Shown one piece after another: positions 1 through 64,000 of a DNA stretch of 64,000 nt. The notes beneath the pieces were generated by a model that was not told where the DNA came from, did not search any database, and worked only from the letters and a program-made list of their open reading frames with translations. Where the stretch lies: assembly GCA_016927685.1 (NCBI GenBank), contig JAFGMD010000021.1, forward strand, positions 21,913 through 85,912. The letters run 5' to 3'. This DNA comes from Candidatus Falkowbacteria bacterium (GTDB lineage Bacteria > Patescibacteriota > Patescibacteriia > CAIXNZ01). The translations under genes and the position numbers were made by a program. Numbering within the stretch: position 1 is the first letter of the stretch; every line of letters begins with the position of its first letter.

Positions 1-521
1 ACATTGGCGTTGGAATAGCTATTGCTTGCATTGGATTTGTACTGGGCGGCATATTTGGCGGATTGGGTATATTTAGTCTTGTTCTAAGCGGAATTTTAAT
101 AGCTTTTTTCGGTATTTTTATGCCTGCCAGGACAAAAGAGGGGGTATTAGCCAAAGAGCATATTTTAGGATTAAAAATGTATCTAAATGTTGCTGAGAAA
201 GCTAGGATTGAATTTCATAATGCACCAGCTAAAAATCCAGAAACATTTGAAAAATATTTGCCCTTTGCCATGGTTTTGGGCGTGGAAAAAGCATGGGCTA
301 AACAGTTTGAAGATATATATAATACCAAGCCTGACTGGTATAATGATCCATCAACTTCCAGTTTCAATTCCATGGCGCTTGTTAATAATTTAAATACTTT
401 TAGCGCTGAAGCGCGCTCCACTTTATCTTCTGCACCAGCTTCTGCTTCCAGCGGTTCTAGCGGCTTTGGCGGTGGCGGTTCTGGCGGAGGAGGCGGTGGG
501 GGTGGGGGAGGATCTTGGTAA
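1..521 (+). CDS. C-terminal part of a membrane protein with a Gly-rich tail (DUF2207-like); 5'-truncated by the window edge
   Basis: The reading frame is open from the window start (IGVGIAIACIGFVLGG...). Hydrophobic helices are followed by a poly-Gly/Ser C-terminus (GFGGGGSGGGGGGGGGGSW). The family assignment is from memory of DUF2207-type C-termini. Confidence 0.45.
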   Translation, partial: IGVGIAIACIGFVLGGIFGGLGIFSLVLSGILIAFFGIFMPARTKEGVLAKEHILGLKMYLNVAEKARIEFHNAPAKNPETFEKYLPFAMVLGVEKAWAKQFEDIYNTKPDWYNDPSTSSFNSMALVNNLNTFSAEARSTLSSAPASASSGSSGFGGGGSGGGGGGGGGGSW

Positions 522-569
522 ATTCTAAATACTAAATTCTAAATCCTAAAAAATAGGAATATTATTTTA

Positions 570-1571
570 ATGAACAAATTCTATACTCAATTTAACGATA
601 TCTTAAAAAATCAGCCTGCTTATAGAGTAAAACAGATTAAGCAGGCGATTTTTGTTGAACTCATTGATAATTGGGATAAAGCCATGACTTTACCTAAAGA
701 CCTTAGAATAGAATTGGCAAAAAAATTACCCCTGGAAATTAAGGCGCAAATTTTTGAATCAAAAGATGAGGATGCTGCCAAGGCTTTAATAACCTTAAGC
801 GATGGCCTAAAAGTTGAAACAGTGTTGATGAAACATAATCGCCGAAATACTGTTTGCGTTTCTTCGCAAGTCGGTTGTCCTTTGGGGTGTAAATTTTGCG
901 CCACAGGCGCCATGGGGTTTAAAAGAAATTTGGAAACTTGGGAAATAGTCAGCCAGGTTTTATTTTTTGCCAGAATTTTAAAAGCCCAAGGTGATAGGGT
1001 AGACAATATCGTTTTTATGGGCATGGGTGAGCCATTTTTAAATTATGATAATGTCATGGAGGCGATTAGAATTATTAATGATCCTCATGGCCTGTCCATT
1101 GGCATTCGTCATTTTTCCATTTCTACAATTGGTATAATCGAAGGTATTGAAAAGTTTGCTGATGAGAAAATGCAGGTTAATTTGGCCATTTCTTTACATG
1201 CGCCAGATGACAGGACTAGGATTGGCATAATTCCTTGCGGTAAAAAGTATACTATTCATAAAATTTTAGAAGCAGTTGATAATTATATTGCCAAAACTAA
1301 TCGTAAGGTAATGTTTGAATATTTGCTCATAAAAGATGTGAATGATTCAGATGAATTTGCTTTAAAATTAGCCAAATTAATGAAAAAACCACTTTATTTT
1401 GTGAACTTAATAACGTATAATAAAACTGGGGCCTATCAGCCACCCTCCACTGATAAGATAAAGCATTTTAAAGATATTTTAGAGAAAAACAGGGTATTTA
1501 CCACCTTAAGATACCGCTTTGGTGCTGATATTGAAGCCGCTTGTGGGCAATTAGCAGCTAAGAACAAATAA
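570..1571 (+). CDS. rlmN: 23S rRNA (adenine2503-C2)-methyltransferase, radical SAM (RlmN)
   Basis: Radical SAM CxxxCxxC motif (CPLGCKFCATG), a conserved RlmN N-terminus (YRVKQIKQAIF), and the C-terminal Cys (EAACGQ). Confidence 0.9.
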   Translation: MNKFYTQFNDILKNQPAYRVKQIKQAIFVELIDNWDKAMTLPKDLRIELAKKLPLEIKAQIFESKDEDAAKALITLSDGLKVETVLMKHNRRNTVCVSSQVGCPLGCKFCATGAMGFKRNLETWEIVSQVLFFARILKAQGDRVDNIVFMGMGEPFLNYDNVMEAIRIINDPHGLSIGIRHFSISTIGIIEGIEKFADEKMQVNLAISLHAPDDRTRIGIIPCGKKYTIHKILEAVDNYIAKTNRKVMFEYLLIKDVNDSDEFALKLAKLMKKPLYFVNLITYNKTGAYQPPSTDKIKHFKDILEKNRVFTTLRYRFGADIEAACGQLAAKNK

Positions 1572-1573
1572 AA

Positions 1574-2038
1574 ATGAAGTTAAATTACATCACAATTCCG
1601 ATAATTACTATTGCCGTTTCAGTATTAGGTAGTTTTTTAACTAGCGCTGGTATGGATTGGTATAAAACTTTAAAATTGCCATCTATAGCGCCTGGCGGAA
1701 ATATAATTGGCAGTGTTTGGACAGTTATTTTTATACTTTCAACTATTTCAGCATTGATTGTTTGGAATAACATTCCTAAAACAAATTTATTCTGGTGGAT
1801 TATTGGATTATTTATAGCAAATGCGATTTTGAATGTGCTATGGAGCTTTATTTTCTTTTATTCTCAAAGCATTGGACCCTCAATTATTGAAATGATAATT
1901 TTAGAACTTACAGTTTTGTGTCTATGCATTTTAATTTGGCCATTTTCCAAGATCGCTTCAATTTTACTTTGGCCATACGCGGCTTGGGTTATTTTTGCTA
2001 CATATCTGGCCTATAATATTTGGATTTTAAATAAATAG
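1574..2038 (+). CDS. tspO: TspO/MBR family tryptophan-rich sensory protein
   Basis: About 154 aa with 5 TM helices, W-rich motifs (DWYKTLKLPSIAPGG, WPYAAWVIFATYLAYNIW) typical of TspO. Confidence 0.7.
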   Translation: MKLNYITIPIITIAVSVLGSFLTSAGMDWYKTLKLPSIAPGGNIIGSVWTVIFILSTISALIVWNNIPKTNLFWWIIGLFIANAILNVLWSFIFFYSQSIGPSIIEMIILELTVLCLCILIWPFSKIASILLWPYAAWVIFATYLAYNIWILNK

Positions 2039-2076
2039 GTCTTTTGACCTAATATCTAATAATTAACGTTAAAAAC

Positions 2077-2283
2077 ATGAGAAGATTAAATGTCATGGAT
2101 TTAATTGCTTTTATTCTAGTGATCGTTGGCGCACTTAACTGGGGCTTGGTTGGTATATTCAACCTTAACCTTGTTACTGCAATTTTAGGCTCAATCCCTG
2201 TTTTAGTAACAATTGTTTATGTTTTAGTCGGATTGGCAGGCGTTTATTGCATTTATTTGCTTTTAAACGTTGGCAAAAAATAA
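2077..2283 (+). CDS. DUF378 family small membrane protein
   Basis: 68 aa with two TM helices. The LIAFILVIVGALNWGLVGIFNLNLV motif matches the DUF378 consensus (GxLNWGLVG). Confidence 0.6.
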   Translation: MRRLNVMDLIAFILVIVGALNWGLVGIFNLNLVTAILGSIPVLVTIVYVLVGLAGVYCIYLLLNVGKK

Positions 2284-2363
2284 GAATTTTTCAAAAACCC
2301 TCTTGCTTTTTGGCCAGAGGGTTTTGAATTGAATTAATGTTTGAATTATGGTAAATTAGGCAT

Positions 2364-4166
2364 ATGCTAAATTCACAAATTGAAGAAATAAAATCAAAAA
2401 TTGATATTGTTGATTTGATCTCCGAATACACTGCTTTAAAGCCAGCTGGAACTAATTGGAAAGCGCGCTGTCCGTTTCATAATGAAAGAACACCGTCTTT
2501 TATGGTTTCGCGAGATAAGCAAATTTGGCACTGTTTTGGTTGTGGCGAAGGCGGAGATATTTTTGAATTTGTGCAAAAAATAGAGGGTATGGAATTTTCT
2601 GAGGCTTTAAGGCATTTAGCCGAGAAGGCCGGAGTAAAATTAAAGAAAGTTGACCCTGCCATTGTTTCGCAAAAAACTAAATTATTAGATATTCTTAAAG
2701 TAGCCGCTGAATTTTTTCATTTGTCTTTATTAAAAACCCAAGAAGGCAAAATTGGTCGTGATTATATTGAAAAACGAAATTTATCTCAAAAAACAGTTTC
2801 TGATTTTAAAATTGGTTATGCGCCTGATTCTTGGGACAAGCTTTTAAATTTTTTAATTAAAAAGGGTTTTAAGCAAAACGAAATTTTACTTTCTGGCATG
2901 GTTATAAAGAACGAAAAGGGGCAATGTTATGACCGTTTTAGGTTAAGATTAATGTTTCCGATTTTTGATCAGCATGGTGCTGTTGTTGGTTTTACCGGCA
3001 GAATTTTAAATGAAGAAAAGCAGGATCAAGGCGGTAAATATGTAAATACGCCGCAAACAACGATATATAACAAGAGTTTGGTAATTTATGGTTTAGATAA
3101 AGCAAAAAATGAAATAAAGAAAAAAGATTTGGCAGTTATTGTTGAAGGCAATATGGATGTAGTCGCCTCTCATCAAGCTGGCATAACTAATGTAGTGGCT
3201 TCATCTGGGACTGCTTTAACGCAAGAACAACTTAAATTGTTAAAGCGCTATACAAATAATATTGCCTTATCATTTGATGCTGATTTGGCTGGTCAAGCTG
3301 CTGCAGAAAGAGGAATTGATGCAGCGTTGGCTTTGGGATTTAATATTAAAATTATTCAGTTACCTAAAGAAATAAATGGCAAATCCATAAAAGACCCCGA
3401 TGATTGCATAAAACAAGGTCAGGAATTTTGGCAAAAAGCCATAGATTCAGCAATTTCTATTATGGATTTTTATTTTGATAAAGTTTTTTTAAAATATAAC
3501 AAGGATAATCCAGAACAACGCAAGGAAATAGCCAATAAACTCTTTAAGCAAATAGCTAAATTGCCGGATTTAGTGGAGCGGGATTTTTATCTGACAAAAT
3601 TAGCTCAAAAACTGGATGTTCCTGAGAATATTTTAAGAGAGGCCTTTCATCCTTTTAATGACTCAAAGCAAAAAAATACTAATGAAGAAACTCTCTTTAA
3701 TAAAAAGAAAATTGATAGAGAAATAATGTTGGCGAGGCAATTAGTAGCCATAATTTTAAAATATCCCCAAAACCTTGATTATGTAATTAGTCATTTGGAG
3801 GTAGAAACATTGCCCGATTCGCAATTACAGCAAATTTACAGGGAAATTATTTTATATTATAATGATAAGAAGGAGTTTGATTATTCTCAATTTGAAAAAA
3901 TATTATCAGACAAGACCAAAGAATTACTCAACCCAACTTCTACCTTGTTGCTATTAGCTGATAAGGATTTTTTTGATTTTACAGATGATCAAATAGAAAG
4001 AGAATTAATTAATATTGTTTCGGCTTTAAAAAAAGATTATATTAATAAAAAATTAAAACAGGTGCAAATGCTGATTGCTCAGGCGGAAAAACAAAAGAAT
4101 AAACAGCAAATCGAAGAACTGGCCAAGGAATTTTCAATCTTAACTTCAAAATTAAACAACTTATAA
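2364..4166 (+). CDS. dnaG: DNA primase DnaG
   Basis: CHC2 zinc finger ([34 protein letters not shown]) and a TOPRIM region ([16 protein letters not shown]); the length is typical of DnaG. Confidence 0.9.
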
Positions 4167-4171
4167 TATTT

Positions 4172-5401
4172 ATGCCTAAAAAAACAAAGAAAAAATTTTC
4201 TTCTAAAGTGAGAAAAATAAAAAAACTGCGTCCTAAAAAGAAATTAGGCAAGAAGGCTAAAAAAGCAGGCAGAAAGAAAAAAGCAGGCAGAAAGGGCAAG
4301 CGCGAAATAAAGAGGCCAACGGATGATCAATTAAATTTGCTTTTAGCCAAGGGCAGAAGTCGTGGTTTTGTGACTGAGCATGAATTATTAATGACCTTTC
4401 CTGAAGTTGAAGATTATATTGATACATTTGAAAAGTTTTTAGATATTTTAGACCAAAATAGCGTACAAATAGTATCTTTAAAAGGCGGAATGTTAATGAA
4501 AAGCAAGGAAAAAGATGAAGCACTTGGCAAAACAAGCACCGGCAAGGAAAGAAAAAAAATTGAATTAGCAGACATTAGCAGTGAAGATTCAATCCAAATG
4601 TATCTTCGCGAAATCGGTAAAGTCCCGCTTTTAAAAGGTGAGGAAGAAATGGCTTTGGCGCGCCGAAAAGATAAGGGTGATCAAGAAGCAGTAAAAAAAT
4701 TAATAGAAGCTAATTTGCGCTTAGTTGTGTCTATCGCCAAAAAATTCGTGGGAAAAAACATGTCTCTGCTTGATTTGATTCAAGAGGGTAATATGGGTTT
4801 ATTTAAAGCAGTAGAAAAATTTGACCCTAGCAAGGGCTATAAGTTCTCAACTTATGCTACTTGGTGGATAAGGCAGGCCATTACCAGATCTTTGGCTGAT
4901 CAATCAAGGACAATAAGAATTCCAGTCCATATGGTGGAAACAATAAATAAATTCCAGCAGGTCCAAAGGCGTTTAATTCAGGATTTGGGTCGCGAGCCAT
5001 TGCCAGAAGAAATTGCTGCTGAAATGGGGGAAGACGTAGAAAAGGTTAGGCATATTATTAATATTTCACAAGAAACAGTGTCATTAGAAACATCAGTGGG
5101 CGAGGATGAAGATGATTCAACATTAGAGGACTTCATTGAAGATGTAAAAAATATGGCGCCAGACCGTTCTGCTGCTTTACAGCTTTTAAGGGATTATGTT
5201 AAAGAAATTATCAGCGAATTATCACCTAGAGAGCAAAAAATATTAGAAATGCGCTTTGGTTTAACTGACGGCGTAGCTCATACCCTAGAAGAGGTTGGAA
5301 AGGAATTTGATGTGACTCGCGAACGTATCAGACAGATTGAAGCCAAGGCATTAGAAAAAATAAAAATGCATCACCAGATTGAAAAATTAAAAGATTTCTA
5401 A
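4172..5401 (+). CDS. rpoD: RNA polymerase sigma-70 factor RpoD with a Lys-rich N-terminal extension
   Basis: Region 1.2/2 ([44 protein letters not shown]), region 3 ([13 protein letters not shown]) and a region 4 HTH ([23 protein letters not shown]). Confidence 0.9.
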
Positions 5402-5404
5402 AAT

Positions 5405-5433
5405 AAAAAAGCCACGCGTTGCGTGGCTTTTTG
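5405..5433. terminator. bidirectional intrinsic terminator (rpoD / convergent 5436..5897 gene)
   Basis: GC hairpin gccacgcGTTgcgtggc flanked by an A-run upstream and a T-run downstream, between convergent genes. Confidence 0.6.
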
Positions 5434-5435
5434 AT

Positions 5436-5897
5436 TTAAGCCGACAAAAGCTCAAGTTCATGATAATGGCAGATAGAAATTGTAGGGTGGTCTTCACCAA
5501 TTTTATCCAAAACTTCTTTAGTTTTGTCTAGCCAGCGAGCATCGCAAGGCATAAGATCAGTCTGATTGAAACAAACAAGTGCGTCCTCTTTTGTTAAGAA
5601 AAGAGCAACTATTTTTGATGTACCAGCCCTCCACCACATAGTATTGACTATTTCAAGACGGCGCTCTTCTCCGGTCTGGGAAGATAACATACTATGAGCT
5701 TCGGGGATATAAAATTGTAAATTCTTAGCAATTGCTAACATAGGACCACTAATTTTTTCACTAATCTCTATTTTTCCTTCTTTTTTCTGGGCGATCTTTT
5801 CTGCAAAAGGCTGACCACTTTCATTCTTGGATATTACCATGTAAAGCGAATTCTTTGTTACAGCATAGAATTTTTCCAAAATTTCTGACATAAACAC
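5436..5897 (-). CDS. hypothetical protein
   Basis: 153-aa ORF with an RBS-like aaaggaggtg upstream of the ATG. No domain recognised. Confidence 0.4.
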   Translation of the reverse strand: MFMSEILEKFYAVTKNSLYMVISKNESGQPFAEKIAQKKEGKIEISEKISGPMLAIAKNLQFYIPEAHSMLSSQTGEERRLEIVNTMWWRAGTSKIVALFLTKEDALVCFNQTDLMPCDARWLDKTKEVLDKIGEDHPTISICHYHELELLSA

Positions 5898-6021
5898 CTC
5901 CTTTTATATATTTCTTTTATCAGCTTGAGAATATTTTGTCAATATAATATTAATTCATTGACTTGAAGATTTTTTTGTGCTATTATATCATATATAAAAC
6001 GAATTTCACTTCGTTTTTTTA

Positions 6022-6038
6022 TTCCGGGGTAGCGCAGT
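6022..6038 (+). repeat. 17-nt direct repeat copying the 5' end of tRNA-Asn (pseudo-tRNA fragment)
   Basis: ttccggggtagcgcagt at 6022-6038 is identical to 6344-6360, the 5' acceptor/D-arm of the tRNA. It is followed by two small hairpins (ccgccAGAggcgg, cagccTTCGgctg) and a ttaagggc motif that recurs after the tRNA at about 6461. Confidence 0.6.
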
Positions 6039-6092
6039 TTCCGCCAGAGGCGGATCAGCCTTCGGCTGAGGCTGTCTTAAGGGCTTAAAATT

Positions 6093-6338
6093 ATGTATTA
6101 TGTTTACGTATTAAAAAGCTTAAAGAATGGCAAAAGATATGTTGGCTTTACCAGTAAACAATTGAATGCTAGATTTAAGGAACACAATGCTGGTTCTAAT
6201 AAATGGACACGAGAAAATAGACCTTTTATAAATATATATTCAGAAGAATATAAAACAAAAACCGAAGCAATGAAACGCGAAAAATTTCTAAAATCTGGGC
6301 AAGGAAGAAAAATTTTAGATAGTATTATCGATAAGTAA
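6093..6338 (+). CDS. GIY-YIG nuclease family protein (small URI-domain, COG2827-like)
   Basis: 81 aa; YYVYVL...GKRYVGFT...RFKEHN...REKFLK matches the GIY-YIG core (GIY, YIG, Arg, Glu). It lies between the tRNA 5' repeat copies. Confidence 0.8.
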   Translation: MYYVYVLKSLKNGKRYVGFTSKQLNARFKEHNAGSNKWTRENRPFINIYSEEYKTKTEAMKREKFLKSGQGRKILDSIIDK

Positions 6339-6344
6339 TAATTT

Positions 6345-6419
6345 TCCGGGGTAGCGCAGTGGTAGCGCAGTTGGCTGTTAACCAATTGGTCGTGGGTTCG
6401 AATCCCACCCCCGGAGCCA
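6345..6419 (+). tRNA. tRNA-Asn (anticodon GTT)
   Basis: Manual fold: acceptor TCCGGGG/CCCCGGA, D-arm GCGC-AGTGGTA-GCGC, anticodon stem GTTGG/CCAAT with loop CTGTTAA (GTT), T-arm GTGGG-TTCGAAT-CCCAC, discriminator G and an encoded CCA. Confidence 0.85.
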
Positions 6420-8006
6420 TTCTGCACGAACAGAGGCGAGAGCCTCTGTTTTTGCTTTGTTTAAGGGCAGTATCTTTGGTTCTAACCTTAGATATTCTTT
6501 TTCTAAGACTGAATAACTATTTTTTATTGGGAGAAACCAATTATTGGCGGAAATAGTGAGTTTCCCGTCTTTCATCAAAAAGTTCGAGCCTAAAGCCATT
6601 ACAATGCTTTTCTTGGCTTGTAAATCTCCCAATAAGAAGTTTTTGTAAGCATAAGTAGCAAAGTTAAAGGTATTTTCAGTCAATTCTAACCAACGCTCTG
6701 CTCTGGCTTCGGTCTCCCGTAATTTTTCTTTTAGCTGAATTATTTTTGATTGGAGTAAATTTTTTTCTTTGGTAAAAGCTTCATCATCAATCAGCTCCCT
6801 ATATCGCATTTTGGTAAGCTCATCAATTTCTTTTTGGGTTTTTAGCAAATCAATGCTTAAGCTTTCGTGAATTTTACTTCGGTCTTCAATTTCCTTATCA
6901 TTTGACTGATTTAATACTCCCAAAGCCCAATCTCTAAAATCTGGTAAAATTGTAATGCTTTTTAGTTCATCCAAGATTTGATTTTCTAATTCTTCCTCTC
7001 TGATAACTTTTTTTTGGGAGCAATTTACTCTTATTGTTTTTCTGGTGCAATGGTAGTAAGTATATTTTTTAATCACCCCCGTGCTTTTAATAAACTTCTT
7101 TTTAATTTCAGCCGTATAAAGACAACCGCATTCAGCACATCTGATAAGTCCAGTAAAAGCGAATTTATATTTTTGCGGTCTTGGCTTGCCCTTTTTGCCA
7201 AGTAAAATCTGCACTCGGTCAAATTCTTCCAATGTAATAATTGGTTTGTGATTGCCCTGATATTGTTTGCCAGCCCAATCAATAATGCCAGCATAGAAAA
7301 TATTGTTAAAAATTCTGTATATCCCGCTTTTAGATAATTTGTTATCGCCAATCCTTTTATATTTTTTAGTTCTAAAGCCCCATTCATTATTAGCTAATTC
7401 AAGAATTTTAGGCGGTGTATAATTGCCAGTCAGCATTAAATCCCACATTTTCCTAACCAAGTTAAAACGCTCTGGGTCTTCAGCGATTGTTTTATTTTCT
7501 TTATCGTTGACATAGCCAAGGGGAGCTAAATTGGGCAACCAGCCTTTTTCTAATTTACTTTCCAAACCTCTTTTAGTATTTTTCTTTAAATCAAGGATGT
7601 ATTGATTGGCAACGCCAGTTTCAACACTAAAAAGCAGAACATTGTCATCTGGGAGATATTGCCTATCTATTGTTTGAATTGATTTAAGCGTCCCTTGCTG
7701 TAAAAGCCAGCCTAATTTACCGCTATCAATCGGATTTCTTGAAAGGCGGTTTATTTGCCAGCATAAAATCCCATCTGCTTCGCCTTGCTCTATTTTTTGT
7801 ATCATTTCATCAAATAGGGGTCTGTTATAGGGTTTCTTGGCAGATTTGGCTTCAGTATAAATCTTTTTAATGCTTAAATTCGTTTCTTGAGCTAATTTTT
7901 TTAAGCGGTTGATTTGGTCATCAATTGACTGGACTTGGCGGTCTTCACTTTCAGATGATTTTCTGGCGTAGAGAAAATATTTGATTTTTGATTTATTTTC
8001 GGTCAT
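6378..8006 (-). CDS. large serine recombinase (phage-integrase type; resolvase catalytic domain + recombinase domain + zinc ribbon + coiled coil)
   Basis: N-terminal resolvase motif (YARKSSESEDRQVQSIDDQ with catalytic Ser, WQINRLSRN), a Cys cluster (CAECGCLY...YYHC) and a C-terminal coiled coil. The last 14 codons (WLRGWDSNPRPIG) are the reverse-strand reading of the tRNA T-arm and acceptor; the stop codon falls in the anticodon loop. Confidence 0.85.
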   Translation of the reverse strand: MTENKSKIKYFLYARKSSESEDRQVQSIDDQINRLKKLAQETNLSIKKIYTEAKSAKKPYNRPLFDEMIQKIEQGEADGILCWQINRLSRNPIDSGKLGWLLQQGTLKSIQTIDRQYLPDDNVLLFSVETGVANQYILDLKKNTKRGLESKLEKGWLPNLAPLGYVNDKENKTIAEDPERFNLVRKMWDLMLTGNYTPPKILELANNEWGFRTKKYKRIGDNKLSKSGIYRIFNNIFYAGIIDWAGKQYQGNHKPIITLEEFDRVQILLGKKGKPRPQKYKFAFTGLIRCAECGCLYTAEIKKKFIKSTGVIKKYTYYHCTRKTIRVNCSQKKVIREEELENQILDELKSITILPDFRDWALGVLNQSNDKEIEDRSKIHESLSIDLLKTQKEIDELTKMRYRELIDDEAFTKEKNLLQSKIIQLKEKLRETEARAERWLELTENTFNFATYAYKNFLLGDLQAKKSIVMALGSNFLMKDGKLTISANNWFLPIKNSYSVLEKEYLRLEPKILPLNKAKTEALASVRAEWLRGWDSNPRPIG

Positions 8007-8032
8007 ATAATTATAATTTAATAATTAAAATG

Positions 8033-8150
8033 GACGGTTCTGGTTAACCCAACACACTTGCCCGAAGGTAGTTTTGTCGGCAGAACCGCCCATTAAAAGC
8101 GACAAAAAATAATAAATCCTTCGAACATAGATTGTGTGTGGGTTAACACT
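8033..8150. promoter_or_regulatory. nested imperfect inverted repeats immediately upstream of the recombinase start (candidate att-like or operator site)
   Basis: gttaacccaacacac (8044-8058) pairs with gtgtgtgggttaac (8136-8149). gacggttctg (8033-8042) pairs with cagaaccgcc (8081-8090). cccgaagg pairs with ccttcgaa. Confidence 0.45.
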
Positions 8151-8194
8151 TGTATTATAGCCTATTTTAAAGATTAAGTAAAATTAAATTTCAT

Positions 8195-9094
8195 CTAATT
8201 TATTTTCTCTTTTATCACTTCGCTTGCCTTGGGATAACTTGCATACATTTTATCATTTTCTTCCTTGCCATAAGTCATTGCTATAAGTTGCTTTACTCTT
8301 ATTTTAAACATTGCTTTTTGTTCTTCAGTTATTTCATTATTTGTCTGGTTAGACTGATTAAAATTATTTTGTTGAGAAACTAGAAATTTATTATTATCAA
8401 GCATTGCTGGCAAAAAACCAAATCTAACTAACAACTTATCAAGTTCATTTAAATGATTAGACAGTTTAGCAAGGGATATTTGTAAAAATTCATAACTTAA
8501 AACTAATGACTTGCTGGGCATTAAATCGCCTGCATTGGCTTTTTTAATTTTCTTTTTTAAATTGCCGATACCTTCTTCCATTGATAAAACAATACTTTCT
8601 GATTTTTGATATAATTTCACCCTTGCCGAAAAAATATCAAAATCTTTTAATACTCTGCCTATTTTAACTTCATCTCTTAGTCGCAATGCTATACCTTGAA
8701 CTTCAAGTTCTTGATTTTCCTTGCTCAACTTCTTTTTAAAATCATTTATACTAACAACGCTTGGTATAAGTTCTTTGGGTATATCTGGAAATTCTCTAAG
8801 CATATCTTCTAAAAAAAATGGGGCTGGAACGCTTAAGGTTATCAATGCTTTTATGGCAAACTCACGAAAACCTTTTTTGGTATTCATCAAATATCCAAGC
8901 TTCCCGCCATACTTTTTATACTTTATAGCAGTTTGAATATATTCTTTACCGACTGTATGTTTCTTTGGTTTAACATTAACTTGCTTATTCTCTTGCGGAT
9001 TTTTCTCTATTTGTAATTTTAATTTTGCCATAGTTGCTTTTTTTAGGTATTTTCTCTTTATTTCTCTATAATAAAGAAAGTTAATTATTATCAC
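8195..9094 (-). CDS. hypothetical protein (element cargo)
   Basis: 299-aa ORF; the likely true start is the internal MAKLKLQ. No recognised domain. Confidence 0.4.
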   Translation of the reverse strand: MIIINFLYYREIKRKYLKKATMAKLKLQIEKNPQENKQVNVKPKKHTVGKEYIQTAIKYKKYGGKLGYLMNTKKGFREFAIKALITLSVPAPFFLEDMLREFPDIPKELIPSVVSINDFKKKLSKENQELEVQGIALRLRDEVKIGRVLKDFDIFSARVKLYQKSESIVLSMEEGIGNLKKKIKKANAGDLMPSKSLVLSYEFLQISLAKLSNHLNELDKLLVRFGFLPAMLDNNKFLVSQQNNFNQSNQTNNEITEEQKAMFKIRVKQLIAMTYGKEENDKMYASYPKASEVIKEKIN

Positions 9095-9156
9095 TAAAGA
9101 AGTAATATATTAAGTATCAACACATTATAGGAATAGACTTTAAAGTTCTTTTATTT

Positions 9157-9174
9157 TGCTATATAGTATTATAA
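9157..9174. promoter_or_regulatory. perfect 18-bp palindrome in the promoter region of the 8195..9094 gene (candidate operator)
   Basis: atagtattataatactat reads identically on both strands. It sits in the AT-rich intergenic region upstream of a minus-strand gene. Confidence 0.3.
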
Positions 9175-9209
9175 TACTATTACTTTAGAATTCTATATCC
9201 ATTGCTAAA

Positions 9210-9527
9210 CTAATCCCTTTCGTTTATTGATTGGCTTATCAGATATTCAGTATGTTCAGTATTAAATTTTTCTAAAACTAACTTGCAAAATGAATTCCAC
9301 AGCTCCTTATCATCAGTCCAAAATATCTTTATCCATTTACCGCCCCCAGAACGATTAGCGGGCGGATATGCTACAAAGGGTTCTTTATTTTCAAATATTG
9401 ATTTTCTAATAGTGAAACCTCTGATTTCAAACTGCCCAATTATTAAAATCATTGTAGCTGGCATTTCTGGATTGTCAGTAAATTTGAATTTGAATTTTAA
9501 AGCATTTAAATCTATAGTCATAGTCAT
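9210..9527 (-). CDS. SpoVG-like protein
   Basis: 105 aa. The pattern ...IIGQFEIRGFTIRKS...EPFVAYPPANRSGGGKWIKIFWTDDKELWNSFCKLVLEKF resembles the SpoVG core (hDIRVIdg..GLFVAMPSrR...g.frDIahPI...R..I...VL). Confidence 0.4.
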   Translation of the reverse strand: MTMTIDLNALKFKFKFTDNPEMPATMILIIGQFEIRGFTIRKSIFENKEPFVAYPPANRSGGGKWIKIFWTDDKELWNSFCKLVLEKFNTEHTEYLISQSINERD

Positions 9528-9572
9528 TTATGTTAATAGCTTAAATAAATCGCTGTAATCGCCAATTTGCCC

Positions 9573-9800
9573 CTAATTTGGGCGGTCTTCAGAGGTGTTA
9601 GCAAAAAGCTCAAGATGTTTTAATATGCCCCTTTTATCGCTTTGGGAGTAATCGTCTTTAACTACCAGTCGATTAAACCAATGGCTGATTGTCTTTTTAG
9701 TAAAACCTCGACCCTTTATTGCCATCGCAAAGCAAAGATAAGAGCTGTAATAGGAATTTCTATTTTGGATTTTGGTAAATCTCCGTGCTAAAGATTTCAT
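9573..9800 (-). CDS. hypothetical small basic protein
   Basis: 75-aa ORF in the co-directional block. No domain recognised. Confidence 0.3.
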   Translation of the reverse strand: MKSLARRFTKIQNRNSYYSSYLCFAMAIKGRGFTKKTISHWFNRLVVKDDYSQSDKRGILKHLELFANTSEDRPN

Positions 9801-9834
9801 AATTTTAATGTTAATTATAATTATTTAAGGATTT

Positions 9835-10017
9835 TTAATTTTGTTTCATCTTCTCCCAAACTTCTTTAAATTCTGTTTCGGTCATCGGCTTGTAAATCAA
9901 TTTAAATAACTCAACGAGCTTTGCTCCCATATCATAGGCAACTTCACGGCTTATTTCCTTGCCGAAGTTTTTTTTATAGATATTCTGAAATTTTATTATT
10001 TGCTCATCGCTTAGCAT
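9835..10017 (-). CDS. hypothetical small protein
   Basis: 60-aa ORF, co-directional and tightly spaced. Confidence 0.3.
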   Translation of the reverse strand: MLSDEQIIKFQNIYKKNFGKEISREVAYDMGAKLVELFKLIYKPMTETEFKEVWEKMKQN

Positions 10018-10032
10018 AAGTAAGCATTTTAT

Positions 10033-10293
10033 TTATTCGCTATAAATCCTGTTTTTAAGCATTTTGATATTATCAAAAAGTGTGCGGGCATTAACTTTTA
10101 GGTTGTCTTGCCAGTAATTGTTTATGGCAAGGTCAATGCTTTCAGCACGCTTAAAAATAAACTGCACTTTTTTAGAATTGGTCTTGTCTAAACCAACCAA
10201 TTCATAATCAAGGGATACTAAGACAGAAGCCAATCCTAAATCAAAGGTTAAAAAAATTTCTGACGGCTGTAATTGGGAGCAATTTTTTGTCAT
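10033..10293 (-). CDS. DUF5659-like small protein (phage/plasmid-associated)
   Basis: 86 aa. The pattern FLTFDLGLASVLVSLDYELVGLD...KVQFIF...SIDLAINNYW...LKVNARTLFDNIKMLKNRIY matches my recollection of DUF5659. Confidence 0.35.
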   Translation of the reverse strand: MTKNCSQLQPSEIFLTFDLGLASVLVSLDYELVGLDKTNSKKVQFIFKRAESIDLAINNYWQDNLKVNARTLFDNIKMLKNRIYSE

Positions 10294-10303
10294 ATAATTT
10301 AAT

Positions 10304-10338
10304 GAATAATAAAAAAAGTAAGCTTAATGTTAGCTTAC
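10304..10338 (-). terminator. intrinsic terminator of the 10404..11114 gene
   Basis: Hairpin gtaagctTAATGTTagcttac; the plus-strand A-run before it gives a T-run after it on the minus strand. Confidence 0.45.
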
Positions 10339-10403
10339 TTAATTGTGTGTATTTTTGAGTAGTGGTTATTTGGGGTCTGTTTGGGGTTTATCTGGAGGCT
10401 GTT

Positions 10404-11114
10404 TTAAATATTTAATATAATATTTCCGCTATTATTTACAAATTCTTTTTGATTTAAGCCAGTCTTTAACCTAATATCTTTTACGACTTCATTTATTTTA
10501 TTGGTTATGGTTATTTCTCGTATTGATTTTTTTCTTATTGTTTCATCTCCCAAAGCTGATAATATTTTTCGAGGGTCAACGCCATTATCAACGCCATTAA
10601 GATTTAATACTTTAATAACATCTTCTCTTAAAATCTTCCTCCCCCTATTTTCAAAAGCCAAATCAAAAAGTTTTTTATATTTACCGCTATCTTTAAGCCG
10701 TTTAAATTTTTCGCCCCTCAATTCACCGTCTCCAGTTTCAGGATTATATTTAAAAATTCCATCTTGTCTTATATCTATTTTCTGAAATATAATTTGATAT
10801 TGTTTATAAACCTCATCAAATTTTGGCTGTAAAATATCTACTAAAACCGAAATAGATGTGGGCACTATCCCTAACCAATCCCATTCATACTCATTTAAAG
10901 GTGAAGGTAAATATTTTTCCTTGATTATATTTATAGCACTTTCATTATTTAATAATATCAGGGCTTTTTTCTGTTCTATTTTCGTTGGTATTGTTTTGGT
11001 AGGATTTTGAAATCTAAAATTAAGATACTCATCTTTAGGCGTGGTTAAAAATTCAGCCTTCAATTCTTGTAAAGTCCACCATACAGCTTTATTAAGTTTT
11101 TCTTCTGTTGTCAT
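10404..11114 (-). CDS. hypothetical protein (element cargo)
   Basis: 236-aa ORF. No domain recognised. Confidence 0.4.
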   Translation of the reverse strand: MTTEEKLNKAVWWTLQELKAEFLTTPKDEYLNFRFQNPTKTIPTKIEQKKALILLNNESAINIIKEKYLPSPLNEYEWDWLGIVPTSISVLVDILQPKFDEVYKQYQIIFQKIDIRQDGIFKYNPETGDGELRGEKFKRLKDSGKYKKLFDLAFENRGRKILREDVIKVLNLNGVDNGVDPRKILSALGDETIRKKSIREITITNKINEVVKDIRLKTGLNQKEFVNNSGNIILNI

Positions 11115-11227
11115 AGTAATTTAGGCTAATTTTCATAGTAATATATCTATATTTTAGCTTATTTTGATTACTTTTTCAAGATTTCAAAAGCCCTTTTAAA
11201 ATTTATCGTGTTTTGATACAATATAAG

Positions 11228-11350
11228 TGTTCACCCATAACGAAATAACCTAAAGGGAAGCTGTCCATTCATTAGCCAATTATGGCTGGAAATGGGCAGT
11301 CGAGTTCCATAATTGGCTCTCCCTTTGGGTGAACCGTTATGGGTGAACAG
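11228..11350. repeat. about 122-bp imperfect palindrome with an iteron-like GTTCACCC/ATAACG motif, followed by a small intrinsic terminator (11351-11373)
   Basis: The left arm (tgttcacccataacg ... aaaggga ... agccaattatgg) is mirrored by the right arm (ccataattggct ... tcccttt ... cgttatgggtgaac). gggtgaac occurs twice on the right. Then acagcTCGgctgt + ccttttttatt. Confidence 0.5.
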
Positions 11351-11411
11351 CTCGGCTGTCCTTTTTTATTTAACTTAAATATAAAATTAAATCTTAATCT
11401 TAATCATTTTT

Positions 11412-11999
11412 ATGGAAAACGAATTAAAAAACAACTCAAAAAGTAAAAAACCGATTTATAAAAAATGGTGGTTCTGGGTGATTATTTTCTTTTTTGTAAT
11501 GGGCATAAAGGGATTTATCGGAAATTCCATCATAACTACAGATAATACAAATAATCCCGTTAATGCTCCAAAAGAAATTGAAAATTGGAAATATGGTGAA
11601 AATGTAGATAAAATGACATCTGAAAAAATATATTATGCATACACAACTTCGACTAATCGGATTGACTTTGATTTCCCTTACAATGGTGGCTCAAATTTTC
11701 AACTGCTAGTTAGAAATGGGGGCAAAAAAAATGAGATACTTTTAAGTGTCTCTAAGGGGCAGTTTATGACAAGCATTGGTTATTCTGATGTAAGAGTTAA
11801 ATTTGATGACAATAAACCAATTGTTATAAATTATAGTTCTCCTTCAGATGGAAGTTATGATACTATATTTCTTAAGCAATCAGATACTTTAATATCTGAA
11901 TTAAAAAAGAGTAAGAAGGTCATTGTTGAAGCCGAATTTTTTGATGAAGGCAACCAACTAATAGAATTTAATGTAGAGGGTTTTAAATGGGATAAATAG
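11412..11999 (+). CDS. hypothetical membrane-anchored protein
   Basis: 195 aa with an N-terminal TM helix (WWFWVIIFFFVMGI) followed by a soluble domain. Confidence 0.4.
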   Translation: MENELKNNSKSKKPIYKKWWFWVIIFFFVMGIKGFIGNSIITTDNTNNPVNAPKEIENWKYGENVDKMTSEKIYYAYTTSTNRIDFDFPYNGGSNFQLLVRNGGKKNEILLSVSKGQFMTSIGYSDVRVKFDDNKPIVINYSSPSDGSYDTIFLKQSDTLISELKKSKKVIVEAEFFDEGNQLIEFNVEGFKWDK

Positions 12000-12071
12000 T
12001 TCTTCTTTCTCCCAAGGATAGTGAAATGGTATAAAAAAAGATGTATTTAAGATAATTAAATTAAAAAAATT

Positions 12072-12245
12072 ATGGAAGTCCTTTTTTATTGGTTGATAGT
12101 GTTGGGTATTTATTTTATACCAACCTTTCAAGCAATCAATTCACACAAGAAAAACAAAGGTGCTATTTTCGCTCTCAACTTATTGCTTGGGTGGACTATA
12201 ATTGGGTATATCGTTGCTCTTATTTGGAGTTTAACTAAGGATTAA
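12072..12245 (+). CDS. superinfection immunity protein (Imm_superinfect family)
   Basis: 57-aa ORF below the ORF-track size cutoff. LGIYFIPTFQAINSHKKNKGAIFALNLLLGWTIIGYIVALIWSL matches the family pattern (YFLP..IA..R.H.N..AIF.LNLLLGWT.IGW.VAL.WA). Confidence 0.6.
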   Translation: MEVLFYWLIVLGIYFIPTFQAINSHKKNKGAIFALNLLLGWTIIGYIVALIWSLTKD

Positions 12246-12375
12246 ATTAGGTATATAAATATACTCATTTGACTGCTTAAATATAGTTCTAATGTCATTC
12301 ACGATGTGGAGCAAGTATAATAAAAAGCCCTGCATTTATATCGCAGGGCTTTTAAAATATACAAAAATACGTTTA

Positions 12376-12633
12376 TTACCAGCCATTAGAGCTGGTACGG
12401 GCGCAGTCACTATCAGATTCACATAGATTGGGAATTGCGCATAAAAACTCAGGTAAAAGATATTTTATACGCTCTCCTAAAGTAAATTTACGCAAGTGTT
12501 TTTGTGGTTTATCCACCCATCTTAGCAAGGGCATCCTCGTATACCTGAACCAGATGCCGTCAGCTAATACTAGTGTGCCAATGCTGATAACAATGGTTAA
12601 GATAATTATCCCAGGTAAAAAAGCGTACCACAT
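12376..12633 (-). CDS. hypothetical small membrane protein
   Basis: 85 aa with an N-terminal TM helix. Confidence 0.3.
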   Translation of the reverse strand: MWYAFLPGIIILTIVISIGTLVLADGIWFRYTRMPLLRWVDKPQKHLRKFTLGERIKYLLPEFLCAIPNLCESDSDCARTSSNGW

Positions 12634-12825
12634 CTTTTCCTCCTTTCGCCTGTAAACAAACAGGCATTTTAAGACCTAAATTTTTTATACGAACCTATTT
12701 AAATTTTGCTCCACTTTTTCTTTTTTGTCAATATATTTTTTAAAAAGATTATGACTTGATTTATTTTAAAAATTCTGTTAAGTTTTTCTTATATTTGTTC
12801 TATCAAAATTCAAAGGAGAGAAATA

Positions 12826-14175
12826 ATGAAAAGAGCGTTTACTAAGGATCAAACCTGGCTACAATGCATGGATTGCGGCTATAGAGCTGATTTATTGAAT
12901 GAAAGATTCTTCCGCTGTCCAAAGTGTCAAGGACTTTATGACATTCATCATGATTTGAATCCACCCCTAAAAGCATTGGCTCGTGTTTATGAATTAGAAC
13001 GCCCTGATCTTACTTATAAGCGTGTATTTGATTTTAGAGCTGGGAAGGGTACTTCTTGGTCTGGTCCTGTTTTGTCTTCTGGTGTTTGGCGTTTTAAGGA
13101 ATTGATAATGCCATATTTACCGGAAAAGCACATTATTAGCCTACAAGAAGGTAATGTACCAATCGTACGTGCTGGAAAGTATTTACGGCAATGGGTTGGA
13201 GATTCAATTGATTTATACATTATTTTGGAAGGCCAATCTCCGACTGGCTCATTTAAGGACTTTGGCGGAACAGTGATGATGTCAATCGCCAAAGCGGCCG
13301 GCATTGAAGCGGTCTGCTGTGCTTCAACGGGTGATACCTCGGCCATGGCCGCTGCCTATGCTGCTGCTGCAAATATTCGTTGTGCAGTTCTTTTGCCAAA
13401 AGGCAAAGTAACACCAGCGCAATTAGTGCAGCCGCTTATTTATGGAGCACGAGTTATTACTTTACCAGGCGATTTCGATGATTGTATGCGCGTTATGCAG
13501 CATCTTGTGACTAATTACCGTATTTATCCTGCCAACAGCTTAAATCCCTCAAGAATTGAGGGGCATCAAGTAACAGTATTTCTTATCGCACAAAATTTCG
13601 AGTGGGAATTGCCTGATTGGATCGCTGTGCCAGTAGGAAATGGTAGTAATTGTTCTTCAGTGGGCAAGGGCTTGCGCCTTATGAGCCAAGTAGGATTTAA
13701 GGTTAAGACAAAAATTTTGGGATGCCAGTCCCAAGCCGCAAATCCTTTGGCATTGTCATGGAAAAATGCAATATCCATACAAGAATGGCAAAATGCTTAT
13801 AAGTCAATTAAGGTTGGCGAAACAACTGCTACTGCGGCACGAATCGGTAATCCTGTTTCTTGTAAAAAAGTCATGCGTGAAATCACGCTTTCAAACGGGG
13901 AAATGCAAACGGCTTCTGAAAAAGATCTTAATGAAGCAGTAGCGATTTGCGGTAGAGACGGATACTTTGTCTGTCCGCAAACAGGCATAGCCCTAGCTGG
14001 GGTAAAAAATGCAGTGCGGGATGGGCAGATTCAAAAAAATGAAAGAGTGGTGGTCGTATCTACAGCAACTGGCTTAAAATTTACTGACTCTGCATCTAAT
14101 AATCTGAAAAAGGAAATAATTTCAGCACCAAGTTGTAAAACTGAAACAGTGCTCAATCTCATTATGCACACTTAA
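12826..14175 (+). CDS. thrC: threonine synthase-like PLP-dependent enzyme with an N-terminal zinc ribbon
   Basis: N-terminal CxxC...CxxC (CMDCGY...CPKCQG). PLP-Lys motif SPTGSFKDFGG and a Gly-rich loop (VPVGNGSN) typical of the threonine synthase / cysteate synthase family. GC content is clearly higher than the surroundings. Confidence 0.65.
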   Translation: MKRAFTKDQTWLQCMDCGYRADLLNERFFRCPKCQGLYDIHHDLNPPLKALARVYELERPDLTYKRVFDFRAGKGTSWSGPVLSSGVWRFKELIMPYLPEKHIISLQEGNVPIVRAGKYLRQWVGDSIDLYIILEGQSPTGSFKDFGGTVMMSIAKAAGIEAVCCASTGDTSAMAAAYAAAANIRCAVLLPKGKVTPAQLVQPLIYGARVITLPGDFDDCMRVMQHLVTNYRIYPANSLNPSRIEGHQVTVFLIAQNFEWELPDWIAVPVGNGSNCSSVGKGLRLMSQVGFKVKTKILGCQSQAANPLALSWKNAISIQEWQNAYKSIKVGETTATAARIGNPVSCKKVMREITLSNGEMQTASEKDLNEAVAICGRDGYFVCPQTGIALAGVKNAVRDGQIQKNERVVVVSTATGLKFTDSASNNLKKEIISAPSCKTETVLNLIMHT

Positions 14176-14177
14176 AT

Positions 14178-14208
14178 TTTAAGAGGCAATCTAATGATTG
14201 CCTCTTTT
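14178..14208 (+). terminator. intrinsic terminator after the thrC-like gene
   Basis: aagaggcaatcTAATGattgcctctt followed by a T-run. Confidence 0.5.
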
Positions 14209-14387
14209 CTATTCTTGACATTTTTATAATTATATGATAAGTTAAAAAATCAAAAAGAATTTTAAAGAGTGAAAGAGGGGAGTTGGGTGAGACGACATTC
14301 CAGATGTTCTTAATTGAACTACTGTGGGTCTGTCTCGCCCCCTTTCCCTGACTATTAGTTGTTGATGGTCAAGGAAAGGAGGCAAGA

Positions 14388-14624
14388 ATGAGCAAAAAAA
14401 ATGAAAAAAAGTGGTCACCATTAGACAATGGTACAAAGGTTAGAACAACTCGATCCAAGACAAAGAAAAAAGATTGGACTCCCGAGGCATGGAAAAGCCG
14501 AAAATGGAATGTCGAGGGCTCAATAACGGGCTACCACGATTCCCACGGCCTTTGCTACGAAGTAAAGCATGACGATGGAACACTTGGATGCTATGACCCA
14601 TCAGAACTGAAAGTCCTCGAGTAA
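14388..14624 (+). CDS. hypothetical small protein (possibly DUF2945-like)
   Basis: 78 aa with an RBS ggaaaggagg. The C-terminus YEVKHDDGTLGCYDPSELK is reminiscent of DUF2945; the match is weak. Confidence 0.3.
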   Translation: MSKKNEKKWSPLDNGTKVRTTRSKTKKKDWTPEAWKSRKWNVEGSITGYHDSHGLCYEVKHDDGTLGCYDPSELKVLE

Positions 14625-14734
14625 ACCACTAAAAAAATTTTACGAGCTGTTGTTGCATAAAAAATTAAATCCCGTTGTCAAAAACAGCGGGATTTTTTTA
14701 TTTATGTTATAATTAAATCAATAATAAAATCTGT

Positions 14735-15007
14735 ATGAAAAAAATAATAATATTGATAAGCATGGTTTTGATTTTGAGTAGTTGTGTGCAAGAAAAATGT
14801 GCTAAAGAAGGTGAGAGAATAAGATTTGGGGATAATACTTTACCCGCAACTTGTTGCGGAAATTTAAAAGCTCTAAATTTAAGCTATTTTCCAGAAACTT
14901 GCGAGCAGGGTATTGGTGATATTTTGGGATGCAGTAAATGTGGTGATGGAATTTGTAATCCTCAAACATTTGAAAATAAATGCAATTGTCCTGAAGATTG
15001 CCGATAA
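14735..15007 (+). CDS. small secreted Cys-rich lipoprotein
   Basis: Signal peptide with a lipobox (LILSSC), then 11 further Cys residues. An intrinsic terminator (gagggttcTATTTgaaccctc) follows. Confidence 0.4.
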   Translation: MKKIIILISMVLILSSCVQEKCAKEGERIRFGDNTLPATCCGNLKALNLSYFPETCEQGIGDILGCSKCGDGICNPQTFENKCNCPEDCR

Positions 15008-15063
15008 AATTTATATAAAAAAAAGAGGGTTCTATTTGAACCCTCTTTGAATTTTTATTTAGA

Positions 15064-15837
15064 TTATTGCGTAAAAGTAATGGACTCAATACATATCCAG
15101 GATGCCCAATCGCCAGATTCCAATCCAAAGCTTATGTCATCTATTGTTAGTGTGTCGCTAATGTGGATGGAAATGGAACCGTAACTAGATGAGTTGCAGT
15201 CAAACGAAAAGTTTTTCGATTGAAGACCTGCCATTACCTCAAAAACTGGTTCATCGTAACATGTGTCTGCCCTTGCTCGATAGTCAAAAGAAATTGTCAT
15301 GGTTGATGGCACAATTAAAGTTGTGTTTAAACAATCAAGAACTTCGACCCCGGTAGTTGTGATATATGAGGATCCATGAGTACTAAAACCACACCTACTC
15401 TCAGGGCAGTCAAACCACGAAGTTTTTTGAACGCACATTCCATACCCATCATATATCGTAGTCGCATAGTCAGAATCAGAATATGGAGAATCTCCAGCTT
15501 TATTAAAGCCACGAGCTCGATAATAATACGTGGTTCCTGGCTTAAGTCCTGTATCGTCATAGTCATATCCATCCCCTATGGTTGCTATTTGAGTATAATT
15601 GGTTTCATCATCCTTGCTTCGCTCAATTTTTAATCCGTCTACATATACACCCATTGGTACTAATTCAAGATGGATTACTGATATTGAAACAGTATACGCA
15701 TAAAGACTGGGCTTAGGCGGAGGAACCTTTTCCTCCTCGTCTTCGTAATCAGTTGACCAGTTGCCACATGCTAAATGAACAAATATCAAGGAACAAAATG
15801 CCAGCATGACCAGAACCATTTTAACTAAATTTTTCAT
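15064..15837 (-). CDS. secreted protein with a fibronectin type III-like domain
   Basis: Signal peptide (MKNLVKMVLVMLAFCSLIFV). The FN3-like signature is YTQIATIGDGYDYDDTGLKPGTTYYYRARGFNKAGDSPYS. Confidence 0.5.
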   Translation of the reverse strand: MKNLVKMVLVMLAFCSLIFVHLACGNWSTDYEDEEEKVPPPKPSLYAYTVSISVIHLELVPMGVYVDGLKIERSKDDETNYTQIATIGDGYDYDDTGLKPGTTYYYRARGFNKAGDSPYSDSDYATTIYDGYGMCVQKTSWFDCPESRCGFSTHGSSYITTTGVEVLDCLNTTLIVPSTMTISFDYRARADTCYDEPVFEVMAGLQSKNFSFDCNSSSYGSISIHISDTLTIDDISFGLESGDWASWICIESITFTQ

Positions 15838-16013
15838 TTTACTACCTCCCGGCCTTTGGCCATTTTTGTGATGTACCCACTCTTTAAAAAATACCCTATT
15901 ATTAAAGGACTAATATCCTAATTTAAGATTACTACTGAATAAAATATTGTCAAATTGTTTTATTATGATTTAGATATGTTATAATACAATCAAGATAAAT
16001 AATAAAAAATTAT

Positions 16014-16748
16014 ATGGACAATCAAAAACAATCATTTGGCGCATTTGTTTGGGCAGGTTTAATTTTGGGCATATGTTTTATAATAGCAGCCGGACTCGGT
16101 TCTTATGCTTTTTATACTGTTAAATCATTTGATAATGCTTTGACTGTGACTGGTTCAGCTAAAAAACAAATAACATCTGATTTGGTCAAATGGCGCTCAA
16201 CGTTTTCGCGCAATATAACGCTGGATACAATAAAAGATGGCTATGCGTTAATGAAGTTAGATAATACTGCTGTTATAGCGTTTTTTGCGAAAAATGGTAT
16301 TGAAGAAGGAGATCTGACCATTTCTCCAGTGACTATGAATCAAATTTCTTGGGATAGAAATCAGGGTCCGATTGAATATGCGCTTACGCAAAATGTAGAG
16401 ATTCAATCAACTGACGTAGAGAAAATAACGCAAATTGCCAAAAATACAGAAGATTTAATTAATGCCGGAGTAATATTTTCTACGCAAGCACTAGAATATT
16501 ATTACACCAAACTGCCTGAAGCCAGAATAGAACTTTTAAGCGAAGCAGTGCAAGATGCGCAAAATAGAGCCGCCAAGCTGGTAGAATATAGCGGCAAGAG
16601 CGTAGGCAGTCTAAAATCAGCCAGCGTAGGCGTGGTTCAGTTAATGCCGGTTAATTCTACAGATGTGTCTGACTATGGCACTTATGACACTTCCACAATT
16701 GAAAAAGAAATAATGGTAACTGTCAGAACGCAATTTGTATTGAAATAA
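16014..16748 (+). CDS. SIMPL domain protein (DUF541, YggE-like)
   Basis: N-terminal TM anchor, LTVTGSAKKQI..., and a C-terminal ...VTVRTQFVL, as in SIMPL/DUF541 proteins. Confidence 0.6.
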   Translation: MDNQKQSFGAFVWAGLILGICFIIAAGLGSYAFYTVKSFDNALTVTGSAKKQITSDLVKWRSTFSRNITLDTIKDGYALMKLDNTAVIAFFAKNGIEEGDLTISPVTMNQISWDRNQGPIEYALTQNVEIQSTDVEKITQIAKNTEDLINAGVIFSTQALEYYYTKLPEARIELLSEAVQDAQNRAAKLVEYSGKSVGSLKSASVGVVQLMPVNSTDVSDYGTYDTSTIEKEIMVTVRTQFVLK

Positions 16749-16759
16749 AATTAACATTA

Positions 16760-16793
16760 AAAAACACCCCCGCGTGGTGGGGGTGTTTTTATT
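16760..16793. terminator. bidirectional intrinsic terminator
   Basis: acacccccGCGTGGTgggggtgt with an A-run before and a T-run after, between convergent genes. Confidence 0.6.
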
Positions 16794-16794
16794 A

Positions 16795-16974
16795 TTAGTA
16801 GCGATTTCTTTGTGGACGTCTTGCCCTGTGGCAATCTCTGCAAAGTAATTGATCCAATCTTGCTGGATCTGGTTCAAAAGGAAGCTCGGTAATATCAGCT
16901 CCGCAAGCAGAGCATTTCCAGTTACCTTGATACATCTTCCTTGGTTGAAAACCGCCTTGATTTCCAAAAGCCAT
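16795..16974 (-). CDS. small zinc-ribbon protein (59 aa; CxxC-x17-CxxC)
   Basis: Manual translation of the minus strand gives MAFGNQGGFQPRKMYQGNWKCSACGADITELPFEPDPARLDQLLCRDCHRARRPQRNRY. It is not in the ORF track (<60 aa). The track ORF 16641..16967 is in another frame and rejected. Confidence 0.5.
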   Translation of the reverse strand: MAFGNQGGFQPRKMYQGNWKCSACGADITELPFEPDPARLDQLLCRDCHRARRPQRNRY

Positions 16975-17165
16975 TTTGCTTTTCGTTAATAATTAAACTC
17001 GAAACAAAACGGCACTTATGTTATAAAACGAAAAATTTTATATTTATACTGCCTAATTTGCTCGATGATAATAGTATAGTACATATTAAGGTTTTTGTCA
17101 ATAAAGCTTTGACGTAAATTATTTATTAAGCTAAAATAATAAAATAAAAATAGGAGTCATTAAAT

Positions 17166-17480
17166 ATGCAAATAAAAAAGTTCCAAAGGAAAATTGAAGA
17201 TTTTATTTGTGAAAATTGCGGAAATAAAATTAAGGGCACTGGTTACACTGACCATTGCCCAAATTGTTTATATTCCAAACATGTGGATATTAATCCTGGC
17301 GACAGAAAGTCAGTATGCCACGGTTTAATGGAACCCATTAGCGTAGAACTAAAAGGTGATCAGAAAATAATTCATTACAAATGCCTTATGTGCGGTTTTG
17401 AACATCAAGTCAAGGCATTAGAATCAGATAATAAAGAAAAATTAATTGAATTGAGCACTAATCCTATAAAAATGCTATAA
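17166..17480 (+). CDS. RNHCP domain protein
   Basis: FICENCGNKI...YTDHCPNCLYSKHVDINPGDR...CHGLMEPI...YKCLMCGF matches the RNHCP Cys/His pattern. Confidence 0.55.
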   Translation: MQIKKFQRKIEDFICENCGNKIKGTGYTDHCPNCLYSKHVDINPGDRKSVCHGLMEPISVELKGDQKIIHYKCLMCGFEHQVKALESDNKEKLIELSTNPIKML

Positions 17481-17488
17481 TACAGTTA

Positions 17489-19627
17489 ATGATTAACGAA
17501 CTCTTAATTTATATTTCAGCGCTTTTGCCCAAAATCAGTCATTTGGGCTTTTTTGCATATTGGCTAGTAGCTGGCGTAACATTTTTAGAATCAATAGCTA
17601 TAATCGGAACATTTATTCCGGGCGCAATTATTATTGCTTTTTTTGGCTTTTTAGCGGGCCAAGACTATTTTGATTTCGGCGATTTAATTTGGTATGCGGC
17701 GATTGGCGCAATACTTGGTGATATTATCAGCTATTATTTTGGAAAATACGGCAAAAAAATATTTAAACCTAAAAATAGAATATTTAAAACAGAATATTTG
17801 TTAAGGGGAGAGAGGTTTTTTAAAAGGCATGGAGCAAAAAGCGTTTTTCTGGGCCGATTCTTGGCAGTTATTAGGCCAAATATTTCCTTTATCGCAGGAT
17901 TGTTTAAAATGGATGCTAAAAAATTCTATTTTTATAATATTACCAGCGCATTTTTGTGGTCTTTGCTATATTTAACAATTGGTTATTTTGTAGGCCAAAC
18001 AACTGCTTCGGTAGTAATTTGGTCAACTCGTATTGCCGTCTTTGTCTTATCAATCATTCTTTTCTTATTGCTAATAGATTTAATCAGATATTTAATAATC
18101 AAATACGGTAAGCCTTTTTATGCTTTTTGCAAATCAATAGCTATTTCAATCAAAGAAGCCATTTTTACAAATCCTGATGTTAAAAGAGCTCTTAAAAAAC
18201 ATCCTCGTTTTTTTGGGTTTTTGGGGGATAGACTTGAAATTAGAAAATTTACTGGGTTACCATTAGCATTACTATGCGTACTTTTTATATATTTTTTATC
18301 TTTATATTTTGATGTTACAAGCAGTATTTTGCGTACTACAGCAATCGTAGAAGCAGATTTGCGTATTGAAAAATTAGTTTTTGTATTTCGAGAGGGCAAT
18401 CTGATTAATTTTTTTACTTGGATTACTTTATTAGGTGAATGGCAATTTGTAATGTGCGTTATCGTGATTATATGCATTATTTTTTGGCTATATAAGAAAA
18501 AGGAATATATTCTATCATTTTTAATAACGACTGGCGGTACAGCTGTTTTTGGCGTGCTTAGTAAGGCCATTTTACATCGTCCTAGGCCGGAAATGGGTTT
18601 AATAGAAGAAACATCTTTTTCTTTTCCAAGCAATCATGCTGGCATAAGTATGGCGATTTTTGGCTATTTAATTTACTACATATGCAGAAATACTAAACCC
18701 TGGAAAACTCATCTAAATGTTTTTTTTGGCGGTTTAGTTATTATTATTGCCGTGGGTTTTAGCCGCATTTATTTGGGTGTACATTATTTAAGCGATGTTA
18801 TTGGGGGTTATTTATTGGGCTTGCTTTTTTTACTAATCGGCATAACCATAAATGAATGGTTAATACATAAAAAAATAATTAAGCGAGAGAGAATAAAGCA
18901 TAGAAAAAAAATACATTATATTTTTATCTGTTTAATTATTTTAATCGGTATAATATATTTTTGCCTTGGTATTTTTTTAAAGCCAGAAATTAGCCCAAAA
19001 ATAGAAAAAATAGAAACGCCTATAACTATATCCGGCATAATTAATATAAGTCCGATTTTTGAAAATAATAATTTGCCCAAATATTCTGAAACTTTGATTG
19101 GCACGATGCAAGAGCCGCTTCAATTTATTATTTTGGCAAAAAATGAAAATGATTTTATTAATATTTTTACCAAAGCAGGCTGGCATCTGGCAGAGGAACC
19201 CGATATATTTTCAGTTCTTAAAATTGCCAAATACGCCGCATTCAATGAGGAATATTTAACCGCTCCCATGACGCCTTCTTTTTGGGATGGTGAGGTTCAC
19301 GAGTCAGGATTTCAAAAACCCACTGAAACTAATTCTGTACGTTCTAGACATCATGTTAGATTTTGGAAAACTAATATAACTTCTGTTGATGGCAAGAAGG
19401 TTTATGTGGGCACGGCCAGTTTAGATACTAATATAAAATGGATCGTAGTGCATAAAATTGATCCAAATATTGATGCTGAGCGAGAAATAATATTTAAAAA
19501 CCTTTTGGATACCGGGCTTATTAAACAATATCAAAAAGAACAATTTGTCACGCCATTTTTGGGAGAAAATTTTGCCCGCGACCAATTTTTTACAGATGGA
19601 CAAATATACGTAATTGAACTAAAATAG
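17489..19627 (+). CDS. fusion membrane protein: DedA/VTT domain + PAP2 phosphatase + LssY-like C-terminal domain
   Basis: The N-terminus is DedA-like (GVTFLESIAIIGTFIPG...GDIISYYFGKYG). PAP2 motifs are KAILHRPRP, SFPSNHA and SRIYLGVHYLSDV. The C-terminal 200 aa are soluble and resemble the LssY_C domain that accompanies PAP2. Confidence 0.6.
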   Translation: MINELLIYISALLPKISHLGFFAYWLVAGVTFLESIAIIGTFIPGAIIIAFFGFLAGQDYFDFGDLIWYAAIGAILGDIISYYFGKYGKKIFKPKNRIFKTEYLLRGERFFKRHGAKSVFLGRFLAVIRPNISFIAGLFKMDAKKFYFYNITSAFLWSLLYLTIGYFVGQTTASVVIWSTRIAVFVLSIILFLLLIDLIRYLIIKYGKPFYAFCKSIAISIKEAIFTNPDVKRALKKHPRFFGFLGDRLEIRKFTGLPLALLCVLFIYFLSLYFDVTSSILRTTAIVEADLRIEKLVFVFREGNLINFFTWITLLGEWQFVMCVIVIICIIFWLYKKKEYILSFLITTGGTAVFGVLSKAILHRPRPEMGLIEETSFSFPSNHAGISMAIFGYLIYYICRNTKPWKTHLNVFFGGLVIIIAVGFSRIYLGVHYLSDVIGGYLLGLLFLLIGITINEWLIHKKIIKRERIKHRKKIHYIFICLIILIGIIYFCLGIFLKPEISPKIEKIETPITISGIINISPIFENNNLPKYSETLIGTMQEPLQFIILAKNENDFINIFTKAGWHLAEEPDIFSVLKIAKYAAFNEEYLTAPMTPSFWDGEVHESGFQKPTETNSVRSRHHVRFWKTNITSVDGKKVYVGTASLDTNIKWIVVHKIDPNIDAEREIIFKNLLDTGLIKQYQKEQFVTPFLGENFARDQFFTDGQIYVIELK

Positions 19628-19688
19628 GGAAAAATAAAAAACCCTCATGTTTATCAAGAGGGTTTTAAGTTTATTTCCAGCTAATATT

Positions 19689-20048
19689 TTAAATTCTCTT
19701 TCTCCCATTCTTCTTTCTTAGAATTTTAATGGATATGATGTGTCGGATATTTACTGCTTTAATGCATAAATGAGTTTTAGGATCCTTAATGGCAATAATT
19801 TTGTCAAATTCAATATGCGGTGATGGTTTGTCGAGCCAGCCATGTCCAATAATGCCTTTTACCATCATGGGCTGGCAATAATCTTCTTGATAACAAATGA
19901 TAGCCAGCTTACTGCGAAATTTGTCAAGAATGGCAATCTTTTTTTGAAACAGTTCCCTGTGAGCCTCTTTAATTTCAGCCATTTCTTTTCTAAAAGAATA
20001 AGATCTGCGCATCTTCATATTTATTTTCCTCCTTTTTTTAATGTTCAA
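19689..20048 (-). CDS. hypothetical protein
   Basis: 119-aa ORF. No domain recognised. Confidence 0.3.
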   Translation of the reverse strand: MNIKKRRKINMKMRRSYSFRKEMAEIKEAHRELFQKKIAILDKFRSKLAIICYQEDYCQPMMVKGIIGHGWLDKPSPHIEFDKIIAIKDPKTHLCIKAVNIRHIISIKILRKKNGRKRI

Positions 20049-20122
20049 ATTTACTAGAGTTTATTATAAATTCTATGATTTGTCAAGATTGTATAGTATA
20101 ATAATATAAATAATCTAAAATT

Positions 20123-20665
20123 ATGCAAAAAAATAAAACTTATTGGGTAATTTTGCTGTTTATCTCCATTTTATTTTTAGATATGTTGATTATGTATTTT
20201 ATTTATAGCAAAAAGCCCTCGGCTTATATTATTACTCAAGATGCTGCCATTCCATTAACTCTAAGCTCTGAAATTAAAAATAGTAATTTTAATACACAGC
20301 TTTATTATTATACAGTAACCCCAAATGAGATAAAATTTTATGATTTGGCAGGTAATTTATTAATGGATAAAAAAGGGAAATATAGTATATTTGGGATTTA
20401 TGATCAAGCAGGTAACTATTTAGTGTCTGAAGATAAATCATTGTTTGTAATTAATCTGCATAAAAAAGAAATGAATGAGATATTAGTTGCCAATAGTAAA
20501 ATTGTTAGCGCAATAGCATCTCCTGAGAATGAATTTATTACTTATGTAATAGAAAATAAAAATAATTACGAAATTTGGCAATATGATTTGGATGCAAGGG
20601 ACAATAAATTTTTAACCTCAATCCCTTCTGAATTTGATATTAATTTACTGGATTGGATAAAATAA
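20123..20665 (+). CDS. hypothetical membrane-anchored protein
   Basis: 180 aa with an N-terminal TM helix. Confidence 0.35.
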   Translation: MQKNKTYWVILLFISILFLDMLIMYFIYSKKPSAYIITQDAAIPLTLSSEIKNSNFNTQLYYYTVTPNEIKFYDLAGNLLMDKKGKYSIFGIYDQAGNYLVSEDKSLFVINLHKKEMNEILVANSKIVSAIASPENEFITYVIENKNNYEIWQYDLDARDNKFLTSIPSEFDINLLDWIK

Positions 20666-20666
20666 T

Positions 20667-21176
20667 ATGTACTTTGTCATTGTCTTGATTTTATTTTTAA
20701 TTTTATGGACCGTAGCTATAGCCGGACTTTCTTTTGCGCCGTGGGTTCCTTCAAAAAAACATGATTTTGAAAGAATATTTAAATTAGCAAATTTAAAGCC
20801 AGGTGAAATTTTTTATGATCTTGGTTGCGGAACCGGCAAAGTTGTAATTTATGCACATAAAAAATTTAAAGCTAAATCAATCGGACTTGAAATTGCTTTA
20901 CCATTTTATTGCATTTGTAAATGCAAACAAATTTTTAATCCTGGGGTTAATTTTAAATATAAAAATTTATATAAAGAGGATTTGTCCAGGGCAGACGTTA
21001 TATATTTTTTTGGTACTCCAAAAACAATAAATGAAAAATTGAAAGCTAAATTAGAAAGAGAAGTAAAAAAAGGCGCTAGAATTATTTCTTATGTTTTTGC
21101 TATTAATAACTGGTCGCCTGCCGTGGTTAGTAAGCCAGACGATAGCGCAGTACCCATTTACCTTTATCTTAGATAA
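20667..21176 (+). CDS. class I SAM-dependent methyltransferase (membrane-anchored)
   Basis: Motif I FYDLGCGTGKVV preceded by a TM helix; start is 2 nt after the upstream stop. Confidence 0.55.
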   Translation: MYFVIVLILFLILWTVAIAGLSFAPWVPSKKHDFERIFKLANLKPGEIFYDLGCGTGKVVIYAHKKFKAKSIGLEIALPFYCICKCKQIFNPGVNFKYKNLYKEDLSRADVIYFFGTPKTINEKLKAKLEREVKKGARIISYVFAINNWSPAVVSKPDDSAVPIYLYLR

Positions 21177-21309
21177 AACTGTTGAAAAATCGCTTGACAA
21201 AAAGTTAAATAATATTTATCATATTTTATATCCTAATAAGGATCCTAATTATTAAGGGTATTGTAAACTATGTTAGACGCTCTATCATTGCTAGATTTAA
21301 GAGTCTTGG

Positions 21310-21426
21310 CAATGTCTGATGAAGAAGAGGGAGAAGAAATGGATGAAGAAACAGAAGAAGAGGGTGAGGAAGAAGAAGAGGGTGAGGAAGAAGAAGTTGA
21401 GGGTGATGACGAAGAAGAGGCCATGT
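21310..21426 (+). CDS. possible small highly acidic peptide (38 aa) encoded by purine-rich GAAGAAGAG repeats
   Basis: Manual translation gives MSDEEEGEEMDEETEEEGEEEEEGEEEEVEGDDEEEAM. The low-complexity sequence makes coding status uncertain. Confidence 0.2.
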
Positions 21427-21496
21427 AAAAAGTAGTGTTTTATATAAAAAAGGGTAAAATTATGCCCTTTTTTATTTTTGCTTTATTCACTAATTT

Positions 21497-22147
21497 TTGT
21501 TAAGCTTAATATTAAGTTTAATCTTATTTTTAAAAAATATGCAAAAAATTCTTAAAATTATATATATTATAATCGGCTCCGTTATTGTGGTCGCTATTTT
21601 AATAATGTCAGGTTTGCAAATAAATAAAATTATTTTTGACAAACAACTTAATCAGGCGAAAGAGCAAGTTAAAAATTATAATGCATATAAGTTTGGCGCG
21701 GGAGAGTATAATAAATTAAAAAAGAGCGAAAAAAATGAAGTATATTATTATGCAGCTGATGGCAAAAGATATGTCTTTCCGGATACAAATACTTATCAAT
21801 CGTGGTTTGGCCCAATATCAATAGAAGATCTTAATACTTATGATTTATTGAAATTATATGAAACTCCCCTGGGTGGGAATGTAACGTGCAGACCAGGCAC
21901 CTTACTAAAAACCATTACAGACCCAAATACTTATATTGTTATTGGAAATGGTCATATCAAAGCTGTTGATAATAAGATTTTAGATCAAGTATTTGATAAA
22001 AATTGGCAAAAAAATGTTATTGATATTGCTAATTATTATTTTACAAATTATAAAGTGGATAAACCTATAGAAAATTTATCTGAATTTCCAGAAATACCCT
22101 TAAGTATAACGATAGATCAAGATAAAGATCTAAAAAATGATAAATAA
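21497..22147 (+). CDS. hypothetical membrane-anchored protein with repeat motifs related to the 54179..55579 protein
   Basis: N-terminal TM helix. The GKRYVFPDTNTYQSWFG and NTYIVIGNGHIKAVDNKIL modules resemble the repeats in the putative cell-wall hydrolase. Confidence 0.35.
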   Translation: MLSLILSLILFLKNMQKILKIIYIIIGSVIVVAILIMSGLQINKIIFDKQLNQAKEQVKNYNAYKFGAGEYNKLKKSEKNEVYYYAADGKRYVFPDTNTYQSWFGPISIEDLNTYDLLKLYETPLGGNVTCRPGTLLKTITDPNTYIVIGNGHIKAVDNKILDQVFDKNWQKNVIDIANYYFTNYKVDKPIENLSEFPEIPLSITIDQDKDLKNDK

Positions 22148-23297
22148 AATAAAAACCTTCTTGCTTATTATTTTTAATATTTTCCTGCTGACCATAATCG
22201 TCACTGTAATTTTTTATTCTTCAAAAAACACCCAGATATTGGCACAAAATGATAAGTATGCCCTTAATTTTACTACAGATTTTTCTTATAAAGGGGAGAT
22301 AAAAACAATTACTAAGCGTGAGAAGGTAAAAGAAAAAGAAATTCGTGGATTATACTTAACTTCATATTCAGGCGGAAATGGTGCGAAGATAGATGAAATA
22401 ATAAATGCCATAAAAGGTAGCCAACTTAATGCTGTTGTTATTGATATAAAAGATTATTCTGGCCAGATTTCTTACGATAGCAATATTCCATTAATAAATG
22501 AATTGCAAACAGATCGAAATACAATTAAAAACATCTCTGCATTGATTAAAAAATTACATGATAATGGCATTTATGTCATTGCCAGACAAACCGTATTTCA
22601 GGACCCTGAATTGTCTGATAAAAAACCGGAATGGGCAGTAAAAAATAGCGCCACGGGTGGTGTTTGGCGCGACAATAAGGGTTTGGCTTGGCTGGATCCG
22701 ACAATTAAAGAAAATTGGGTTTATAATTTGGATATTGCAAAAGAATCAATTGGGTTGGGCTTTGATGAAATAAATTTTGATTATATAAGATTTCCATCGG
22801 ATGGCAAAATGGCTTTGATGAAATTTGCTAATTTAGGCAATACAACAAAAGCCACTGTTATGAGAAATTTTTTTCAATTTTTATATGATAATCTGAAAGA
22901 TGAGCCCGCCTATATTTCCGGAGATTTATTTGGTTTTACCACGGAAAGAGATGATGATATGCAAATTGGCCAGCAAATAGAAGATGCGGCTGCTTATTTT
23001 GATTATGTTTGCCCTATGGTTTATCCATCTCATTATCCATATGGTCATTTAAATTTTGAAAATCCCGCAGCTCATCCCTATGAAGTAGTTAAAATGGCCC
23101 TCGTAAAAGGCGAAGAAAGTTTAAACAAAGTAGAGGGGATTAGAGCAAAAATTAGACCCTGGCTTCAGGCCTTTGATATGGGAGCTGATTATACGCCAGC
23201 CATGATTGATTTGCAGATTACAGCAGCAGCTGAAGCTGGTAGTTATGGCTATATGCTCTGGAATGCCAGAAATGTTTATGATTATATTCCTAAATAA
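22137..23297 (+). CDS. putative glycoside hydrolase-like protein (DUF4015 / GHL family)
   Basis: N-terminal TM helix, then IRGLYLTSYSGGNG...LNAVVIDIKDYSGQISYDS...GIYVIARQTVFQDPEL...WLDP...FDEINFDYIRFPSDG, characteristic of the DUF4015 TIM-barrel family. Confidence 0.55.
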   Translation: MINKIKTFLLIIFNIFLLTIIVTVIFYSSKNTQILAQNDKYALNFTTDFSYKGEIKTITKREKVKEKEIRGLYLTSYSGGNGAKIDEIINAIKGSQLNAVVIDIKDYSGQISYDSNIPLINELQTDRNTIKNISALIKKLHDNGIYVIARQTVFQDPELSDKKPEWAVKNSATGGVWRDNKGLAWLDPTIKENWVYNLDIAKESIGLGFDEINFDYIRFPSDGKMALMKFANLGNTTKATVMRNFFQFLYDNLKDEPAYISGDLFGFTTERDDDMQIGQQIEDAAAYFDYVCPMVYPSHYPYGHLNFENPAAHPYEVVKMALVKGEESLNKVEGIRAKIRPWLQAFDMGADYTPAMIDLQITAAAEAGSYGYMLWNARNVYDYIPK

Positions 23298-23354
23298 TAT
23301 TGACAATTTTAAATAAACAGAATAAGGTCAAGTATAGTTCTGATAAAAAGGAGG

Positions 23355-23597
23355 GTGAAAATGAATTCATGCTTATTCCTATTGCCGATTGGATATTTGG
23401 TGCTCGGAGCATTGATTTATTTAAGCTGGCTGTTCTCTGAATTAAAGATGGGTACAAAATTTCTGGAAAATGGAGAAAAACAGACAATCAAGCTATTTGT
23501 CGGAGTAATTTTCTGGCAAGTTATTATCTCTATTCTTTTCTGTTTTTTTTGGCCACTATATCTTCTACTCTATCTCTTATCTTACGATCCAGCCTAA
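23355..23597 (+). CDS. small membrane protein
   Basis: 80 aa with two TM helices and an RBS aaaaggaggg. Confidence 0.3.
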   Translation: MKMNSCLFLLPIGYLVLGALIYLSWLFSELKMGTKFLENGEKQTIKLFVGVIFWQVIISILFCFFWPLYLLLYLLSYDPA

Positions 23598-23609
23598 AAG
23601 GAGGAGAAA

Positions 23610-23927
23610 ATGCTCACAGTAGAAAGAATCGCGAGAATCAGGGTTTGCGGCGATAATGTAGAACTTTATCAGCAAAAGTCGCCGCCAAGGTTTGATGGTC
23701 CAGGTTTTATTGTCTGGCGCGACAAAAAGCACCAGATAGCCACGGTCTTGATGAATGGCCTAACTCGCGGTGGAATTGAAGTTGCTGCCAAGGCCTTCAG
23801 AGAAAATGGGATGAATCCCACGAATCTTGTTCTTGAGCAAGATCGTCTGAAACAAGTCGGACACAGTCAAGTCAAACTTACCAGACTTGGAAGAAGCGAA
23901 AAATTCGTATTAAAGATGATGCATTGA
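23610..23927 (+). CDS. hypothetical protein
   Basis: 105 aa with an RBS aaaggaggag and raised GC. Confidence 0.3.
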   Translation: MLTVERIARIRVCGDNVELYQQKSPPRFDGPGFIVWRDKKHQIATVLMNGLTRGGIEVAAKAFRENGMNPTNLVLEQDRLKQVGHSQVKLTRLGRSEKFVLKMMH

Positions 23928-24014
23928 CATCTAAATCCCATCCAAATAGGGTGGGATTTTTTATTTAAAAATGGTATAATAAATTCATAATTGTTAATTC
24001 ATAATTAATATAAT

Positions 24015-24734
24015 ATGGCCAAAAAAATAAATAAAAAAGTATCCAAGATTCCAACCCTACCAGGTCCCGGACCCGAGAAAAGAATTTCCTTACAGAAAAT
24101 GTCAGATATTACCTGGCGAATTTTCCGTATCATGTCCGAATTTGTGGAAGGCTTTGAATTCCTTTCTAAGCTAAAAAAAGAAGTGACTATTTTTGGCTCA
24201 GCGCGCTTGGATCACCAAAATCGCTGGTGTAGGGAGGCAGAAAAGCTGGCCAAAATTTTAGTTAAGCATAAATTTACTGTTATTACTGGAGGCGGTCCAG
24301 GCATCATGGAGTCCGCTAATAAAGGCGCTTATAGCATTGATCCGAGCAAATCAGTGGGGATTAATATCCAATTGCCAACCGAACAAAGGATTAATCCTTA
24401 TGTTAAAAAAAGCGTAGGATTATATTATTTCTTTACTCGCAAGGTTATGCTGGCCGCTTCCGCTCAAGCTTACATATTCTTTCCCGGAGGGTACGGCACA
24501 ATTGATGAATTCACAGAAATTCTTTGTCTAATCCAAACCGGTAAAATGCAAAAAACCCCCATGATTTTAGTTGGAAAGGAATTTTGGTCCCCGATGGTTA
24601 ACTGGTTTGAAAAAACAATGGTAAAAAAATATAGGACTGCAAAACCGCAAGATTTAAAATTATTTCATGTGGTTGATACCGCAGAGCAGGCCTTTAAATA
24701 TATCAAGGGGTCACACGAAAGAACAATATTTTAG
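24015..24734 (+). CDS. LOG family protein (TIGR00730; cytokinin riboside 5'-monophosphate phosphoribohydrolase-like)
   Basis: VTIFGSARL...FTVITGGGPGIMESANKGA...PGGYGTIDEF...ILVG motifs. Confidence 0.75.
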   Translation: MAKKINKKVSKIPTLPGPGPEKRISLQKMSDITWRIFRIMSEFVEGFEFLSKLKKEVTIFGSARLDHQNRWCREAEKLAKILVKHKFTVITGGGPGIMESANKGAYSIDPSKSVGINIQLPTEQRINPYVKKSVGLYYFFTRKVMLAASAQAYIFFPGGYGTIDEFTEILCLIQTGKMQKTPMILVGKEFWSPMVNWFEKTMVKKYRTAKPQDLKLFHVVDTAEQAFKYIKGSHERTIF

Positions 24735-24871
24735 AAAAAAACAATATTATATTTTTTTTAATAAAGCCGCCGAAATCGTTAGATTGAGGCGGTTTTATTA
24801 TTGACATGAAATATATAAACATGCTAATTTAAACTATCAAGGGTTCTTTTAAATTAAAAGGAGGTAATATC

Positions 24872-25675
24872 ATGGCCATGCCAAATGATTTAGTGTTGGT
24901 ACGTCATGGAGAATCAGAGGGAAATGTGATTAAGCACGCACAAGAACAAGACAAAAAGATTAAAATTCCCGCTGCATACTATGAACGTCATTCAACTGAT
25001 TGGAGATTAACCAAATTAGGCGTTAAACAAGCGAAAATGGCTGGAAAATGGTTAAGAGAGAATGTCGATATGCAATTTGATAGATACTATACATCTAGCT
25101 ATAACAGAGCCAAAGAAACAGCCGCGCACTTACAATTGCCAAATGCCCATTGGTTTCCTACGCCATATTTAGGTGAAAGGAATTGGGGCATATTAGATCA
25201 ATATCCAGTAGAAGTCAGAATAAAAAAGTTCCAGGCAGATTTTAAAAGCAAAGAAATAAACGCCTTTTACTGGGCGCCTCCTCGCGGAGAATCAATGGTC
25301 CAAATATGTATGCGGGTTGACCGCGTCCTTGATACATTACATCGTGAATGTGACGGTAAAAGAGTAATAATTGTCTGTCATGGTGAAATTATGTGGGCAT
25401 TTCGCATCAGGATAGAACGCATGACTGTTGAACAATTTTTAGGGCTTGACCAATCAGAAAATCCATTTGACCGTATTAACAATTGCCAGATTATTCATTA
25501 CACCAGAAAAGATCCGCAGAGTAAAAAAGTCACTTCTCACATGGATTGGATGAAATCGGTTTGCCCGACTAATTTAAGTTTATCAAGGAATGAATGGGTA
25601 AAAGTTACGCGGCATTCCTTTACCAACGAAGACCTTTTACAGGAAGCCGAGAAAATTAAGCGGCTTATCAATTAG
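24872..25675 (+). CDS. histidine phosphatase family protein (phosphoglycerate mutase-like)
   Basis: N-terminal LVLVRHGESEGN (catalytic RHG motif) and a later conserved His (CHGEIM). Confidence 0.65.
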   Translation: MAMPNDLVLVRHGESEGNVIKHAQEQDKKIKIPAAYYERHSTDWRLTKLGVKQAKMAGKWLRENVDMQFDRYYTSSYNRAKETAAHLQLPNAHWFPTPYLGERNWGILDQYPVEVRIKKFQADFKSKEINAFYWAPPRGESMVQICMRVDRVLDTLHRECDGKRVIIVCHGEIMWAFRIRIERMTVEQFLGLDQSENPFDRINNCQIIHYTRKDPQSKKVTSHMDWMKSVCPTNLSLSRNEWVKVTRHSFTNEDLLQEAEKIKRLIN

Positions 25676-25680
25676 AATTC

Positions 25681-25714
25681 AAACCCGCCCGGCTAAAGCC
25701 GAGGCGGGTTTTTT
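25681..25714 (+). terminator. intrinsic terminator (copy 1 of a near-identical pair)
   Basis: aaacccgcccggctaaagccgaggcgggttttttatt. Confidence 0.6.
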
Positions 25715-25781
25715 ATTTGACAAACCTCAATTTCAAATGTTAAATTAGGGTATTCGTACTTTGAAAATAAGGAGGTAATAA

Positions 25782-27179
25782 ATGAAATCATATAATGACA
25801 CCGCTAAACAGCTATCCAGAGAAAAAGAACTCGATTTTATATCACAACACCTGCGAAATGAAATTTTAGCACCTCATAACATTAAAGTTGTGTGTCTCGA
25901 ATCCGAAGAACTTCTCGAGATAATTAATGTATTTGATAAATTGGGAGTGCCGAGAAAAAACATAAGGGTTATCGAAAGAAATGAAGAAATAGCAAAAAGA
26001 ATTTATGAAAAAGGTAATGGCGTATGGGTTTACAATTATCTTGATCATCATTTTTTTGCAACCACCCGCGAACAATTCGATATAATCAGTCTTGATTATA
26101 CTGGCAAAAAAAATCAAAGGATTATAGAGAGCATACGATTGATCACTGGGAGAAAATTGTTGAAGAAAAAAGGAATATTAATTATTAACACCTTCTCGGC
26201 TCGCGAAAATCGAGAAAAATTATTCTTAATGCCAGTTGCAAATATGATTGATATTTCTTATTCGAGAACTAACGACAAAAATGTAATTTCGGAAAATGAG
26301 TGTCTAGAAAATGCCCTGAAAGAAATTGAAACATTTAATGAAGGCGGAGCTTCGCTTGAAAGTTCTAGAGATTCTTTTACGGATTTCATAATCGCCAACA
26401 TATTTGACTCTGGATCGACTAAATTCACGGAATTCAATCGCCTTTATCCCCAAGTCAAGGACACTGATGAACTCATAAAGCAAGAATTAGAGAAAATGGA
26501 ATTTTCTGATGCTACGCAGAAAGAAAATGCTCGTTTACTCCTATCAGCCAATCTTCATCGTCGAGAAATGTGCCTTCATCTGGGAAGACTTTTCGGAAAT
26601 TCTGACTATAGAGTAACATGCTTCTTGTATTATGGCCTCAGAGCTATTTTTGAGATGAAATATAAAATTGATGCAATTGAACGCTATAAATATATCAGTT
26701 CAAACGGAGCACCTATGGAATTTGATCTTTATGCATTCAGTGATATCGAAAATCAATTTTCTAGTCTTCGTTCATATTTTTATCTTCAGGATTCAGCGTT
26801 TGGGGGAAAAATTATGCGAGTCAAGAGTGATAAAATCCGCAATTCAAAAAAATGGCAGGAGATAGCGACAAATGTTTACAATGCAAACTTCCTAATAAGG
26901 CTCCCGCCAATCCCTGAAAGGGTTTTTCTGGGTTCATCTGCCAAAAATGGAAAGGAGGATGACGAAATGGCAAGGCCAAAAAAAGTTGAAAAACAACAGG
27001 AAGACTCATCAATCTTGGCGAATATCAAACCCGGTGACACAATAACCAAGGAGCAAGCGATCGAGCTGCTCGATGCTGGCTGGACCGCCAAGCAAATAGC
27101 CAAAATTTTTAAAGGCTTCACTAAAATGCAAATCGCAGCTTTTAAAGCTCATATTACCATGGGGACATATCAAGAGTGA
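25782..27179 (+). CDS. hypothetical protein (Rossmann-like N-terminal region, possible C-terminal HTH)
   Basis: 465-aa ORF with an RBS ataaggaggtaataa; flanked by near-identical terminators. Confidence 0.4.
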   Translation: MKSYNDTAKQLSREKELDFISQHLRNEILAPHNIKVVCLESEELLEIINVFDKLGVPRKNIRVIERNEEIAKRIYEKGNGVWVYNYLDHHFFATTREQFDIISLDYTGKKNQRIIESIRLITGRKLLKKKGILIINTFSARENREKLFLMPVANMIDISYSRTNDKNVISENECLENALKEIETFNEGGASLESSRDSFTDFIIANIFDSGSTKFTEFNRLYPQVKDTDELIKQELEKMEFSDATQKENARLLLSANLHRREMCLHLGRLFGNSDYRVTCFLYYGLRAIFEMKYKIDAIERYKYISSNGAPMEFDLYAFSDIENQFSSLRSYFYLQDSAFGGKIMRVKSDKIRNSKKWQEIATNVYNANFLIRLPPIPERVFLGSSAKNGKEDDEMARPKKVEKQQEDSSILANIKPGDTITKEQAIELLDAGWTAKQIAKIFKGFTKMQIAAFKAHITMGTYQE

Positions 27180-27184
27180 TATTT

Positions 27185-27220
27185 AACCCGCCCGACTAAA
27201 GCCGAGGCGGGTTTTTTATT
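27185..27220 (+). terminator. intrinsic terminator (copy 2, 1 mismatch to copy 1)
   Basis: aacccgcccgactaaagccgaggcgggttttttatttt. Confidence 0.6.
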
Positions 27221-27247
27221 TTGCTAAAATTTTGCTAAAATTAATCT

Positions 27248-28330
27248 ATGTTCAAGAAAAAACAAAAAGTTGCGATTGCTATGAGCGGAGGAGTTGATTC
27301 TTCAGTTGCCGCCGCATTACTAAAAAAACAAGGCCTTGATGTTGTTGGTATTTTTATGCATTTTTGGTCAGACCCTCATTATGCGCCAAAACAAACCATT
27401 GCCAATAAATGCTGTTCAATTGACGCTGAAACAGATGCGCGTCGCGTGGCTGAAAGGCTTAATATTCCGATTTATACGATTAATCTTGATAATAATTTTA
27501 AAAAATACATAGTAGATAATTTTTTAGATGAATATAAAAGGGGCAGGACGCCTAATCCCTGTGTACGCTGTAATCAATTTATTAAATTTGGAGAATTTTG
27601 GATAAAAGCTAAATCTCTGGGCTGTGATTTTATTGCCACGGGCCATTATACTCAAATTAAAAAAGATAAAAACGGATTTCATTTACTTGAAGCCAAAGAT
27701 AAATCTAAAGACCAGTCATATTTTTTGTATCGTTTAAATCAGAAAATTCTATCTCATTGTTTATTTCCTCTTGGCGATTATAAAAAGGAAGAGATCAGAA
27801 AAATCGCGCAAAAATTAAAACTGCCAGTTTTTGCGAAAAAGGACTCGCAAGAAGTTTGCTTTATAAAAGAAAAAACGCCAGCAGAATTTTTAAAGAGGTA
27901 TTTAAAACCTCGAATGGGGGAGATAATTACGACTGGAGGCAAGGTTATGGGCAAACATCTTGGCTTGCCATATTATACAATCGGCCAAAGAAAGGGTTTG
28001 GGTTTAAGCGGAGGTCCTTGGTACGTTATTAATCTTAATGTTCAAAAAAATCAACTAATCATAACTGATGATCCGGGACATTCAGTGCTTTTTAATGATA
28101 TAATGTATGTATCGCAAATAAATTGGATAAACAATATTCCCAAAATGCCGGTTAAGGTTGAAATAAAAATCCGTTCTATGAATAAAAAACAATCGGGAAT
28201 CATTAGAAAAGAAAAAAATAGTTATCAAATTAAATTTAAAAATAAACAAAGGGCCATCACGCCTGGCCAATCAGCTGTTTTTTATAAAAAAGATGAAGTG
28301 CTCGGTGGTGGCATAATTATAAAAAAATGA
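27248..28330 (+). CDS. mnmA: tRNA-specific 2-thiouridylase MnmA
   Basis: PP-loop VAIAMSGGVDSSVAA, catalytic Cys (NPCVRCN), conserved QSYFL and the C-terminal domain. Confidence 0.9.
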   Translation: MFKKKQKVAIAMSGGVDSSVAAALLKKQGLDVVGIFMHFWSDPHYAPKQTIANKCCSIDAETDARRVAERLNIPIYTINLDNNFKKYIVDNFLDEYKRGRTPNPCVRCNQFIKFGEFWIKAKSLGCDFIATGHYTQIKKDKNGFHLLEAKDKSKDQSYFLYRLNQKILSHCLFPLGDYKKEEIRKIAQKLKLPVFAKKDSQEVCFIKEKTPAEFLKRYLKPRMGEIITTGGKVMGKHLGLPYYTIGQRKGLGLSGGPWYVINLNVQKNQLIITDDPGHSVLFNDIMYVSQINWINNIPKMPVKVEIKIRSMNKKQSGIIRKEKNSYQIKFKNKQRAITPGQSAVFYKKDEVLGGGIIIKK

Positions 28331-29493
28331 ATGGGTTATCAGTAAAACAAAAAATGCAAGGATTATTAGCAATTGCTTTTTTAATAGCGCTTAATTTTGC
28401 TTTTTTTGCATATGTTGAATCTACGTTCTTGAATCAATTCTTTACCCTAGAATTTATTGGTATTGTATTTTTTGTATCATATTTGATTACATTTTTCGCT
28501 ATAAACAAGTATCCGGATTTTATTACTAGATTTAATAATTACCATACAATTATTTTTTCTATCATTTTAGAAATTATCAGCATTGTTATTTTTCTTTTTT
28601 TCCAAAATCCAATTTTAGTAATCATAGGGTTCGTATTGTATATTGTCTCAACAAATTTGATTTGGATTAATTTTGATATATTTCTTGAGGCCTATACGTC
28701 AGATTCTGCTACCGGTAAAATCAGGGGGATATATTATACAATTCATAATCTTGGCTGGGTATGCGCGCCTTTTTTTGCTGGCAGCATATTACAAAACATC
28801 GGGTTTGATTGGATTTTTTATTGTGTAATTTTATTAGCCATATTACTTTTGGCTATTATTAAATTTATTTTTTCCAGTTTTAGAGTTAAATATGAAAGAA
28901 ACCATTTTAGTCTGAAAAGTACTGTTATTTCTGTAGTAAGGGATAGGAATATGGAAAGAATATTTTTTATTGCTATGCTTTTGCAGGTATTTTATGCAAC
29001 TATGGTAGTATATATGCCCATATATTTAAACCAATATATGGGACTTAATTGGTCTCAAATCGGCTTGATTTTTATGATAATGCTTTTGCCATTTATATTT
29101 TTGCAATATCCTGCTGGCTATCTGGCAGATAAATTTTGGGGCGAGAAAGAAATGCTTACTGCCGGCTTGGTAATTATGGCTATAAGTTCAATAAGTGTCT
29201 TTTTTATTGAAAGCAATAGTATGCTTCTTTGGGCATTTATTCTATTTTTTAGCAGAATTGGCGCCAGCATAACTGAAATAATGAGAGATACTTATTTTTT
29301 CAAAAAAGTAGATGTTGAGAATATTCATATAATAAATGCTTTCCGTTCTACAACTCCCTTGGCTTATATAATAGTGCCTATTTTTTCTAGTATTTTGCTT
29401 TATTTCTTGCCATTTAATTATATTTTTTTAATTTTAGGATTGTTTATAACCAGCGGGCTGACTTTTTCATTGACATTGAGAGATACAAAATAA
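28327..29493 (+). CDS. MFS-type transporter
   Basis: About 12 predicted TM helices in two halves; overlaps the mnmA stop. Confidence 0.55.
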   Translation: MNGLSVKQKMQGLLAIAFLIALNFAFFAYVESTFLNQFFTLEFIGIVFFVSYLITFFAINKYPDFITRFNNYHTIIFSIILEIISIVIFLFFQNPILVIIGFVLYIVSTNLIWINFDIFLEAYTSDSATGKIRGIYYTIHNLGWVCAPFFAGSILQNIGFDWIFYCVILLAILLLAIIKFIFSSFRVKYERNHFSLKSTVISVVRDRNMERIFFIAMLLQVFYATMVVYMPIYLNQYMGLNWSQIGLIFMIMLLPFIFLQYPAGYLADKFWGEKEMLTAGLVIMAISSISVFFIESNSMLLWAFILFFSRIGASITEIMRDTYFFKKVDVENIHIINAFRSTTPLAYIIVPIFSSILLYFLPFNYIFLILGLFITSGLTFSLTLRDTK

Positions 29494-29536
29494 ATAAAAA
29501 TACACCCCAATCAAGGGGTGTTTTTTTATTTAAAAA

Positions 29537-29998
29537 TTATTTAATTACCCAGGAAGGCAAAATAGTGAAATTTAGATTAATTTTAAAAACATCAAAATAA
29601 GCAAGAATAATAATTAATACAGTGTAAATTAGAGTGATTAATGCTTGTTTCCAAAGCGTTTCTTTTTCTTCTGATTTGCCAGTAATGCTATAATGAATCA
29701 TTAAAAATCCTAATAAATTAGTTAAAAAGTATCCGACAATAAATAAAATTATAAAAAACCAGCGAGGGATCAAAATAAAAATATGAATTATTCTGCCCAC
29801 TGCATAGGCAAATCCGTAAGCAAGGGGAAAATTGATAAAAATATCATTCCACCAGGAAAGGGGAGATAGTAAAAATCCTATAACAGCCAGCGTGCCCCTT
29901 TTAAGCCAAGTTGTAATTTTAAAATATTGTTCAGCCATAAATAAATTATAACCAAAAATTTCTAAAAGAAAAAGGGCCTGGTCTAAAACCAAGCCCAT
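29537..29998 (-). CDS. integral membrane protein (unknown function)
   Basis: 153 aa with 4 TM helices. Confidence 0.35.
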   Translation of the reverse strand: MGLVLDQALFLLEIFGYNLFMAEQYFKITTWLKRGTLAVIGFLLSPLSWWNDIFINFPLAYGFAYAVGRIIHIFILIPRWFFIILFIVGYFLTNLLGFLMIHYSITGKSEEKETLWKQALITLIYTVLIIILAYFDVFKINLNFTILPSWVIK

Positions 29999-30009
29999 TT
30001 TTTTAAATT

Positions 30010-30948
30010 TTATTTTATCGCGAAAACGCGCGATTTACCTGCTCTTTTGGCTTTACGCATCAGCTCATTGGCCCTGCGCACTGCCCGAACCAGATTTTCT
30101 TCTTCTGGCGTATTGACCTGATAAAGGCCGGCCGAGAAGGAAATGGACTGCTCCTCGAATCCTCCTTCTTTGAGAGTGAAATCGCTGAAGTGCTCGAGAA
30201 TAGCATTCATTCTTTTTTGCATGATTTCAAGCGGCTGGCGCCAGATGACCACGAATTCGTCTCCGCCGACTCGGGCGAAAATGTCATCGCTGCGTAAAAG
30301 GCGTCGCAATTCGGAAACGAAAGCAATAAGCAGTTTGTCTCCGAATGCCTCCAGATGGCGCTTGTTGACCTGGCCGAATTCGTCCAAATCAATGTAAGCC
30401 ACTGAAACAGGCACATGCGGCGAGCGAAGTAGTTCGCTCTGCAGTTCTTTCATCTTCCATTCCAAGCCGCGACGATTCAAGATGCCGGTCAATGGATCGG
30501 TAAAGCGGAAGTTGTCTATGTTGGTCCGTTGGCGGAAGACCTCATCCAGGAACAAACCTACTGAACCTAGCATTTCTACCTGGCCCTGAGTAAAATTCCT
30601 GGCCTTGGTCGTATCATCGAGTGCCAGCAAAGCAACGATTTCGTCGCCGTCATGGATCGAAACATAGATGTCCCAGCCGATGCCACTGGTCGGATTTCTG
30701 ATAATCCTGTTGCTGAGGTCAAATCTGAATTCATGGCGCGAATCAAGCACGTCTGTGCCGATCTGCCCATGAATGCCCCTCAAGATAAATTCGTCCGTGT
30801 TGCCGCTATCCGCTCTGACAAAGATCGCCAAGCGGTTAACGTGCAGATCGATGGACAAATTCTTGAGCAAAACCTTCACGAACTCATGTATGCCTTTTGT
30901 TAGGGCGGCGATCAATTCTGTGATTCGACGATAATGGTCTGCAATCAT
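30010..30948 (-). CDS. GGDEF-domain diguanylate cyclase with an N-terminal sensor-like domain
   Basis: GGDEF signature (LTGILNRRGLE...AYIDLDEFGQVN...RVGGDEFVVI). GC is about 50-55% against about 33% in the surroundings. Confidence 0.8.
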   Translation of the reverse strand: MIADHYRRITELIAALTKGIHEFVKVLLKNLSIDLHVNRLAIFVRADSGNTDEFILRGIHGQIGTDVLDSRHEFRFDLSNRIIRNPTSGIGWDIYVSIHDGDEIVALLALDDTTKARNFTQGQVEMLGSVGLFLDEVFRQRTNIDNFRFTDPLTGILNRRGLEWKMKELQSELLRSPHVPVSVAYIDLDEFGQVNKRHLEAFGDKLLIAFVSELRRLLRSDDIFARVGGDEFVVIWRQPLEIMQKRMNAILEHFSDFTLKEGGFEEQSISFSAGLYQVNTPEEENLVRAVRRANELMRKAKRAGKSRVFAIK

Positions 30949-31054
30949 TTATACCTCCTTATTTTTTTGTTAAACATCAATCATTACATTAAATCATATT
31001 TTCCATATTTTGTCAATATTTCGCCTTGCTTTAAGCCCTTAAATCAGCTATAAT

Positions 31055-32875
31055 TTGTATATGGAAGCACACGAACTGCGCAAAAAATATATAGATTTTT
31101 TTGTATCAAAGGGGCATACACATATACCTAGCGCTTCTTTAATTCCAGAAAATGACCCCTCTGTACTCTTTACCACAGCTGGCATGCATCCCTTAGTTCC
31201 TTATTTAATGGGAGAAGCGCATCCTGGCGGTAAAAGAGTTGTTAATGTGCAAAAATGCATCAGAACATCTGATATTGATGAAGTGGGAGATAATCGTCAT
31301 TTAACTTTTTTTGAAATGATGGGAAATTGGTCCTTTGGCGATTATTTTAAAAAAGAGGCTATAGAGTGGAGTTGGGAATTTTTAACTGATCCCGCTTGGC
31401 TTGGCTTGGATCCGCAAAGGATTTATGTCACGGTTTTTAGGGGCGAAGAGGGGATACCTAAAGATGAGGAATCGGTTAAAATCTGGCAAACCATTTTTAA
31501 GCAAGAAGGCCTTACCCACGAAATTGCTAAAAACGAAAAAGTAGATGACACTACCAGAATTATTCCGCTTGGCAAAGAAGATAATTTTTGGATAGCAGGC
31601 GCGACAGGCCCTTGCGGCGCAGACACTGAAATGTTCTATGACACTAATCCGCAAGCAGGTCCATTAACTGGTAATTTTAGTGATTTAGTTAAAAGTGGCA
31701 GGCTTATTGAAATCTGGAATGATGTTTTTATGGAATTTAATAAAACGCCAGAAAATAAGTATGTGCCGCTTAAACAGCAAAATGTAGATACTGGCATGGG
31801 TCTAGAGAGAACAATTACAGTACTCAATGGTTTTGAAAATGTTTTTCAGACAGAATTTTTTCAGCCGTTTTTTAAAGAGATAGAAAAACTTTCTGATAAA
31901 AAATATTCTGAGGAAGAAAATACGCACGCTTTTAGAATTATTGCGGACCACATTAAAACCGCTACCTTTATCTTGGGAGATCCTAAAGGGCTAACGCCCT
32001 CTAATGTAGATCGGGGTTACATTTTACGTCGACTTATTCGTCGTGCAGTCAGGTTTGGTAAACTTTTAGGCATAAAAAATATTTTTACCTTTAAACTTGC
32101 CGAACAAGTTATAAAAATGTATAAGGATACTTACCCGGAGCTAAAAGACAATAAAGAATTCATAGTCAATCAGCTTTCTTTAGAAGAGGAAAAATTTAAT
32201 AAGACCTTAAGTCAGGGTCTTAAAGAGCTAGAAAAAATGTCTAAAGATAAAAATATTTCAGGGAAAGAAGCGTTTATTTTATTTACAACTTACGGCTTCC
32301 CCTTTGAAATGACTAAAGAAATAGCTGAAGAAAATGGATTTAAGATAAATGATAAAGAATTTAATGATGAATTTAAAAAACATCAACAGCTTTCCCGTAC
32401 TGCCAGCGCCGGTATGTTTAAGGGAGGGCTAGCCGATACCTCTGATGCCACAAAAAAATTACACACTGCCGCTCATTTAATGTTGGCAGCTTTAAGAAAA
32501 GTTTTGGGTGCAGAAGTTTATCAAAAGGGAAGTAATATCACGGCTGACCGTTTAAGATTTGATTTTAGTTATGATAAAAAAATGACTCCCGAACAAATTA
32601 GGGAGGTGGAGGATTTAGTTAATGAAAAAATAAAAGAGAAAATTCCTGTTAATTGTGAAGAAATGGATACTGAAGAAGCTAAAAGGCAAGGCGCTATGGG
32701 CGTCTTTGGCCATAAATATGGGGACAAGGTAAAAGTCTATTCTGTTGGTAGCTTTAGCAAAGAAATATGTGGCGGTCCTCATGTAGAAAATACTGGGGAT
32801 TTGGGACATTTTAAGATTCAAAAAGAGGAGAGTTCTTCTGCTGGGGTTCGCAGAATTAAAGCAATTTTAGAATAA
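31055..32875 (+). CDS. alaS: alanine--tRNA ligase (short form lacking the C-Ala domain)
   Basis: The class II catalytic core is FTTAGMHPLVPYLMG, RHLTFFEMMGNWSFGDYFK; the editing-domain motifs are HTAAHLMLAAL...CGGPHV. 606 aa; the likely start is ATG 31061 (MEAHELRKKYIDFF). Confidence 0.85.
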   Translation: MYMEAHELRKKYIDFFVSKGHTHIPSASLIPENDPSVLFTTAGMHPLVPYLMGEAHPGGKRVVNVQKCIRTSDIDEVGDNRHLTFFEMMGNWSFGDYFKKEAIEWSWEFLTDPAWLGLDPQRIYVTVFRGEEGIPKDEESVKIWQTIFKQEGLTHEIAKNEKVDDTTRIIPLGKEDNFWIAGATGPCGADTEMFYDTNPQAGPLTGNFSDLVKSGRLIEIWNDVFMEFNKTPENKYVPLKQQNVDTGMGLERTITVLNGFENVFQTEFFQPFFKEIEKLSDKKYSEEENTHAFRIIADHIKTATFILGDPKGLTPSNVDRGYILRRLIRRAVRFGKLLGIKNIFTFKLAEQVIKMYKDTYPELKDNKEFIVNQLSLEEEKFNKTLSQGLKELEKMSKDKNISGKEAFILFTTYGFPFEMTKEIAEENGFKINDKEFNDEFKKHQQLSRTASAGMFKGGLADTSDATKKLHTAAHLMLAALRKVLGAEVYQKGSNITADRLRFDFSYDKKMTPEQIREVEDLVNEKIKEKIPVNCEEMDTEEAKRQGAMGVFGHKYGDKVKVYSVGSFSKEICGGPHVENTGDLGHFKIQKEESSSAGVRRIKAILE

Positions 32876-33030
32876 AACTTGACAATTTTTTACATTTCTA
32901 TATAATTTAGATATATAATTTAATTAGCTAAATTATAAGCAAACAAATAAAACAACCGGTTTTTTGCAAAAGATTCTTGCAAAGAATCCTTTTTTTTGTT
33001 ATTATTTAAAACACGTCAAAAAAACACACT

Positions 33031-33270
33031 ATGGTTGATAGCGAAAATGCTAATAAAACCAGTAAAAATTTTATTGAAACAAAAGGTGTTGTTATTGAAC
33101 TTTTACCAGCCGGCAGTTTTAAGGTGAAATTGGAAAATGGGCAAGAAATCCTGGGATTTCTTTCGGGCAAAATGAGAATGAATAAAATTAGAATTTTGCC
33201 GGGCGATGAAGTAAAAGTTGAAATGACACCCTATGACCTCTCCAAGGGTCGCATCATCTATCGTTTCTAA
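33031..33270 (+). CDS. infA: translation initiation factor IF-1
   Basis: S1-like fold, [25 protein letters not shown]...RILPGDEV. Confidence 0.9.
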
Positions 33271-33312
33271 TTAATTGAAATTAAGAATAGACCAAAAGTC
33301 TTTTTATTTTCT

Positions 33313-33426
33313 ATGAAAGTTAGAGCATCAGTAAAACCAAGATGCCGAGATTGTAAAGTTATCAGACGCAAAAAACGCGTTTGGGTAATTTGCAAGAACC
33401 CTAAACATAAGCAACGCCAGGGTTAA
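33313..33426 (+). CDS. rpmJ: 50S ribosomal protein L36
   Basis: Manual translation [37 protein letters not shown] (37 aa), below the ORF-track cutoff. Confidence 0.85.
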
Positions 33427-33480
33427 GTTTTTATTATTCCAATCCCTAATTACTAATTACCAATTCCTAATTACTATCAT

Positions 33481-33873
33481 ATGTCAATTCGTATCGCAGG
33501 CGTTACAATCCCACAAGATAAAAGAATAGAGGTTGCTTTAACCTATATTTATGGCATTGGCCGTCCTGCGGCTGCTAAAATTTTAAAAGACTTAAAAATT
33601 GATCCTAATGTCAGGACAAAAAATTTGACAGCTGTTGATGAAGGCAAGTTAAGAGATTATTTAAAAGATAATTATAAAGTTGAAGGAGATTTAAAAAGAG
33701 AGGTACTGGGCAATATTAAAAGATTAAAAGAAATTAGAAGTTATAGAGGTGTTAGACACGAAAGACATTTGCCTGTACGTGGACAAAGAACTAAAACTAA
33801 TTCAAGAACTGTACGAGGCAATAAGAGGGTTACTTTAGGTAGTGGTAGAAAACCAGCAGCTCAAAAGACATAA
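33481..33873 (+). CDS. rpsM: 30S ribosomal protein S13
   Basis: [31 protein letters not shown]...[21 protein letters not shown]. Confidence 0.9.
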
Positions 33874-33886
33874 TATTTAATTAAAT

Positions 33887-34450
33887 ATGGCAGAAAAAAT
33901 TAAAAAAGAATCCACTTCCGCTCTGGCTTCGGCCAAGACGAGCAAAACTGCGGTGGATAAAGAAAAAGAAGTTTTGAAAGACGAAAAGGTTGTAAAACAG
34001 CCCGAAATTAAAATTGAAAAAATAGAAGAAAAAAAGGAAGATATTAAAGATGTTACCTCTGAAAAACCAATTAAAGTTATCAAAAAGAAAAAAAATATTA
34101 GGCAAATTACACACGGTCGTGCTTATATTCAGGCAACTTATAATAATACCATAATCACCTTGACAGATTTAAATGGTAATGTTTTGTCATGGTCAAGTGC
34201 GGGACAAAACGGCTTTAAAGGGCCTAAAAAAGCCACCCCTTATGCGGCTTCTGTTATTGTAAAAGATGCTGTTGAAAAGGCCAGTGTTTATGGCTTAAAA
34301 AATGTTAATGCATTCGTTAAAGGAGTTGGCTCAGGACGTGAAGCAGCTGTACGCGCTTTAAATACGTATGGCTTAAATGTTATATCAATTAAAGATATAA
34401 CACCCATTCCGCATAATGGTTGCCGCGCTAGAAAGCCAAGAAGAATTTAA
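33887..34450 (+). CDS. rpsK: 30S ribosomal protein S11 with a Lys/Glu-rich N-terminal extension of about 60 aa
   Basis: The C-terminal 125 aa match S11 ([29 protein letters not shown]...TPYAA...[13 protein letters not shown]). Confidence 0.9.
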
Positions 34451-34491
34451 TTAATTCATATTTCATAATTCATAGTTCATATTTAATCAAA

Positions 34492-35118
34492 ATGGCAAGA
34501 AATATTAATGCAAAATGTAAACAGTGTCGTAGGGAAGGAACTAAACTATTTCTTAAGGGTGAGCGCTGTATGTCTCCAAAATGCGCCATGGTTAAGAGAA
34601 ATTTTCCACCCGGCGTTCATGGCGGAAAAGGTTACCCCCGCTCAACTTCTTATGGTTTGCAATTGCGAGAAAAACAGAAAACAAAGAAAATTTACAGACT
34701 TTTAGAAGCTCAATTTTATAATTATTTCGTTAAAGCTTCAAAATCTCGCGCAAATACAGAAGAAGTTCTTTTTCAATTATTGGAAATGAGGTTTGATAAT
34801 ATAATTTATCGTGCTGGTTTCGCAAAATCTCGCGATTTAGCCAGACAGCTTATCGGCCATAAACATTTTTTGGTTAATAATAAAAGGGTTAATATTCCAT
34901 CATATCGTATAAAAGTAGGCGATACTATTAGCGTTAAAGAAAAAAGCTTGATGTTAAAAGCATTCAGTAATATTAAGGAACAAGTTAAAAAAGTAGAAGG
35001 GTTAAGCTGGCTTTCAATTACTCCAGATAAATTGGAAATAAAAGTTGTAGATAAACCAAAACTAGCAGATTTAAAAGAATTTAACCCGAAATTAATCGTA
35101 GAATTTTATTCAAAATAA
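34492..35118 (+). CDS. rpsD: 30S ribosomal protein S4
   Basis: An N-terminal zinc-binding region (CKQCRREGTKLFLKGERCMSPKC) and an S4 domain. Confidence 0.9.
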   Translation: MARNINAKCKQCRREGTKLFLKGERCMSPKCAMVKRNFPPGVHGGKGYPRSTSYGLQLREKQKTKKIYRLLEAQFYNYFVKASKSRANTEEVLFQLLEMRFDNIIYRAGFAKSRDLARQLIGHKHFLVNNKRVNIPSYRIKVGDTISVKEKSLMLKAFSNIKEQVKKVEGLSWLSITPDKLEIKVVDKPKLADLKEFNPKLIVEFYSK

Positions 35119-35148
35119 AAATAAATTTTTAAAATTAATCTTTTTTTT

Positions 35149-35922
35149 ATGGAAAATCTCTTCTTGCCAAATAAAATTGAACTAAAAAAAGGTATAGATG
35201 AAAATGAGGGTGTCTTAGTAATAGAACCCTTATTTCATGGCTATGGCACAACAATAGGGAATGCTTTGAGAAGAGTATTGTTATCGTCTTTACCAGGCGC
35301 TGCAGTTACTTCATTTAAAATCAAAGGGGCCACTCATGAATTTTCAGCTGTAAAGGGAGTTCAAGAAGATGTCTTGCAGATTGTACTAAACCTTAAGCAG
35401 TTGCGTTTAAAAATGTTTGTAGATGAACCAGTTGTTTTAAAATTGCACAAAAAGGCTGAGGGCGCGGTTACCGCTGCTGATATAGATAAGGATGCCAGTG
35501 TGCAAATTATAAATGGGGATTTAAAAATTGCTACTATTACGGACAAAGGAACGGAATTAAACATGGAAATTACCGTTGAAAAAGGTTTGGGTTTTGATCC
35601 AACAGAAAATAGAGATAAAACAAAATTGCCGGTTGGCGCTATTGCTATTGATGCAATTTTTACTCCAATCAAGGATATTGGCTTTAAAGTGGAAGATACG
35701 CGTGTCGGGCAGATTACTAACTATGACAAATTAACCATGAATATTAAGACAGATGGCACAATTACGCCATCATATGCTATTAATTTTGCCGCTAAATTAT
35801 TAATAGATCATTTTAGCTTAGTCACTAATGAACAAAATATTCCCGTGGAAATGACTAAGGAGGTAAAGACTGAAACTAAAAAAGCTAAAAAGCCCAGAGC
35901 AACTAAAAAAACCAAAAAATAA
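35149..35922 (+). CDS. rpoA: DNA-directed RNA polymerase alpha subunit, N-terminal domain only (no alpha-CTD), with a Lys-rich tail
   Basis: The alpha-NTD is recognisable (GYGTTIGNALRRVLLSSLPGAAVT; insert/dimerisation regions). The protein ends at 257 aa with KKAKKPRATKKTKK, and rplQ starts 3 nt later. Confidence 0.8.
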   Translation: MENLFLPNKIELKKGIDENEGVLVIEPLFHGYGTTIGNALRRVLLSSLPGAAVTSFKIKGATHEFSAVKGVQEDVLQIVLNLKQLRLKMFVDEPVVLKLHKKAEGAVTAADIDKDASVQIINGDLKIATITDKGTELNMEITVEKGLGFDPTENRDKTKLPVGAIAIDAIFTPIKDIGFKVEDTRVGQITNYDKLTMNIKTDGTITPSYAINFAAKLLIDHFSLVTNEQNIPVEMTKEVKTETKKAKKPRATKKTKK

Positions 35923-35924
35923 TT

Positions 35925-36275
35925 ATGAGGCATGCGAATAAAAAGAAAATTTTAGATAGAGCTAGTGCTCAAAGAAAAGCCTTGCTAAGAAGTTTAGCAA
36001 CCAGCTTAATTTTATATGAAAAAATTAAAACAACTCAGGCCAAGGCTAAGGTTTTAAGGCCTTTTGTGGAAAAACTCATTACCAAAGGCAAAAAAAATGA
36101 TTTATTAGCCAGAAGAGACTTGAAAAAGGTTCTGTATAAAGAAACTGCAGTAAAAAAGGTGTTAGAGGTATTAAGCCCTCGTTATAAGGAAAGAAAAGGG
36201 GGCTATACTAGAATAATTAAACTTAGCGCAAGAAAAGGTGACGCGGCTAAGATGGCTATCATTGAATTTGTATAA
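35925..36275 (+). CDS. rplQ: 50S ribosomal protein L17
   Basis: MRHANKKKILDRASAQRKALLRSLATSL...TRII. Confidence 0.9.
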   Translation: MRHANKKKILDRASAQRKALLRSLATSLILYEKIKTTQAKAKVLRPFVEKLITKGKKNDLLARRDLKKVLYKETAVKKVLEVLSPRYKERKGGYTRIIKLSARKGDAAKMAIIEFV

Positions 36276-36279
36276 ATTT

Positions 36280-36675
36280 ATGAAATCAACAAATTTAAAC
36301 GTAAAAACTCAAAGAAAAACCATAACTCTTGATGCTAAGGGCGTACCAGTTGGTCGTTTAGCTACTCAAATTGCCAAGATATTGATGGGCAAACATAAAG
36401 TTGGTTATACGCCGCATATTAATGATGGTGATTTTGTAGTAGTTATAAATTCAGATAAAATAATTTTTACTGGAAATAAACTAGCGCAAAAAGTTTATAG
36501 GCATCATAGCGGTTATCCGGGAGGTCTAAAAGAAATTAAAGTGCAAAAAGTTTTTTCTGAAAATCCTGGCAAGGTTATAATTCATGCGGTAGATAAGATG
36601 TTGCCTAAAAATAGACAAAGAAAAGAAATGTTAAAAAGATTGACCGTGCTTCGCCCAGGCGAGCATATTAAATAA
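36280..36675 (+). CDS. rplM: 50S ribosomal protein L13
   Basis: MKSTNLNVKTQRKTITLDAKGVPVGRLATQIAKIL...; the start was moved to the in-frame ATG 36280 after the rplQ stop. Confidence 0.9.
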   Translation: MKSTNLNVKTQRKTITLDAKGVPVGRLATQIAKILMGKHKVGYTPHINDGDFVVVINSDKIIFTGNKLAQKVYRHHSGYPGGLKEIKVQKVFSENPGKVIIHAVDKMLPKNRQRKEMLKRLTVLRPGEHIK

Positions 36676-36676
36676 T

Positions 36677-37099
36677 ATGGATAAAGCTCAAATTAAAACA
36701 AAAGATACATTAAGTAAATATTCTTTTGCGGTTGGACGCAGAAAAACATCTATTGCCAGAGTTAAACTATTTGTTAGGGGCAAGGGCGAAATTACTATTA
36801 ACGGTAAAAAATCACAGGAATATTTACCCGATTATGTATTACAGGAAACTATTAATGCTCCCTTGAAACTTGTTAATTTGGCAAAGGCAGATGTTATAGC
36901 GGTTGTTAGTGGTGGCGGAAAAAGGGGACAGGCAGAGGCTCTTAGACTGGCAATTGCCAGAGCTTTAATAAAATCCGATAAGGATTTGCGTAAAACTTTG
37001 AAAGTCGCCGGCTTTTTACACAGGGATCCAAGAATTAAAGAAAGAAAGAAACCAGGACTTAAACGAGCCAGACGCGCGCCACAATGGCAAAAACGTTAA
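36677..37099 (+). CDS. rpsI: 30S ribosomal protein S9
   Basis: AVGRRKTSIARV..., and a C-terminal KPGLKRARRAPQWQKR. Confidence 0.9.
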   Translation: MDKAQIKTKDTLSKYSFAVGRRKTSIARVKLFVRGKGEITINGKKSQEYLPDYVLQETINAPLKLVNLAKADVIAVVSGGGKRGQAEALRLAIARALIKSDKDLRKTLKVAGFLHRDPRIKERKKPGLKRARRAPQWQKR

Positions 37100-37207
37100 T
37101 ACTCATATACAAAAACACTCCAGGAATGGGGTGTTTTTGAATTTATTAGTATTTGACAAAATTGTATTTCTGTGTTAATATATAAAATTATAAAAAAGGA
37201 GGTGAAG

Positions 37208-37726
37208 GTGTTCATTAAAACAAACCAATTTATTATTAGGCCATTTAAGCTTTCAGATGCAGCAGATTTAGCAAGGAACATAAATAATGCTAAGGTTGCC
37301 AGATATACAACTTCGATTCCTTATCCCTACAAATTGCAATACGCTCATGATTGGCTAGCAAAACAAATAAAAACATACGAGGAAAAACGGCCAGAAAATA
37401 TTGTTTGGGCAATTGAAATTGATAGGGAAGTAGTCGGTGCCATTGGCATCCATAAAATTATTTATGGGCATAAGGCTGAACTTGGCGCTTGGATCGCCCA
37501 AAAACATTGGAATAAGGGAATCATGACTCAGGTTATTAAAATTATGACTGATTATGCTTTTAAGTCTTTTAAGCTCAAAAGAATCTACGCCAGAATTTTT
37601 ACGCCAAATTTAGGCTCAAAAGCAGTGGCGGAAAAAAATGGTTTTAAATTAGAAGGTATTATGAAAAAAGATGCGAAAAAAGATGGTAAATATTATGACG
37701 TTTATCTGCTTTCTAAAACAAAATAA
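37208..37726 (+). CDS. GNAT family N-acetyltransferase (RimL/RimJ-like)
   Basis: Acetyl-CoA binding-region pattern (VVGAIGIH...AELGAWIAQKHWNKGIMT). The likely GTG start at 37208 has an RBS aggagg 7 nt upstream; the track ORF begins at 37172. Confidence 0.55.
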   Translation: MFIKTNQFIIRPFKLSDAADLARNINNAKVARYTTSIPYPYKLQYAHDWLAKQIKTYEEKRPENIVWAIEIDREVVGAIGIHKIIYGHKAELGAWIAQKHWNKGIMTQVIKIMTDYAFKSFKLKRIYARIFTPNLGSKAVAEKNGFKLEGIMKKDAKKDGKYYDVYLLSKTK

Positions 37727-37776
37727 AAACGACAAAAAGCGCCTTAACGTATTTAGCAAGGCGCTTTTTTATTTTT

Positions 37777-39279
37777 GTGTTTTATGTTAAAATTACATTA
37801 AATATGGCGGAAAATCCTCAAAATATTGCTAAAAATACGACTTGGCTAACCTCGGCATATATCTTCCAAAAGATATTTGCCTTTATTTATTTTACTCTAA
37901 TCGCCCGCTGGTTAGGCGCAACTGATATTGGAGTTTATACCTTTGCAATTTCTTTGACAACATTAATGGCGATTTTTATAGATTTTGGTTTGTCTAATGT
38001 TTTAATTCGGGAAGCAGCTAAATATAAAGATAAAGCTAATGACTATCTAAACAACATAATAAGCTTAAAATTGCTATTTTCTGTTATAACCTATATTTTG
38101 GTCGTTATTATTATTAACCTGCTAAATAAAAGCCATATTTCATTAATAATGGTCTATTTAGCGGGCATAGCAATGGTTTTTGACTCTTTTACTCTTAGTT
38201 TTTGGGCAATTTTTCGTGCTTATCAAAATTTAAAATATGAGGCAATTAGTATTGTTATTAATCAGATTTTAATTTCTATAGTGGGTATTATTGGCTTATT
38301 ATTAAAATTTCCTCTTTATATTTTAATTATTGCCTTAGTTTGCGGCAGTTTATTTAGTTTTTTATATTCGCTGATTCTTCTAAAAACAAAATTGAAATTT
38401 ATTTTTAAATTAGATTGGAATAAGCAAGTAATAAAATTTTTATTTTATATTGCAGTACCCTTTGCTTTGGCTGGCATATTTGCCAGAGTTTACAGTTATA
38501 TTGATCAAATTTTACTTTCGGTTTTGATAGGCGATAAATATTTGGGTTGGTATGAAATTGGATACAAGATTACTTTTGCCCTGCAGTTTGTCCCGGCTGC
38601 TTTTGCTGCGGCAGTTTATCCGGCTATGAGCCATTCGTTTGTAAATGATAAAGAGCGTTTAAAAATAATATTTGAAAAATCCATATTTTTATTACTTATA
38701 TTTTCTGTACCTGCAGCAGCCGGAATTGCCCTGTTATCAGATCAAATAATCTTATTGCTCTATACCAGCGAATTTCAGCCGTCTATTTTAGCCATGCAAA
38801 TTATTATCTTCAGCATCATTGCTATGTTTTTAAATTATCCAATAGGTTCATTGCTTAATTCTTGCGACAAGCAAATTGTTAATACGATTAATGTCGGCAT
38901 AGCCATGCTTTTAAATATAATTTTAAATATAATCTTAATTCCTTTATATCAACATATTGGTGCTGCCATTGCTTGTCTAATATGTCAATTTCTTTTATTT
39001 ATACTAAATCTAATTTGGGTACCAAAAATAATCAATTATAATTGGAAATATTTGCTTATTAAAACATTGAAAACAATATTTTCAGCAATACTAATGTCTA
39101 TAGCGGTAATTTATTTAAAAACTTATCTTAATTTCATAATTGTGGCCATAATCGGAGCATTGCTTTATGGTTCGATTATGTATTTAATTAAGGGTTTTAC
39201 CAAGGAAGATATTATATATTTAGTACAGGCAATATTTAAAAAAACTCCTTATGAAAAAGAGCTTATTGATAACAATTGA
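37777..39279 (+). CDS. Wzx-like oligosaccharide/polysaccharide flippase (MOP superfamily)
   Basis: About 14 TM helices in the Wzx/MATE-like architecture. The likely start is ATG 37804 (MAENPQ). Confidence 0.6.
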   Translation: MFYVKITLNMAENPQNIAKNTTWLTSAYIFQKIFAFIYFTLIARWLGATDIGVYTFAISLTTLMAIFIDFGLSNVLIREAAKYKDKANDYLNNIISLKLLFSVITYILVVIIINLLNKSHISLIMVYLAGIAMVFDSFTLSFWAIFRAYQNLKYEAISIVINQILISIVGIIGLLLKFPLYILIIALVCGSLFSFLYSLILLKTKLKFIFKLDWNKQVIKFLFYIAVPFALAGIFARVYSYIDQILLSVLIGDKYLGWYEIGYKITFALQFVPAAFAAAVYPAMSHSFVNDKERLKIIFEKSIFLLLIFSVPAAAGIALLSDQIILLLYTSEFQPSILAMQIIIFSIIAMFLNYPIGSLLNSCDKQIVNTINVGIAMLLNIILNIILIPLYQHIGAAIACLICQFLLFILNLIWVPKIINYNWKYLLIKTLKTIFSAILMSIAVIYLKTYLNFIIVAIIGALLYGSIMYLIKGFTKEDIIYLVQAIFKKTPYEKELIDNN

Positions 39280-40363
39280 TTTTCCGCCAAAAACCGGAGG
39301 CGTAGCCAATTATTTATCTAATTTGAGCGAAAATTTGCCTCATGATAAAATAGTTGTTTTGGCTGATAAAAAAGTAGGGCAAAAGTTGCATCATGAAATA
39401 AAATATCAATTGATTAAAGTTGATTTGTTTTTTAAATATTTCTGGCCTCACTGGTTAAAATCTTACTTTGAGGCCAAGAAAGTAATTAATGAACATAAAA
39501 TTGAACAATTGATTATCAGTCATGTTATTCCTATGGGTTATGTTTGTTTAATGCTTAAATTGCCTTATTTTGTGATTTTACACGGTTATGACATTGTTTT
39601 GGCCAGAAGATCTGCCTGGAAAAGATATTGGCTTGAAAAAATATTGAATAAATCAGAGCATATTATTGTAAATAGTAATTTTACGAAAAATGAAGTTTTG
39701 ACTCTCGGTATTAAGGAAAACAAAATAACTATAGTTAATCCATGTCCTAATTTTGTTAAAATGCAAATAAATGAAACTGAAAGGCAAATCATTAAAAATG
39801 AATTAGATTTACATCATAAAAAAATATTATTATCAGTTGGCCGGCTTATTCCCAGAAAAGGTTTTGATAAAGTTATTGAAGCCTTGCCGCAAGTTATAAA
39901 ACAAATACCAAATTTAACTTACATGATTGTGGGTAACGGTTCTGATGATAAACGCCTAGAAAAAATAGCTCAAGATTTGGGCGTTCTCAAAAATATCACA
40001 ATTATCAAAGATGTGCCTGATACAAATTTGCCTGCTTATTATTCTTTGGCAGATATTTTCATTATGCCTTCCAGAATTATAAATAAAAGTGATGTTGAGG
40101 GGTTTGGCATTGTTTATTTGGAAGCAAATCTTTTAGGCAAACCAGTTATTGCTGGAAAAAGCGGGGGAGTAGAAGACGCTGTTATTGATAATCAAACTGG
40201 TCTATTAGTTGATCCGGAAGATGTAAATAGCATTGCTATAGCTATTATTAAATTATTTACTGATCAAAATTTAGCGAACACATTGGGTGTTCAGGGTAAA
40301 GAAAGGGTAGAAAAAGAATTTTGTTGGTCAAAACAAATTGGTAAAATAGAAAATTTATTGTAA
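39251..40363 (+). CDS. glycosyltransferase family 4 (GT-B, group 1)
   Basis: C-terminal GT4 motifs (SRIINKSDVEGFGIVYLEANLLGKPVIAGKSGGVEDAV). Confidence 0.7.
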   Translation: MKKSLLITIDFPPKTGGVANYLSNLSENLPHDKIVVLADKKVGQKLHHEIKYQLIKVDLFFKYFWPHWLKSYFEAKKVINEHKIEQLIISHVIPMGYVCLMLKLPYFVILHGYDIVLARRSAWKRYWLEKILNKSEHIIVNSNFTKNEVLTLGIKENKITIVNPCPNFVKMQINETERQIIKNELDLHHKKILLSVGRLIPRKGFDKVIEALPQVIKQIPNLTYMIVGNGSDDKRLEKIAQDLGVLKNITIIKDVPDTNLPAYYSLADIFIMPSRIINKSDVEGFGIVYLEANLLGKPVIAGKSGGVEDAVIDNQTGLLVDPEDVNSIAIAIIKLFTDQNLANTLGVQGKERVEKEFCWSKQIGKIENLL

Positions 40364-40400
40364 GTAAAAACCCCTTGATATTATCGCGGGGTTTTGGTGG

Positions 40401-40583
40401 CTATTTTTGCGTAAAAATGACGACAAGCGCAAATTTGTCTTCTTGATACTCACTTGATGTATAATGTGAAAATTCAACAGATGGAATTACCTGGAGAACT
40501 TTTTTGTCACTAGCTTTAAAAAAGCTGTCAAAACTTTTTTCTACTTTTTCAGCATCTCCCCTAAATATTTTGCATTTTGTCAT
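40401..40583 (-). CDS. Cse60-like small protein (copy 1)
   Basis: Exactly 60 aa. MTKCKIFRGDAEKVEKSFDSFF...VLQVIPSVEFSHYT...KFALVVIF aligns with my recollection of the Cse60 family (M.KVK.FD..HEKDLE...FL....IIDIKYQVS.......YCFSALIIF). Strong RBS aaggaggtag. Confidence 0.4.
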   Translation of the reverse strand: MTKCKIFRGDAEKVEKSFDSFFKASDKKVLQVIPSVEFSHYTSSEYQEDKFALVVIFTQK

Positions 40584-40664
40584 TTTCTACCTCCTTATTT
40601 TATTGATTTATTAATTTATCATAATATTTATATAATGTCAAGCAATCCCAAATTGAATATCATA

Positions 40665-40730
40665 ATGTTTAACATGTCAAAATATGGCGATTGGCAAAAA
40701 GGAATTGCCAAGATTGAAAATTTATTGTAA
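40665..40730 (+). pseudogene. chimeric 21-codon remnant: the 5' end of the downstream GT gene fused to the 3' end of the upstream GT gene
   Basis: MFNMSKYGDWQKGIA|KIENLL*. The first part matches the 40996 gene N-terminus (MFNMSKYSDWQKGIA) and the last part matches the 39251 gene C-terminus (GKIENLL*). It is followed by a copy of that gene's terminator. Confidence 0.5.
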
Positions 40731-40775
40731 ATATAAAAACCCCTAATATATTTAATCAGGGGTTTATAAATGGCC

Positions 40776-40937
40776 TTAATAAATAACTGTGATGATTAAA
40801 TGCTTTCGGTCATCTGGCAAGTCTCCCGTATAATTATAATATGATTGTACTACGTGAAGCGGTTTCTTATCGCGTAGAAACCTATTCAACTTATTCTGCA
40901 CTTCTTTAATCGGACCGTCAAATATACGACACTTCAT
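40776..40937 (-). CDS. Cse60-like small protein (copy 2, paralog)
   Basis: Manual translation gives MKCRIFDGPIKEVQNKLNRFLRDKKPLHVVQSYYNYTGDLPDDRKHLIITVIY (53 aa). Strong RBS aaaggaggtgaaaaaa. The N-terminus parallels copy 1 (M.KC.IF.G...V...). Confidence 0.35.
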   Translation of the reverse strand: MKCRIFDGPIKEVQNKLNRFLRDKKPLHVVQSYYNYTGDLPDDRKHLIITVIY

Positions 40938-40995
40938 TTTTTTCACCTCCTTTGCTATTTTTAAGTTATCACAGTACTTAATTTATGTCAATTTT

Positions 40996-42183
40996 ATGCA
41001 AAAATTAAATATTATAATGTTTAACATGTCCAAATACAGCGATTGGCAAAAAGGAATTGCCAATCGTAATTATCATATTTTGCATAATTTAGTTAAGCAT
41101 GAGGAAATAAACAAAGTTATTGCTGTAGATTTTCTACCTTTTAACTGGAAAAGGGCAATTAAAACTTTTATTTATGATCAAATTATTAAAGATACTAGGG
41201 GCAAGATAATTTTTGGCGATTTAACTTCTAGATGCTGGCAAATCTCCAGCAAAATATTAGTTTATTCAACCATTGATTCTATGTTGAATAAAGAAAGGAT
41301 TATTTCGGAATTAAAAAGGATTATAGATAAAGAGGGGATGAACAGTAATTTAATTGTCTGGAATTATAATCCTATGTTTGTTGATTATTTTAATCAATTT
41401 GGCCAAAAGCTTAATATTTTTGATACAGTAGATAATTGGCTAGAACATTCAAGTTATGAAACATACAAAAAGGTTCTGCAGAAAAATTATAATTTAATTA
41501 AAGATGGCAGTGATTTAATTTTTACTGTTTCAGAAAATTTAAAACAAAGCTTATTTAGTAACCAAGAAAATACATATTGGATCCCTAATGCAGTAGATTT
41601 AGAATATTTTCAAAGCCAAACAAATATTTCAGAAAAATTAAAAAATATTCCCAAACCAATAATTGGTTTTTTAGGTATCTTACAAGATAGAATTGATGAT
41701 GAAATCTTGCTATATTTAGCTAAAAAAAATCCAGACAAATCACTGGTTTTAGCTGGACCTATCTGGAAAAACTTTCCTAAGAAAAAATTTGAAGGACTAA
41801 AAAATGTCTATTTTTTGGGGCAAATAAATCATTTAGAAATACCATCGCTTTATAATGGTTTTGATGTGGGCATTATTCCTTATAAAATCAATGCCTTTAT
41901 CAAATCCACTGACCCCATGAAATATTATGAATATATAGCCGCTAATTTGCCAGTTGTTTCAACTCCAGCGCCAGGCATTGATCGCTTTGGGAATTTAATT
42001 TCCATTGCTAATAATCTTGAAGATTTTAATGATTTTGTTAATCAAGCGATTAAAGGGGGGAAAGAAAAAAAGAAAGATGAAAGAATTAAGATTCTTCATG
42101 GAAATACTTGGAATGATAGAATCGAACAGATGCTTAAATTGGTAAACGCAAAACTCAACCCCCATAGTCATTCCGAGCGTTAG
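40996..42183 (+). CDS. glycosyltransferase (GT-B fold, group 1-like); the C-terminal 6 codons and the stop are supplied by an inserted TIR element
   Basis: The GT-B C-terminal region (GILQDRIDDE...LAGPIW...GFDVGIIPYK). The tail ...PHSHSER* is encoded by the left arm of the GIY-YIG element. Confidence 0.6.
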   Translation: MQKLNIIMFNMSKYSDWQKGIANRNYHILHNLVKHEEINKVIAVDFLPFNWKRAIKTFIYDQIIKDTRGKIIFGDLTSRCWQISSKILVYSTIDSMLNKERIISELKRIIDKEGMNSNLIVWNYNPMFVDYFNQFGQKLNIFDTVDNWLEHSSYETYKKVLQKNYNLIKDGSDLIFTVSENLKQSLFSNQENTYWIPNAVDLEYFQSQTNISEKLKNIPKPIIGFLGILQDRIDDEILLYLAKKNPDKSLVLAGPIWKNFPKKKFEGLKNVYFLGQINHLEIPSLYNGFDVGIIPYKINAFIKSTDPMKYYEYIAANLPVVSTPAPGIDRFGNLISIANNLEDFNDFVNQAIKGGKEKKKDERIKILHGNTWNDRIEQMLKLVNAKLNPHSHSER

Positions 42184-42575
42184 CGAGGAATCCAAAACAT
42201 CTGATATATGAAACAATATTGCGTTTATATAATGACCAACAAAATCGACTCAGTTGACTATACTGGAATAACAAATGATTTATTTAGAAGAGTCTATGAG
42301 CACAAAACTCATTTTAATGAAAAAAGTTTTACCTCAAAGTATAATATAAATAAATTAGTATATTTTGAAGAATATAATAATCCCAAGCAAGCCATTAACC
42401 GAGAGAAGCAAATCAAGGGCTTGAGTCGGGAAAAGAAATTTAATCTAATTAAAACAATAAATCCTAATTTTAATGACTTAGCAAGGGATTGGTATAAAGA
42501 TAACCAGGCCGAGCATAAGGAACAACCGACTTAACCTAGGTTATAGATTCCACGCTGCGCTCTGAATGACAGTTG
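42163..42575. mobile_element. TIR-bounded element carrying a GIY-YIG nuclease gene (putative autonomous member of the MITE family seen at 44967-45050)
   Basis: The left arm gtcattccgagcgttagcgaggaatcc (42167-42193) and the right arm ggttatagattccacgctgcgctctgaatgacag (42539-42572) are about 80% identical to the two arms of the 84-bp MITE. The GIY-YIG ORF replaces the central loop of the MITE. Confidence 0.55.
42208..42534 (+). CDS. GIY-YIG nuclease family protein (COG2827-like)
   Basis: 108 aa; CVYIMTN...DYTGITNDLFRRVYEHK...FTSKY...LVYFEEY...REKQIKG matches the GIY-YIG core and is paralogous to the 6093..6338 protein. Confidence 0.8.
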   Translation: MKQYCVYIMTNKIDSVDYTGITNDLFRRVYEHKTHFNEKSFTSKYNINKLVYFEEYNNPKQAINREKQIKGLSREKKFNLIKTINPNFNDLARDWYKDNQAEHKEQPT

Positions 42576-42598
42576 CGGCTCGGCTTTCATAAATATAT

Positions 42599-43468
42599 AT
42601 GGACTTATCAATAATTATAGTAAGCTGGAATGTAAAGGAGTTATTGGAAAAATGCTTAAAATCTATTTATGAAAAAACTCAAGGCATTGAGTTTGAAGTT
42701 GTTTTAATTGATAATGCCTCGAAAGATGGCTCCGCACAAATGGTTTTAACTAAATTCCCGCAAGTGATCTTAATCGCGTCCAATGAAAATCTTGGTTTTG
42801 CCAAAGCTAACAATTTGGCATTAGAACAAGCAAGCGGCAAATATGTTTTATTCATGAACCCGGATATGGAGCTAATAGAAAATTCATTTCCTAAATTAAT
42901 TGAATTGATGGATAAAGATCCCAAAATCGCTTTATCAACCTGTCAATTAATTTACCCTGATGGTTCAAAACAAAATAATGTTAAGAATAATCCTAGACTT
43001 TGCGACCAGCTTTTAATACTTCTAAAACTTCATCATTTTTTTCAGCCTCAATGCTTAAAAAGATATTTAGCCAAAGATTTTGATTATGCCAAAGAACAAG
43101 AGGTTAAACAGATAATGGGTGCGTTTATGTTTGGCAGGGCAGATATAATAAAAGAAATGGAGGGATTTGATATTGATTATTTTTTATGGTGGGAAGATTT
43201 AGATTTATGTAAAAGAGTACAAGATGCCGGTTATAAAATTATTTATACTCCAATTACAAAAGTTATTCATTACGAGGCTAAGTCCTTTGAGCAGCAACAA
43301 AGTTTAGAAAAACAAATTAGGTTTAATAGGGGAATGAGATTGTATTTTAGAAAACATTTTGGTTTATTAGTTTATTGGTTAATTGGTTTATTTGGATTCA
43401 TAAGTTTAGGCCTAGCTTGGCTAAGCCAGATCCTTAAAATCAAGTCAAAACCACAGTCAAAAATTTAA
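42599..43468 (+). CDS. glycosyltransferase family 2
   Basis: LSIIIVSWN...IDNASKDGS...NLGFAKANN...FMNPDME...DEDLDLC, a typical GT2 N-terminus with DxD and ED motifs. Confidence 0.75.
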   Translation: MDLSIIIVSWNVKELLEKCLKSIYEKTQGIEFEVVLIDNASKDGSAQMVLTKFPQVILIASNENLGFAKANNLALEQASGKYVLFMNPDMELIENSFPKLIELMDKDPKIALSTCQLIYPDGSKQNNVKNNPRLCDQLLILLKLHHFFQPQCLKRYLAKDFDYAKEQEVKQIMGAFMFGRADIIKEMEGFDIDYFLWWEDLDLCKRVQDAGYKIIYTPITKVIHYEAKSFEQQQSLEKQIRFNRGMRLYFRKHFGLLVYWLIGLFGFISLGLAWLSQILKIKSKPQSKI

Positions 43469-43477
43469 AATAAAAAG

Positions 43478-44200
43478 CCCCACATTTTATGTGAGGCTGT
43501 AAATTCGCCGGTGAGGAGGTTGCTTGGCATCCAGATTACTCTGGACGAGCATAGAGTTCTCTTGGTGCTTGCCGAAGTGGACCCGAGAATCTATCCTCGC
43601 TTTGATATCCGAGTACTTTTCTATCGCAAGCCCTGACAAATTTCCCTGGACATCTCTGGCGGCATCGAAGTCCAGACACATACCGTGCATTTCTACGTTC
43701 GTCAACGTAGTTGAGCGTAGCCATTTGGCCTTGTAAAACCCCTGCACTAATACATGCCCAGAAAGCCACCCTCTCTCCTCCTCGATCTGTAATAAACATT
43801 AACAAACGAATAAAATAATGTCAAATAAAAAGCCCCACATTGCTGCAGGGCTGAATTTACAAATGATTGGAAGGGTTAGAACAGCATTGCTGAACAACAA
43901 TGCCGACGGCGACCAAATGGGTCTGCTCCTAACCTGACGTTTTTATAATGGCTCGGTCAGCGCCCTTTGTCCATCCAACCATTTACCTGATGGCAAGTCG
44001 TGGGAGAGGAAAGGCTTTGGAAAGAAAAGGCAGTTATTGCCCTTGCGTATTTCAACGCAAATTTCCTTCTTTTCTGCCCAGATGCTCTTGCCAGCTTACT
44101 AGGCAGTATTCCCACTTCAGGATTTGAATAATGATGATCGCTACCAAGGACAAAGCCCATGGGAGTGATGCTAATAAAATATCAAATGGATCAGTTTTTG
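43478..44200. other. GC-rich (about 48%) segment with no credible ORF; contains two terminator-like hairpins sharing the head aaaaagccccacatt
   Basis: Only short overlapping ORFs in several frames (43487..43747-, 43524..43736+, 43536..43805-, 43957..44160-) with implausible composition. aaaaagccccacattttatgtgaggct at 43475 and aaaaagccccacattgctgcagggct at 43831. Confidence 0.4.
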
Positions 44201-44207
44201 TCAACAT

Positions 44208-45761
44208 ATGAATATTCTCAAAAAAAATAAAATTCTCACCGTATTTTTACTGATTTTTTTAGTGGAAATGTTATCACTAATCAGTTTTAAAATTGCCTGG
44301 CTTTCGGGCTTATTTTTTGTTCTGATTTGTACTGGAGTATTTTTAATTACTTGGAAAAAATTAGAATATGGGATATATGTCGTTTTAACAGAATTAATAA
44401 TTGGATCGCAGGGGTATTTATTTTATCTGGTTTTACCTGGATTTAAAGCATCAATTCGCTTGGGAATTTTTCTAATTGTCTTTTTTGTCTGGCTGATAAA
44501 ATATTTGAAACCCAGGATTTTTCTCAATTTATTGAAAAGAGATGCACTTGTTCAAAATTTTATCTTGCTTTTAATTTTTGTCGCCTTCGGAACGATTAAT
44601 GGAATAATAAATAAAAATGGTTTGACTAATGTCTTTTTTGATGTAAATGGCTATTTGTATTTCGGTTTATTTTTCGCTTTTCTTGAAGTATTCAAATCAA
44701 TTGAGCAAATTAAAAAATTTTTAAAAATATTTATTGGCGCCATGATATATGAATGCACTAAGGTATTTTTAACTCTCTATTTATTTTCCCATGATTATTT
44801 CATTAATGCCTCTGATTTATTTTATCACTGGATTCGCGATACCCGAGTAGGGGAGATAACTTATGCCGGAGGCAATTTTTTTAGAATATTTTTTCAGTCG
44901 CAAATTTGGGCTTTGATAGGAATTTTTATTATTATTTGTTTAATAATTTGGGTGATGCAAAAAAAACCGCTCTGTCATCCAGAGCGTAGCGAAGGATCTA
45001 AGACATTGGGGGTTATAGATTCCTCACATTCGTTCGGAATGACAGAGCGGGTTTGGCTTTTTTTGCTGTTAACTATAATCCAAACATCAATTATAATTTC
45101 CTTTTCCCGCAGTTTCTGGGTTGGTGCTATAGCTGCTTTTATAATTTTACTTGGTTATCTAGTCTTTATTTATAAACCAGGATTTAAGATAATAAGCAAA
45201 ATAATTGGTATTTCTGCCAGCTCATTAATTTTAAGTATTTTTTTGGTTATTTTTATTGCCAATTTCCCCATTCCCAAACCATCATCAGAATTATCAGCGC
45301 AGTTAATCGGCGCCAGATTTTTATCCTTTTTTGGCGAAGCAGGAGTTTCTAGCCGTTGGAATGAATTGCCGTCGCTCCTGGAAAAAATAAAACAAAGCCC
45401 CGTATTTGGTTCTGGCCATGGCACAACCATAACTTTTAAATCTGAAGATCCTAGAATTAAAAATGAGCAAAACCCCGAGGGTTGGTATACAACTTATACT
45501 TTTGAATGGGGCTATTTAGACACGCTTATAGAGATAGGAATTCTAGGTTTGCTGGTATGTCTGGTATTTATCGGTCAAATCGCTTATATGGGCCTTAAAA
45601 CGCTTAAAAACAAGGAATATGGCCTGATTTCAGCCGGTTTACTGCTTGGCCTAGTTGCCATGTTAGTCACCCATATGTTTAGCCCTTATTTGAATCATCC
45701 CCTGGGAATAGGATATCTAATGCTGTGCGCCAGCATCTTTAAATCAAAGCCGTCAGATTAA
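44208..45761 (+). CDS. O-antigen ligase / Wzy-like polysaccharide polymerase family membrane protein, with an in-frame MITE insertion
   Basis: A multi-TM protein with a Wzy_C-like block (SFSRSFWVGAIAAFIILLGYLVF) and a large loop. Codons for ...KKPLCHPERSEGSKTLGVIDSSHSFGMTERVWLF... are contributed by the 84-bp palindromic element. Confidence 0.5.
   Translation: MNILKKNKILTVFLLIFLVEMLSLISFKIAWLSGLFFVLICTGVFLITWKKLEYGIYVVLTELIIGSQGYLFYLVLPGFKASIRLGIFLIVFFVWLIKYLKPRIFLNLLKRDALVQNFILLLIFVAFGTINGIINKNGLTNVFFDVNGYLYFGLFFAFLEVFKSIEQIKKFLKIFIGAMIYECTKVFLTLYLFSHDYFINASDLFYHWIRDTRVGEITYAGGNFFRIFFQSQIWALIGIFIIICLIIWVMQKKPLCHPERSEGSKTLGVIDSSHSFGMTERVWLFLLLTIIQTSIIISFSRSFWVGAIAAFIILLGYLVFIYKPGFKIISKIIGISASSLILSIFLVIFIANFPIPKPSSELSAQLIGARFLSFFGEAGVSSRWNELPSLLEKIKQSPVFGSGHGTTITFKSEDPRIKNEQNPEGWYTTYTFEWGYLDTLIEIGILGLLVCLVFIGQIAYMGLKTLKNKEYGLISAGLLLGLVAMLVTHMFSPYLNHPLGIGYLMLCASIFKSKPSD
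44967..45050. mobile_element. 84-bp MITE-like palindromic element with 12-bp perfect terminal inverted repeats
   Basis: ccgctctgtcat...atgacagagcgg. The arms (ccgctctgtcatccagagcgtagcgaaggatctaagacatt and ttatagattcctcacattcgttcggaatgacagagcgg) are joined by ggggg. It is in-frame inside the Wzy-like ORF. Confidence 0.6.
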
Positions 45762-45845
45762 TCAAGAGCTAAAATTTGATCCTTAGACGAGGATCTTTTT
45801 TATTTCTCTTGTGTTCGGTCTTTGTTCGGGTTATAATGTAAGTTG

Positions 45846-45896
45846 AAACACAGATACTTAATCGCTGATAGCACAGATAATATCAGTGAATATCTG
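45846..45896. promoter_or_regulatory. operator-like repeats (cacagata x2 direct, tatctgtg inverted) overlapping the promoter of the 45886..46170 gene
   Basis: acacagatacttaatcgctgatagcacagataatatcagtgaatatctgtg, with a tataat-like -10 (ttataatg) just upstream. Confidence 0.3.
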
Positions 45897-46170
45897 TGAA
45901 AAAAATCCGTGGTTCAAATCTATGCATCTCATTAAAGAAAAACAACCTATCGAAGTTATTACCATCTTTAAAAAAGACGGTCCCAAACCATATGCCATCA
46001 AATGGGGCGGCAAAAAATACATTATTGAAAAAATCAATCTGCGCTATGAAAAAAGAGCAGGCGATGGTAAATTGGTTTATTTTTCTGTGACCAGCGAAGA
46101 TAATTATTTTAAGCTGGTTTTTGATACTAATAATTTAAAGTGGTATTTGGAGGAGGCGTACCATGAATAA
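45886..46170 (+). CDS. hypothetical protein
   Basis: 94-aa ORF (possibly starting at the internal MHLIKEK). No domain recognised. Confidence 0.35.
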   Translation: MNICEKNPWFKSMHLIKEKQPIEVITIFKKDGPKPYAIKWGGKKYIIEKINLRYEKRAGDGKLVYFSVTSEDNYFKLVFDTNNLKWYLEEAYHE

Positions 46171-46216
46171 AAAAAGCCGCGACTTGATAGCCGTGGCTTT
46201 AAGGCCAATCACTAAA

Positions 46217-46816
46217 TCAGTTAGGAGGAAGAGGGCATAATTCCGGGATTTCTGCCTCGAAATTTCTACCTTCTTGATACCACTCGGTTTCCTTCTTGTC
46301 AGTGGTCACATCCTTCGCAAAGAAATATACAATTCTATATAATTTTCTTGAAGAAGCATCGACGGGAATATCCTTTACCACCGCTCTTACCATGCCGTTG
46401 GAAAAATAGTCCGTAACCGGTAAGAACACGCCGTTATAATTAATGCCTATCCACATTTTTGCTTCTGAATCAATGAAGGCAGAGGACCCATGTTTTTTGA
46501 TATAAACACAATCGGCGACATGGACCTGAAGGAGAAGATCCCTGGTCAAGTATTGTGCGACTTTGGCCTCCTCCTCCTTGGTGGGCATATTCAGGGCCTG
46601 TCGAATATTGTTATCAACATCACCCTGCAGCGAAATATCCTTTTCTACGGTTATTTTCCCCGTCGTGGGCGAAATAACCGTCAGGTGGATCGCTGACTCA
46701 TCTGCTTTGGGCTTTCTCTCGCAACCGAGCGAGAAAACTGCCATAACACAAACCCCAATAATCACGAACATTCTCTTCATCTCTTCCTCCTTTTTTAAAG
46801 AATTTATATAGCTCAA
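46217..46816 (-). CDS. hypothetical lipoprotein
   Basis: Signal peptide plus lipobox (VFSLGC), an RBS aaaaaaggagg, and GC somewhat raised. Confidence 0.4.
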   Translation of the reverse strand: MSYINSLKKEEEMKRMFVIIGVCVMAVFSLGCERKPKADESAIHLTVISPTTGKITVEKDISLQGDVDNNIRQALNMPTKEEEAKVAQYLTRDLLLQVHVADCVYIKKHGSSAFIDSEAKMWIGINYNGVFLPVTDYFSNGMVRAVVKDIPVDASSRKLYRIVYFFAKDVTTDKKETEWYQEGRNFEAEIPELCPLPPN

Positions 46817-46836
46817 ATTATCACTCTAATCATTTT

Positions 46837-48093
46837 TTGTCAATGTCCAACTTCATCTTGCATCTCGACATGAATTCTTACTTTGCCTCTGTAGAACAGC
46901 AGGCCAATTCTTTTTTGCGCGGAAAACCAGTGGGTGTTTGTGCTTATTTGGCACCGCGGGGTTGTATTATTGCATCATCCAAAGAAGCCAAAAAACTAGG
47001 CATTAAAGTCGGCTGTACGGTAGAAAAAGCCAAGCAAATTTATCCTAAAATTATATTGGTAGAAAATGAACCAGCTAAATACAGATCAACCACTAAAAAA
47101 ATATTTAATATTTTGAGCGACTACACCGACAGAATTGAACCCTATAGCATTGATGAGGCCTTTTTAGATATGACTGGCCATATTAAAAACTGGCAACAAG
47201 GCGAAAAAATAATATTGGAAATTAAAGCCAGAATTAAAAAAGAAGTGGGGGAATGGCTGGCTTGTTCAGCTGGCTTATCTTGGACGCGCTTTTTAGCCAA
47301 ATTCGCTTCTGACATTTGTGAAAAAGATAGTTATTTACTTATTGATTCAATTGCCAAAATGGAAGATATTTTTAATCGTGTTAAAATTACTGAGGCCTGG
47401 GGCATTAAAGAAAGAATGCAAGTTCATTTAAACCGTTTGGGTATATTCAACCTGCTGGATTTAAAAAACTTTCCAGTTGCCAATATTATGCAGGCTTTGG
47501 GCAAACCCGGCTATTATCTCTGGGCCAATGCCAATGGCGTGGAAGTACAGGGCATTAGAACGCAAGAAGAAATCTTGCCAAAATCAATTGGTCATTCTTA
47601 TTGTATGCCTCGGCATACGACTGACTTAAAATACCTGGCTGGAATTTTAATGAAACTCTCAGAAAAAACTGGTAGGCGTTTGCGCATCCAGGGATTAGAG
47701 GCGCGCGGCATATACGCTGGCTATTGGCTAAAATATGGTGGCGGGTTTTTCAAAAGCAAAAAAGTTCCCAGCGCCTTGTTTACCACTGAGGAAATCTTTA
47801 AAGCGGCACAGAATTTACTATTCAAAACTTTGCCGCCGCGCGCCGTCACCATGCTGGCTGTTTCAGTTACTCAATTACAACCCTTGACTAATCAATTGGA
47901 TTTATTTTACAGCTTGGATAAAAAACGCTTTGCCTGTCAGGCCATGGATAAAATTAATGATAAATTCGGCGAATACACGATTTTTAATGGCACTATGTGG
48001 GGCTTGGGCGATCAGGCACATGACAGAATCGGTTTTAGAAAATCAGTAGAAATTATGGACAAATTAGATAGATTTAGTTATGAACCGATTTAA
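46837..48093 (+). CDS. dinB: DNA polymerase IV (Y-family translesion polymerase)
   Basis: ILHLDMNSYFASVEQ (the catalytic Asp/Glu region), SIDEAFLD, and little-finger domain length. Confidence 0.85.
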   Translation: MSMSNFILHLDMNSYFASVEQQANSFLRGKPVGVCAYLAPRGCIIASSKEAKKLGIKVGCTVEKAKQIYPKIILVENEPAKYRSTTKKIFNILSDYTDRIEPYSIDEAFLDMTGHIKNWQQGEKIILEIKARIKKEVGEWLACSAGLSWTRFLAKFASDICEKDSYLLIDSIAKMEDIFNRVKITEAWGIKERMQVHLNRLGIFNLLDLKNFPVANIMQALGKPGYYLWANANGVEVQGIRTQEEILPKSIGHSYCMPRHTTDLKYLAGILMKLSEKTGRRLRIQGLEARGIYAGYWLKYGGGFFKSKKVPSALFTTEEIFKAAQNLLFKTLPPRAVTMLAVSVTQLQPLTNQLDLFYSLDKKRFACQAMDKINDKFGEYTIFNGTMWGLGDQAHDRIGFRKSVEIMDKLDRFSYEPI

Positions 48094-48142
48094 TTGACAA
48101 AATTATTTATCTTTGCTTAAATATAAAAAAAGGAGGATAAAA

Positions 48143-48328
48143 ATGGCAAAAAATAAACTTAATTATTTTGCGTTACCATTTGCCGAGGAAAATCAATGGC
48201 TAAGGTTAGAATGCCCTAATTGCGAATCCAGTGCCTATAAAAGCTCAGAAGAGGAGACTCAACAGGGTACCCAAACAATATATACCTGCACAAAATGCCA
48301 AACGAAATTTAGAAATCCCAAAAAATAA
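48143..48328 (+). CDS. small zinc-ribbon protein
   Basis: CPNC...CTKC, an RBS aaaaaggaggat and its own intrinsic terminator (aaaaccgctccaactggggcggtttt). The start was moved to ATG 48143. Confidence 0.4.
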   Translation: MAKNKLNYFALPFAEENQWLRLECPNCESSAYKSSEEETQQGTQTIYTCTKCQTKFRNPKK

Positions 48329-48431
48329 AAACCGCTCCAACTGGGGCGGTTTTACTTTAAAATGTAGTGATTGACAAAAATATAATTTAATGATAAAATG
48401 TAAAAATATCATAAATAGGAGGAGGGATAAA

Positions 48432-48635
48432 ATGTCTGAAATGCAGGGAGGAAAAATGCTGAAAGCTGTGTCTCTGAAGAGCCAAACTAAAATAGGCATC
48501 TTGAAAAAAGGCGAAACAAAATGCCCATTTTGCGGAGATCAGATCTATTATCACCATGCAACTGAAGAAAAGGATGCAGAAGGCAGACAAATTATTGTCT
48601 GTACTGGCTGCTACAATAAGTATGTGGAAGTTTAA
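48432..48635 (+). CDS. small zinc-ribbon protein
   Basis: CPFCGD...CTGC, an RBS aggaggaggg and a terminator (aaaaccgccctccgcgacacggagagcggtttttt). The start was moved to ATG 48432. Confidence 0.4.
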   Translation: MSEMQGGKMLKAVSLKSQTKIGILKKGETKCPFCGDQIYYHHATEEKDAEGRQIIVCTGCYNKYVEV

Positions 48636-48678
48636 AATAAAAACCGCCCTCCGCGACACGGAGAGCGGTTTTTTCTTT

Positions 48679-49629
48679 TTATGCTAATATTGTGCCAATT
48701 ATTTTGGGGTGACCATTAATAAATTCCTTGACAGACATTTTATTTTTTCCTTCAAGCTGTAATTCAACTAATTCTAGTTGTTCTTGTCCACATTGAACTT
48801 TTAAAATTCCATTAACTTCATAAATCTCACCCGTTACCTTATTAACCTCGTCAACCCAATGAACTTCAGATTTTAGTATCTTTAAATTCTTGCCTTCCCA
48901 ATTTGTAAAAGCGCCTGGCCAAGGATTAAAGGCGCGAACTTGGCGTTCAATTTCGTTGGCTGGTTTATGCCAGTCAATTTTACCATCTAACTTTGTAATT
49001 AATTTGCAATAAGTTGCATCAGTATCTTTTTGTTTTTTACCTTGCAATTGCCCGCCCAAATATTTTGGCAATATCTCAATTAATAATTTTGCGCCCAAAT
49101 CAGCCAGCTTGTCATGCAGAGTAGCAAAATCATCATAGGGTAATATTTTAACTTTATTTTGGGATAAAATCGGGCCATGGTCCATTTGCTCATCTAAAAT
49201 CATTATTGTTACCCCGGTTTGTTCATCGCCATTTAAAATAGCTGATTGTATGGGGGAAGCGCCGCGATATTTTGGTAATAAAGAAGCATGTGCATTAATA
49301 ACTCCAAATTTTGGAATTACTAATAATTCTTTTGGTAAAATAAAGCCATAAGCCACCACTACAATTAAATCTGGATTCAATTCTTTTATTTGTTTAAGAA
49401 ATTCTGGATTGCCCCTAACTTGTTCTGGCTGCAAAACTGGAATACTATTTTGTAGAGCAATTTGTTTAGTGGGTGGGGGAGTAAGCACTTGATTTCTTCC
49501 AACTTTTTTATCTGGTTGAGTAACAACCGCAATCACATTGGCATTTTCTATTAACATTTTTAAACAAGGCGCGCCAAAATCTGGCGTGCCCATAAAAATG
49601 ATTTTTTCTTCTTTCAAATTGATTGCCAT
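48679..49629 (-). CDS. fmt: methionyl-tRNA formyltransferase
   Basis: IIFMGTPDFGAP...VVTQPDKKVGR...INAHASLLPKYRGASPIQ (an SLLP motif). Confidence 0.9.
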   Translation of the reverse strand: MAINLKEEKIIFMGTPDFGAPCLKMLIENANVIAVVTQPDKKVGRNQVLTPPPTKQIALQNSIPVLQPEQVRGNPEFLKQIKELNPDLIVVVAYGFILPKELLVIPKFGVINAHASLLPKYRGASPIQSAILNGDEQTGVTIMILDEQMDHGPILSQNKVKILPYDDFATLHDKLADLGAKLLIEILPKYLGGQLQGKKQKDTDATYCKLITKLDGKIDWHKPANEIERQVRAFNPWPGAFTNWEGKNLKILKSEVHWVDEVNKVTGEIYEVNGILKVQCGQEQLELVELQLEGKNKMSVKEFINGHPKIIGTILA

Positions 49630-49636
49630 AGTAGCT

Positions 49637-50083
49637 TTATTTTATTTCCGGTTTATCAGTAATCAACTTACCATTCAAATGATCTAGTTCGTGCTGTATT
49701 ACACGGGCAAAAAGTCCACGTGCCCTGAAAAATAAATATTTACCATTTTCATTTTTAGTTAAAACCCAAATTGATTTTGCTCTTTTTACTTTCTTAAAAA
49801 TACCAGGACAGCTTAAGCAACCCTCTTCTTCAACCTCTTTTCTAAATGATCTCCATAAAATTATTGGATTAATAAGAGCCAGGGCGCCTTCGCCAGTATT
49901 AATAGTTACTAAACGTACATTTAGACCAATTTGTGGGGCAGCCAAGCCAATGCCATCACTAGCTTTCATTGTTTCTACCATATCTAAAATAAGCTGTTTT
50001 ACTTCTGGCGTAATAGCTTTAATTTTGGCGTTTTTGGCGCGCAAAATTGGATTTGGCTCTGTAATTATTTGTAATCTTGACAT
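49637..50083 (-). CDS. def: peptide deformylase
   Basis: GIGLAAPQIG, EGCLS and QHELDHLNG motifs. Confidence 0.9.
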   Translation of the reverse strand: MSRLQIITEPNPILRAKNAKIKAITPEVKQLILDMVETMKASDGIGLAAPQIGLNVRLVTINTGEGALALINPIILWRSFRKEVEEEGCLSCPGIFKKVKRAKSIWVLTKNENGKYLFFRARGLFARVIQHELDHLNGKLITDKPEIK

Positions 50084-50164
50084 ATTATAAAATATAGTGT
50101 AAATTTAGTTATCTGCTATTATAGCAGTTGTTCATAAAAAAATCAAGATGAAGGAGGCCTTTAG

Positions 50165-50755
50165 ATGACAGAGAGAAAAGAGGTTAAGGTAGCAATTTTT
50201 GTTGATGGCCCGAATCTTTACCATATGACTAAAAATCTTGGCTACAGGATTAATTTCAAGGAATTGATTTATACGCTTTGCAATGAAGAAGGCGTTTATC
50301 CTACTATTTTGGAATATTTCTATGATTTTAATCCTAAAAAACCATTGACTGATGGCTTTAATCAATTTCTTGGCATGCTAAAAAGTCTTAGTTTTAACAT
50401 TATACCAGTTGAATTAAAATCATACTACGGCAAAAATCAGTATAAAGATTTCAAAAGCAGAACAGATTCGGCCATAAATTTCAGAGTTGGAAAATATCTT
50501 GCTCAAAATATTTTTGACACCATTATTTTGATTTCTGGAGATAGTGATTTTGAATATTTAACTAAAGAATGCAAGAATGCCGGAAAGCAAGTTATTATTA
50601 TTGCCATCACTGAGCAGATAGCAAATAATTTATATAACTATGCGGATATGGTTCTTTGTCTTGATAAATTAAATCAAAAAGGAAGGAAGCTTCTTTTGCC
50701 TATTCCAGAAAGGCACGATGAAGCTGATGAATTTCCTCAAGAAAATACAAGATAA
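50165..50755 (+). CDS. NYN domain (LabA-like) protein
   Basis: VKVAIFVDGPNLYH...ILISGDSDFEYL...VIIIA, the acidic-residue pattern of NYN/LabA nucleases. A palindrome ctgctattatagcag sits in the divergent promoter region (50121-50137). Confidence 0.7.
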   Translation: MTERKEVKVAIFVDGPNLYHMTKNLGYRINFKELIYTLCNEEGVYPTILEYFYDFNPKKPLTDGFNQFLGMLKSLSFNIIPVELKSYYGKNQYKDFKSRTDSAINFRVGKYLAQNIFDTIILISGDSDFEYLTKECKNAGKQVIIIAITEQIANNLYNYADMVLCLDKLNQKGRKLLLPIPERHDEADEFPQENTR

Positions 50756-50801
50756 AACACTAGTTAAATTTATAACCTGTCATTAAAAATGACGGGTTTT
50801 T

Positions 50802-52712
50802 TTATATCAAACTTAGCGGCTTAACATCGATAATAACATCGTCGGGCAATTTTTTTAAAAAATCTATATTTGTATTATCTTTTAATATTTTTATAATCAT
50901 TTGCCAGCGAAAACGGCCACGCACCTGTTGTGAATAAATTAAATTAGGGGAACTAATAAAAACTTCATTATTTTTTGCCTGTAACTCTAATATTTTATAA
51001 ATTTCGTTTGCTTCCTTTTGTCCGGCATTAAATTTATAACTTTGGTAAATAAGTTTAATTATTTTTACAAATGGTGGCAAATTAACTGCTTTTCTTTCCT
51101 CTAATTCTTGTCCGTAAAAACTTTGAAAATCAAGCTTGATTAAATATTTAAAAATATAATTATTTATGGCAAGAGTTTGGATTATTATTTTTTTATTTTC
51201 TTTTCCTAAAAATAAAATCATTTTTGCTAGTAAATCGAAAGTTCTTTCTGTGCTTTTAAAATCAGGTATATACAGCGAAGTATCAGCGCTGATTACTCCA
51301 ATAAGATTTATCGTTTGCCAGTTTATAAAATCAAAAGCATACTGCGTGCCAATAATAATGTCATAATTGGACAAATCTTTTTCTGGTTGCGGAGTTTTTA
51401 TGTCAATCTTGGTAATTTTAGCTTTGGGAAAAAGTTTTTTTATTTCCTGCTCTACTTTCTCGGTTCCTGCGCCAGACAATTTAATATTTGGGCTTTTGCA
51501 TTCTGGGCAAAATAAGGTTAAATCTTCTTCAAAACCGCAATGACCGCAAGTCATTTTTTTATTGGCATAATAGGTAAGGGGCAATTTACAAGCAGGACAT
51601 TGTAAGGATTGTCCGCAATCCTGGCAAATTGCTAATGTGGCTATGCCTTTGCGATTTAAAAATAAAAATATTTTTTCTTTCTTTTTTAAATTATTTTCTA
51701 TATCCTTAATTAATTCCTCGCTAAAAATACTATAATTGCCCTTTTTAAATTCTTCTTTTTTATCAATAATTTTGATTTGGGGTAATTGGGTGGCCTTATT
51801 AATTTCAAAAAACTCCCAATCGCCATTTTTAGTTTTATAAATACTATCCAGTGATGGTGTTGTAGAAGTCAAAATCAACTTCGCCCCTAATAAATCTTTA
51901 ATTTTTGAAGCTACTGCTTTGGCATTATAACGGGGGTTTGGCTCTTCTTGCTTATGATTTTCATTATCTTCTTCATTAATTATTATCAGGTCCAGATTAT
52001 TAAATGGCGCAAAAATCGCGCTACGAGTACCAATAATAATTTTTGCTTGCCCTGATTTAATCTTATTGTATTCTTCAAAATATTTATTCATGGGCAAATC
52101 ATTTAAAAAAACAGAGGTTTGCTCTTTATAATCTCCCAAGTACTGGAAAATCTTTTTAATATTGATTAATTGCGGGCAAATAATGGCAACTTGCTTATTT
52201 TGCTTAATAACTTTTTCAACTGTGCCTAAATAAATTTTAATTTTTGTGTCAGCGTCAAAATATTGTAATAAAACTGGCTTGGTTAGATTATAAAAATCAT
52301 TAATATCAATTTTTTCTTTTGGCGCTGAAATAAATTGTAAATTTTTTAAAAATTTTTCTTCCGAACTCTTGACTCGTTTAGGTATATCGGGGATTATCAT
52401 TTTCAATAAAACCCCCATGGAAACAAAATAATATTCTGATAAATCTCTGATTAAATCCAATTGCCATTTAGCTAAAAAGGGTAGAGGATCGATAATTTTA
52501 CTAATTGGTTTTAATTCAAATTCATTCTGGCTTTTTTCACCCGTCAAATTTAAAATAACCCCTTTAACAAATTGTTTTCTAAAGGGGATTTCTACTAATT
52601 GTCCAACTTGCGCTTGCTCTTGCATATTCGAAGGTATCTCGTAATCAAAAAAATGCATGTCACGCTTTAAGCGCAAAGCGGGAATAACTTGGGCAATCCT
52701 ATTTTTCCTCAT
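50802..52712 (-). CDS. priA: primosomal protein N' (PriA helicase)
   Basis: Walker A and DEED-like (IINEEDNE) motifs, and a Cys-rich zinc-binding region (CQDCGQSLQCPACKLPLTYY...CGHCG...CPEC). The likely start is the internal Met (MRKNRIAQVIP); the track ORF extends to 52784. Confidence 0.85.
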   Translation of the reverse strand: MRKNRIAQVIPALRLKRDMHFFDYEIPSNMQEQAQVGQLVEIPFRKQFVKGVILNLTGEKSQNEFELKPISKIIDPLPFLAKWQLDLIRDLSEYYFVSMGVLLKMIIPDIPKRVKSSEEKFLKNLQFISAPKEKIDINDFYNLTKPVLLQYFDADTKIKIYLGTVEKVIKQNKQVAIICPQLINIKKIFQYLGDYKEQTSVFLNDLPMNKYFEEYNKIKSGQAKIIIGTRSAIFAPFNNLDLIIINEEDNENHKQEEPNPRYNAKAVASKIKDLLGAKLILTSTTPSLDSIYKTKNGDWEFFEINKATQLPQIKIIDKKEEFKKGNYSIFSEELIKDIENNLKKKEKIFLFLNRKGIATLAICQDCGQSLQCPACKLPLTYYANKKMTCGHCGFEEDLTLFCPECKSPNIKLSGAGTEKVEQEIKKLFPKAKITKIDIKTPQPEKDLSNYDIIIGTQYAFDFINWQTINLIGVISADTSLYIPDFKSTERTFDLLAKMILFLGKENKKIIIQTLAINNYIFKYLIKLDFQSFYGQELEERKAVNLPPFVKIIKLIYQSYKFNAGQKEANEIYKILELQAKNNEVFISSPNLIYSQQVRGRFRWQMIIKILKDNTNIDFLKKLPDDVIIDVKPLSLI

Positions 52713-53229
52713 GTCTGCTAACCGTGAATTTATAAACCACAAATTTATCGGCCTTAGGATCAATGCCTGCTTTTTGGCAGGCAATATTAATCTGCTTTTC
52801 TACGGTATTTACTCCTTCCAAATTGGGGAGGAGTAAGCCGCTGGCAAAACCATCTTCCGTTTTAACCATAACGCCATGAACTTTTGGATTCAGCTTCTTG
52901 ATATCTTTTTCTGCAACTAGCTCAGGAGTGCTGAGAACATCAATTGAAACAGTTACGTCCCTCAACTCTTTAGCAGATACCGGCAAAAAACGGGGATCTT
53001 GCGTGGCAGCTGAAATTGTACTATTAATAATTTCTTCTGCCACATTTTCCTGCGTTGGCATATAGGTGCCAATGCAACCACGCAATTCGCCCTTGTTTTT
53101 GAAACAGACAAAAACACCTGCCTGCGTATTTAGCATTTCAGCAGGCAGATCTTTTGACGGCTCAATGGTCTTGCCATGCAAAAGATATTCTTTGATTGCC
53201 TCTTTGGCTAAATTTATATAAGCGTCCAT
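52699..53229 (-). CDS. AMMECR1 domain protein (AmmeMemoRadiSam system protein A-like)
   Basis: GVFVCFKNKGELRGCIGTYMP...DPRFLPV matches the AMMECR1 signature (CxG ... DPRF). Confidence 0.8.
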   Translation of the reverse strand: MDAYINLAKEAIKEYLLHGKTIEPSKDLPAEMLNTQAGVFVCFKNKGELRGCIGTYMPTQENVAEEIINSTISAATQDPRFLPVSAKELRDVTVSIDVLSTPELVAEKDIKKLNPKVHGVMVKTEDGFASGLLLPNLEGVNTVEKQINIACQKAGIDPKADKFVVYKFTVSRHEEK

Positions 53230-53301
53230 ATGGTATATAGTAGCATAAATAAAATAAAATAAAAAAGCCGCGGGATTTCTCTTACGGCTTTTTAACTATA
53301 T

Positions 53302-54090
53302 TTATAGAAATTTAAAATTGGCCACTAAATAACCCACTCCAAAGGGGCCTTCGTAAGAATAAACTTCTGGCTCATATTTATATTCGTCTAAAATGCCTAA
53401 TAAAATTATAAATGAACGCAGACCGCACTCTGCTGCCTTATCAATTAATTTAGGATCCATTTTTATGATGCCGCGTACATCTTTGCGCTGTAATAATTGT
53501 ATGAATTTTTTATCAAATTCTGCTCCCTTAGGCGAATAGCGGGCTGGCGCGTCTTCTGTCAATGCGTGAGACATATCACCAGAAGCAATCACAGCAATTC
53601 TTTTTTCGCTTTTAGCAATTTCTTTTTTTAATAACTGACCAAATTCAAAATGGCTCTGATAATCTAAAAAACTGTAGCAAATTGGCAGAATTTCAATTCC
53701 TTTAAGGTGTTTGGTTAAATAAAATAAGGGAACTCCGATTCCGTGATCAAGTTGTTCTATGCTGGTTAAAACTATGGGCAATGTGCCTTCAATCCTTTCT
53801 TTTATTTTCATGGCTAAAAGGGAAGAGCTGCGGAATTCCATTTTAGTTGTAAAATCTCCAAATTGCTCGAAATTAGCATTATATTTGGTATTTAAATTCA
53901 AACAAAAGGCATCGGGAATTATTTCGCCATGAGGCGATATAACTATAATAATATCTGGCTTACTGGCATATAAATCAGTTTCCAATTTTTTCATGGCCTC
54001 TGCTGTATTTTTAATTTTATCTAAATTGTCCTTTCCAATTGTAGGAATTAAAATTGGCGGATGAGGACAAATAGCTGAGAAGACTAGCAT
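53302..54090 (-). CDS. MEMO1-family protein (AmmeMemoRadiSam system protein B-like; LigB-type fold)
   Basis: AICPHPPILIP (compare Memo IAPHAGY), IVISPHGEI (compare ILGPSHH), and a size of about 260 aa. It lies directly upstream of the AMMECR1 gene on the same strand. Confidence 0.6.
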   Translation of the reverse strand: MLVFSAICPHPPILIPTIGKDNLDKIKNTAEAMKKLETDLYASKPDIIIVISPHGEIIPDAFCLNLNTKYNANFEQFGDFTTKMEFRSSSLLAMKIKERIEGTLPIVLTSIEQLDHGIGVPLFYLTKHLKGIEILPICYSFLDYQSHFEFGQLLKKEIAKSEKRIAVIASGDMSHALTEDAPARYSPKGAEFDKKFIQLLQRKDVRGIIKMDPKLIDKAAECGLRSFIILLGILDEYKYEPEVYSYEGPFGVGYLVANFKFL

Positions 54091-54178
54091 AATTTTAAAA
54101 TATGAAATACGAAATATGAAATACAGAAAAAATTAATCATCCAATCACTTATTTCCAATTTCTTATTTCTTATATCAG

Positions 54179-55579
54179 TTAATTATTTGTCGCAATTGTT
54201 GCGGTTGGAATTAATAAGTCCAAATTTTCACCCTGCGGATGTAAGCTCAAGACTTTATCAGTCACGTCAAATATATCTGTCCAGCTATAACCTAAGGATA
54301 TAAAAGTATTTTCATTAGCAACCCAGCGACGCTGACCATTAGAAATTACATATACCTTGGGATCGCTAGGACTTTTTATTAAAATACCGTCACGAATTTT
54401 TAAGCCGTTAGCTGCTGTAACATATTTATCAAGTTCTTCGGTAGTGACTTTAATAGTGCTGTATTTTTTATTGTAATTAATATTTAAAACATCTTTTGAC
54501 CAAATAGGATATTTTATGCCATCTTCAACATAAAATACACCCCCCGTTTTTGAATCCTGAAGCAGAGCGCCCTGTGGATATAAGCTAGTAAGTGTTATTT
54601 TTCTACCCTCCAAATAATAGCCAAGCTCTTCATCAGTAACATCTATGATCTCATCTGGATTATAACCTATAGCGCGAAAAACTTCATCTGATTCAATTTC
54701 CTTTTTTTCATTGCCGACAATTAAATATATTTTATTGGCAGGGGAGCGAAGTAATGAAAAATTAGCATACTTAATGGGATAGCCCTCTTCATATCTTAAT
54801 AAATCATTTTTAGAAATTTCAATAATTTTGGCATTGGCATAACGGCTGGTTAGGGCTAAATTAGACCAGAATAATCTTCGTTTGCCATTGGCTATTAAAT
54901 ATATTTTAGAATCGCCTGTTTGTTTAACGATTGTACCATCAGGGAAAATTTTAGCAAACCATCGATTCCAAATATTCCAAAAATTAAAATTACCATGCAG
55001 ATGTGGCGTATAATTATATAAATTTGCTGTTGATTGATTATAAGGAACTATTGTCTGATTATCAACTATACTGGATTTGCCTGGTAGAAAATTAAAGTCA
55101 GAAGCATGATCATAATAATATCTTATTCTCCAAGTACCGCGGTCAACTTGCGTGCCAAAACCCTTAAACATGGCAACTTGGGGGTCATCAATAGAACAAG
55201 AATCGCAAACTGCATAACCCATAGCCCAATCAATATTTTTTTGCGATGGAGTCGGATTTGTAATCAAGCTCTGTTCCTTTTGAAGTGTTGCTAAAATCCA
55301 TTTGGGATTTATTTTATATGTCTGGGCAGCATTAAAAATTATTTCAGCCGCTAATTTTTGAACACCATAATTATCAGGAGTTATAAGGCTTTTTAAAACT
55401 CCATTTTGGTTATTTAAAAATTCTGCAATAGCAGATAAATTCATGGACTGAAAATCAGTCAAATCTCCATCAGAAATAATATCATTTGGATCAAATTCAA
55501 AAGCCAAAAGCTGGCCAAATGGCGCTAAAATAAAACTTATAACAACAATAAAAATAATAATTTTATGATAAATTTTCAT
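54179..55579 (-). CDS. secreted putative peptidoglycan hydrolase (glucosaminidase-like N-terminal region) with 3-4 C-terminal repeats of about 45 aa
   Basis: A signal peptide. INPKWILATLQKEQSLI resembles the glucosaminidase motif. The repeats are KIYLIANGKRRLFWS..., KIYLIVGNEKKEIES..., KVYVISNGQRRWVAN.... Confidence 0.4.
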   Translation of the reverse strand: MKIYHKIIIFIVVISFILAPFGQLLAFEFDPNDIISDGDLTDFQSMNLSAIAEFLNNQNGVLKSLITPDNYGVQKLAAEIIFNAAQTYKINPKWILATLQKEQSLITNPTPSQKNIDWAMGYAVCDSCSIDDPQVAMFKGFGTQVDRGTWRIRYYYDHASDFNFLPGKSSIVDNQTIVPYNQSTANLYNYTPHLHGNFNFWNIWNRWFAKIFPDGTIVKQTGDSKIYLIANGKRRLFWSNLALTSRYANAKIIEISKNDLLRYEEGYPIKYANFSLLRSPANKIYLIVGNEKKEIESDEVFRAIGYNPDEIIDVTDEELGYYLEGRKITLTSLYPQGALLQDSKTGGVFYVEDGIKYPIWSKDVLNINYNKKYSTIKVTTEELDKYVTAANGLKIRDGILIKSPSDPKVYVISNGQRRWVANENTFISLGYSWTDIFDVTDKVLSLHPQGENLDLLIPTATIATNN

Positions 55580-55712
55580 ATATTATATTTTATCATAAAT
55601 TCATGCTTCTTTCAATAAATAAAAAGATCGCCTGCATAATTACGGACCTAACCCTCTAACCCCGGATTCAGCGAAAGCTGATACCGGGGTCTTTTTCTAT
55701 CCAAAAAATATT

Positions 55713-55742
55713 TTGACATATTCTTTTACTATTGCTAATATA
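55713..55742 (+). promoter_or_regulatory. sigma-70-like promoter (TTGACA -N18- TAATAT) driving the candidate ncRNA
   Basis: ttgaca at 55713-55718 and taatat at 55737-55742, with no ORF downstream. Confidence 0.45.
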
Positions 55743-55749
55743 TTTTTAC

Positions 55750-56113
55750 GAGGGAATATGTCTGTGAAAAATAGCTCGGTTTGCTAGCGACAAAGAGCGA
55801 AAAGGCCATCCAATTGAAATACGCATTAACACTATGTGGCAGAAATGTCAGGTGGATGCGTTCCTCATGAAAAAATTGTGGGGTGGTGCCATACCCTGCG
55901 TACTGCACTGAGCGAGGTGCGCGGGAGCAAACCTGCCCATGATGCCGAAACCCCCATGTTTCTCGTTTTGCGGGACCGCATGCCAACGGGAACCTAGGGC
56001 GGCTGTCGCCACGTGCCTAGTTATGGGACCGGAGAAAAAAGCTCTGTTTTTACAGACTACCTCAAGTCGTGCCCCGGCGAGTTATGTACAAACTTGCCGG
56101 GGCCTTTTTTATT
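55750..56113 (+). ncRNA. candidate structured ncRNA of about 360 nt (unclassified), GC-rich, bounded by a promoter and a strong intrinsic terminator
   Basis: No ORF longer than 25 codons on the plus strand. The only track ORF (55735..55986 minus) has an implausible composition. The terminator is ccccggcgag-TTATGTACAAA-cttgccgggg + ccttttttatt (56071-56113). No tmRNA, RNase P or SRP motifs were found. Confidence 0.3.
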
Positions 56114-56202
56114 GACAAAAAGAGTTATATTTGTTAAGCTGCCAATAATAACAGTGAGCTGACCTGGCATATAGGATGCTATGGGAACGGCTCGCCCCTC
56201 CA

Positions 56203-56245
56203 AGCCCCGCTTTCACTGATCATGATTGCGGGGCATTTTTTATTT
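56203..56245 (+). terminator. second plus-strand intrinsic terminator, ending a possible ~100-nt transcript that starts after the ttgaca at 56112
   Basis: ccccgc-TTTCACTGATCATGATT-gcgggg + cattttttattt. Confidence 0.4.
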
Positions 56246-56290
56246 AAAAATTAAAAAAGAAACGGATTTACCGCTTCTTTTTTGTTTTAT

Positions 56291-58912
56291 TTATTTAAAA
56301 ACTACTTTATCTTTTATAACATCCACTCTAACCTTTTGCCCTTCTTTTATCTTGCCTTCAATAATTTGCAAGGCTAAATCATCAAGAATTTGATTTTGAA
56401 TCACGCGCTTGAGCGGGCGAGCGCCAAATTGGGGATCAAAACCCTTATTAGCCAAATATTCTTTAAGCGCTTCTGTAAAATCAACTTTAATTTTTTTATC
56501 CAATAATCTTTTTCTGACAATTTCCAACTGCAATTCAATAATTTTTTCGATTTCTTTTTTTGCCAGAGGATGAAAAATAATTATTTCATCCAAACGATTA
56601 ATAAATTCCGGCTTGAAATGCGACTTTAAAGCTTCATTAACTCGTTCTTTCATTTTCTCCTCATCAACTTTTTCATTTGTTCTGACTGACTTATCTTCAA
56701 AACCAAGAGTAACTTCTTTTAAAAGCTGATTGCCTAAATTAGAAGTCATAATTATAATAGCATTTTTAAAATTTACTATTCGGCCCTTGGCATCAGTCAA
56801 ACGGCCATCATCAAGTAACTGCAACAGAATATTAAAAACCTCTGGATGAGCTTTTTCAATTTCATCAAATAAAACCACAGAATATGGACGTCTACGAATC
56901 TGTTCAGTTAATTGTCCGCCTTCATCATAGCCAATATAACCGGGAGGGGAGCCAATAAACTTGGAAATAGAATGTTTCTCCATATATTCTGACATATCCA
57001 CGCGAATCATGGCATCTTCATCACTAAACATAAATTCTGCCAAGGCCTTGGCTAATTCAGTTTTGCCTACGCCGGTTGGGCCCAAGAAGATAAATGAGCC
57101 AATTGGCTTATTTTCCTCGCCAACGCCTGCGCGTGAGCGTCTAATAGCGTTTGCCACGGCTGAAATGGCCTCTTCCTGGCCAATTACGCGCTTTTTTAAC
57201 TCATCTTCAGCGTGAGCAAGCTTAGCCATTTCTGATTGCAGCATTTTGGAAACAGGAATGCCTGTCCAGCGAGAAACAACTGCCGCTATATCTTCCTCAG
57301 TTACTTCTTCTTTTAATATTTTATTTTCTTTTTGAATGAGGGCTAATTTTTTTTCTAAAGACTTGATGTCTTTTTCCAAAGCCGGAATCGTGCCATAGCG
57401 AATTTCTGCAACTTTTTGCAATTCTGATTTTCTTTCCAAAATATCTGCTTCTTGTTTTAGAGAATCAATTTTCTTTTTAGCCTCGCGGATTTTTGTAATA
57501 ATTTCCTTTTCATTTTTCCAGTGTAATTCCAATTGGTTTGATTTTTCTTTCAAATCATTCAGTTCCTTATTTAGATTTTTCAAATTTTCTTTGGCCTCTT
57601 TTTCTGATTCATTTTTTAGCGCGGCTTTTTCGATTTCCAACTGTTTAATTTTTCTTTTCATTTTGTCCAAATCTTCGGGCATAGAATCAATTTCCATGCG
57701 CAAGGCCGATGTTGCTTCGTCAATCAAATCAACTGCCTTATCAGGCAAAAAACGATCGGTGATATAGCGCTGTGAAAATTCAGCTGCTGCAGTAATTGCT
57801 GAATCAGTAATTCTCACACCGTGATGAACTTCATATTTTTCTTTAATGCCACGCAAAATGGCAATCGTATCTTCAATTGACGGCTCTAAAACCATAACCG
57901 GTTGAAATCTGCGTTCTAGGGCCGGATCTTTTTCAATATGTTTTTGATATTCTTTCAGGGTTGTTGCGCCAATGGCATGCAATTTACCGCGAGCCAAAGC
58001 AGGCTTTAACATATTAGAAGCATCCATCGAGCCTTCGATAGCGCCGGCGCCCACTACAGTATGCAATTCATCTATAAATAAAATAATCTGGCCATTGGAA
58101 TTTTCTACTTCTTTTAAAACAGCTTTTAATCTATCTTCAAATTCACCACGAAATTTTGTACCTGCTATCAAAGATCCCAAATCCAAAGCAATCACTTCTT
58201 TATTTTTTAAAGTTTCCGGCACATCACCGGCTACAATTCTTTGTGCCAGGCCTTCGGCAATAGCAGTTTTGCCAACACCTGCTTCGCCGATTAAAACCGG
58301 GTTATTTTTTGTCCTGCGAGAAAGTACTTGCATAACACGTCTAATTTCAGAATCACGGCCAATAACGGGGTCTAATTTTTCCTGTCTGGCCATCTCAGTT
58401 AAATTTTGCGCGTATTTTTCTAAAACCTGAAATTTTGATTCTGGCTCGGGATCAGTTATTCTGGTTGAACCGCGTAATTGCGCTAAGAGCTTTAAAACCT
58501 CGTCATATTTAATTTCAAAACTTTCCAAAAGCGTTTTAACTTTGGATTTAGTATTGAGCATGGAGAGAAATAAATGCTCTGTAGAAATATATTCATCCTT
58601 GAGATCTTTAGCTTCTTTTTCACTTCCAGCTAAAATGCGCGCCAAATCTTCAGTTAAAAACATCTGGGTTAAATTAACTTCAACCTTGCTTTTAGGCATT
58701 GATTCAATGGCACGCGAAATTTCTTTTTTTAAATTTGCCGCTTCTACTTCCAGCTTTTTTATAATAGTCAAAACCAAGCTGTCTTCTTGAAGTAATAGAG
58801 CAGCGAGTAAATGCAGAGCATCAACTTGCTGATTATGATTGTCAACAGCTATTTCTTGCGCGTGGCGCAAAGCCTCCTGCGATTTTGTAGTAAATTTGTT
58901 TATATTAAACAT
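56291..58912 (-). CDS. clpB: ATP-dependent chaperone ClpB
   Basis: Two AAA+ modules ([15 protein letters not shown]; [15 protein letters not shown]), a long middle coiled-coil domain, and 873 aa. Confidence 0.9.
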
Positions 58913-59068
58913 AGTATTAAGATTGTAAAATAATTAGCACTCTCACTTTACGAGTGCTAATACTAGTATAAAAAAACAAATGCATATTGTCAAGTAATTG
59001 AGTTGACAAAATTTAATATAGTGTTAAGTTTAATTTGTACCTTAAAATCAAATAAAAAGGAGGTTGTT

Positions 59069-60148
59069 ATGGAGTACGGATTTCGCGGTGTTAAAATTTT
59101 TGCATTGGAAGGGTCTGATCTCCTGGCTAATAAGGTTTGCCAGGAGCTAAACAACAAACTGCCTGATTCAATGAAGCCAGATGATGGTCTTAAGCTGATA
59201 AAGGTTGTGCTTGATGATTTTGACAACGAAAATGTCCAGGTGCAGATTGAAAAAGTTCGGGGCTACTTCACGGTCGTTATTCACACCCAATGCCCGCCAG
59301 TAAATACTCGGCTGATGGAATTATTCGCCTTGCTGGACGCTATTTACAATTCTAATCCGGCTGATTTGCTTCTGGCCTTTCCTTACATGCCTTATGCGCG
59401 TTCAGACCGCAAGGACCAGCCCAGGATTTCTGTCATGAGCAAGGTCCTGGCAGAAACATTCAATAATGTGCTGGGCGTCAGACGAGTTTTGTTGCTTGAC
59501 CCACATGACTCTCATGTTAAGCATTATTTCAAGCCTTCGGCTGATGAAATCTCTTCAATTTATATGTATGCTGATTTTCTGCTCTATTGGATTGAAGAAA
59601 ACTTGGGCGGCAAAAAAGACGATGTCCTTATTGCTTTTTCAGACGGCGGAGCAGCCAAGCGCTTTCACAAATTGCCAAAAATTACTGGCTTACGTCACGA
59701 CTACATTGACAAGATAAGACTTGACAATAAGGGAACTATTAAAATTGAAAGAGACATTGATTGTCAGGGAAAAACCTGCTTTATGGTTGACGATGAACTT
59801 TGCTCAGGCGGAACAGCCATTGAAGATGCCAAAGCCTTGAACAAAAACCGAGCAGCTAAAATTATTATGCTTGCTCCTCATGCGCCGTTGTCCAAAAAAC
59901 GCATGGAGTCCAGGGATCTGATTGCCCGTTTGAATGATTCGCCAATTGATCATTTTTTGTTCACTGACACGATACCGAGTGATGACAAAATTCAGGGAGA
60001 AAAAAAATTTCACATCTTATCAGTTGCTGGTCTTTTAGCTGAAGCCATTGCCCAAACCATTGCCAATGATTCAGTTACTAAGCTCCATGAGCCTGACAAT
60101 GTCCAACTCTACCGTCCAGATTACTCCAAACTAATACTGCCTCTTTAA
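59069..60148 (+). CDS. prs: ribose-phosphate pyrophosphokinase (PRPP synthetase)
   Basis: The PRPP-binding and flexible-loop motifs are FPYMPYARSDRK and FMVDDELCSGGT. The start was moved to ATG 59069 (RBS aaaggagg); the track ORF begins at 59003. Confidence 0.8.
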   Translation: MEYGFRGVKIFALEGSDLLANKVCQELNNKLPDSMKPDDGLKLIKVVLDDFDNENVQVQIEKVRGYFTVVIHTQCPPVNTRLMELFALLDAIYNSNPADLLLAFPYMPYARSDRKDQPRISVMSKVLAETFNNVLGVRRVLLLDPHDSHVKHYFKPSADEISSIYMYADFLLYWIEENLGGKKDDVLIAFSDGGAAKRFHKLPKITGLRHDYIDKIRLDNKGTIKIERDIDCQGKTCFMVDDELCSGGTAIEDAKALNKNRAAKIIMLAPHAPLSKKRMESRDLIARLNDSPIDHFLFTDTIPSDDKIQGEKKFHILSVAGLLAEAIAQTIANDSVTKLHEPDNVQLYRPDYSKLILPL

Positions 60149-60199
60149 TTAAAACAAGCCCTTCTTATAAAAGAAGGGCTTTTTTATTTTCAAAAGTAT

Positions 60200-61222
60200 T
60201 TATTTTAGTACCAAGTCTATTTTTTCACTGCATTTTGGGCATTTACCATCTCTATCAAAGCGTTTTATATCATAACCTTTACGCTCAATTACTAATTCGT
60301 TACAATTTGGGCAATAAGTATTCTCCAATTTTTCGCCTAAAACATTACCGCCATAGACATATTTCAAGCCAGCTTCTTTACCTAATTGCACCGCAGTATA
60401 GATTCGCTCCTCCTCTGTGGGGTCAGTATCTTGTAACTTATATTGTGGATAAAAACGAGAGAGATGCCAAGGTACGCATTTGCCCAATTCATTTTTTATA
60501 AACATAGCAATTTGTAAAAGTTCGTCATCGGAATCATTAAATCCTGGAATAACCAAGGTCGTAATTTCCAGCCAAATCTTTTTTTTCTTTAAAACTTTTA
60601 AATTATCCAAAACGGGTTGAAGTTTACAACCGCAAACTTTTAAATAGGTTTCATTTTTAAAAAATTTTAAATCAACATTAATGGCATCCAGATAGGGAAG
60701 TATCTTTGGCCAAGCTTCTTTAGACGTATAACCATTGGAAACCCAAACATTTCTTAATCCTGCTTTTCTAGCCAGCTTCATGCAGTCAATGGCAAACTCG
60801 GCAAAAATTGTTGGCTCAGTATAAGTATAGGCAATTGACTGGCAACCAGATGCTTTTGCCCGCTCAATAACTTGTTCTGGGGTGGTATTATGACCAGGCA
60901 CAACATTTTCTTTAAATTGTTCCTCGATAGGGTATTGGGAAATATCAGCATTTTGGCAATGCATACATCGCAAATTACAGCCCACTGTGGCAATTGAATA
61001 AGTCAAACTTCCGGGCAGAAAGTGGAAAAGCGGTTTTTTCTCAATGGGATCATTATCATTTTCAGAAATCAGTTTACCATAAACCAATGAATGCAATTCG
61101 CCATTTATGTTTTTTCTGACAGCGCAAACACCGACTTTGCCTTCTGAAATTAAGCAGTAGTGATTGCAAAGCTGGCATTGGATTTTATTATCTTTTTTTG
61201 TCCAAAATTGAGCGAGTTTCAT
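60200..61222 (-). CDS. AmmeMemoRadiSam system radical SAM enzyme
   Basis: MKLAQFWTKKDNKIQCQLCNHYCLISEGKVGVCAVRKNINGELHSLVYGKLISENDNDPIEKKPLFHFLPGS...ATVGCNLRCMHCQN closely follows the family N-terminal pattern as I remember it, with CxxxCxxC (CNLRCMHC). Confidence 0.8.
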   Translation of the reverse strand: MKLAQFWTKKDNKIQCQLCNHYCLISEGKVGVCAVRKNINGELHSLVYGKLISENDNDPIEKKPLFHFLPGSLTYSIATVGCNLRCMHCQNADISQYPIEEQFKENVVPGHNTTPEQVIERAKASGCQSIAYTYTEPTIFAEFAIDCMKLARKAGLRNVWVSNGYTSKEAWPKILPYLDAINVDLKFFKNETYLKVCGCKLQPVLDNLKVLKKKKIWLEITTLVIPGFNDSDDELLQIAMFIKNELGKCVPWHLSRFYPQYKLQDTDPTEEERIYTAVQLGKEAGLKYVYGGNVLGEKLENTYCPNCNELVIERKGYDIKRFDRDGKCPKCSEKIDLVLK

Positions 61223-61321
61223 GCCTTTATTATAACATAAATTGTTTGACTTTTGTGGTAATTTTTGTTAATCTTCTGAATTAGAAAGATGAACCTTAAA
61301 AATTTAAAAAAGGAGGAAATA

Positions 61322-62707
61322 ATGAAGCTATTTGAAATTCTGAAAAATATCAAACATTATATCAGAGTCAAAGAGCCACAACATCGCCTAAGAAAAGGTC
61401 AGCACAACATTTTCATGTCTTTATATGAATTTTTGAAAAAGGGCATGACAATGGGTTATCTTATGCTGCCTAGCGGTGTCGGCAAAACCAATATTGCTAT
61501 TGAATTAGCAATAGCCGGTGACTTTAAAAAGGTATTATTTTTAGTGCCAACTGTCACGCTCGTTGATCAAACCAAGGAGCGATTCAGGAAATTTTCAAGT
61601 TTCACGGTTGATGTATTTACTGGGGCTCGCAAAAATATGTCCGAACAAATTACTGTTGCCACTTATCAATCGATACAAAGGCGGCATTTGCTGCCAGAGA
61701 AATTTGACCTTGTCATCTTTGATGAGGTGCATGAAGCTTTAAGTCCAGGCCGCCAAAACATCAGAAAACATTTTGGGCCAGAGACTATTCAAATCGGTTT
61801 AACTGCCTCTGATACTTATAACGAAACAAAGCAAGTTTCAAGTTATTTTCCGCTTATTGCTAAAATGACAATTGAAGAAGCGATTAAGCTTGGTATGCTT
61901 TGTCATGTTCAAAATTGGCTTGCGCAAACAAATATTGATATTTCGAAAATAACCAGACGTAGAGGTGACTATGATGTAAGGGAGCAGAAGCGCTATATTG
62001 ATGTATCTCGACGCAATAAGGCAGCGCTTGATATTTATAAGCGCTTCTTAAACGGTCAGACATGTTTAATAACATGTATAAATGTTAATCATGCTATAAA
62101 AGTTGCTCGGATATTTCAACGCTCTGGCATACCGAGTAAGGCAGTCTGGGGATCAACCCAAAAACATCTATTATCAAGAGCGGATTTAAGACAGCGATTG
62201 AGCGATTTTAAAACGGGTAAAATCAAAGTATTGACCACAGTCGATCTCGTTGATAAGGGGTTTGATAACACTCTTATCACTGCTTTGATTAATTTGCGTA
62301 TAACCAGTTCTGTTGTTAAGGCAACCCAGCGCGGAGGACGAGTTCTGCGACTTTTTAGTGAGGATGACAGAATACAGCCAATCGCCCAAAAAATGCTAAA
62401 AAAATTTCATGTCAAACTTGCTACTGTCGTTGATTTTCTTGATGAGTGTAAAAATCACACTTTCAGGCCAGTTCTTTTCAGTGATATTTTGGCACAAACC
62501 TACCGTTTACCAACGGAAATAGAACGTTCTATCAGTAATGGAACGCGAAAGGGAGAAGTTGATCTGTGGCCATCAGGTGGCCCAATCAAGATTAAATTAA
62601 TCACAAACGTAACTCAAATAGCCAAAATTACATCTAAATTAACCACTTATGTGAATTTACCAGTATCCGATGAGAGGGAAATTTTTTTCCTCCCAGTAAA
62701 ACGTTAA
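61322..62707 (+). CDS. SF2 helicase (DEAD/DEAH-box, ResIII-like N-terminal domain + helicase C domain)
   Basis: Motif I LPSGVGKT, motif II FDEVHE, motif III TAS, motif VI QRGGRVLR. The likely start is ATG 61322 (RBS aggagg), and an intrinsic terminator follows at 62717-62747. Confidence 0.65.
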   Translation: MKLFEILKNIKHYIRVKEPQHRLRKGQHNIFMSLYEFLKKGMTMGYLMLPSGVGKTNIAIELAIAGDFKKVLFLVPTVTLVDQTKERFRKFSSFTVDVFTGARKNMSEQITVATYQSIQRRHLLPEKFDLVIFDEVHEALSPGRQNIRKHFGPETIQIGLTASDTYNETKQVSSYFPLIAKMTIEEAIKLGMLCHVQNWLAQTNIDISKITRRRGDYDVREQKRYIDVSRRNKAALDIYKRFLNGQTCLITCINVNHAIKVARIFQRSGIPSKAVWGSTQKHLLSRADLRQRLSDFKTGKIKVLTTVDLVDKGFDNTLITALINLRITSSVVKATQRGGRVLRLFSEDDRIQPIAQKMLKKFHVKLATVVDFLDECKNHTFRPVLFSDILAQTYRLPTEIERSISNGTRKGEVDLWPSGGPIKIKLITNVTQIAKITSKLTTYVNLPVSDEREIFFLPVKR

Positions 62708-62817
62708 TTATTTTTAAAACCCGACAATATTATTGCCGGGTTTTTTATTGACTTTTTTTATTATTAATGTTAATCTTCATTGTTGAACTTTGACAAAATA
62801 ATAGAAAGGAGGCAGAA

Positions 62818-64000
62818 ATGAATCTTAATGAATTAGTAAAAAAATACGGCCTCCTTCAAGATGAAGAGGGGCGGTATTATGTGATCGATGAAGGCATTAA
62901 AAAAGAACCATACTGTCCTATTAAATTATTAACTAAAGTTCTAGGGCTGAGTATCAGCGCAATAAAAAAAAGAATTTTAAACTTAACTCCGTTCGCTGGT
63001 AGAATTTACAAGGGACGCGCTACAAATTTTTTTAATCTTAATGACGTTAAGAAACTATGCTCTGATTTATCGGAAAATAGTGACCTGCTATTAGTGAATG
63101 AAGGTGATTGGATATTGAAAGGTGGCAAAAAATATGCATCTATCCGCGTGATATCAAAGAAAATAAGATTATCGCAAACAGCAATAAAATCGCGCATTAA
63201 GAACTTAGAACCGGTTAAAAGCAAAAAACGTGGACATATCATAAATATTTACAGACTTGATCAAGTTAGGCAGGCCTGTTCAGATCTCCTCGATAGAAAT
63301 CTGCTGATAGTAAATAATAATGGTTGGGCAATTAAAAATGGACAGAAATATGCCACCGCCCTTACTATTGCTCAAAAATTAAAAATATCTGACGCTACTG
63401 TAAGAAAATATGCAGAAAATATGCCTAAAGTCAGGGGAAGAGATAAATGTGGACGAGTTGCAGATCTTTTCAATTTTGAAAAAATAAAAGCTGCTTGTGA
63501 TAACTTAATTACTTGTGAGCTTTTAGCCGATAATGACGGCTGGGCTGAAAAAGATGGACAAAAATATGCTCCTATTAGTGTTATTGCTAAAGAATTAGAC
63601 CTTTCTCATGATACAATGAAAAAATATATAAAGAGATTAACTCCTCTTCATGGCCGTCTCCCTAGAAAAATGGTTACTGATTTTTATAACTTTGAGGAGT
63701 CTAAAAAGGCCTGCTCGGATTTTATTAATGAAGACATTCTATTTCTGGACAAAAAAGGCTGGGCAATTAAAAACGGACAGAAATATGCTTCTATAAAAGC
63801 AATTGCAAAGGAATTGGGTCTATCTCATAGTGCAATAGCATTACGTATAAAAAGTTTAACACCTACTAGGGGTATAAATTTAAAGGGTAGGCTTGTGAAA
63901 GTATTCAACTTTAATCAAGTCGAAAATTCTTGTGCCGATCTTCTCGATGCAAACCTGCTAATTACTGATAAACATGGCTGGGCTGAAAAAGATGGACAAA
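62818..64000 (+). CDS. tandem-repeat protein (at least 5 diverged ~72-aa repeats, each with an HTH-like module), 3'-truncated by the window edge
   Basis: RBS aaaggagg + ATG 62818. It is absent from the ORF track because no stop codon is reached. Manual translation shows in-frame repeats with period 213-216 nt: ...GW(A/E)IKNGQKYA.I..IAKEL.LSH..I..RIK.L.P..G......F.NF..V...C.DLL..NLL.... Confidence 0.6.
   Translation, partial: MNLNELVKKYGLLQDEEGRYYVIDEGIKKEPYCPIKLLTKVLGLSISAIKKRILNLTPFAGRIYKGRATNFFNLNDVKKLCSDLSENSDLLLVNEGDWILKGGKKYASIRVISKKIRLSQTAIKSRIKNLEPVKSKKRGHIINIYRLDQVRQACSDLLDRNLLIVNNNGWAIKNGQKYATALTIAQKLKISDATVRKYAENMPKVRGRDKCGRVADLFNFEKIKAACDNLITCELLADNDGWAEKDGQKYAPISVIAKELDLSHDTMKKYIKRLTPLHGRLPRKMVTDFYNFEESKKACSDFINEDILFLDKKGWAIKNGQKYASIKAIAKELGLSHSAIALRIKSLTPTRGINLKGRLVKVFNFNQVENSCADLLDANLLITDKHGWAEKDGQ

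Follow-up and report, generated by a model that had tools for sequence, protein, structure and literature searches.

A mini GIY-YIG nuclease gene and a double-hairpin DNA module beside tRNA-Asn in a Patescibacteria genome: a candidate homing-like cassette

The window, a 64-kb stretch of Candidatus Falkowbacteria DNA, carries around its tRNA-Asn gene, in this order, a promoter, a tRNA 5' fragment that bears a hairpin module, a spacer, a GIY-YIG ORF, the intact tRNA and a terminator, all read on the plus strand except the strand-symmetric module. The sigma-70-like promoter (5958..5986; TTGACT, 17 nt, TATTAT, with a TG extension) is presumed to be the native tRNA-Asn promoter, now ahead of a displaced 5' fragment of that gene. 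Between promoter and fragment lies a leader hairpin, AAACGAA/TTCGTTT, followed by a T-run (5996..6021, read directly); promoter and leader are both kept in the related locus L081. The displaced fragment comprises part A, TCCGGGGTAGCGCAGTT (6023..6039), and part B, GGCTGT (6070..6075), on either side of the module, here called M (6040..6069; TCCGCC-AGA-GGCGGA / TCAGCC-TTC-GGCTGA). A 17-nt spacer, CTTAAGGGCTTAAAATT (6076..6092), with a possible weak ribosome-binding site, AAGGG, leads into an 81-residue single-domain GIY-YIG nuclease gene that is UPF0213/COG2827-like and of the Slx1 lineage (6093..6338). The tRNA-Asn(GUU) downstream, with encoded CCA (6345..6419; ARAGORN; Rfam 74.9 bits), is the functional copy, and the displaced copy of its nt 1-34 is non-functional. 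An intrinsic terminator of the tRNA/cassette transcript follows (6428..6451; CAGAGGC-GAGA-GCCTCTG, then a T-run), and L081 has a homologous terminator hairpin with a compensatory change. On the minus strand, a serine-recombinase ORF (6378-8006) overlaps the 3' 42 nt of tRNA-Asn. An Rfam search of 6022-6092 with E up to 5 returned no RNA family, the tRNA being the sole match, and no match to the group I ribozyme RF00028 passed gathering or E-value thresholds anywhere in the window; the downstream tRNA is uninterrupted.

An earlier note on this DNA had drawn attention to a 17-nt repeat, the 81-residue ORF and tRNA-Asn, and all three lie at the positions it gave. The repeat, TTCCGGGGTAGCGCAGT, occurs exactly twice in the window (6022-6038 and 6344-6360), where 0.04 matches are expected by chance with 3 mismatches allowed. 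Part A corresponds to nt 1-28 of the gene, from which one 11-nt unit of the internal repeat GTAGCGCAGT(G/T) is missing, and part B to gene nt 29-34 (canonical 30-35), stopping at the 35/36 position of tRNA-Asn; the flanks of M agree with the adjacent tRNA over 12 nt on the 5' side and 6 nt on the 3' side. L081 retains the full 28 nt, TCCGGGGTAGCGCAGCGGTAGCGCAGTT, before M at the same position as part A, and L087 has the short form seen in the window; the 11-nt shortening is a slippage deletion. The upstream block is thus tRNA-Asn nt 1-34 with M between nt 28 and 29 and 11 nt deleted, and not, as the note proposed, a tRNA-deleted duplicate of the whole locus. The motifs behind that proposal do exist: cagaggcg (6045/6431) and ttaagggc (6077/6461) occur at near-equal offsets, and two such colinear 8-mers arise in ~5e-5 of shuffles. 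However, the closest relative, L081 (protein 91% identical), keeps neither match, which makes the likeness specific to the window; the upstream cagaggcg is part of the family-conserved M, and the downstream one is part of the stem of the tRNA terminator. The terminator (6428-6451) was also considered as a degenerate M and rejected, with no match to the R1 model and an ordinary homologous terminator in L081.

M is built of two abutting 6-bp hairpins with 3-nt loops, 30 nt in total, and is the same on both strands. With the R1 covariance model its two strands score 51.1 and 50.6 bits (E ~6e-11), and it is the only match in the 64 kb; two weak candidates (25684-25715 and 27187-27218) were rejected as ordinary repeated terminators. 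Folded as DNA, either strand gives -11.3 kcal/mol (z ~-4). Across the family, 99.2% of cells are paired and 102 are compensatory versus 35 in shuffles, a count reached by 0/500 shuffles. Loop 1 follows R-N-A and loop 2 T-N-Y, and G.T wobble occurs in 2/420 free cells, a near-absence that argues for selection at the DNA level and not at the RNA level alone. The module is also GC-rich (67% versus 34% for the genome). A single long hairpin was rejected as the family structure, its pairing in the covariation analysis being below that of shuffled controls; the RNA minimum-free-energy fold of the window's single M sequence prefers that long hairpin. We counted 89 copies of M in ~400 kb of loci, with 64 at most 150 nt upstream of a GIY ATG, 21 at most 400 nt downstream of a GIY gene and 4 elsewhere. 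M is also found alone, in frame, inside uvrC-like and dnaG genes.

The ORF matches the Pfam GIY-YIG family (PF01541, E=2.3e-16), and Y5, Y16, R27, H31 and E63 are invariant in 30 homologues. Profile searches of the PDB returned 1YWL (2.8e-8) and 1ZG2 (5.4e-8). In the AF2 model (pLDDT 92.7) the protein is predicted to form a three-stranded sheet with helices, and the nearest folds given by Foldseek are 1ZG2 (UPF0213), then At-HIGLE, then Slx1, the last two (6SEH, 7WME) aligning to the model with query-normalised TM scores of 0.65-0.69. Its motifs, conserved Arg/His/Glu and alpha/beta core are those of the GIY-YIG superfamily, and its single domain and its likeness in sequence and fold to EF2693 (1YWL) and BH0048 (1ZG2) are those of UPF0213/COG2827. 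Proteins of this YhbQ/YazA type consist, like the cassette protein, of one GIY-YIG domain of 80-100 residues, and they are its best sequence and fold matches, at only ~30% identity. EF2693 and BH0048 are uncharacterised structural-genomics targets, and we know of no reported tie between UPF0213 proteins and tRNA or a hairpin module. We found no separate DNA-binding domain (NUMOD, HTH or Zn finger) in the 81 residues, which comprise the catalytic fold and one C-terminal helix. The predicted fold is nearer to Slx1/HIGLE than to I-TevI. Slx1 and At-HIGLE, the nearest characterised folds, are structure-selective and cut branched DNA and Holliday junctions (PMC9071465), and an extruded M would present a similar shape. 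They differ in being eukaryotic, larger (extra domains or an Slx4 partner) and not mobile, and the likeness is that of the catalytic core. With a dN/dS of 0.10 against L081 and 0.23 against L087, the ORF is under purifying selection. The 70-nt upstream block has zero substitutions against L081 and the spacer (6076..6092) differs by one G, though dS in the ORF is 0.36.

This layout, from the promoter and partial tRNA 5' copy with M through a short spacer and the GIY-YIG ORF to an intact tRNA, recurs among 81 homologous loci from Patescibacteria and other phyla, many of them uncultivated bacteria. A tRNA of one of ten isotypes lies directly downstream in 71/81 loci: ARAGORN detects it on the same strand in 56, at most 30 nt away in 48/56, in 11 further loci it is a tRNA-Asn interrupted by a group I intron, and in 4 more the tRNA is cut by a contig end. 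M occurs at most 200 nt upstream in 66/81 loci, 10-29 nt from the ATG in 55/66, the overall range being 8 to 70 nt. The 5' flank of M agrees over at least 8 nt with the tRNA next to it in 52/81 loci, and that tRNA may be Asn, Ile, Ala, Met, Pro, Phe, Lys, Val or Thr; these are partial tRNA duplications of the sort that the earlier note suggested looking for beside other such genes. In these 52 loci M breaks the tRNA sequence at nt 8, 12-13, 17 or 28-30, the tRNA sequence resumes after M, mostly for 5-8 nt, and the whole segment from nt 1 to the break is identical to the adjacent tRNA in 36/52. The tRNA 5' copy reaches 28 nt in L081, L012, L031, L048 and L078. The stop codon of the ORF is supplied by tRNA T8-A9-G10 in 33 loci, and promoter-like sites (score at least 9) are found upstream of 37% of the 5' fragments versus 6% of control windows.

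The comparison bears directly on two explanations of the repeat. Its short length, and nothing else, would suggest that it arose by chance or is a conserved element of the tRNA promoter or leader with no relation to the ORF. However, besides the low number of matches expected by chance, the repeated sequence tracks whichever tRNA adjoins, over up to 28 nt, and since the 5' flank of M follows the isotype of its neighbour, chance and a promoter element, which the earlier note had raised as an alternative, are both ruled out; we give this explanation practically no credence. Alternatively, the repeat could be the att core of a duplication made by an integrase, such as that of the large serine recombinase element next to it. 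Integration into tRNA genes is a classic pattern, and the recombinase gene does overlap tRNA-Asn, as the note had pointed out, but it forms a distinct element at the 3' side of tRNA-Asn, whereas the repeat is the tRNA 5' end. The 322-bp interval encodes the GIY-YIG protein and no recombinase, the window has no second copy of the tRNA 3' end, and the same 5' duplication recurs in dozens of loci, all of which makes an att origin very improbable. The cassette does resemble phage and ICE att insertions in having a partial tRNA duplicate beside inserted DNA with an intact tRNA regenerated. Phages and ICEs integrate at tRNA genes with the help of tyrosine or serine recombinases, and the part of the tRNA that they duplicate is the 3' one; the cassette differs in duplicating the 5' part, in its ~320 bp insert and in having a nuclease as its only product.

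Several features of the loci suggest turnover. Tandem cassette units are present in L038, L050, L066 and L071, mirror-image 3' tRNA pieces carrying M also occur among the loci, and a decayed remnant of a cassette accompanies L081 and L087. The flanks of M mismatch the local tRNA in L002, L023 and L026, which is compatible with co-conversion. Two Nomurabacteria tRNA-Ile genes carry M at different sites (8/9 in L001, 17/18 in L002), and one protein clade with at least 78% identity includes both Pro-17 and Asn-29 sites, which have the junction GCGCAGTT/GGCT in common. Contigs end at most 300 nt from the gene in 15/80 cases downstream versus 1/80 upstream. Tandem units, remnants, chimeric flanks and downstream contig breaks together point to a selfish, recombinogenic cassette. 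The earlier note had linked the tRNA duplication to an insertion, and its view stands to the extent that duplication of the tRNA 5' end goes with a mobile or recombinogenic cassette. It had also taken a second GIY-YIG gene in the window as a sign of mobility; this gene (~42208-42534) lacks M and, as a distant paralogue with 32% protein identity, says nothing on current mobility in this genome.

We consider, with moderate confidence, that a selfish GIY-YIG cassette occupies 6023-6344, having invaded tRNA-Asn at its 5' side in a homing-like manner. The putative nuclease, of the Slx1/HIGLE/UPF0213 branch and without a DNA-binding domain, would recognise DNA shape and break DNA at or next to M, or within tRNA DNA. 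Repair by recombination, with the highly conserved tRNA sequence as homology arm, would copy the cassette into cognate tRNA genes and would also yield partial duplications and tandem arrays, as with SegB in T-even phages. An intact tRNA copy would always stay beside the cassette, allowing the host to survive, and the ORF may be expressed by read-through from the tRNA promoter, with RNase P freeing the tRNA. This reading draws on the anatomy of the 81 loci, the signs of turnover, the association of M with the gene, the conserved catalytic residues, the low dN/dS (0.10) and the predicted fold close to UPF0213, At-HIGLE and Slx1.

It also has a precedent in SegB, a protein of ~220 residues. SegB is a free-standing GIY-YIG endonuclease of T-even phages that cuts inside tRNA genes, preferring tRNA-Asn, at a 27-bp site around the T-psi-C motif (PMC2330249, PMC13096335). 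It drives tandem tRNA-segB amplification through microhomology that the 5' end of the tRNA shares with the 3' end of segB, and is inherited together with its flanks (PMC2330249, PMC13096335). Like SegB, the cassette has its GIY-YIG gene among or next to tRNA genes and outside any intron. However, SegB is phage-borne, much longer than 81 residues, and carries a NUMOD3 motif in a C-terminal part that binds DNA (PMC2330249), whereas the cassette is chromosomal in Patescibacteria and encodes a single domain; the hairpin module and the obligatory partial tRNA copy belong to the cassette and not to SegB.

Other observations count against the homing-like reading. A cassette-free allele of the window locus was not found: the three closest relatives that share the neighbouring gene all have the cassette, seven homologues of that gene (153 residues) included only L087/L088 as syntenic and cassette-bearing, and the uninterrupted arrangement that the earlier note suggested looking for in related genomes was absent from the syntenic relatives L081/L082 and L087, all of them cassette-bearing. 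The conserved leader pattern, used to scan metagenomes, matched only the already known L082 contig. Variation in tandem copy number and the contig breaks are indirect hints of presence/absence polymorphism. With no empty site found, the evidence for insertion is comparative anatomy. Phage and viral collections contain hardly any close relatives and so offer no candidate vector for spread: IMG/VR gave only distant matches (at most 46% identity) and INPHARED phages three (at most 41%). The 81-residue catalytic domain has no obvious means of sequence-specific recognition, and the reading gives no account of why the nuclease would spare the intact tRNA copy. Three further features do not follow from simple homing alone: the distance of 5-9 nt between M and the truncated end, which holds at every tRNA position; the start of the duplicated segment at about tRNA +1; and the match of the acceptor stem after a jump to a new isotype.

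The strong conservation of the ORF and upstream block also fits a function useful to the host. The GIY-YIG protein could have a cellular role and be co-transcribed with the tRNA, the tRNA fragment and M acting as a regulatory or processing leader (5' stabiliser, attenuator or RNase target). The dN/dS of 0.10-0.23, the unchanged 70-nt block despite a dS of 0.36, the promoter upstream of the fragment and the abutment of ORF and tRNA, so tight that it would couple translation to processing by RNase P, all favour such an operon. It would nevertheless have to accommodate ten tRNA isotypes, at least four module positions, tandem copies, remnants, chimeric flanks, an M-ATG spacing that varies from 8 to 70 nt, and copies of M inside protein-coding genes; moreover, an RNA element has no need of strand symmetry or of missing wobble pairs. 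We regard a host operon as quite unlikely.

A different arrangement of the same parts would make M itself the mobile cis-element of a transposon-like system, comparable to mitochondrial double-hairpin elements and GC clusters. A dimeric GIY-YIG nuclease would bind the symmetric M and cut each strand a few nt outside it, the ORF with or without a tRNA copy would be inserted at the staggered cuts, duplicating M and its tRNA flanks, and later recombination between repeats would reduce the locus to what the window now shows. The equal covariance scores on the two strands, the scarcity of G.T wobble (2/420 free cells), the solo in-frame copies in uvrC-like and dnaG genes and the predicted resemblance of the protein to Holliday-junction and branched-DNA nucleases are consistent with this scheme. 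The upstream order, [1..n], M, 5 to 9 nt, is mirrored downstream as 4 to 12 nt, M, [n+1..76], and L047 and L026 have M-bearing repeats on both sides of the GIY gene and intact tRNA. However, M follows the intact tRNA in only ~10 of ~50 loci with enough downstream sequence, the window not among them, its insertion is precise and without a target duplication of its own, and the flanking copies differ in L026. We also know of no transposase that is GIY-YIG only, and we judge the scheme unlikely.

M shares with the mitochondrial elements a short, GC-rich double hairpin in an AT-rich genome. In Allomyces, double-hairpin elements occur together with a mobile endonuclease ORF that has a duplicated end of atp6. 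Those of Allomyces (Paquin et al. 2000, as cited in PMC2800124) and the palindromic GC clusters of yeast mitochondria (PMC4478555) are described as inserted precisely and sometimes in frame, kept in transcripts, and thought to be mobile and recombinogenic (PMC2800124, PMC4478555); GC palindromes also flank Neurospora mitochondrial tRNA genes (Yin et al. 1981, via the citing paper PMC4478555). These elements are scattered through their genomes in many copies, whereas nearly all copies of M lie close to members of one gene family. REP/RAYT and IS200/IS605 systems differ from the cassette in using an HUH (Y1) transposase and not a GIY-YIG protein.

We tentatively propose that the mini GIY-YIG protein and M form a bacterial mobile-element class that splits tRNA genes while keeping an intact copy; we found no description of the cassette in the published literature. 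In such a class, a shape-recognising nuclease and a cruciform-forming cis-module would home into tRNA genes, and the ORF would borrow the tRNA promoter, RNase P processing and the T8-A9-G10 stop. If so, it would act as a hidden force that fragments, duplicates and exchanges tRNA genes in Patescibacteria. The homing-like reading, if correct, would describe a very compact selfish-gene life in a reduced genome, inside a gene that is essential and present in one copy, with promoter, 3' processing and often the stop codon taken from the tRNA that is broken. It would also give the widespread, uncharacterised UPF0213/COG2827 mini-nucleases a first biological context and the mitochondrial double-hairpin and GC-cluster elements a bacterial counterpart, and it would explain partial tRNA genes in annotations and the frequent contig breaks at such tRNA loci in uncultivated bacteria. 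The small nuclease and the defined 30-nt DNA module make a directly testable pair for enzymology.

Finally, tRNA-Asn of Patescibacteria is also the site of group I introns. Most of the introns at its 35/36 position are without endonuclease genes of their own. The endonucleases described for these introns are HNH and not GIY-YIG, and the paper does not mention the cassette (PMC13011429). Unlike the introns, the window has no ribozyme, and its ORF lies upstream of a complete tRNA. The introns in the tRNA-Asn beside the GIY gene in 11 of the 81 loci are of this 35/36 kind. The cassette nuclease might act in trans on the 35/36 introns of tRNA-Asn. Introns and cassette share the phylum and the tRNA, and the displaced fragment in the window ends right after canonical nt 35.

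The 17-mer TTCCGGGGTAGCGCAGT occurs in exactly two copies in the window, at 6022-6038 and 6344-6360, against a chance expectation of 0.04 with three mismatches permitted. The second copy is the start of a tRNA-Asn(GUU) gene (6345-6419), and an 81-aa ORF with a GIY-YIG domain (6093-6338; Pfam E=2.3e-16), ending on its own TAA TAA, lies between the copies. The features listed by the earlier note (17-nt repeat, ORF and tRNA-Asn) are all present in the window sequence, which is AT-rich (34% GC). The encoded protein is 100% identical to one in a Candidatus Falkowbacteria (Patescibacteria) assembly. Ahead of the upstream copy stands a good promoter of the sigma-70 type (TTGACT, 17 nt, TATTAT; 5958-5986), and the tRNA runs into an intrinsic terminator (6428-6451). 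A terminator- or attenuator-like hairpin with a T-run (5996-6021) separates the promoter from the first nucleotide of tRNA origin and is kept in the closest syntenic relative, L081 (608-632). Two colinear 8-mers, already remarked on in the earlier note, are common to the cassette leader and the post-tRNA region (6045-6052/6431-6438 and 6077-6084/6461-6468; offsets 386 and 384); the pair has a probability of about 5e-5 in shuffles and is absent from L081.

We fetched 80 genomic loci of close homologues (56-74% identity) and read their upstream regions. The upstream block of the window reads TCCGGGGTAGCGCAGTT, then TCCGCCAGAGGCGGATCAGCCTTCGGCTGA, then GGCTGT. Its outer parts are nt 1-28 and 29-34 of the tRNA-Asn gene, the first being short by one 11-nt unit of the tRNA-internal repeat GTAGCGCAGT(G/T). 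This block had been taken for a tRNA-deleted copy of the locus; the homologues' upstream regions identify it instead as pieces of tRNA-Asn nt 1-34 around a 30-nt module, M (6040-6069). L081/L082 (protein 91% identical) carry the full 28 nt, then the same insert and GGCTGT, and the relative L087 has the short form, as in the window. The 70-nt block shows zero substitutions relative to L081, notwithstanding a dS of 0.36. In L081 a promoter and leader the same as the window's are followed by TTCCGG, a 59-nt remnant and the 28-nt fragment with M. The remnant, which has the promoter-proximal TTCCGG on one side and the 28-nt fragment on the other (L081 631-696; L087, reverse complement), resembles the decayed 3' end of an older GIY ORF (caagctcaggac...agataat...). 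The 59-nt stretch in both relatives is taken as the fossil of an older cassette layer, and the window locus looks like a trimmed derivative of a layered locus such as that of L081.

Candidates for M were extracted with only four GCC/GGC cores fixed, which gave 70 distinct 30-mers. The six unconstrained pairs are Watson-Crick in 66 to 70 of the 70 sequences, with 99.2% of cells paired overall, and covary between two states (C-G 44/A-T 25; A-T 39/C-G 30; T-A 35/C-G 31). Compensatory cells number 102; shuffles give 35, and not one of 500 attains 102. Folded as one long hairpin, the sequences pair less well than shuffled controls do. M is therefore a pair of abutting 6-bp hairpins, each with a 3-nt loop. 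The first loop reads R-N-A (A9 in 68/70) and the second T-N-Y (T22 in 69/70), so that the reverse complement keeps the same layout. Both DNA strands have an identical fold (-11.3 kcal/mol), and a covariance model scores the window copy at 51.1 bits on one strand and 50.6 on the other. G.T wobble occupies 2 of 420 free cells, versus 5 for A.C. This strand symmetry and near-absence of wobble argue for selection on M at the DNA level, and not at the RNA level alone. No Rfam family matches the upstream block or M, and the covariance model found no other match in the 64-kb window. Two near-identical intrinsic terminators 1.5 kb apart (25684-25715 and 27187-27218; AACCCGCCCGRCTAAAGCCGAGGCGGGTTTTTT) gave weak, chance-level model matches and are unrelated to M.

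Family counts were made over 81 loci, the 80 homologue loci and the window. A tRNA called by ARAGORN lies directly downstream on the same strand in 56 (within 30 nt in 48), with isotypes Asn (32), Ala (7), Val (6), Ile (3), Pro (2), Phe (2) and Met, Arg, Lys and Thr (1 each). A further 11 loci have a tRNA-Asn split by a group I intron, and in 4 the tRNA is cut by the contig end. M is found at most 200 nt upstream in 66/81 loci, 10-29 nt from the ATG in 55. At least 8 nt of its 5' flank equals the adjacent tRNA in 52/81 loci, and the whole 1..n segment is identical in 36 of these 52; identity usually ends 0-4 nt from tRNA position +1. Because the repeat matches whichever tRNA adjoins, it is neither a chance occurrence nor a promoter element. 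M interrupts the tRNA sequence at nt 8|9, 12|13, 17|18 or 28-30; past it, tRNA sequence continues mostly for 5-8 nt, after which come a spacer rich in AT and then the ATG. M is tied to the GIY-YIG gene family: of 89 copies in about 400 kb, 64 lie at most 150 nt upstream of the ATG, 21 at most 400 nt downstream and 4 elsewhere. In 33/81 loci (e.g. L054 3001-3245, L018, L031 and L048) the ORF lacks a stop of its own and reads through tRNA nt 1-7 to terminate on the universally conserved T8-A9-G10.

The loci show signs of structural turnover and of recombination. Downstream copies of M are found in further tandem units (L038, L050, L066, L071) or past the intact tRNA and followed by the 3' part of a tRNA (L003, L014, L019, L023, L024, L026, L047, L055, L059, L067); such 3' pieces mirror those found upstream. 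The two flanking pieces of L026 match each other and differ from the central intact tRNA, and in L002 and L023 the flanks of M differ from the local tRNA. Nearest protein neighbours have the same M-site class in 33/50 cases (permutation mean 0.30, maximum 0.61) and the same tRNA isotype in 27/41. One protein clade (at least 78% identity) covers Pro-17 and Asn-29 sites with the common junction GCGCAGTT|GGCT, and two Nomurabacteria tRNA-Ile genes (L001, L002) have M at different sites. In 15/80 loci the contig ends no more than 300 nt from the GIY gene on its downstream side, compared with 1/80 upstream, which fits repeats or strain heterogeneity there. The breaks in these assemblies fall at the tRNA or the tandem-unit junction. 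Among the four M copies that lie elsewhere than beside a GIY gene, two are in frame, in a uvrC-like gene (L051 1024-1053, adding SAKGGSAPGG) and a dnaG primase gene (L026 1248-1277, adding PARGGSAFGG); their position inside these genes indicates that M can insert alone. No empty site was found among homologues of the neighbouring gene or in a metagenome leader-pattern scan. No vector was found either, viral and phage collections containing almost no close relatives.

The dN/dS of the window ORF (0.10 with L081, 0.23 with L087) indicates purifying selection. Y5, Y16, R27, H31, E63 and a C-terminal KSGQGRK motif are invariant in the homologues. The only PDB sequence matches are the uncharacterised UPF0213 proteins 1YWL and 1ZG2. 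The AF2 model is confident (pLDDT 92.7) and closest to 1ZG2; the next folds are the Holliday-junction resolvase At-HIGLE and Slx1 (TM 0.65-0.69; PMC9071465), with I-TevI and UvrC ranked below. The 81 residues leave no space for a separate DNA-binding domain.

The data demonstrate the anatomy, the structural turnover, the selection acting on the ORF and the tie between M and the gene; how the cassette spreads can be proposed. Most likely, the nuclease would make breaks in tRNA DNA, or at M or close to it, and repair would use the conserved tRNA sequence as homology, copying the cassette into cognate tRNA genes and giving partial or tandem duplications. The intact tRNA copy beside the cassette would keep the host viable. 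Transcription starting at the tRNA promoter would read through the ORF and so express it; promoter-like sites are enriched upstream of tRNA fragments. RNase P would release the tRNA, leaving a non-stop mRNA wherever T8-A9-G10 is the stop. There is a precedent in the free-standing GIY-YIG endonuclease SegB of phages, which cuts inside tRNA genes, preferably tRNA-Asn, and drives tandem tRNA-segB amplification through microhomology (PMC2330249, PMC13096335). Alternatively, M may itself be the primary cis-site, with a dimer making symmetric cuts to either side of it; this would account for the mirror-image pieces and for the constant spacing of 5-9 nt. The large number of isotypes, the occurrence of tandem and decayed copies and the DNA-like character of M make it less likely that the cassette is a domesticated operon whose leader is regulatory.

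Among known systems, the cassette appears to work most like a Seg-type free-standing homing endonuclease gene, although the defining DNA-binding domain of that type is absent from its protein. It has no ribozyme, unlike intron-encoded endonucleases, and integrase att duplication is excluded by the wrong tRNA end being duplicated and by the lack of a recombinase in the cassette. M resembles mitochondrial double-hairpin/GC-cluster elements (PMC2800124, PMC4478555), but is not dispersed. A full-text literature search found no published description of the arrangement, and a recent survey of Patescibacteria tRNA introns (PMC13011429) mentions neither GIY-YIG, duplication nor hairpins. That survey describes a group I intron site at 35/36 in tRNA-Asn, exactly where the displaced fragment ends in the window and most Asn loci. 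In 11 loci (L022, L039, L040, L042, L044, L050, L053, L069, L072, L075, L080) the intact tRNA-Asn just downstream of the GIY gene has such an intron after ...CTGT (RF00028, 54-95 bits). The shared site and this adjacency hint that the free-standing nuclease may be connected with introns lacking an endonuclease gene of their own.

A large serine recombinase ORF (6378-8006, minus strand) has its end within the T-arm of tRNA-Asn, where the reverse complement of the tRNA codes for the final residues, WLRGWDSNPRPIG. The window holds no second copy of the tRNA-Asn 3' end. Because the L081 recombinase (1063-1557), only 40% identical, keeps the same 13 final residues at the same place, this element family seems to target the tRNA-Asn 3' end, where the att site and the end of the gene would overlap. 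A second GIY-YIG ORF (about 42208-42534, plus strand; about 108 aa, 32% identical to the first) has neither M nor a neighbouring tRNA. GC-rich motifs resembling hairpins lie on either side of it, cattccgagcgttagcgaggaatc upstream and attccacgctgcgctctgaatga downstream; the upstream motif cattgcgagcggagcgaagcaatc of L022 is similar.

Follow-up and report, generated by a model that had tools for sequence, protein, structure and literature searches.

The segment between positions 6418 and 12312 of a Candidatus Falkowbacteria contig region (64,000 nucleotides in all, hereafter the 64-kb window) is, with high probability, an integrative element, whose large serine recombinase (LSR) has joined an attP in its own last codons to an attB composed of the 3' end of tRNA-Asn and the adjoining downstream DNA. 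The whole mature tRNA remains host-encoded, with the element contributing only C75-A76 and then its own sequence; the integrated LSR ORF reads antisense through the tRNA to a stop in the anticodon loop, and the native tail codons are stranded at 12231-12311, at the opposite element end. The original prediction had proposed from the sequence that an LSR beside tRNA-Asn drives an integrated element, and this is supported here by the mapping of both junctions, which moves the right end from the predicted 12650 to 12312.

tRNA-Asn(GTT) (6345-6419, forward strand) is the sole tRNA found in the window by ARAGORN and Rfam. As predicted, the 3' end of the recombinase ORF overlaps its 3' half, the two sharing 42 nt (6378-6419) in antisense orientation. 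Read in reverse complement, the CCA end yields the TGG (Trp) codon of the recombinase, the discriminator and acceptor strand yield Leu-Arg-Gly, the T arm yields Trp-Asp-Ser-Asn-Pro, and the variable region together with the anticodon stem yields Arg-Pro-Ile-Gly. The ORF ends with TAA, which is complementary to tRNA positions 34-36 (anticodon bases 2-3 and the following base) and so lies in the anticodon loop as foreseen, and the 14 final codons that had been counted are 13 sense codons plus this stop. Comparison of the junctions indicates that the tRNA is host-derived up to C74 (6417), its final CA (6418-6419) coming from the element.

The LSR (6378-8006, reverse strand; 542 aa when integrated) has the expected domain order. 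Residues 11-155 match Pfam Resolvase (8e-19), and the translation shows YARKSS and RLSR motifs, so that the N-terminal catalytic domain carries the Ser/Arg motifs of a large serine recombinase; Recombinase (PF07508, 9e-8) and Zn_ribbon_recom (PF13408, 7e-12) domains follow on its C-terminal side. The resolvase domain and zinc ribbon read earlier from the sequence are thus both recovered by Pfam. The PHROG class matched is 'integrase', and a PDB sequence search retrieves the solved integrases SPbeta SprA/YokA, A118 and TP901-1, the best identity to a solved structure being low (E about 1e-12). Heptad-like repeats are visible by eye at residues about 380-450 and may represent the coiled-coil insertion of the zinc-ribbon domain that had been read from the sequence. 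The database holds more than 4,790 homologs, the best with 73% identity, and an exact look-up of the protein sequence returned no record.

The element limits follow from a 5-bp repeat, GGAGC, shared by attL and attR (left copy 6413-6417, with the crossover dinucleotide inside; right copy 12308-12312; both given on the forward strand), which delimits 5,895 bp (5.9 kb). This repeat is also the serine-integrase core of 2-12 bp that had been suggested as one thing to look for. In attL (6396-6441, forward), the B arm (6396-6417) consists of the tRNA T-loop GTTCGAA, 11 nt and GAGC, and the P' arm (6418-6441) is CATTCTGCACGAACAGAGGCGAGA, which is kept in about 18 other loci adjoining six different tRNAs. 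In attR (12286-12335, forward), the P arm (12286-12312) consists of GTTCTAA, 16 nt and GAGC, and the B' arm (12313-12335) is host DNA, AAGTATAATAAAAAGCCCTGCAT. The pattern GTTCNAA-N16-GAGC occurs once in the 64-kb window against 0.06 occurrences expected. Three relatives have the same attR design together with the conserved tail: L090 at tRNA-Trp (7.3 kb; identity block GTGCCATT), L136 at tRNA-Asn (7.9 kb; GGAGC) and L139 at tRNA-Asn (10.6 kb; GGAGCCA). When the attR of the window is aligned to L090, similarity begins precisely at the core. Identity blocks of 5, 8, 5 and 7 nt in the four elements, with a common 4-nt overlap, agree with the short core of serine integrases. These junction sequences place the exchange within the 4-5 bases GGAGC, at tRNA positions about 70-74, and the insertion point as read from them is the discriminator/C74 end of tRNA-Asn. 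The reconstructed junctions are CCCACCCCCGGAGCAAGTATAATAAAAAGCCC for attB and CACGATGTGGAGCCATTCTGCACGAAC for attP.

In serine-integrase attB sites the distal motif lies 5 bp nearer the crossover than in attP (PMC3783163). The T-loop GTTCGAA of the tRNA matches the distal motif of attP and lies 5 bp nearer the core, as in that model, the spacing from GTTCNAA to GAGC being 16 nt in the P arm and 11 nt in the B arm. The zinc-ribbon domain of the LSR presumably reads the universal T-loop as the distal motif of attB. Unintegrated copies (L128-130, L131 and L132) retain an intact attP of the form GTTCGTGCAC-NN-TGGCTC-N16-TTNGAAC. The P arm differs from P' and was recognised only through these copies. 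The B' arms of different elements share no motif, and the P' arm has GAAC at a B-like distance and does not mirror the distal motif of the P arm at the canonical distance, so that the site is less symmetric than textbook serine-integrase sites. A search for a mirror copy of P' at the far end of the element gave no convincing match. A nested inverted repeat at 11228-11349 was considered as an att site and rejected, since its orientation and spacing are wrong, it is unique to this genome and its fold is RNA-like.

Neither an empty-site allele nor an excised circle of the window element was retrieved. The only other contig of the same genome (L127) ends shortly before the LSR would begin, an exact look-up of the thrC protein led to the same genome only, and the relatives reached through rpoD in GTDB are too distant (rpoD at most 72%, dnaG about 41%). 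L009 was rejected as an empty site because the 3' end of a distant LSR follows. A deviation in composition, which had been proposed as a check, is present as a weak signal: GC is modestly different (31.3% vs 34.7%), and only 1 of 59 sliding 5.9-kb windows deviates more than the element in tetranucleotide composition.

According to the reconstruction, the LSR ORF contains attP near its 3' end, so that integration swaps the native tail for tRNA-antisense codons, and the position of attP in the reading frame accounts for the overlap of LSR and tRNA. The native tail is conserved as WLHIVNDIRTIF...EYIYIPNL, and the tRNA-antisense codons that replace it read LRGWDSNPRPIG. The detached coding remnant of the native tail (LHIVNDIRTIFKQSNEYIYIPNLILS plus stop) lies at 12231-12311 on the reverse strand; when both element ends are joined in silico, the frame stays open and finishes with LHIVNDIRTIFKQSNEYIYIPNLILS. 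Excision would reunite this remnant with the LSR ORF to rebuild a 556-aa integrase, presumably with the help of a directionality factor. Conserved native tails also occur distally in L090, L136 and L139, and the unintegrated copies L128-L132 have them too, with LSR tails of the form W-L-x5-F-R-T.

Directly 3' of the tRNA, a terminator-like hairpin with a T-run (6428-6451, forward) is embedded in antisense orientation in the LSR codons KAKTEALASV. Most other integrated copies, L099 and L100 excepted, have a comparable hairpin behind the tRNA. This hairpin within the last LSR codons probably takes over from the tRNA's own terminator and would end the tRNA transcript after integration. The original terminator hairpin of tRNA-Asn is displaced to 12323-12353 (forward), in host DNA just outside the element, and a terminator hairpin is similarly placed in L010, where tRNA-Asn is unoccupied, and at the attR of L136. 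Of two palindromic sites previously assigned to the element, both exist; the first is this displaced terminator, and both lie outside the element. The second palindrome (about 12645-12665) and an 85-aa ORF (12376-12633) are beyond its right end.

Six cargo ORFs on the reverse strand follow the LSR. That at 8195-9094 (278-299 aa) has no Pfam or PHROG match and no tblastn match in related elements. The next two (9210-9527, 105 aa; 9573-9800, 75 aa) are conserved in some related elements, the latter in L089, L092 and L106. A SpoVG-like identity proposed for the 105-aa product finds no support: no Pfam match appears even at E<=5 and no PDB sequence match was found, hhalign against the true SpoVG of a related element gives a probability of 0.7%, and no PDB structure matches an AlphaFold model of it (pLDDT 75) at E<=0.001. 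Most related elements for which sufficient upstream sequence is available have the 60-aa ORF (9835-10017), as a rule immediately downstream of the gene for a DUF5659 protein, which is a hallmark cargo of the family; in the window this gene, correctly anticipated, lies at 10033-10293 (86 aa; Pfam E 8e-9). The 236-aa ORF (10404-11114), the first gene of the long operon, is an orphan with only 2 database homologs. The divergent intergenic region of the element contains the nested inverted repeat (11228-11365, forward), a hairpin of about 130 nt that folds strongly (z = -8.3) between promoter-like and terminator-like flanks and matches no Rfam family. Beyond it, on the forward strand, are a membrane-anchored protein of 195 aa (11412-11999) with weak likeness to phage superinfection-exclusion families (PHROG 1848, 6e-11; PHROG 4980, 9e-6) and the expected 57-aa Imm_superinfect-family protein (12072-12245; Pfam 7e-16, PHROG 1039). 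The distal cargo would consist of two small membrane proteins of superinfection-immunity type.

Pfam and PHROG searches of the window copy identified no recombination directionality factor, replication or transfer genes, and no relaxase/oriT or conjugation family was found in it with Pfam or in the gene tables of its relatives. Genes for a Toprim primase, HTH_17 and restriction-modification are present in larger relatives. Neither of the first two occurs in the window copy, which for this reason is probably a reduced derivative and possibly not autonomous.

The element is a member of a very large family of CPR elements that insert at the ends of tRNA genes. Four features define this family in the present analysis, and the window shows all of them: an LSR whose end, ...TEALASVRxxW, runs on into antisense tRNA, a hairpin-bearing P' arm, the pair of DUF5659 and 60-aa genes, and a P arm at the distal end in which the native tail is encoded. 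LSR tails were surveyed in the best 120 of the more than 4,790 homologs: 109 have tRNA-antisense tails (80 of the xDSN type and 29 of 3 aa, the latter being, as seen in L082, tRNA antisense with an early stop) and nine have a native tail. In about 20 loci the LSR overlaps a Gln, Trp, Lys, Asn, Ala or Ser tRNA, and a DUF5659 gene with a 60-65-aa gene accompanies most relatives at different tRNAs. The element L086 at tRNA-Gln and the element L095 at an intron-containing tRNA-Asn adjoining rpoD-dnaG are 96.8% identical over 6.36 kb, and this identity ends inside GAGCCA. The comparison shows the tRNA body to be host rather than element DNA. Another boundary between these two, at about 5267, was considered as attR and rejected; it has no P-arm motif and is a mosaic breakpoint inside the element. 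A full-text literature search found no description of this LSR family, and one outside the searched texts is possible.

In many tyrosine-integrase elements attP carries the 3' half of the tRNA, which restores the gene and leaves the displaced 3' half as a repeat at the far end (PMC5704250), and the 42 nt of tRNA within the LSR ORF would suit such a design. The direct repeat that this entails, also proposed in the original prediction, is absent: the tRNA 3' half is not repeated anywhere in the window even when 3 mismatches are allowed, and no match of at least 11 nt lies on the cargo side in 15 related loci. The near-identical (97%) elements at two tRNAs, whose identity stops within GAGCCA, and the intact attP copies, in which TGGCTC is the only tRNA-like sequence, also speak against it, and this design is almost certainly not the one used here. 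It is very unlikely, too, that the LSR is stationary, domesticated or decaying, with an accidental tRNA overlap and small neighbouring genes belonging to the ancestral chromosome. LSRs do lie by tRNA-Asn downstream of rpoD in distant CPR genomes (L007, L095, L105, L133, L136 and L139), and no excision evidence was retrieved for the window copy. However, LSR similarity does not follow rpoD similarity (L007, 70% in rpoD and 25% in LSR; L095, 56% and 68%), the same cargo module adjoins different tRNAs, nine homologs are in the attP configuration, and the window copy retains an intact attL and attR and an intact detached tail in frame. An att repeat exists and the recombinase is undamaged, unlike the lone degenerate remnant once envisaged; nor do related genomes show these cargo genes at this position in the absence of a recombinase, as an ancestral locus would.

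Serine integrases are typical of phages, and the Imm_superinfect and Sie-like matches might suggest a temperate phage, perhaps defective, with the two membrane proteins as prophage superinfection-immunity genes. This origin is likewise very unlikely. Neither Pfam nor PHROGs detect virion structural or packaging genes in the element, PHROGs reveal no capsid, tail, terminase or lysis family, and no such families are among the precomputed Pfam matches of larger relatives, which are 7-11 kb long with primase and restriction-modification genes. Among 2.9 million viral contigs scanned, only one distant LSR (25% identity) was found. The cargo, earlier described as phage- or plasmid-like, shows no phage structural genes. 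An integrative element with attP in its own LSR frame remains the preferred reading.

The element shares its resolvase/recombinase/zinc-ribbon architecture with the phage large serine integrases (A118/LI, phiC31, Bxb1, TP901-1 and SPbeta SprA), as well as a short identity core, an attP forming an imperfect inverted repeat of about 41-50 bp, and an attB-type arm whose distal motif is 5 bp nearer the core (PMC3783163). In contrast to these integrases, which act within protein genes, the target is a tRNA 3' terminus, only the tRNA arm of attB is conserved, and attP lies inside the integrase's own frame, so that integration alters the protein C-terminus. In SSV1-type archaeal integrases, attP is also within the int gene, and integration splits the tyrosine integrase into two large parts. 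The attachment site in the ORF and the alteration of the gene are common to both, whereas here the exchange affects only the last 13-40 codons and leaves the catalytic protein in one piece. SCCmec Ccr serine recombinases insert at the 3' end of rlmH/orfX, likewise the extreme 3' end of a housekeeping gene that is not inactivated, but their target is a protein gene, they belong to another recombinase clade, and their ORF does not overlap att. Tyrosine-integrase tRNA elements (P4-like islands, NBU1, pSAM2-type; PMC5704250) similarly use the tRNA 3' end without destroying it and have the integrase gene next to the tRNA. They differ in enzyme family and chemistry, and they duplicate tens of tRNA bases, whereas the present element shares only 4-8 and leaves the tRNA wholly host-encoded.

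tRNA gene ends are regarded as targets of tyrosine recombinases, and the insertions of site-specific serine recombinases as lying inside genes, which are disrupted (PMC5704250). The CPR LSR family breaks this rule in that it cuts after the mature tRNA and supplies its own CCA and terminator. A rather doubtful extension, which we still consider possible, is that this LSR clade reads generic tRNA architecture through essentially a single half-site, in which the universal T-loop stands at a set spacing from the discriminator and C74, and hence that one enzyme could land at several tRNA species, the integration-dependent tail swap acting as a built-in switch or memory. If so, the tail swap would tell the free from the integrated enzyme and provide a new control of directionality or expression. 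Serine integrases serve as genome-engineering tools, and an integrase keyed to the universal T-loop may find such a use. The contigs L002 and L003 end exactly at ...GGGAGC, and the family may explain the frequent breaks of CPR contigs at tRNA genes. This LSR family is very large, the database homologs numbering more than 4,790, and among the closest 120 the integrated state accounts for 91%. Since its cargo includes genes for restriction-modification and superinfection immunity, the family probably serves CPR bacteria as a major route of gene flux.

The only tRNA detected by ARAGORN and Rfam in the whole 64-kb window is tRNA-Asn(GTT) (6345-6419, plus strand), and its 3' half is overlapped by the 3' end of a 542-aa large serine recombinase (LSR) ORF on the minus strand (6378-8006), as the original prediction had stated and direct reading of the sequence bears out. 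The encoded CCA end of this tRNA is the complement of the LSR Trp codon TGG. The 12 codons after Trp (LRGWDSNPRPIG) are the antisense of the remaining tRNA 3' half in the order of discriminator, acceptor strand, T arm and anticodon stem, and the LSR terminates in TAA, which overlaps anticodon bases 2-3. The LSR has Resolvase, Recombinase and Zn_ribbon_recom domains, and matches the PHROG integrase family as well as the solved large serine integrases SPbeta SprA, A118 and TP901-1.

More than 4,790 homologs of this LSR were found in databases, and those bearing an organism name are almost all from Patescibacteria. When the tails of the top 120 homologs (67-74% identity) were sorted by the sequence following the conserved ...TEALASVRxxW, 80 had peptides of the xDSN type, in which T arms of different tRNAs are translated in antisense, and in 29 the tail ended after three residues. 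In one related locus (L082), such a three-residue tail likewise comes from the antisense of a tRNA, where a TAG is reached early (W-L-R-D-stop). Nine others share a mutually similar W-L-x5-F-R-T tail unlike the tRNA-antisense type, and two have tails of another kind. In about 20 of 45 metagenome loci, a convergent tRNA, Gln(TTG/CTG), Trp, Lys, Asn, Ala or Ser, overlaps the LSR end; nearly all of these tRNAs end with an encoded CCA, followed in most cases by conserved element DNA (nnnTGCACGAACAGAGGnnnnnGCCTCTGTTTTTGC). Judged from these tails and loci, the LSR/tRNA overlap is a family trait and not a matter of chance. A sequence similar to the T-loop GGTTCGAATCC, GGTTCTAACC, lies at 6478-6487, about 56 nt past CCA and inside the L-R-L-E-P codons; most LSR loci have it there too, which may reflect protein conservation alone or also an accessory DNA site. 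On some contigs (L081, L123-L125 and L132), serine recombinase genes lie close together in twos or threes. In L132, an LSR with a native tail (1389-3068) and another LSR, of 489 aa (8833-10302), are 6 kb apart. Such groups may be nested or tandem elements.

Contigs with the native tail (L128-130, L131 and L132) reveal the other state of the LSR 3' end, GTTCGTGCAC-NN-TGGCTC-N16-TTNGAAC, in which attP is a 41-bp imperfect inverted repeat and the F-R-T of the native tail is the protein image of TTNGAAC. The complementary motif GTTCNAA-N16-GAGC has a single match in the window (12286-12312), against 0.06 expected. It is directly followed by AAGTATAAT and then by a terminator hairpin (12323-12353), the same layout as at an unoccupied tRNA-Asn (L010), where gagC is followed by ATAAAT and a hairpin, that is, by a terminator with no encoded CCA. 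The attL site reads ...CCCCCGGAGC joined to CATTCTGCACGAAC, and attR ...CGATGTGGAGC joined to AAGTATAAT; the junctions predicted for attB and attP are ...GGTTCGAATCCCACCCCCGGAGCAAGTATAATAAAAAGCCCTGC and ...GTTCTAATGTCATTCACGATGTGGAGCCATTCTGCACGAACAGAGG, respectively. The block common to attL and attR is GGAGC (6413-6417 and 12308-12312), which sets the integrated element at 6418-12312 (5,895 bp). The detached tail is in frame: an ORF from the rejoined element ends encodes 556 aa, ending WLHIVNDIRTIFKQSNEYIYIPNLILS. The reading of an integrated element with its LSR at tRNA-Asn was essentially right, now with attL, attR and a 5-bp core located. The same att design is found in three further integrated elements, L090 (tRNA-Trp, 7.3 kb, identity block GTGCCATT, tail HRIVNDVRTIFQRNAEFIYI), L136 (tRNA-Asn, 7.9 kb, GGAGC, LRIVDSVRTIIEGQKEYIYIPDL) and L139 (tRNA-Asn, 10.6 kb, GGAGCCA, LRIVNNVRTIIERQTGYIYIPDL). 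On alignment, similarity between attR of the window and that of L090 starts exactly at the core, and the host sides share no similarity. Where the identity blocks of all four elements overlap, four bases remain for crossover, G-N-G-C at tRNA positions about 71-74; here the mature tRNA meets its CCA.

In the classical design, the element restores the 3' half of the tRNA. The direct repeat of this half, for which a search had been proposed, is absent from the cargo side of the window element and of every related locus checked; the alternative proposed with it, a serine-integrase core of 2-12 bp, is present as the 5-bp GGAGC at both ends. Two elements 96.8% identical over 6.36 kb lie at tRNA-Gln (L086) and at an intron-containing tRNA-Asn adjoining rpoD-dnaG (L095), and their identity ends within GAGCCA, the six bases with which both tRNAs end. 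The missing cargo-side copy together with this end of identity excludes the restoring design, and on these comparisons the body of the tRNA belongs to the host. In L095 and L007, the anticodon loop of the tRNA-Asn gene next to the LSR (11597-11910 and 11490-11800, respectively) is interrupted by a group I intron (Rfam Intron_gpI, 90 bits in L095), which is why ARAGORN misses these genes; this agrees with the recently described introns of tRNA-Asn/Asp in Patescibacteria (PMC13011429).

The T-loop GTTCGAA is 11 nt from GAGC, and GTTCNAA of the P arm is 16 nt from it. For the zinc-ribbon motif of serine integrases, the distal motif is 5 bp nearer the centre in attB (PMC3783163). From this 5-bp shorter spacing in the T-loop arm, we infer that the integrase would read the universal tRNA T-loop as its attB motif, which, if true, would explain near-identical elements at different tRNAs. 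The B' arms are A/T-rich and mutually unrelated, and P' has no mirror of the P distal motif at the canonical distance. A hairpin with a T-run (6428-6451) is kept across the family despite its coding position (KAKTEALASV), and probably replaces the displaced terminator of the tRNA. Excision would restore the native LSR tail. This tail is conserved as protein sequence (E-Y-I-Y-I-P-D/N-L), an argument for expression of the long form by the free element. No directionality factor was identified for the window element.

In larger relatives (8-11 kb), the gene layout is fixed, and the LSR abuts the tRNA. One strand carries restriction-modification or methylase genes and an HTH_17 (MerR/Xis-like) gene, and the other encodes a large protein without known function, DUF5659, a 60-65-aa protein, a Toprim primase of roughly 740 aa and two further proteins of roughly 180-200 aa. 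The window element retains the LSR, DUF5659, the 60-aa gene and two further small conserved genes; the primase and HTH_17 are absent. In the distal module, a 195-aa membrane protein with weak Sie-like matches is encoded together with the Imm_superinfect protein already noted in the cargo. Two proteins of the cargo are identical to NCBI entries JW977_02755 and JW977_02735, which assigns the window to a Candidatus Falkowbacteria MAG. No virion, lysis, relaxase or conjugation genes were found in the window element or the relatives examined, and a viral contig collection yielded only a 25%-identical LSR. From its gene content, we take the window element to be a reduced form within a family of plasmid-like integrative elements, with putative present mobility. 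Between its divergent operons, a nested inverted repeat (11228-11365) folds very stably into a hairpin about 130 nt long (-67.7 kcal/mol, z = -8.3), flanked by a promoter-like site (11195-11222) and a terminator-like hairpin with a T-run (11347-11365). It matches no Rfam family and occurs among 132 loci only in this genome. Possible identities are a small regulatory RNA and an origin-like structure.

An 81-aa GIY-YIG ORF (6093-6338) lies just ahead of the intact tRNA-Asn, with 6 nt between them. Before this ORF, 16-17 nt of the tRNA 5' end are repeated exactly (6022-6038), and there are two hairpins (TCCGCCAGAGGCGGA and TCAGCCTTCGGCTGA). The order of tRNA 5'-part copy, GIY-YIG and full tRNA recurs for five of the six GIY-YIG genes in the retrieved loci (window 6022-6338; L092 9717-10050; L105 991-1290; L096 4809-5010; L007 11177-11487), at tRNA-Trp, Asn, Tyr and Asn; the D loop of the copy often contains an inserted hairpin. 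The arrangement resembles a homing cassette that targets tRNA genes and brings a replacement 5' segment with it, and it appears independent of the LSR element because some of its tRNAs have no adjoining LSR. A literature search found no paper on such a cassette. The second GIY-YIG gene of the window (42208-42534) is not beside a tRNA.

Many CPR contigs break off at the tRNA/LSR junction or no more than about 250 nt from it (L002, L003, L009, L085, L091, L099, L100 and L127). L002 and L003 end exactly at ...GGGAGC, and L127, a Logan contig of the same genome as the window (metagenome SRR13394437), breaks about 190 nt before it would reach the LSR start codon. Such contig ends suggest that LSR elements are a systematic cause of assembly breaks, via population heterogeneity or multi-copy LSR genes.

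In domain content and short-core recombination, the window element is like characterised large serine integrase elements, and on these features it is a bona fide member of them. Its family differs in that it targets the terminus of a tRNA gene, apparently relies on a single conserved half-site and has attP inside the integrase ORF. Use of tRNA 3' ends is ascribed to tyrosine recombinases, and insertion within genes to site-specific serine recombinases (PMC5704250, review); the word tRNA is absent from a large LSR survey (PMC10083194). A full-text literature search found no published description of a CPR LSR family at tRNA ends, which is not proof of absence. More interesting than the single element is what its family shows. 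Serine integrases of this clade are very abundant in CPR bacteria, insert at the very end of tRNA genes and exchange their own C-terminal tail upon integration.

Follow-up and report, generated by a model that had tools for sequence, protein, structure and literature searches.

The window, that is the whole stretch of 64,000 nt analysed here, derives from a genome of Candidatus Falkowbacteria, a member of the candidate phyla radiation (CPR), and hosts an integrative element of about 6 kb that is integrated at a tRNA-Asn gene and carries a large serine recombinase. The element contains an imperfect palindrome, 5 kb from the tRNA-Asn integration site, that is part of a putative structured RNA (E1), and a sister copy (E2) that precedes the recombinase gene. 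Its main genes and signals are the following:

6345-6419, + strand: tRNA-Asn gene, overlapped by the 3' end of the recombinase gene
6378..8006, - strand: large serine recombinase (Pfam Resolvase, Recombinase and Zn_ribbon_recom), with its ATG at 8006
8020..8150, - strand: E2, a predicted structured RNA paralogous to E1, immediately before the recombinase gene
8154..8182, - strand: predicted E2 promoter (TTTACT, 17 nt, TATAAT; promoter scan)
11195..11222, + strand: predicted E1 promoter (TTTAAA, 16 nt, TG-n-TACAAT; promoter scan), with an extended -10 at 11214-11222
11228..11372, + strand: E1, a putative leader or small RNA, about 145 nt long, that begins at the stem base and closes with the U-run (fold z-score -8.3)
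11412..11999, + strand: first cargo gene, encoding a 195-aa membrane protein with superinfection-exclusion-like PHROG matches

The cargo gene at 11412 starts 40 nt past the U-run of E1. Its product has a homologue at the equivalent position of one other element (locus L104; loci are given below as L numbers), and in other elements the same slot is taken by restriction-modification or methylase genes. The protein adjoining E1 is non-homologous between elements that have the same RNA and the same closing stem (P1). The superinfection-exclusion-like protein matched 34 viral contigs, in each case only via its N-terminal membrane segment, and none of these contigs has an E1 RNA. The two neighbouring ORFs of 236 and 299 aa gave no Pfam, PHROG, NCBIfam or PDB-sequence match; the former has a single distant homologue (P0002) and the latter none, and a profile-based locus search with the 236-aa family returned nothing from genome, viral or metagenome contigs. 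The E1-bearing relatives are integrated at tRNA genes, have a DUF5659 gene besides their serine recombinase, and carry E1 at the matching position. Sister elements probably replicate, since they encode primases (Toprim or DnaG zinc ribbon). The DUF5659 protein was considered as an RNA- or DNA-binding partner and set aside: its AlphaFold model is confident (pLDDT 89.7), but fold comparison with the PDB gave no match better than E 0.4. A literature search yielded no paper that mentions DUF5659, nor any dealing with integrative elements of Patescibacteria that carry a serine recombinase.

The initial annotation had described a palindrome at 11228-11349, followed by a hairpin with a T-run and having an alternative inner pairing, and all of these were found. 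The outer arms TGTTCACCCATAACG (11228-11242) and CGTTATGGGTGAACA (11335-11349) pair perfectly over 15 of 15 positions; second-tier arms are formed by ACCTAAAGGGA (11248-11258) and TCCCTTTGGGT (11320-11330), and the inner arms AGCCAATTATGG (11274-11285) and CCATAATTGGCT (11307-11318) are complementary at 12 of 12 positions, with 74% overall complementarity between the 34-nt arms of the palindrome. The word TGGGTGAAC occurs twice in the right half, at 11326 and 11340. Folded as + strand RNA, the region reaches -67.7 kcal/mol, against -36.9 +/- 3.7 kcal/mol for 200 dinucleotide shuffles (z-score -8.3, none as good); the minus strand reaches -59.3 kcal/mol (z-score -6.8). The alternative pairing of CTGTCCATTC with GAAATGGGCAG belongs to the minimum-free-energy fold, and by pairing its 5' half with its 3' half the RNA can form either a very stable long hairpin or a three-way junction (P1, P2, P3/P3'). 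Along the + strand its segments are:

11228..11242, + strand: 5' strand of P1, TGTTCACCCATAACG, with its partner at 11335-11349
11248..11258, + strand: 5' strand of P2, with its partner at 11320-11330 and compensatory changes in RNAalifold
11260..11270, + strand: segment A, GCTGTCCATTC, which pairs with GAAATGGGCAG (helix P3) in the minimum-free-energy fold
11274..11287, + strand: HP1, AGCCAATTATGGCT, which forms a local hairpin or else pairs at long range with 11307-11318 as the 5' strand of P3'
11288..11304, + strand: segment B with an A-tract, GGAAAT-GGGCAGTCGAG, the putative 5' half of a long-range terminator helix
11305..11319, + strand: HP2, TTCCATAATTGGCTC, a local hairpin or else the 3' strand of P3'
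11320..11330, + strand: 3' strand of P2, the inverted-repeat partner (RNAalifold)
11335..11349, + strand: 3' strand of P1, CGTTATGGGTGAACA, pairing with the P1 5' strand
11351..11372, + strand: tail segment C, CTCGGCTGTCC (11351-11361), and the U-run (11362-11372), the putative 3' half of the terminator

Segment A is a direct copy of tail segment C, which itself has two possible partners: B, at long range, or GAACAGC, in a small local hairpin. HP2 is in addition complementary to the start-codon region of the 11412 gene.

Homologues of E1 were collected by a metagenome pattern scan, which gave three, and via neighbouring DUF5659 genes, which gave further ones. The comparison covers seven distinct E1 and seven distinct E2 sequences in MAFFT alignments, a small sample in which several members were found with a model built from the others. 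The E1 covariance model scores the window copy at 158 bits and its homologues at 118-157 bits. A covariance analysis of homologous regions, as the initial annotation had proposed, found the palindrome conserved and its helices covarying: E1 is kept, with compensatory changes, in unrelated metagenomic contigs. Pairing in the helices P1, P3' and B:C amounts to 93-99% and drops to 31-46% once the partners are shifted against each other by 1-3 columns. Eight E1 pairs are changed on both sides, a count equalled in 0 of 500 shuffles, and the E2 alignment behaves likewise; this and the other shuffle controls of the E1 and E2 tests are not to be read as probabilities. In P1, 98.9% of cells are paired over six E1 sequences and four pairs are changed on both sides (e.g. 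TGTTGAACCACAATAG/CTGTTGTGGTTCAACA in L108). In P2, GGG/CCC is replaced by GAG/CUC in L039 and by GGA/UCC in L040, and P3 is retained with a different sequence in L039 and L108. The long-range helix P3' is 93% paired; in four of its pairs both partners have changed, some of them at positions that the local hairpins would place in loops. In L136 P3' is possible and the local hairpins are not. Over the aligned + strand helices we count 18 G-U against 3 A-C cells, an excess that argues for RNA rather than DNA as the folded molecule, and several one-sided changes in E1 and E2 convert G-U to G-C or A-U. The outer 15 bp (P1) are identical in four otherwise diverged E1 copies, a hint of sequence-specific recognition that the switch proposed below leaves unexplained.

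Transcription signals frame this fold at fixed positions. The predicted start of E1, at about 11228, coincides with the base of the hairpin, and in each of the seven E1 and six E2 copies compared a -10-like hexamer precedes the stem by 6-7 nt. At the other end the terminator scan reported a terminator-like site, ACAGCTCGGCTGT followed by CCTTTTTTAT, at 11347-11369. On the transcribed strand E1 thus has the G+C-rich stem and following U-run of an intrinsic terminator, with a local hairpin that is weak (five pairs); the U-run and C are kept in all aligned E1 copies and in L136. In every E1 homologue the downstream gene lies on the same strand, 17-84 nt past the RNA. Two observations speak for a leader: the 30-nt gap between RNA and cargo gene in L038 has no -10-like hexamer, and in L038, L040 and L108 the cargo start codon falls within a hairpin that copies the 5' strand of P1. 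At most loci the spacers are so AT-rich that the presence or absence of a promoter is hard to judge. Of the proposals made earlier for the palindrome, that of a regulatory or small RNA transcribed toward the 11412 gene is the one borne out, by the conserved extended -10 at 6-7 nt before the stem, the U-run and the same-strand gene.

The initial annotation was right, too, in seeing a choice between several folds that exclude each other, and this choice emerges as the central feature. With the single exception of the E1 of L141, an odd copy with no recognisable tail, all E1 and E2 copies have an apical segment B that is complementary to tail segment C. Together with the A-tract and the U-tract, B:C makes up a predicted intrinsic-terminator helix that is incompatible with the big hairpin, as the two share strands; all copies but that one hence have two mutually exclusive conserved folds, one of them with a terminator, as attenuators do. 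The B:C duplex of the window has a free energy of -25.3 kcal/mol, against -10.2 +/- 2.6 kcal/mol for shuffled tails (0 of 1000 as good), and across the copies the duplexes range from -23 to -32 kcal/mol, again matched by 0 of 1000 shuffled tails. In the E1 alignment 97% of the B:C cells are paired, against 78% for the local terminator hairpin. The complementarity is kept in different versions, GGGCAGUCGAG:CUCGGCUGUCC in E1, CGGACACUCCGACC:GGUCGGGUGUCCG in L136, GAAAUGGGCGGUUCUG:CAGAACCGUCCAUUUU in E2 and another in L149, and the outer halves of these four helices are entirely different in sequence. Of 11 sequences folded by RNAfold with the 5' 30 nt blocked, 10 adopt the B:C hairpin. Within the B:C fold predicted for E1, the inner part (5' strand of HP2 with 3' strand of P1) is no better than shuffles, and a designed inner hairpin for the terminator fold was rejected on that ground. 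In E1 the big hairpin is favoured over the B:C fold by 5-21 kcal/mol, so that a switch in cis needs an additional factor.

E2 repeats this arrangement in front of the recombinase gene. The model built from E1 detects the E2 of the window with 22.8 bits (E 0.002) and finds equivalents at the matching place in L104, L106, L108, L118, L136 and L141; the E2 of L149 was identified by eye. The predicted segments of the window copy are:

8149-8134 with 8057-8043, - strand: P1 of E2, which covaries
8091-8081, - strand: segment B of E2, which pairs with C
8042-8032 and 8031-8020, - strand: segment C and the U-run of E2, the tail before the recombinase gene

The 15-bp B:C helix of E2 is 98.9% paired. 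Its two folds are almost equal in energy, and in two copies B:C is the unconstrained minimum-free-energy fold. Segment A is missing from E2, as it is from L136. Judged by these sequence comparisons, E1 and E2 make up a new RNA family with clear covariation, of which one element carries two paralogous classes. They may control, and at least precede, a recombinase and defence or exclusion cargo, both of which need careful timing.

The palindrome had also been put forward as a replication origin or iteron site of the element. The repeated GGGTGAAC on which that proposal was built is limited to the window and the near-identical L104, and the iteron reading therefore fails: in the other homologues the inner GGGTGAAC is replaced by AGGGACAAC, TTGAGAAAC, CGGGGATAC or CGGGATGAAC, and what is conserved are covarying helices rather than repeated words. 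Where an iteron array has at least three conserved direct repeats, the palindrome has two copies of TGGGTGAAC, the inner of which is missing in L038, L039, L040, L108 and L136. The pattern TGGGTGAACN5TGGGTGAAC had 63 matches in genome contigs, all in unrelated organisms and judged to be chance, and of four matches of the iteron pattern in metagenomes one (L037) is a chance match within a coding region. No initiator is recognisable among the neighbouring ORFs, the place proposed for such a search, and the strand bias of the G-U pairs is a further argument against an origin. The suggestion of a recombination site is not supported either: integration is at tRNA-Asn, at the opposite end of the element, and the palindrome has no significant match to either element end. 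A wider reading as a site acting at the DNA level, be it an iteron origin, a set of repressor operators (with TGTTCACC half-sites at +1 and beyond) or a recombination site that the element uses as a hairpin or cruciform, would account for the identity of the 15-bp outer arms in four diverged copies. It would also fit the finding that L038, L040 and L108 have the motif a third time, at the start codon of the cargo gene, as well as the probable replication of the primase-encoding sister elements; a folded single DNA strand, moreover, would give much the same covariation. We nevertheless consider it highly improbable: the G-U excess points to one transcribed strand, the conserved unit exceeds the palindrome by a promoter at fixed spacing and a U-run, the motif copies covary like RNA partners (L108), elements with the same P1 have unrelated adjacent proteins, and no Rep-like protein was recognised. 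The perfect 15-bp terminal inverted repeats and the length of about 120 bp would suit a miniature inverted-repeat transposable element or another selfish palindromic repeat, an idea to which we give hardly any credence, since E1 and E2 each occur once in the 64-kb window, their placement and direction with respect to the neighbouring genes never vary, conservation continues past the inverted repeats on both sides, and the copies are diverged with compensatory changes instead of near-identical. An integron attC site, or another recombination site made of folded single-strand DNA, is improbable from the sequence, given the fixed-spacing promoter and the strand-biased G-U pairs, there being neither an integron-type tyrosine integrase nor an array.

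Our preferred reading, which we hold to be somewhat better than an even chance, is that E1 is a terminator/antiterminator leader RNA, possibly trans-acting like the P4 CI RNA; from the sequence evidence it most likely governs transcription read-through into the cargo genes. The leader would set whether RNA polymerase halts at the U-run or continues into these genes, which begin 20-40 nt farther on. With the big hairpin formed, only the weak local hairpin would be left before the U-run and the polymerase would tend to read through; with B reaching C, transcription would stop. B:C might form in cis, if the 5' half of the leader is occupied or removed, or in trans, if a copy made earlier, or processed, supplies its exposed apical loop. 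The genes so reached by read-through would be superinfection-exclusion-like genes in the window and restriction-modification or methylase genes in sister elements. A possible but distinctly less probable alternative is a stand-alone trans-acting small RNA that serves the element in immunity or regulation, a 145-nt product ending at the U-run that base-pairs with other RNAs; if its targets are nascent copies of its own leader, it overlaps with the leader explanation. E1 has its own predicted promoter and terminator, B occupies the tip of a stable hairpin, where antisense recognition loops are usually found, and it is complementary to A upstream and C downstream in a layout like that of P4 seqA, CI and seqC (PMC4825925). 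The B:C pairs of E1 and E2 differ, each being self-specific; LOOT RNA, which Rfam classes as an sRNA, fills the equivalent slot in sister elements; and the sequence-unrelated slot RNAs of L036 and L131 (LOOT) have loop-to-tail complementarity of -19.4 and -22.6 kcal/mol, reached by 0 and 1 of 1000 shuffles, respectively. Against a stand-alone RNA, B is paired with A and unexposed in the minimum-free-energy fold of E1, A is lacking in E2 and L136, the window holds no complementary target outside the RNA itself, the C4/CI family and all other Rfam families are without a match, and the downstream genes seem to depend on read-through, to judge from the short gaps and the hexamer-free gap of L038. 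A purely passive element, in which a 5' stabilising hairpin and a leaky constitutive terminator give fixed low expression with no switching, would suit the extremely stable hairpin at the predicted +1 (-57 to -67 kcal/mol), 5'-terminal stem-loops being known mRNA stabilisers, and the five-pair local terminator hairpin. It is improbable in our view, as it gives no account of a B:C complementarity upheld through three unrelated sequence versions, of the duplication of C in A, of the covarying loops of HP1 and HP2, or of the nearly isoenergetic folds of E2. Four further RNA readings were discarded: a retron (no reverse transcriptase gene follows the RNA), a phage pRNA or 6S-like RNA (wrong size, with neither an Rfam match nor packaging genes), a leader peptide (the short frames are unconserved, with an in-frame stop in L040), and a recombinase guide RNA, which gave no significant match to the tRNA site or the other element end; the sole guide-type match, GTTAACCA, is a chance-level 8-mer absent from the other E2 copies.

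Among known systems, the paired cis-acting RNA sites behind the two early promoters of phages HK022 (putL and putR) and lambda (nutL and nutR) offer a possible analogy, in that two paralogous structured RNAs per mobile element would lie between a promoter and a terminator. The put and nut sites modify RNA polymerase and have no loop-to-tail complementarity; E1 and E2 share neither sequence nor structure with them and give no sign of processive antitermination. Terminator/antiterminator leaders resemble E1 in having a promoter-proximal untranslated leader, a U-run end, two exclusive folds and a same-strand gene after them. In E1, however, about 55 nt separate the two halves of the terminator stem, the 5' half being placed at the apex of the competing hairpin, and this hairpin has 40-50 bp and begins at +1. 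Furthermore, the ligand pocket, leader peptide or binding protein of attenuators and riboswitches was not identified for E1 and E2, and two paralogues with different pairing sequences would serve two transcription units of one mobile element. The CI RNA of satellite phage P4 is encoded in the leader of its own target operon and causes premature termination by pairing with sequences up- and downstream of itself (PMC4825925). Like it and the c4 RNAs of P1 and P7, E1 appears to lie in the untranslated leader of a mobile element's own operon, and it shows the layout of the C4 family, with a central B complementary to A (11260-11270) and C (11351-11361). Unlike in P4, the complementary sequences of E1 are all inside one 145-nt unit, E2 and L136 keep the downstream partner only, and the element, equipped with a serine recombinase, resides in a CPR host. 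Neither the C4 family nor any other Rfam model matched: at gathering scores over the window, and up to E 10 over 11100-11500, only noise was returned (mir-515, RUF1 and similar). BLAST against phage and plasmid records gave no match and DNA-pattern scans of viral contigs found nothing. LOOT RNA (Rfam RF03000) is a candidate sRNA from a survey of 224 motifs (PMC5737381). In the sister elements L131/L133 and L149 it takes the place that E1 has here, after the core genes and ahead of a gene on the same strand, and in L131 its tail is complementary to an apical loop and then followed by a U-run. It differs from E1 and E2 in being four separate tetraloop hairpins with no long closing stem; the LOOT model scores 75-84 bits in L131, L133 and L149 and leaves E1 and E2 unmatched even at E up to 10.

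Little is known of gene regulation or of mobile elements in CPR bacteria, which cannot be grown alone. The putative design, with half of a terminator stem parked on the apex of the competing hairpin, is unusual, and it seems to recur at this locus in RNAs of unrelated sequence, among them LOOT, which has been an orphan motif of Rfam since 2017. The terminator switch is a hypothesis that could be tested in vitro for E1, E2, LOOT and the L036-type RNAs. We also entertain, as a speculation that is rather unlikely to be right, that integrative elements of CPR bacteria control themselves by RNA alone, through a family of leader RNAs directed at their own transcripts, the apical B of a finished or processed copy acting in trans on nascent C. 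An intermolecular terminator at the U-run would then silence the RNA's own transcription unit, the E2 pair governing the serine recombinase and the E1 pair the defence or cargo genes. Such a circuit would give burst-then-silence expression on entry, together with immunity to related incoming elements; LOOT and the L036-type RNAs would represent further 'specificity types', and LOOT would gain its first proposed function. The covariance model, combined with DUF5659 synteny, provides a handle for finding this family of elements in metagenomes.

In this Candidatus Falkowbacteria contig, the gene order of the region, from tRNA-Asn through the recombinase and the cargo (the same-strand genes downstream of E1) to threonine-synthase-like chromosomal genes, places the palindrome inside an integrative element of about 6 kb. 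There it lies at the junction of the element's core genes with the cargo, beyond the minus-strand ORFs and a divergent promoter region. The features concerned are:

6345-6419: tRNA-Asn
6378-8006, minus strand: large serine recombinase gene, overlapping the 3' end of tRNA-Asn
From the recombinase gene up to 11114, minus strand: six small or unknown ORFs, one encoding a DUF5659 protein
8020-8182, minus strand: E2, predicted paralogue of E1 with its own TATAAT (8159-8154), directly upstream of the recombinase start codon
11195-11222, plus strand: E1 promoter called by scan (TTTAAA, 16 nt, TACAAT with TG extension)
11228-11372, plus strand: E1, predicted RNA of about 145 nt (palindrome, tail and U-run)
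11228-11242 with 11335-11349: outer arms, TGTTCACCCATAACG with CGTTATGGGTGAACA, perfectly complementary
11248-11258 with 11320-11330: second tier, pairing
11274-11285 with 11307-11318: inner tier, 12/12 complementary
11412-11999, plus strand: membrane protein gene with superinfection-exclusion-like matches
After the 11412-11999 gene, plus strand: gene of a 57-aa Imm_superinfect protein
12323-12353: strong bidirectional terminator of 12 pairs after the Imm_superinfect gene, probably where the rightward cargo transcript ends
12376-12633, minus strand: small ORF between this terminator and the chromosomal PALP gene

The serine recombinase frame overlaps, at its 3' end, an opposite-strand tRNA gene in three elements (window, 6345-6419 with 6378-8006; L134, 10621-10693; L122, 9037-9110); tRNA genes are therefore the integration sites of this family, and the recombinase gene sits right at the junction. 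In L122 the tRNA gene cluster adjoining the element also contains a group I intron (10625-10852; Rfam, 89 bits).

The sequence at 11228-11373 is the palindrome described in the initial annotation, including the right-arm duplication (TGGGTGAAC is present twice there in the window) and the hairpin with T-run, which a scan called as a terminator-like site at 11347-11369, after the palindrome. Folded as RNA, the plus strand reaches -67.7 kcal/mol against -36.9 +/- 3.7 for shuffles (z -8.3), and the minus strand -59.3 kcal/mol (z -6.8). The alternative inner pairing CTGTCCATTC/GAAATGGGCAG, also proposed earlier, is used by the minimum-free-energy fold, which is a three-way junction and not a single long hairpin.

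Rfam gave no family match to E1 or E2, and phage records, plasmid records and viral contigs gave no match to the palindrome. Of the four matches to a metagenome pattern scan (GTTCACCCATAACG, 70-100 nt, GGGTGAAC), L038, L039 and L040 are true homologues, and one, inside a gene, is a chance match. Aligned in the same orientation, the window and these three loci share a -10 box 6-7 nt before the stem, the outer stem, two inner hairpins, and the tail CTCGGCTGTCC followed by a T-run; RNAalifold on these homologues gives 46 pairs, 7 of them with compensatory double changes. All-against-all protein comparison showed that the three contigs bear the same kind of element as the window: L039 has DUF5659, 60-aa and 75-aa ORFs plus a serine recombinase in the window's order, L040 a recombinase gene directly divergent from the RNA, and L038 a DUF5659 and a primase zinc-ribbon protein. 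Further elements were fetched through DUF5659 relatives (597 matches). A covariance model built from these four sequences found E1 copies in L104 (near-identical to the window), L108-L112, L136/L137 and L122-L126 (the same as L039), and in L141-L146 a copy that is weak and odd. Run against 341 kb of unrelated viral contigs, the model gave no match. The E-values of this model are rough. In all there are seven distinct E1 and seven distinct E2 sequences, several recovered by means of a model derived from the rest; as public collections were scanned with exact patterns, copy numbers do not give the family's true spread.

The covariance analysis of related elements proposed in the initial annotation shows that the helices covary and that the pairing of the palindrome is conserved. 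In a six-sequence E1 alignment (MAFFT), the hairpin helices P1 and P3' (long-range inner helix, HP1 with HP2) are 98.9% and 93% paired, and the B:C pairing, of the apical segment B (11288-11304) with the tail segment C (11351-11361), 97%; sliding the partners by 1-3 columns leaves only 31-46%. Eight pairs are changed on both sides, and 0/500 shuffles reach the observed values. P1 may differ wholly in sequence and still pair, as in L108 (TGTTGAACCACAATAG/CTGTTGTGGTTCAACA) and L136 (GTGCTAAACTACATTT/AAAATGTAGTTTAGC). Because MAFFT slipped register in P2 for L039 and L040, support for P2 and P3 comes from RNAalifold and per-sequence folds. The cells of P1, P3' and B:C hold 18 G-U vs 3 A-C, and several one-sided changes turn G-U into G-C or A-U, which to judge from these alignments is the expectation for a plus-strand RNA structure and not for a double-stranded DNA site. 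In addition, every copy has a -10-like hexamer upstream of the stem at constant spacing.

The iteron-like direct repeats of the initial annotation did not hold up: the second right-arm GGGTGAAC is limited to the window and L104, and elsewhere the inner position reads AGGGACAAC, TTGAGAAAC, CGGGGATAC or CGGGATGAAC, pairing with the left arm being conserved instead of the word. The iteron reading therefore fails, and the origin and recombination-site readings of the palindrome are not supported either. The regulatory RNA, also among the original candidates, is borne out by plus-strand structure, covarying helices, promoter, U-run and a downstream same-strand gene.

An AUG in the 3' strand of P1 opens a short frame (MGEQLGCPF..., window 11338-11445) crossing the tail and U-run; it has the same position in L038, L039 and L040, with differing ends, and L108 has GUG. 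Constraint from the RNA probably accounts for the likeness of this frame among copies.

Minus-strand positions 8022-8150 also match the E1 model (22.8 bits, E 0.002), which finds E2 in the equivalent place, just ahead of the serine recombinase gene, in L104, L106/L107, L108/L109/L111, L118, L136 and L141/L142/L144; with a further copy found by eye in L149, E2 recurs in at least seven related elements. It consists of P1, starting about 5 nt past the TATAAT, P2, P3, a conserved apical segment, a tail and a U-run; four P1 pairs are changed on both sides, and its 15-bp B:C helix is 98.9% paired. The element thus bears two copies of one RNA design, one facing the cargo and one facing the recombinase gene, of which E2 is a putative regulator. 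Just before the recombinase ATG an AU-rich stretch, TTA(T/C)AATTATATG, is conserved (window 8007-8031, L108, L118, L136, L141); it includes a TATAAT separated from the ATG by only 3 nt, with no visible Shine-Dalgarno. The 8-mer GTTAACCA/TGTTAACC in the outer stem of E2 (8043-8050, 8142-8149) matches the tRNA-Asn anticodon loop (6375-6383), where the recombinase frame ends; about 0.6 such matches are expected by chance, and other E2 copies lack it.

In all E1 and E2 copies except the odd L141 E1, B at the hairpin apex is complementary to C directly before the U-run, and the A-tract preceding B also matches the U-run:

E1: B GGGCAGUCGAG with C CUCGGCUGUCC
L136: B CGGACACUCCGACC with C GGUCGGGUGUCCG
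E2: B GAAAUGGGCGGUUCUG with C CAGAACCGUCCAUUUU
L149: B AAGGGGCGGUUUG with C CAGACCGUCCCUUU

These duplexes reach -23 to -32 kcal/mol vs -7 to -13 for shuffled tails (0/1000 shuffles reach the observed values). The small local terminator hairpin of E1 is only 78% paired, in contrast to B:C. As long as P1-P2 stand, B and C cannot pair in cis, since B is at the top of a helix some 45 bp long and the tail begins 2-3 nt beyond the foot of that helix. When the first 30 nt are blocked, RNAfold gives a long hairpin closed by B:C, then the U-run, in 10/11 sequences. In E2 the two folds lie close in energy (-33 to -39 vs -31 to -47 kcal/mol), and two copies have the B:C fold as their optimum without any constraint; in E1 the big hairpin is favoured by 5-21 kcal/mol. 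Segment A (11260-11270) of the main E1 subfamily is a direct copy of C and pairs with B as P3, so that B has two alternative partners.

Taking E1 as a transcribed, conserved, structured plus-strand RNA that has two mutually exclusive folds and, ahead of the recombinase gene, a paralogue, as the sequences indicate, we infer that it is a leader controlling read-through. The big hairpin would hold B and C apart, and the polymerase would read on; B pairing with C at the U-run would stop transcription. In cis, the 5' half of the hairpin would be occupied or removed, freeing B for C; the inner helix of this fold in E1 is no better than in shuffles, which counts against a fold designed for cis action. 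In trans, a copy already present or processed would reach the tail of the nascent transcript with its apical loop. This would follow the same logic as the P4 CI RNA, which arises by processing of the leader under its control and causes premature termination by pairing with complementary sequences on both its upstream and its downstream side (PMC4825925). A passive stabiliser combined with a leaky terminator leaves the maintained B:C pairing unexplained. The most likely role of the E1 family is that of a terminator/antiterminator leader, which may target itself in trans; by sequence and predicted structure it is a new family of structured RNAs in CPR integrative elements.

A same-strand gene starts 17-84 nt past the RNA in every element:

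Window, L104: superinfection-exclusion-like protein
L038: fused restriction-modification enzyme
L040, L108, L136: N6_N4 methylases (ResIII helicase gene next in L109, L136)
L039: 279-aa protein without assigned family
L141: 139-aa ORF without assigned family, then a macro-domain gene

The 30-nt gap between RNA and cargo gene in L038 holds no -10-like hexamer, so this gene seems dependent on read-through. The cargo start codon lies inside a small hairpin in L038 (3807-3832), L040 (1466-1497) and L108 (2538-2563, minus strand), whose loop and 3' strand repeat the 5' strand of P1, GUUCACCUAUG (GUUGAACUAUG in L108, where the repeat changes together with P1). In the window the cargo start region UUAUGGAAAACGA is complementary to UCGAGUUCCAUAA within E1. 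These hairpins and this complementarity suggest a second, translational layer of control.

Other RNAs occupy the E1 slot in sister elements. LOOT RNA (RF03000), an orphan motif from a survey of 224 motifs (PMC5737381), is found there with 75-84 bits in L131 (1334-1450), L133 (1-116) and L149 (1569-1687), all on the minus strand; it is a positional analogue of E1, not a homologue, and this position supplies a genomic context for LOOT. Its host elements share DUF5659 and primase genes, with a tyrosine integrase in L131 and a serine recombinase in L149. L036 holds the sole distant relative of the window's 236-aa ORF (product named JW977_02755 in the source), and upstream of it, at 7895-7990 on the minus strand of the locus, another structured RNA, unrelated in sequence. 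In that RNA the tail CUGGUGGGGG, with UUUU after it, is the complement of the apical loop GCCUCCAUCAGG (-19.4 kcal/mol, 0/1000 shuffles); the apical loop of the L131 LOOT is likewise complementary to the tail before its U-run (-22.6 kcal/mol, 1/1000 shuffles). It thus seems that the elements keep the design, not the sequence. The relatives L106/L118 and L134 have no such RNA in the E1 slot. In L106 (2498-4753) and L118 (2427-4682) the slot of E1 plus cargo contains a GmrSD_N gene and a divergent ORF with a weak reverse-transcriptase (RVT_1) match; E2 still precedes the recombinase gene in both.
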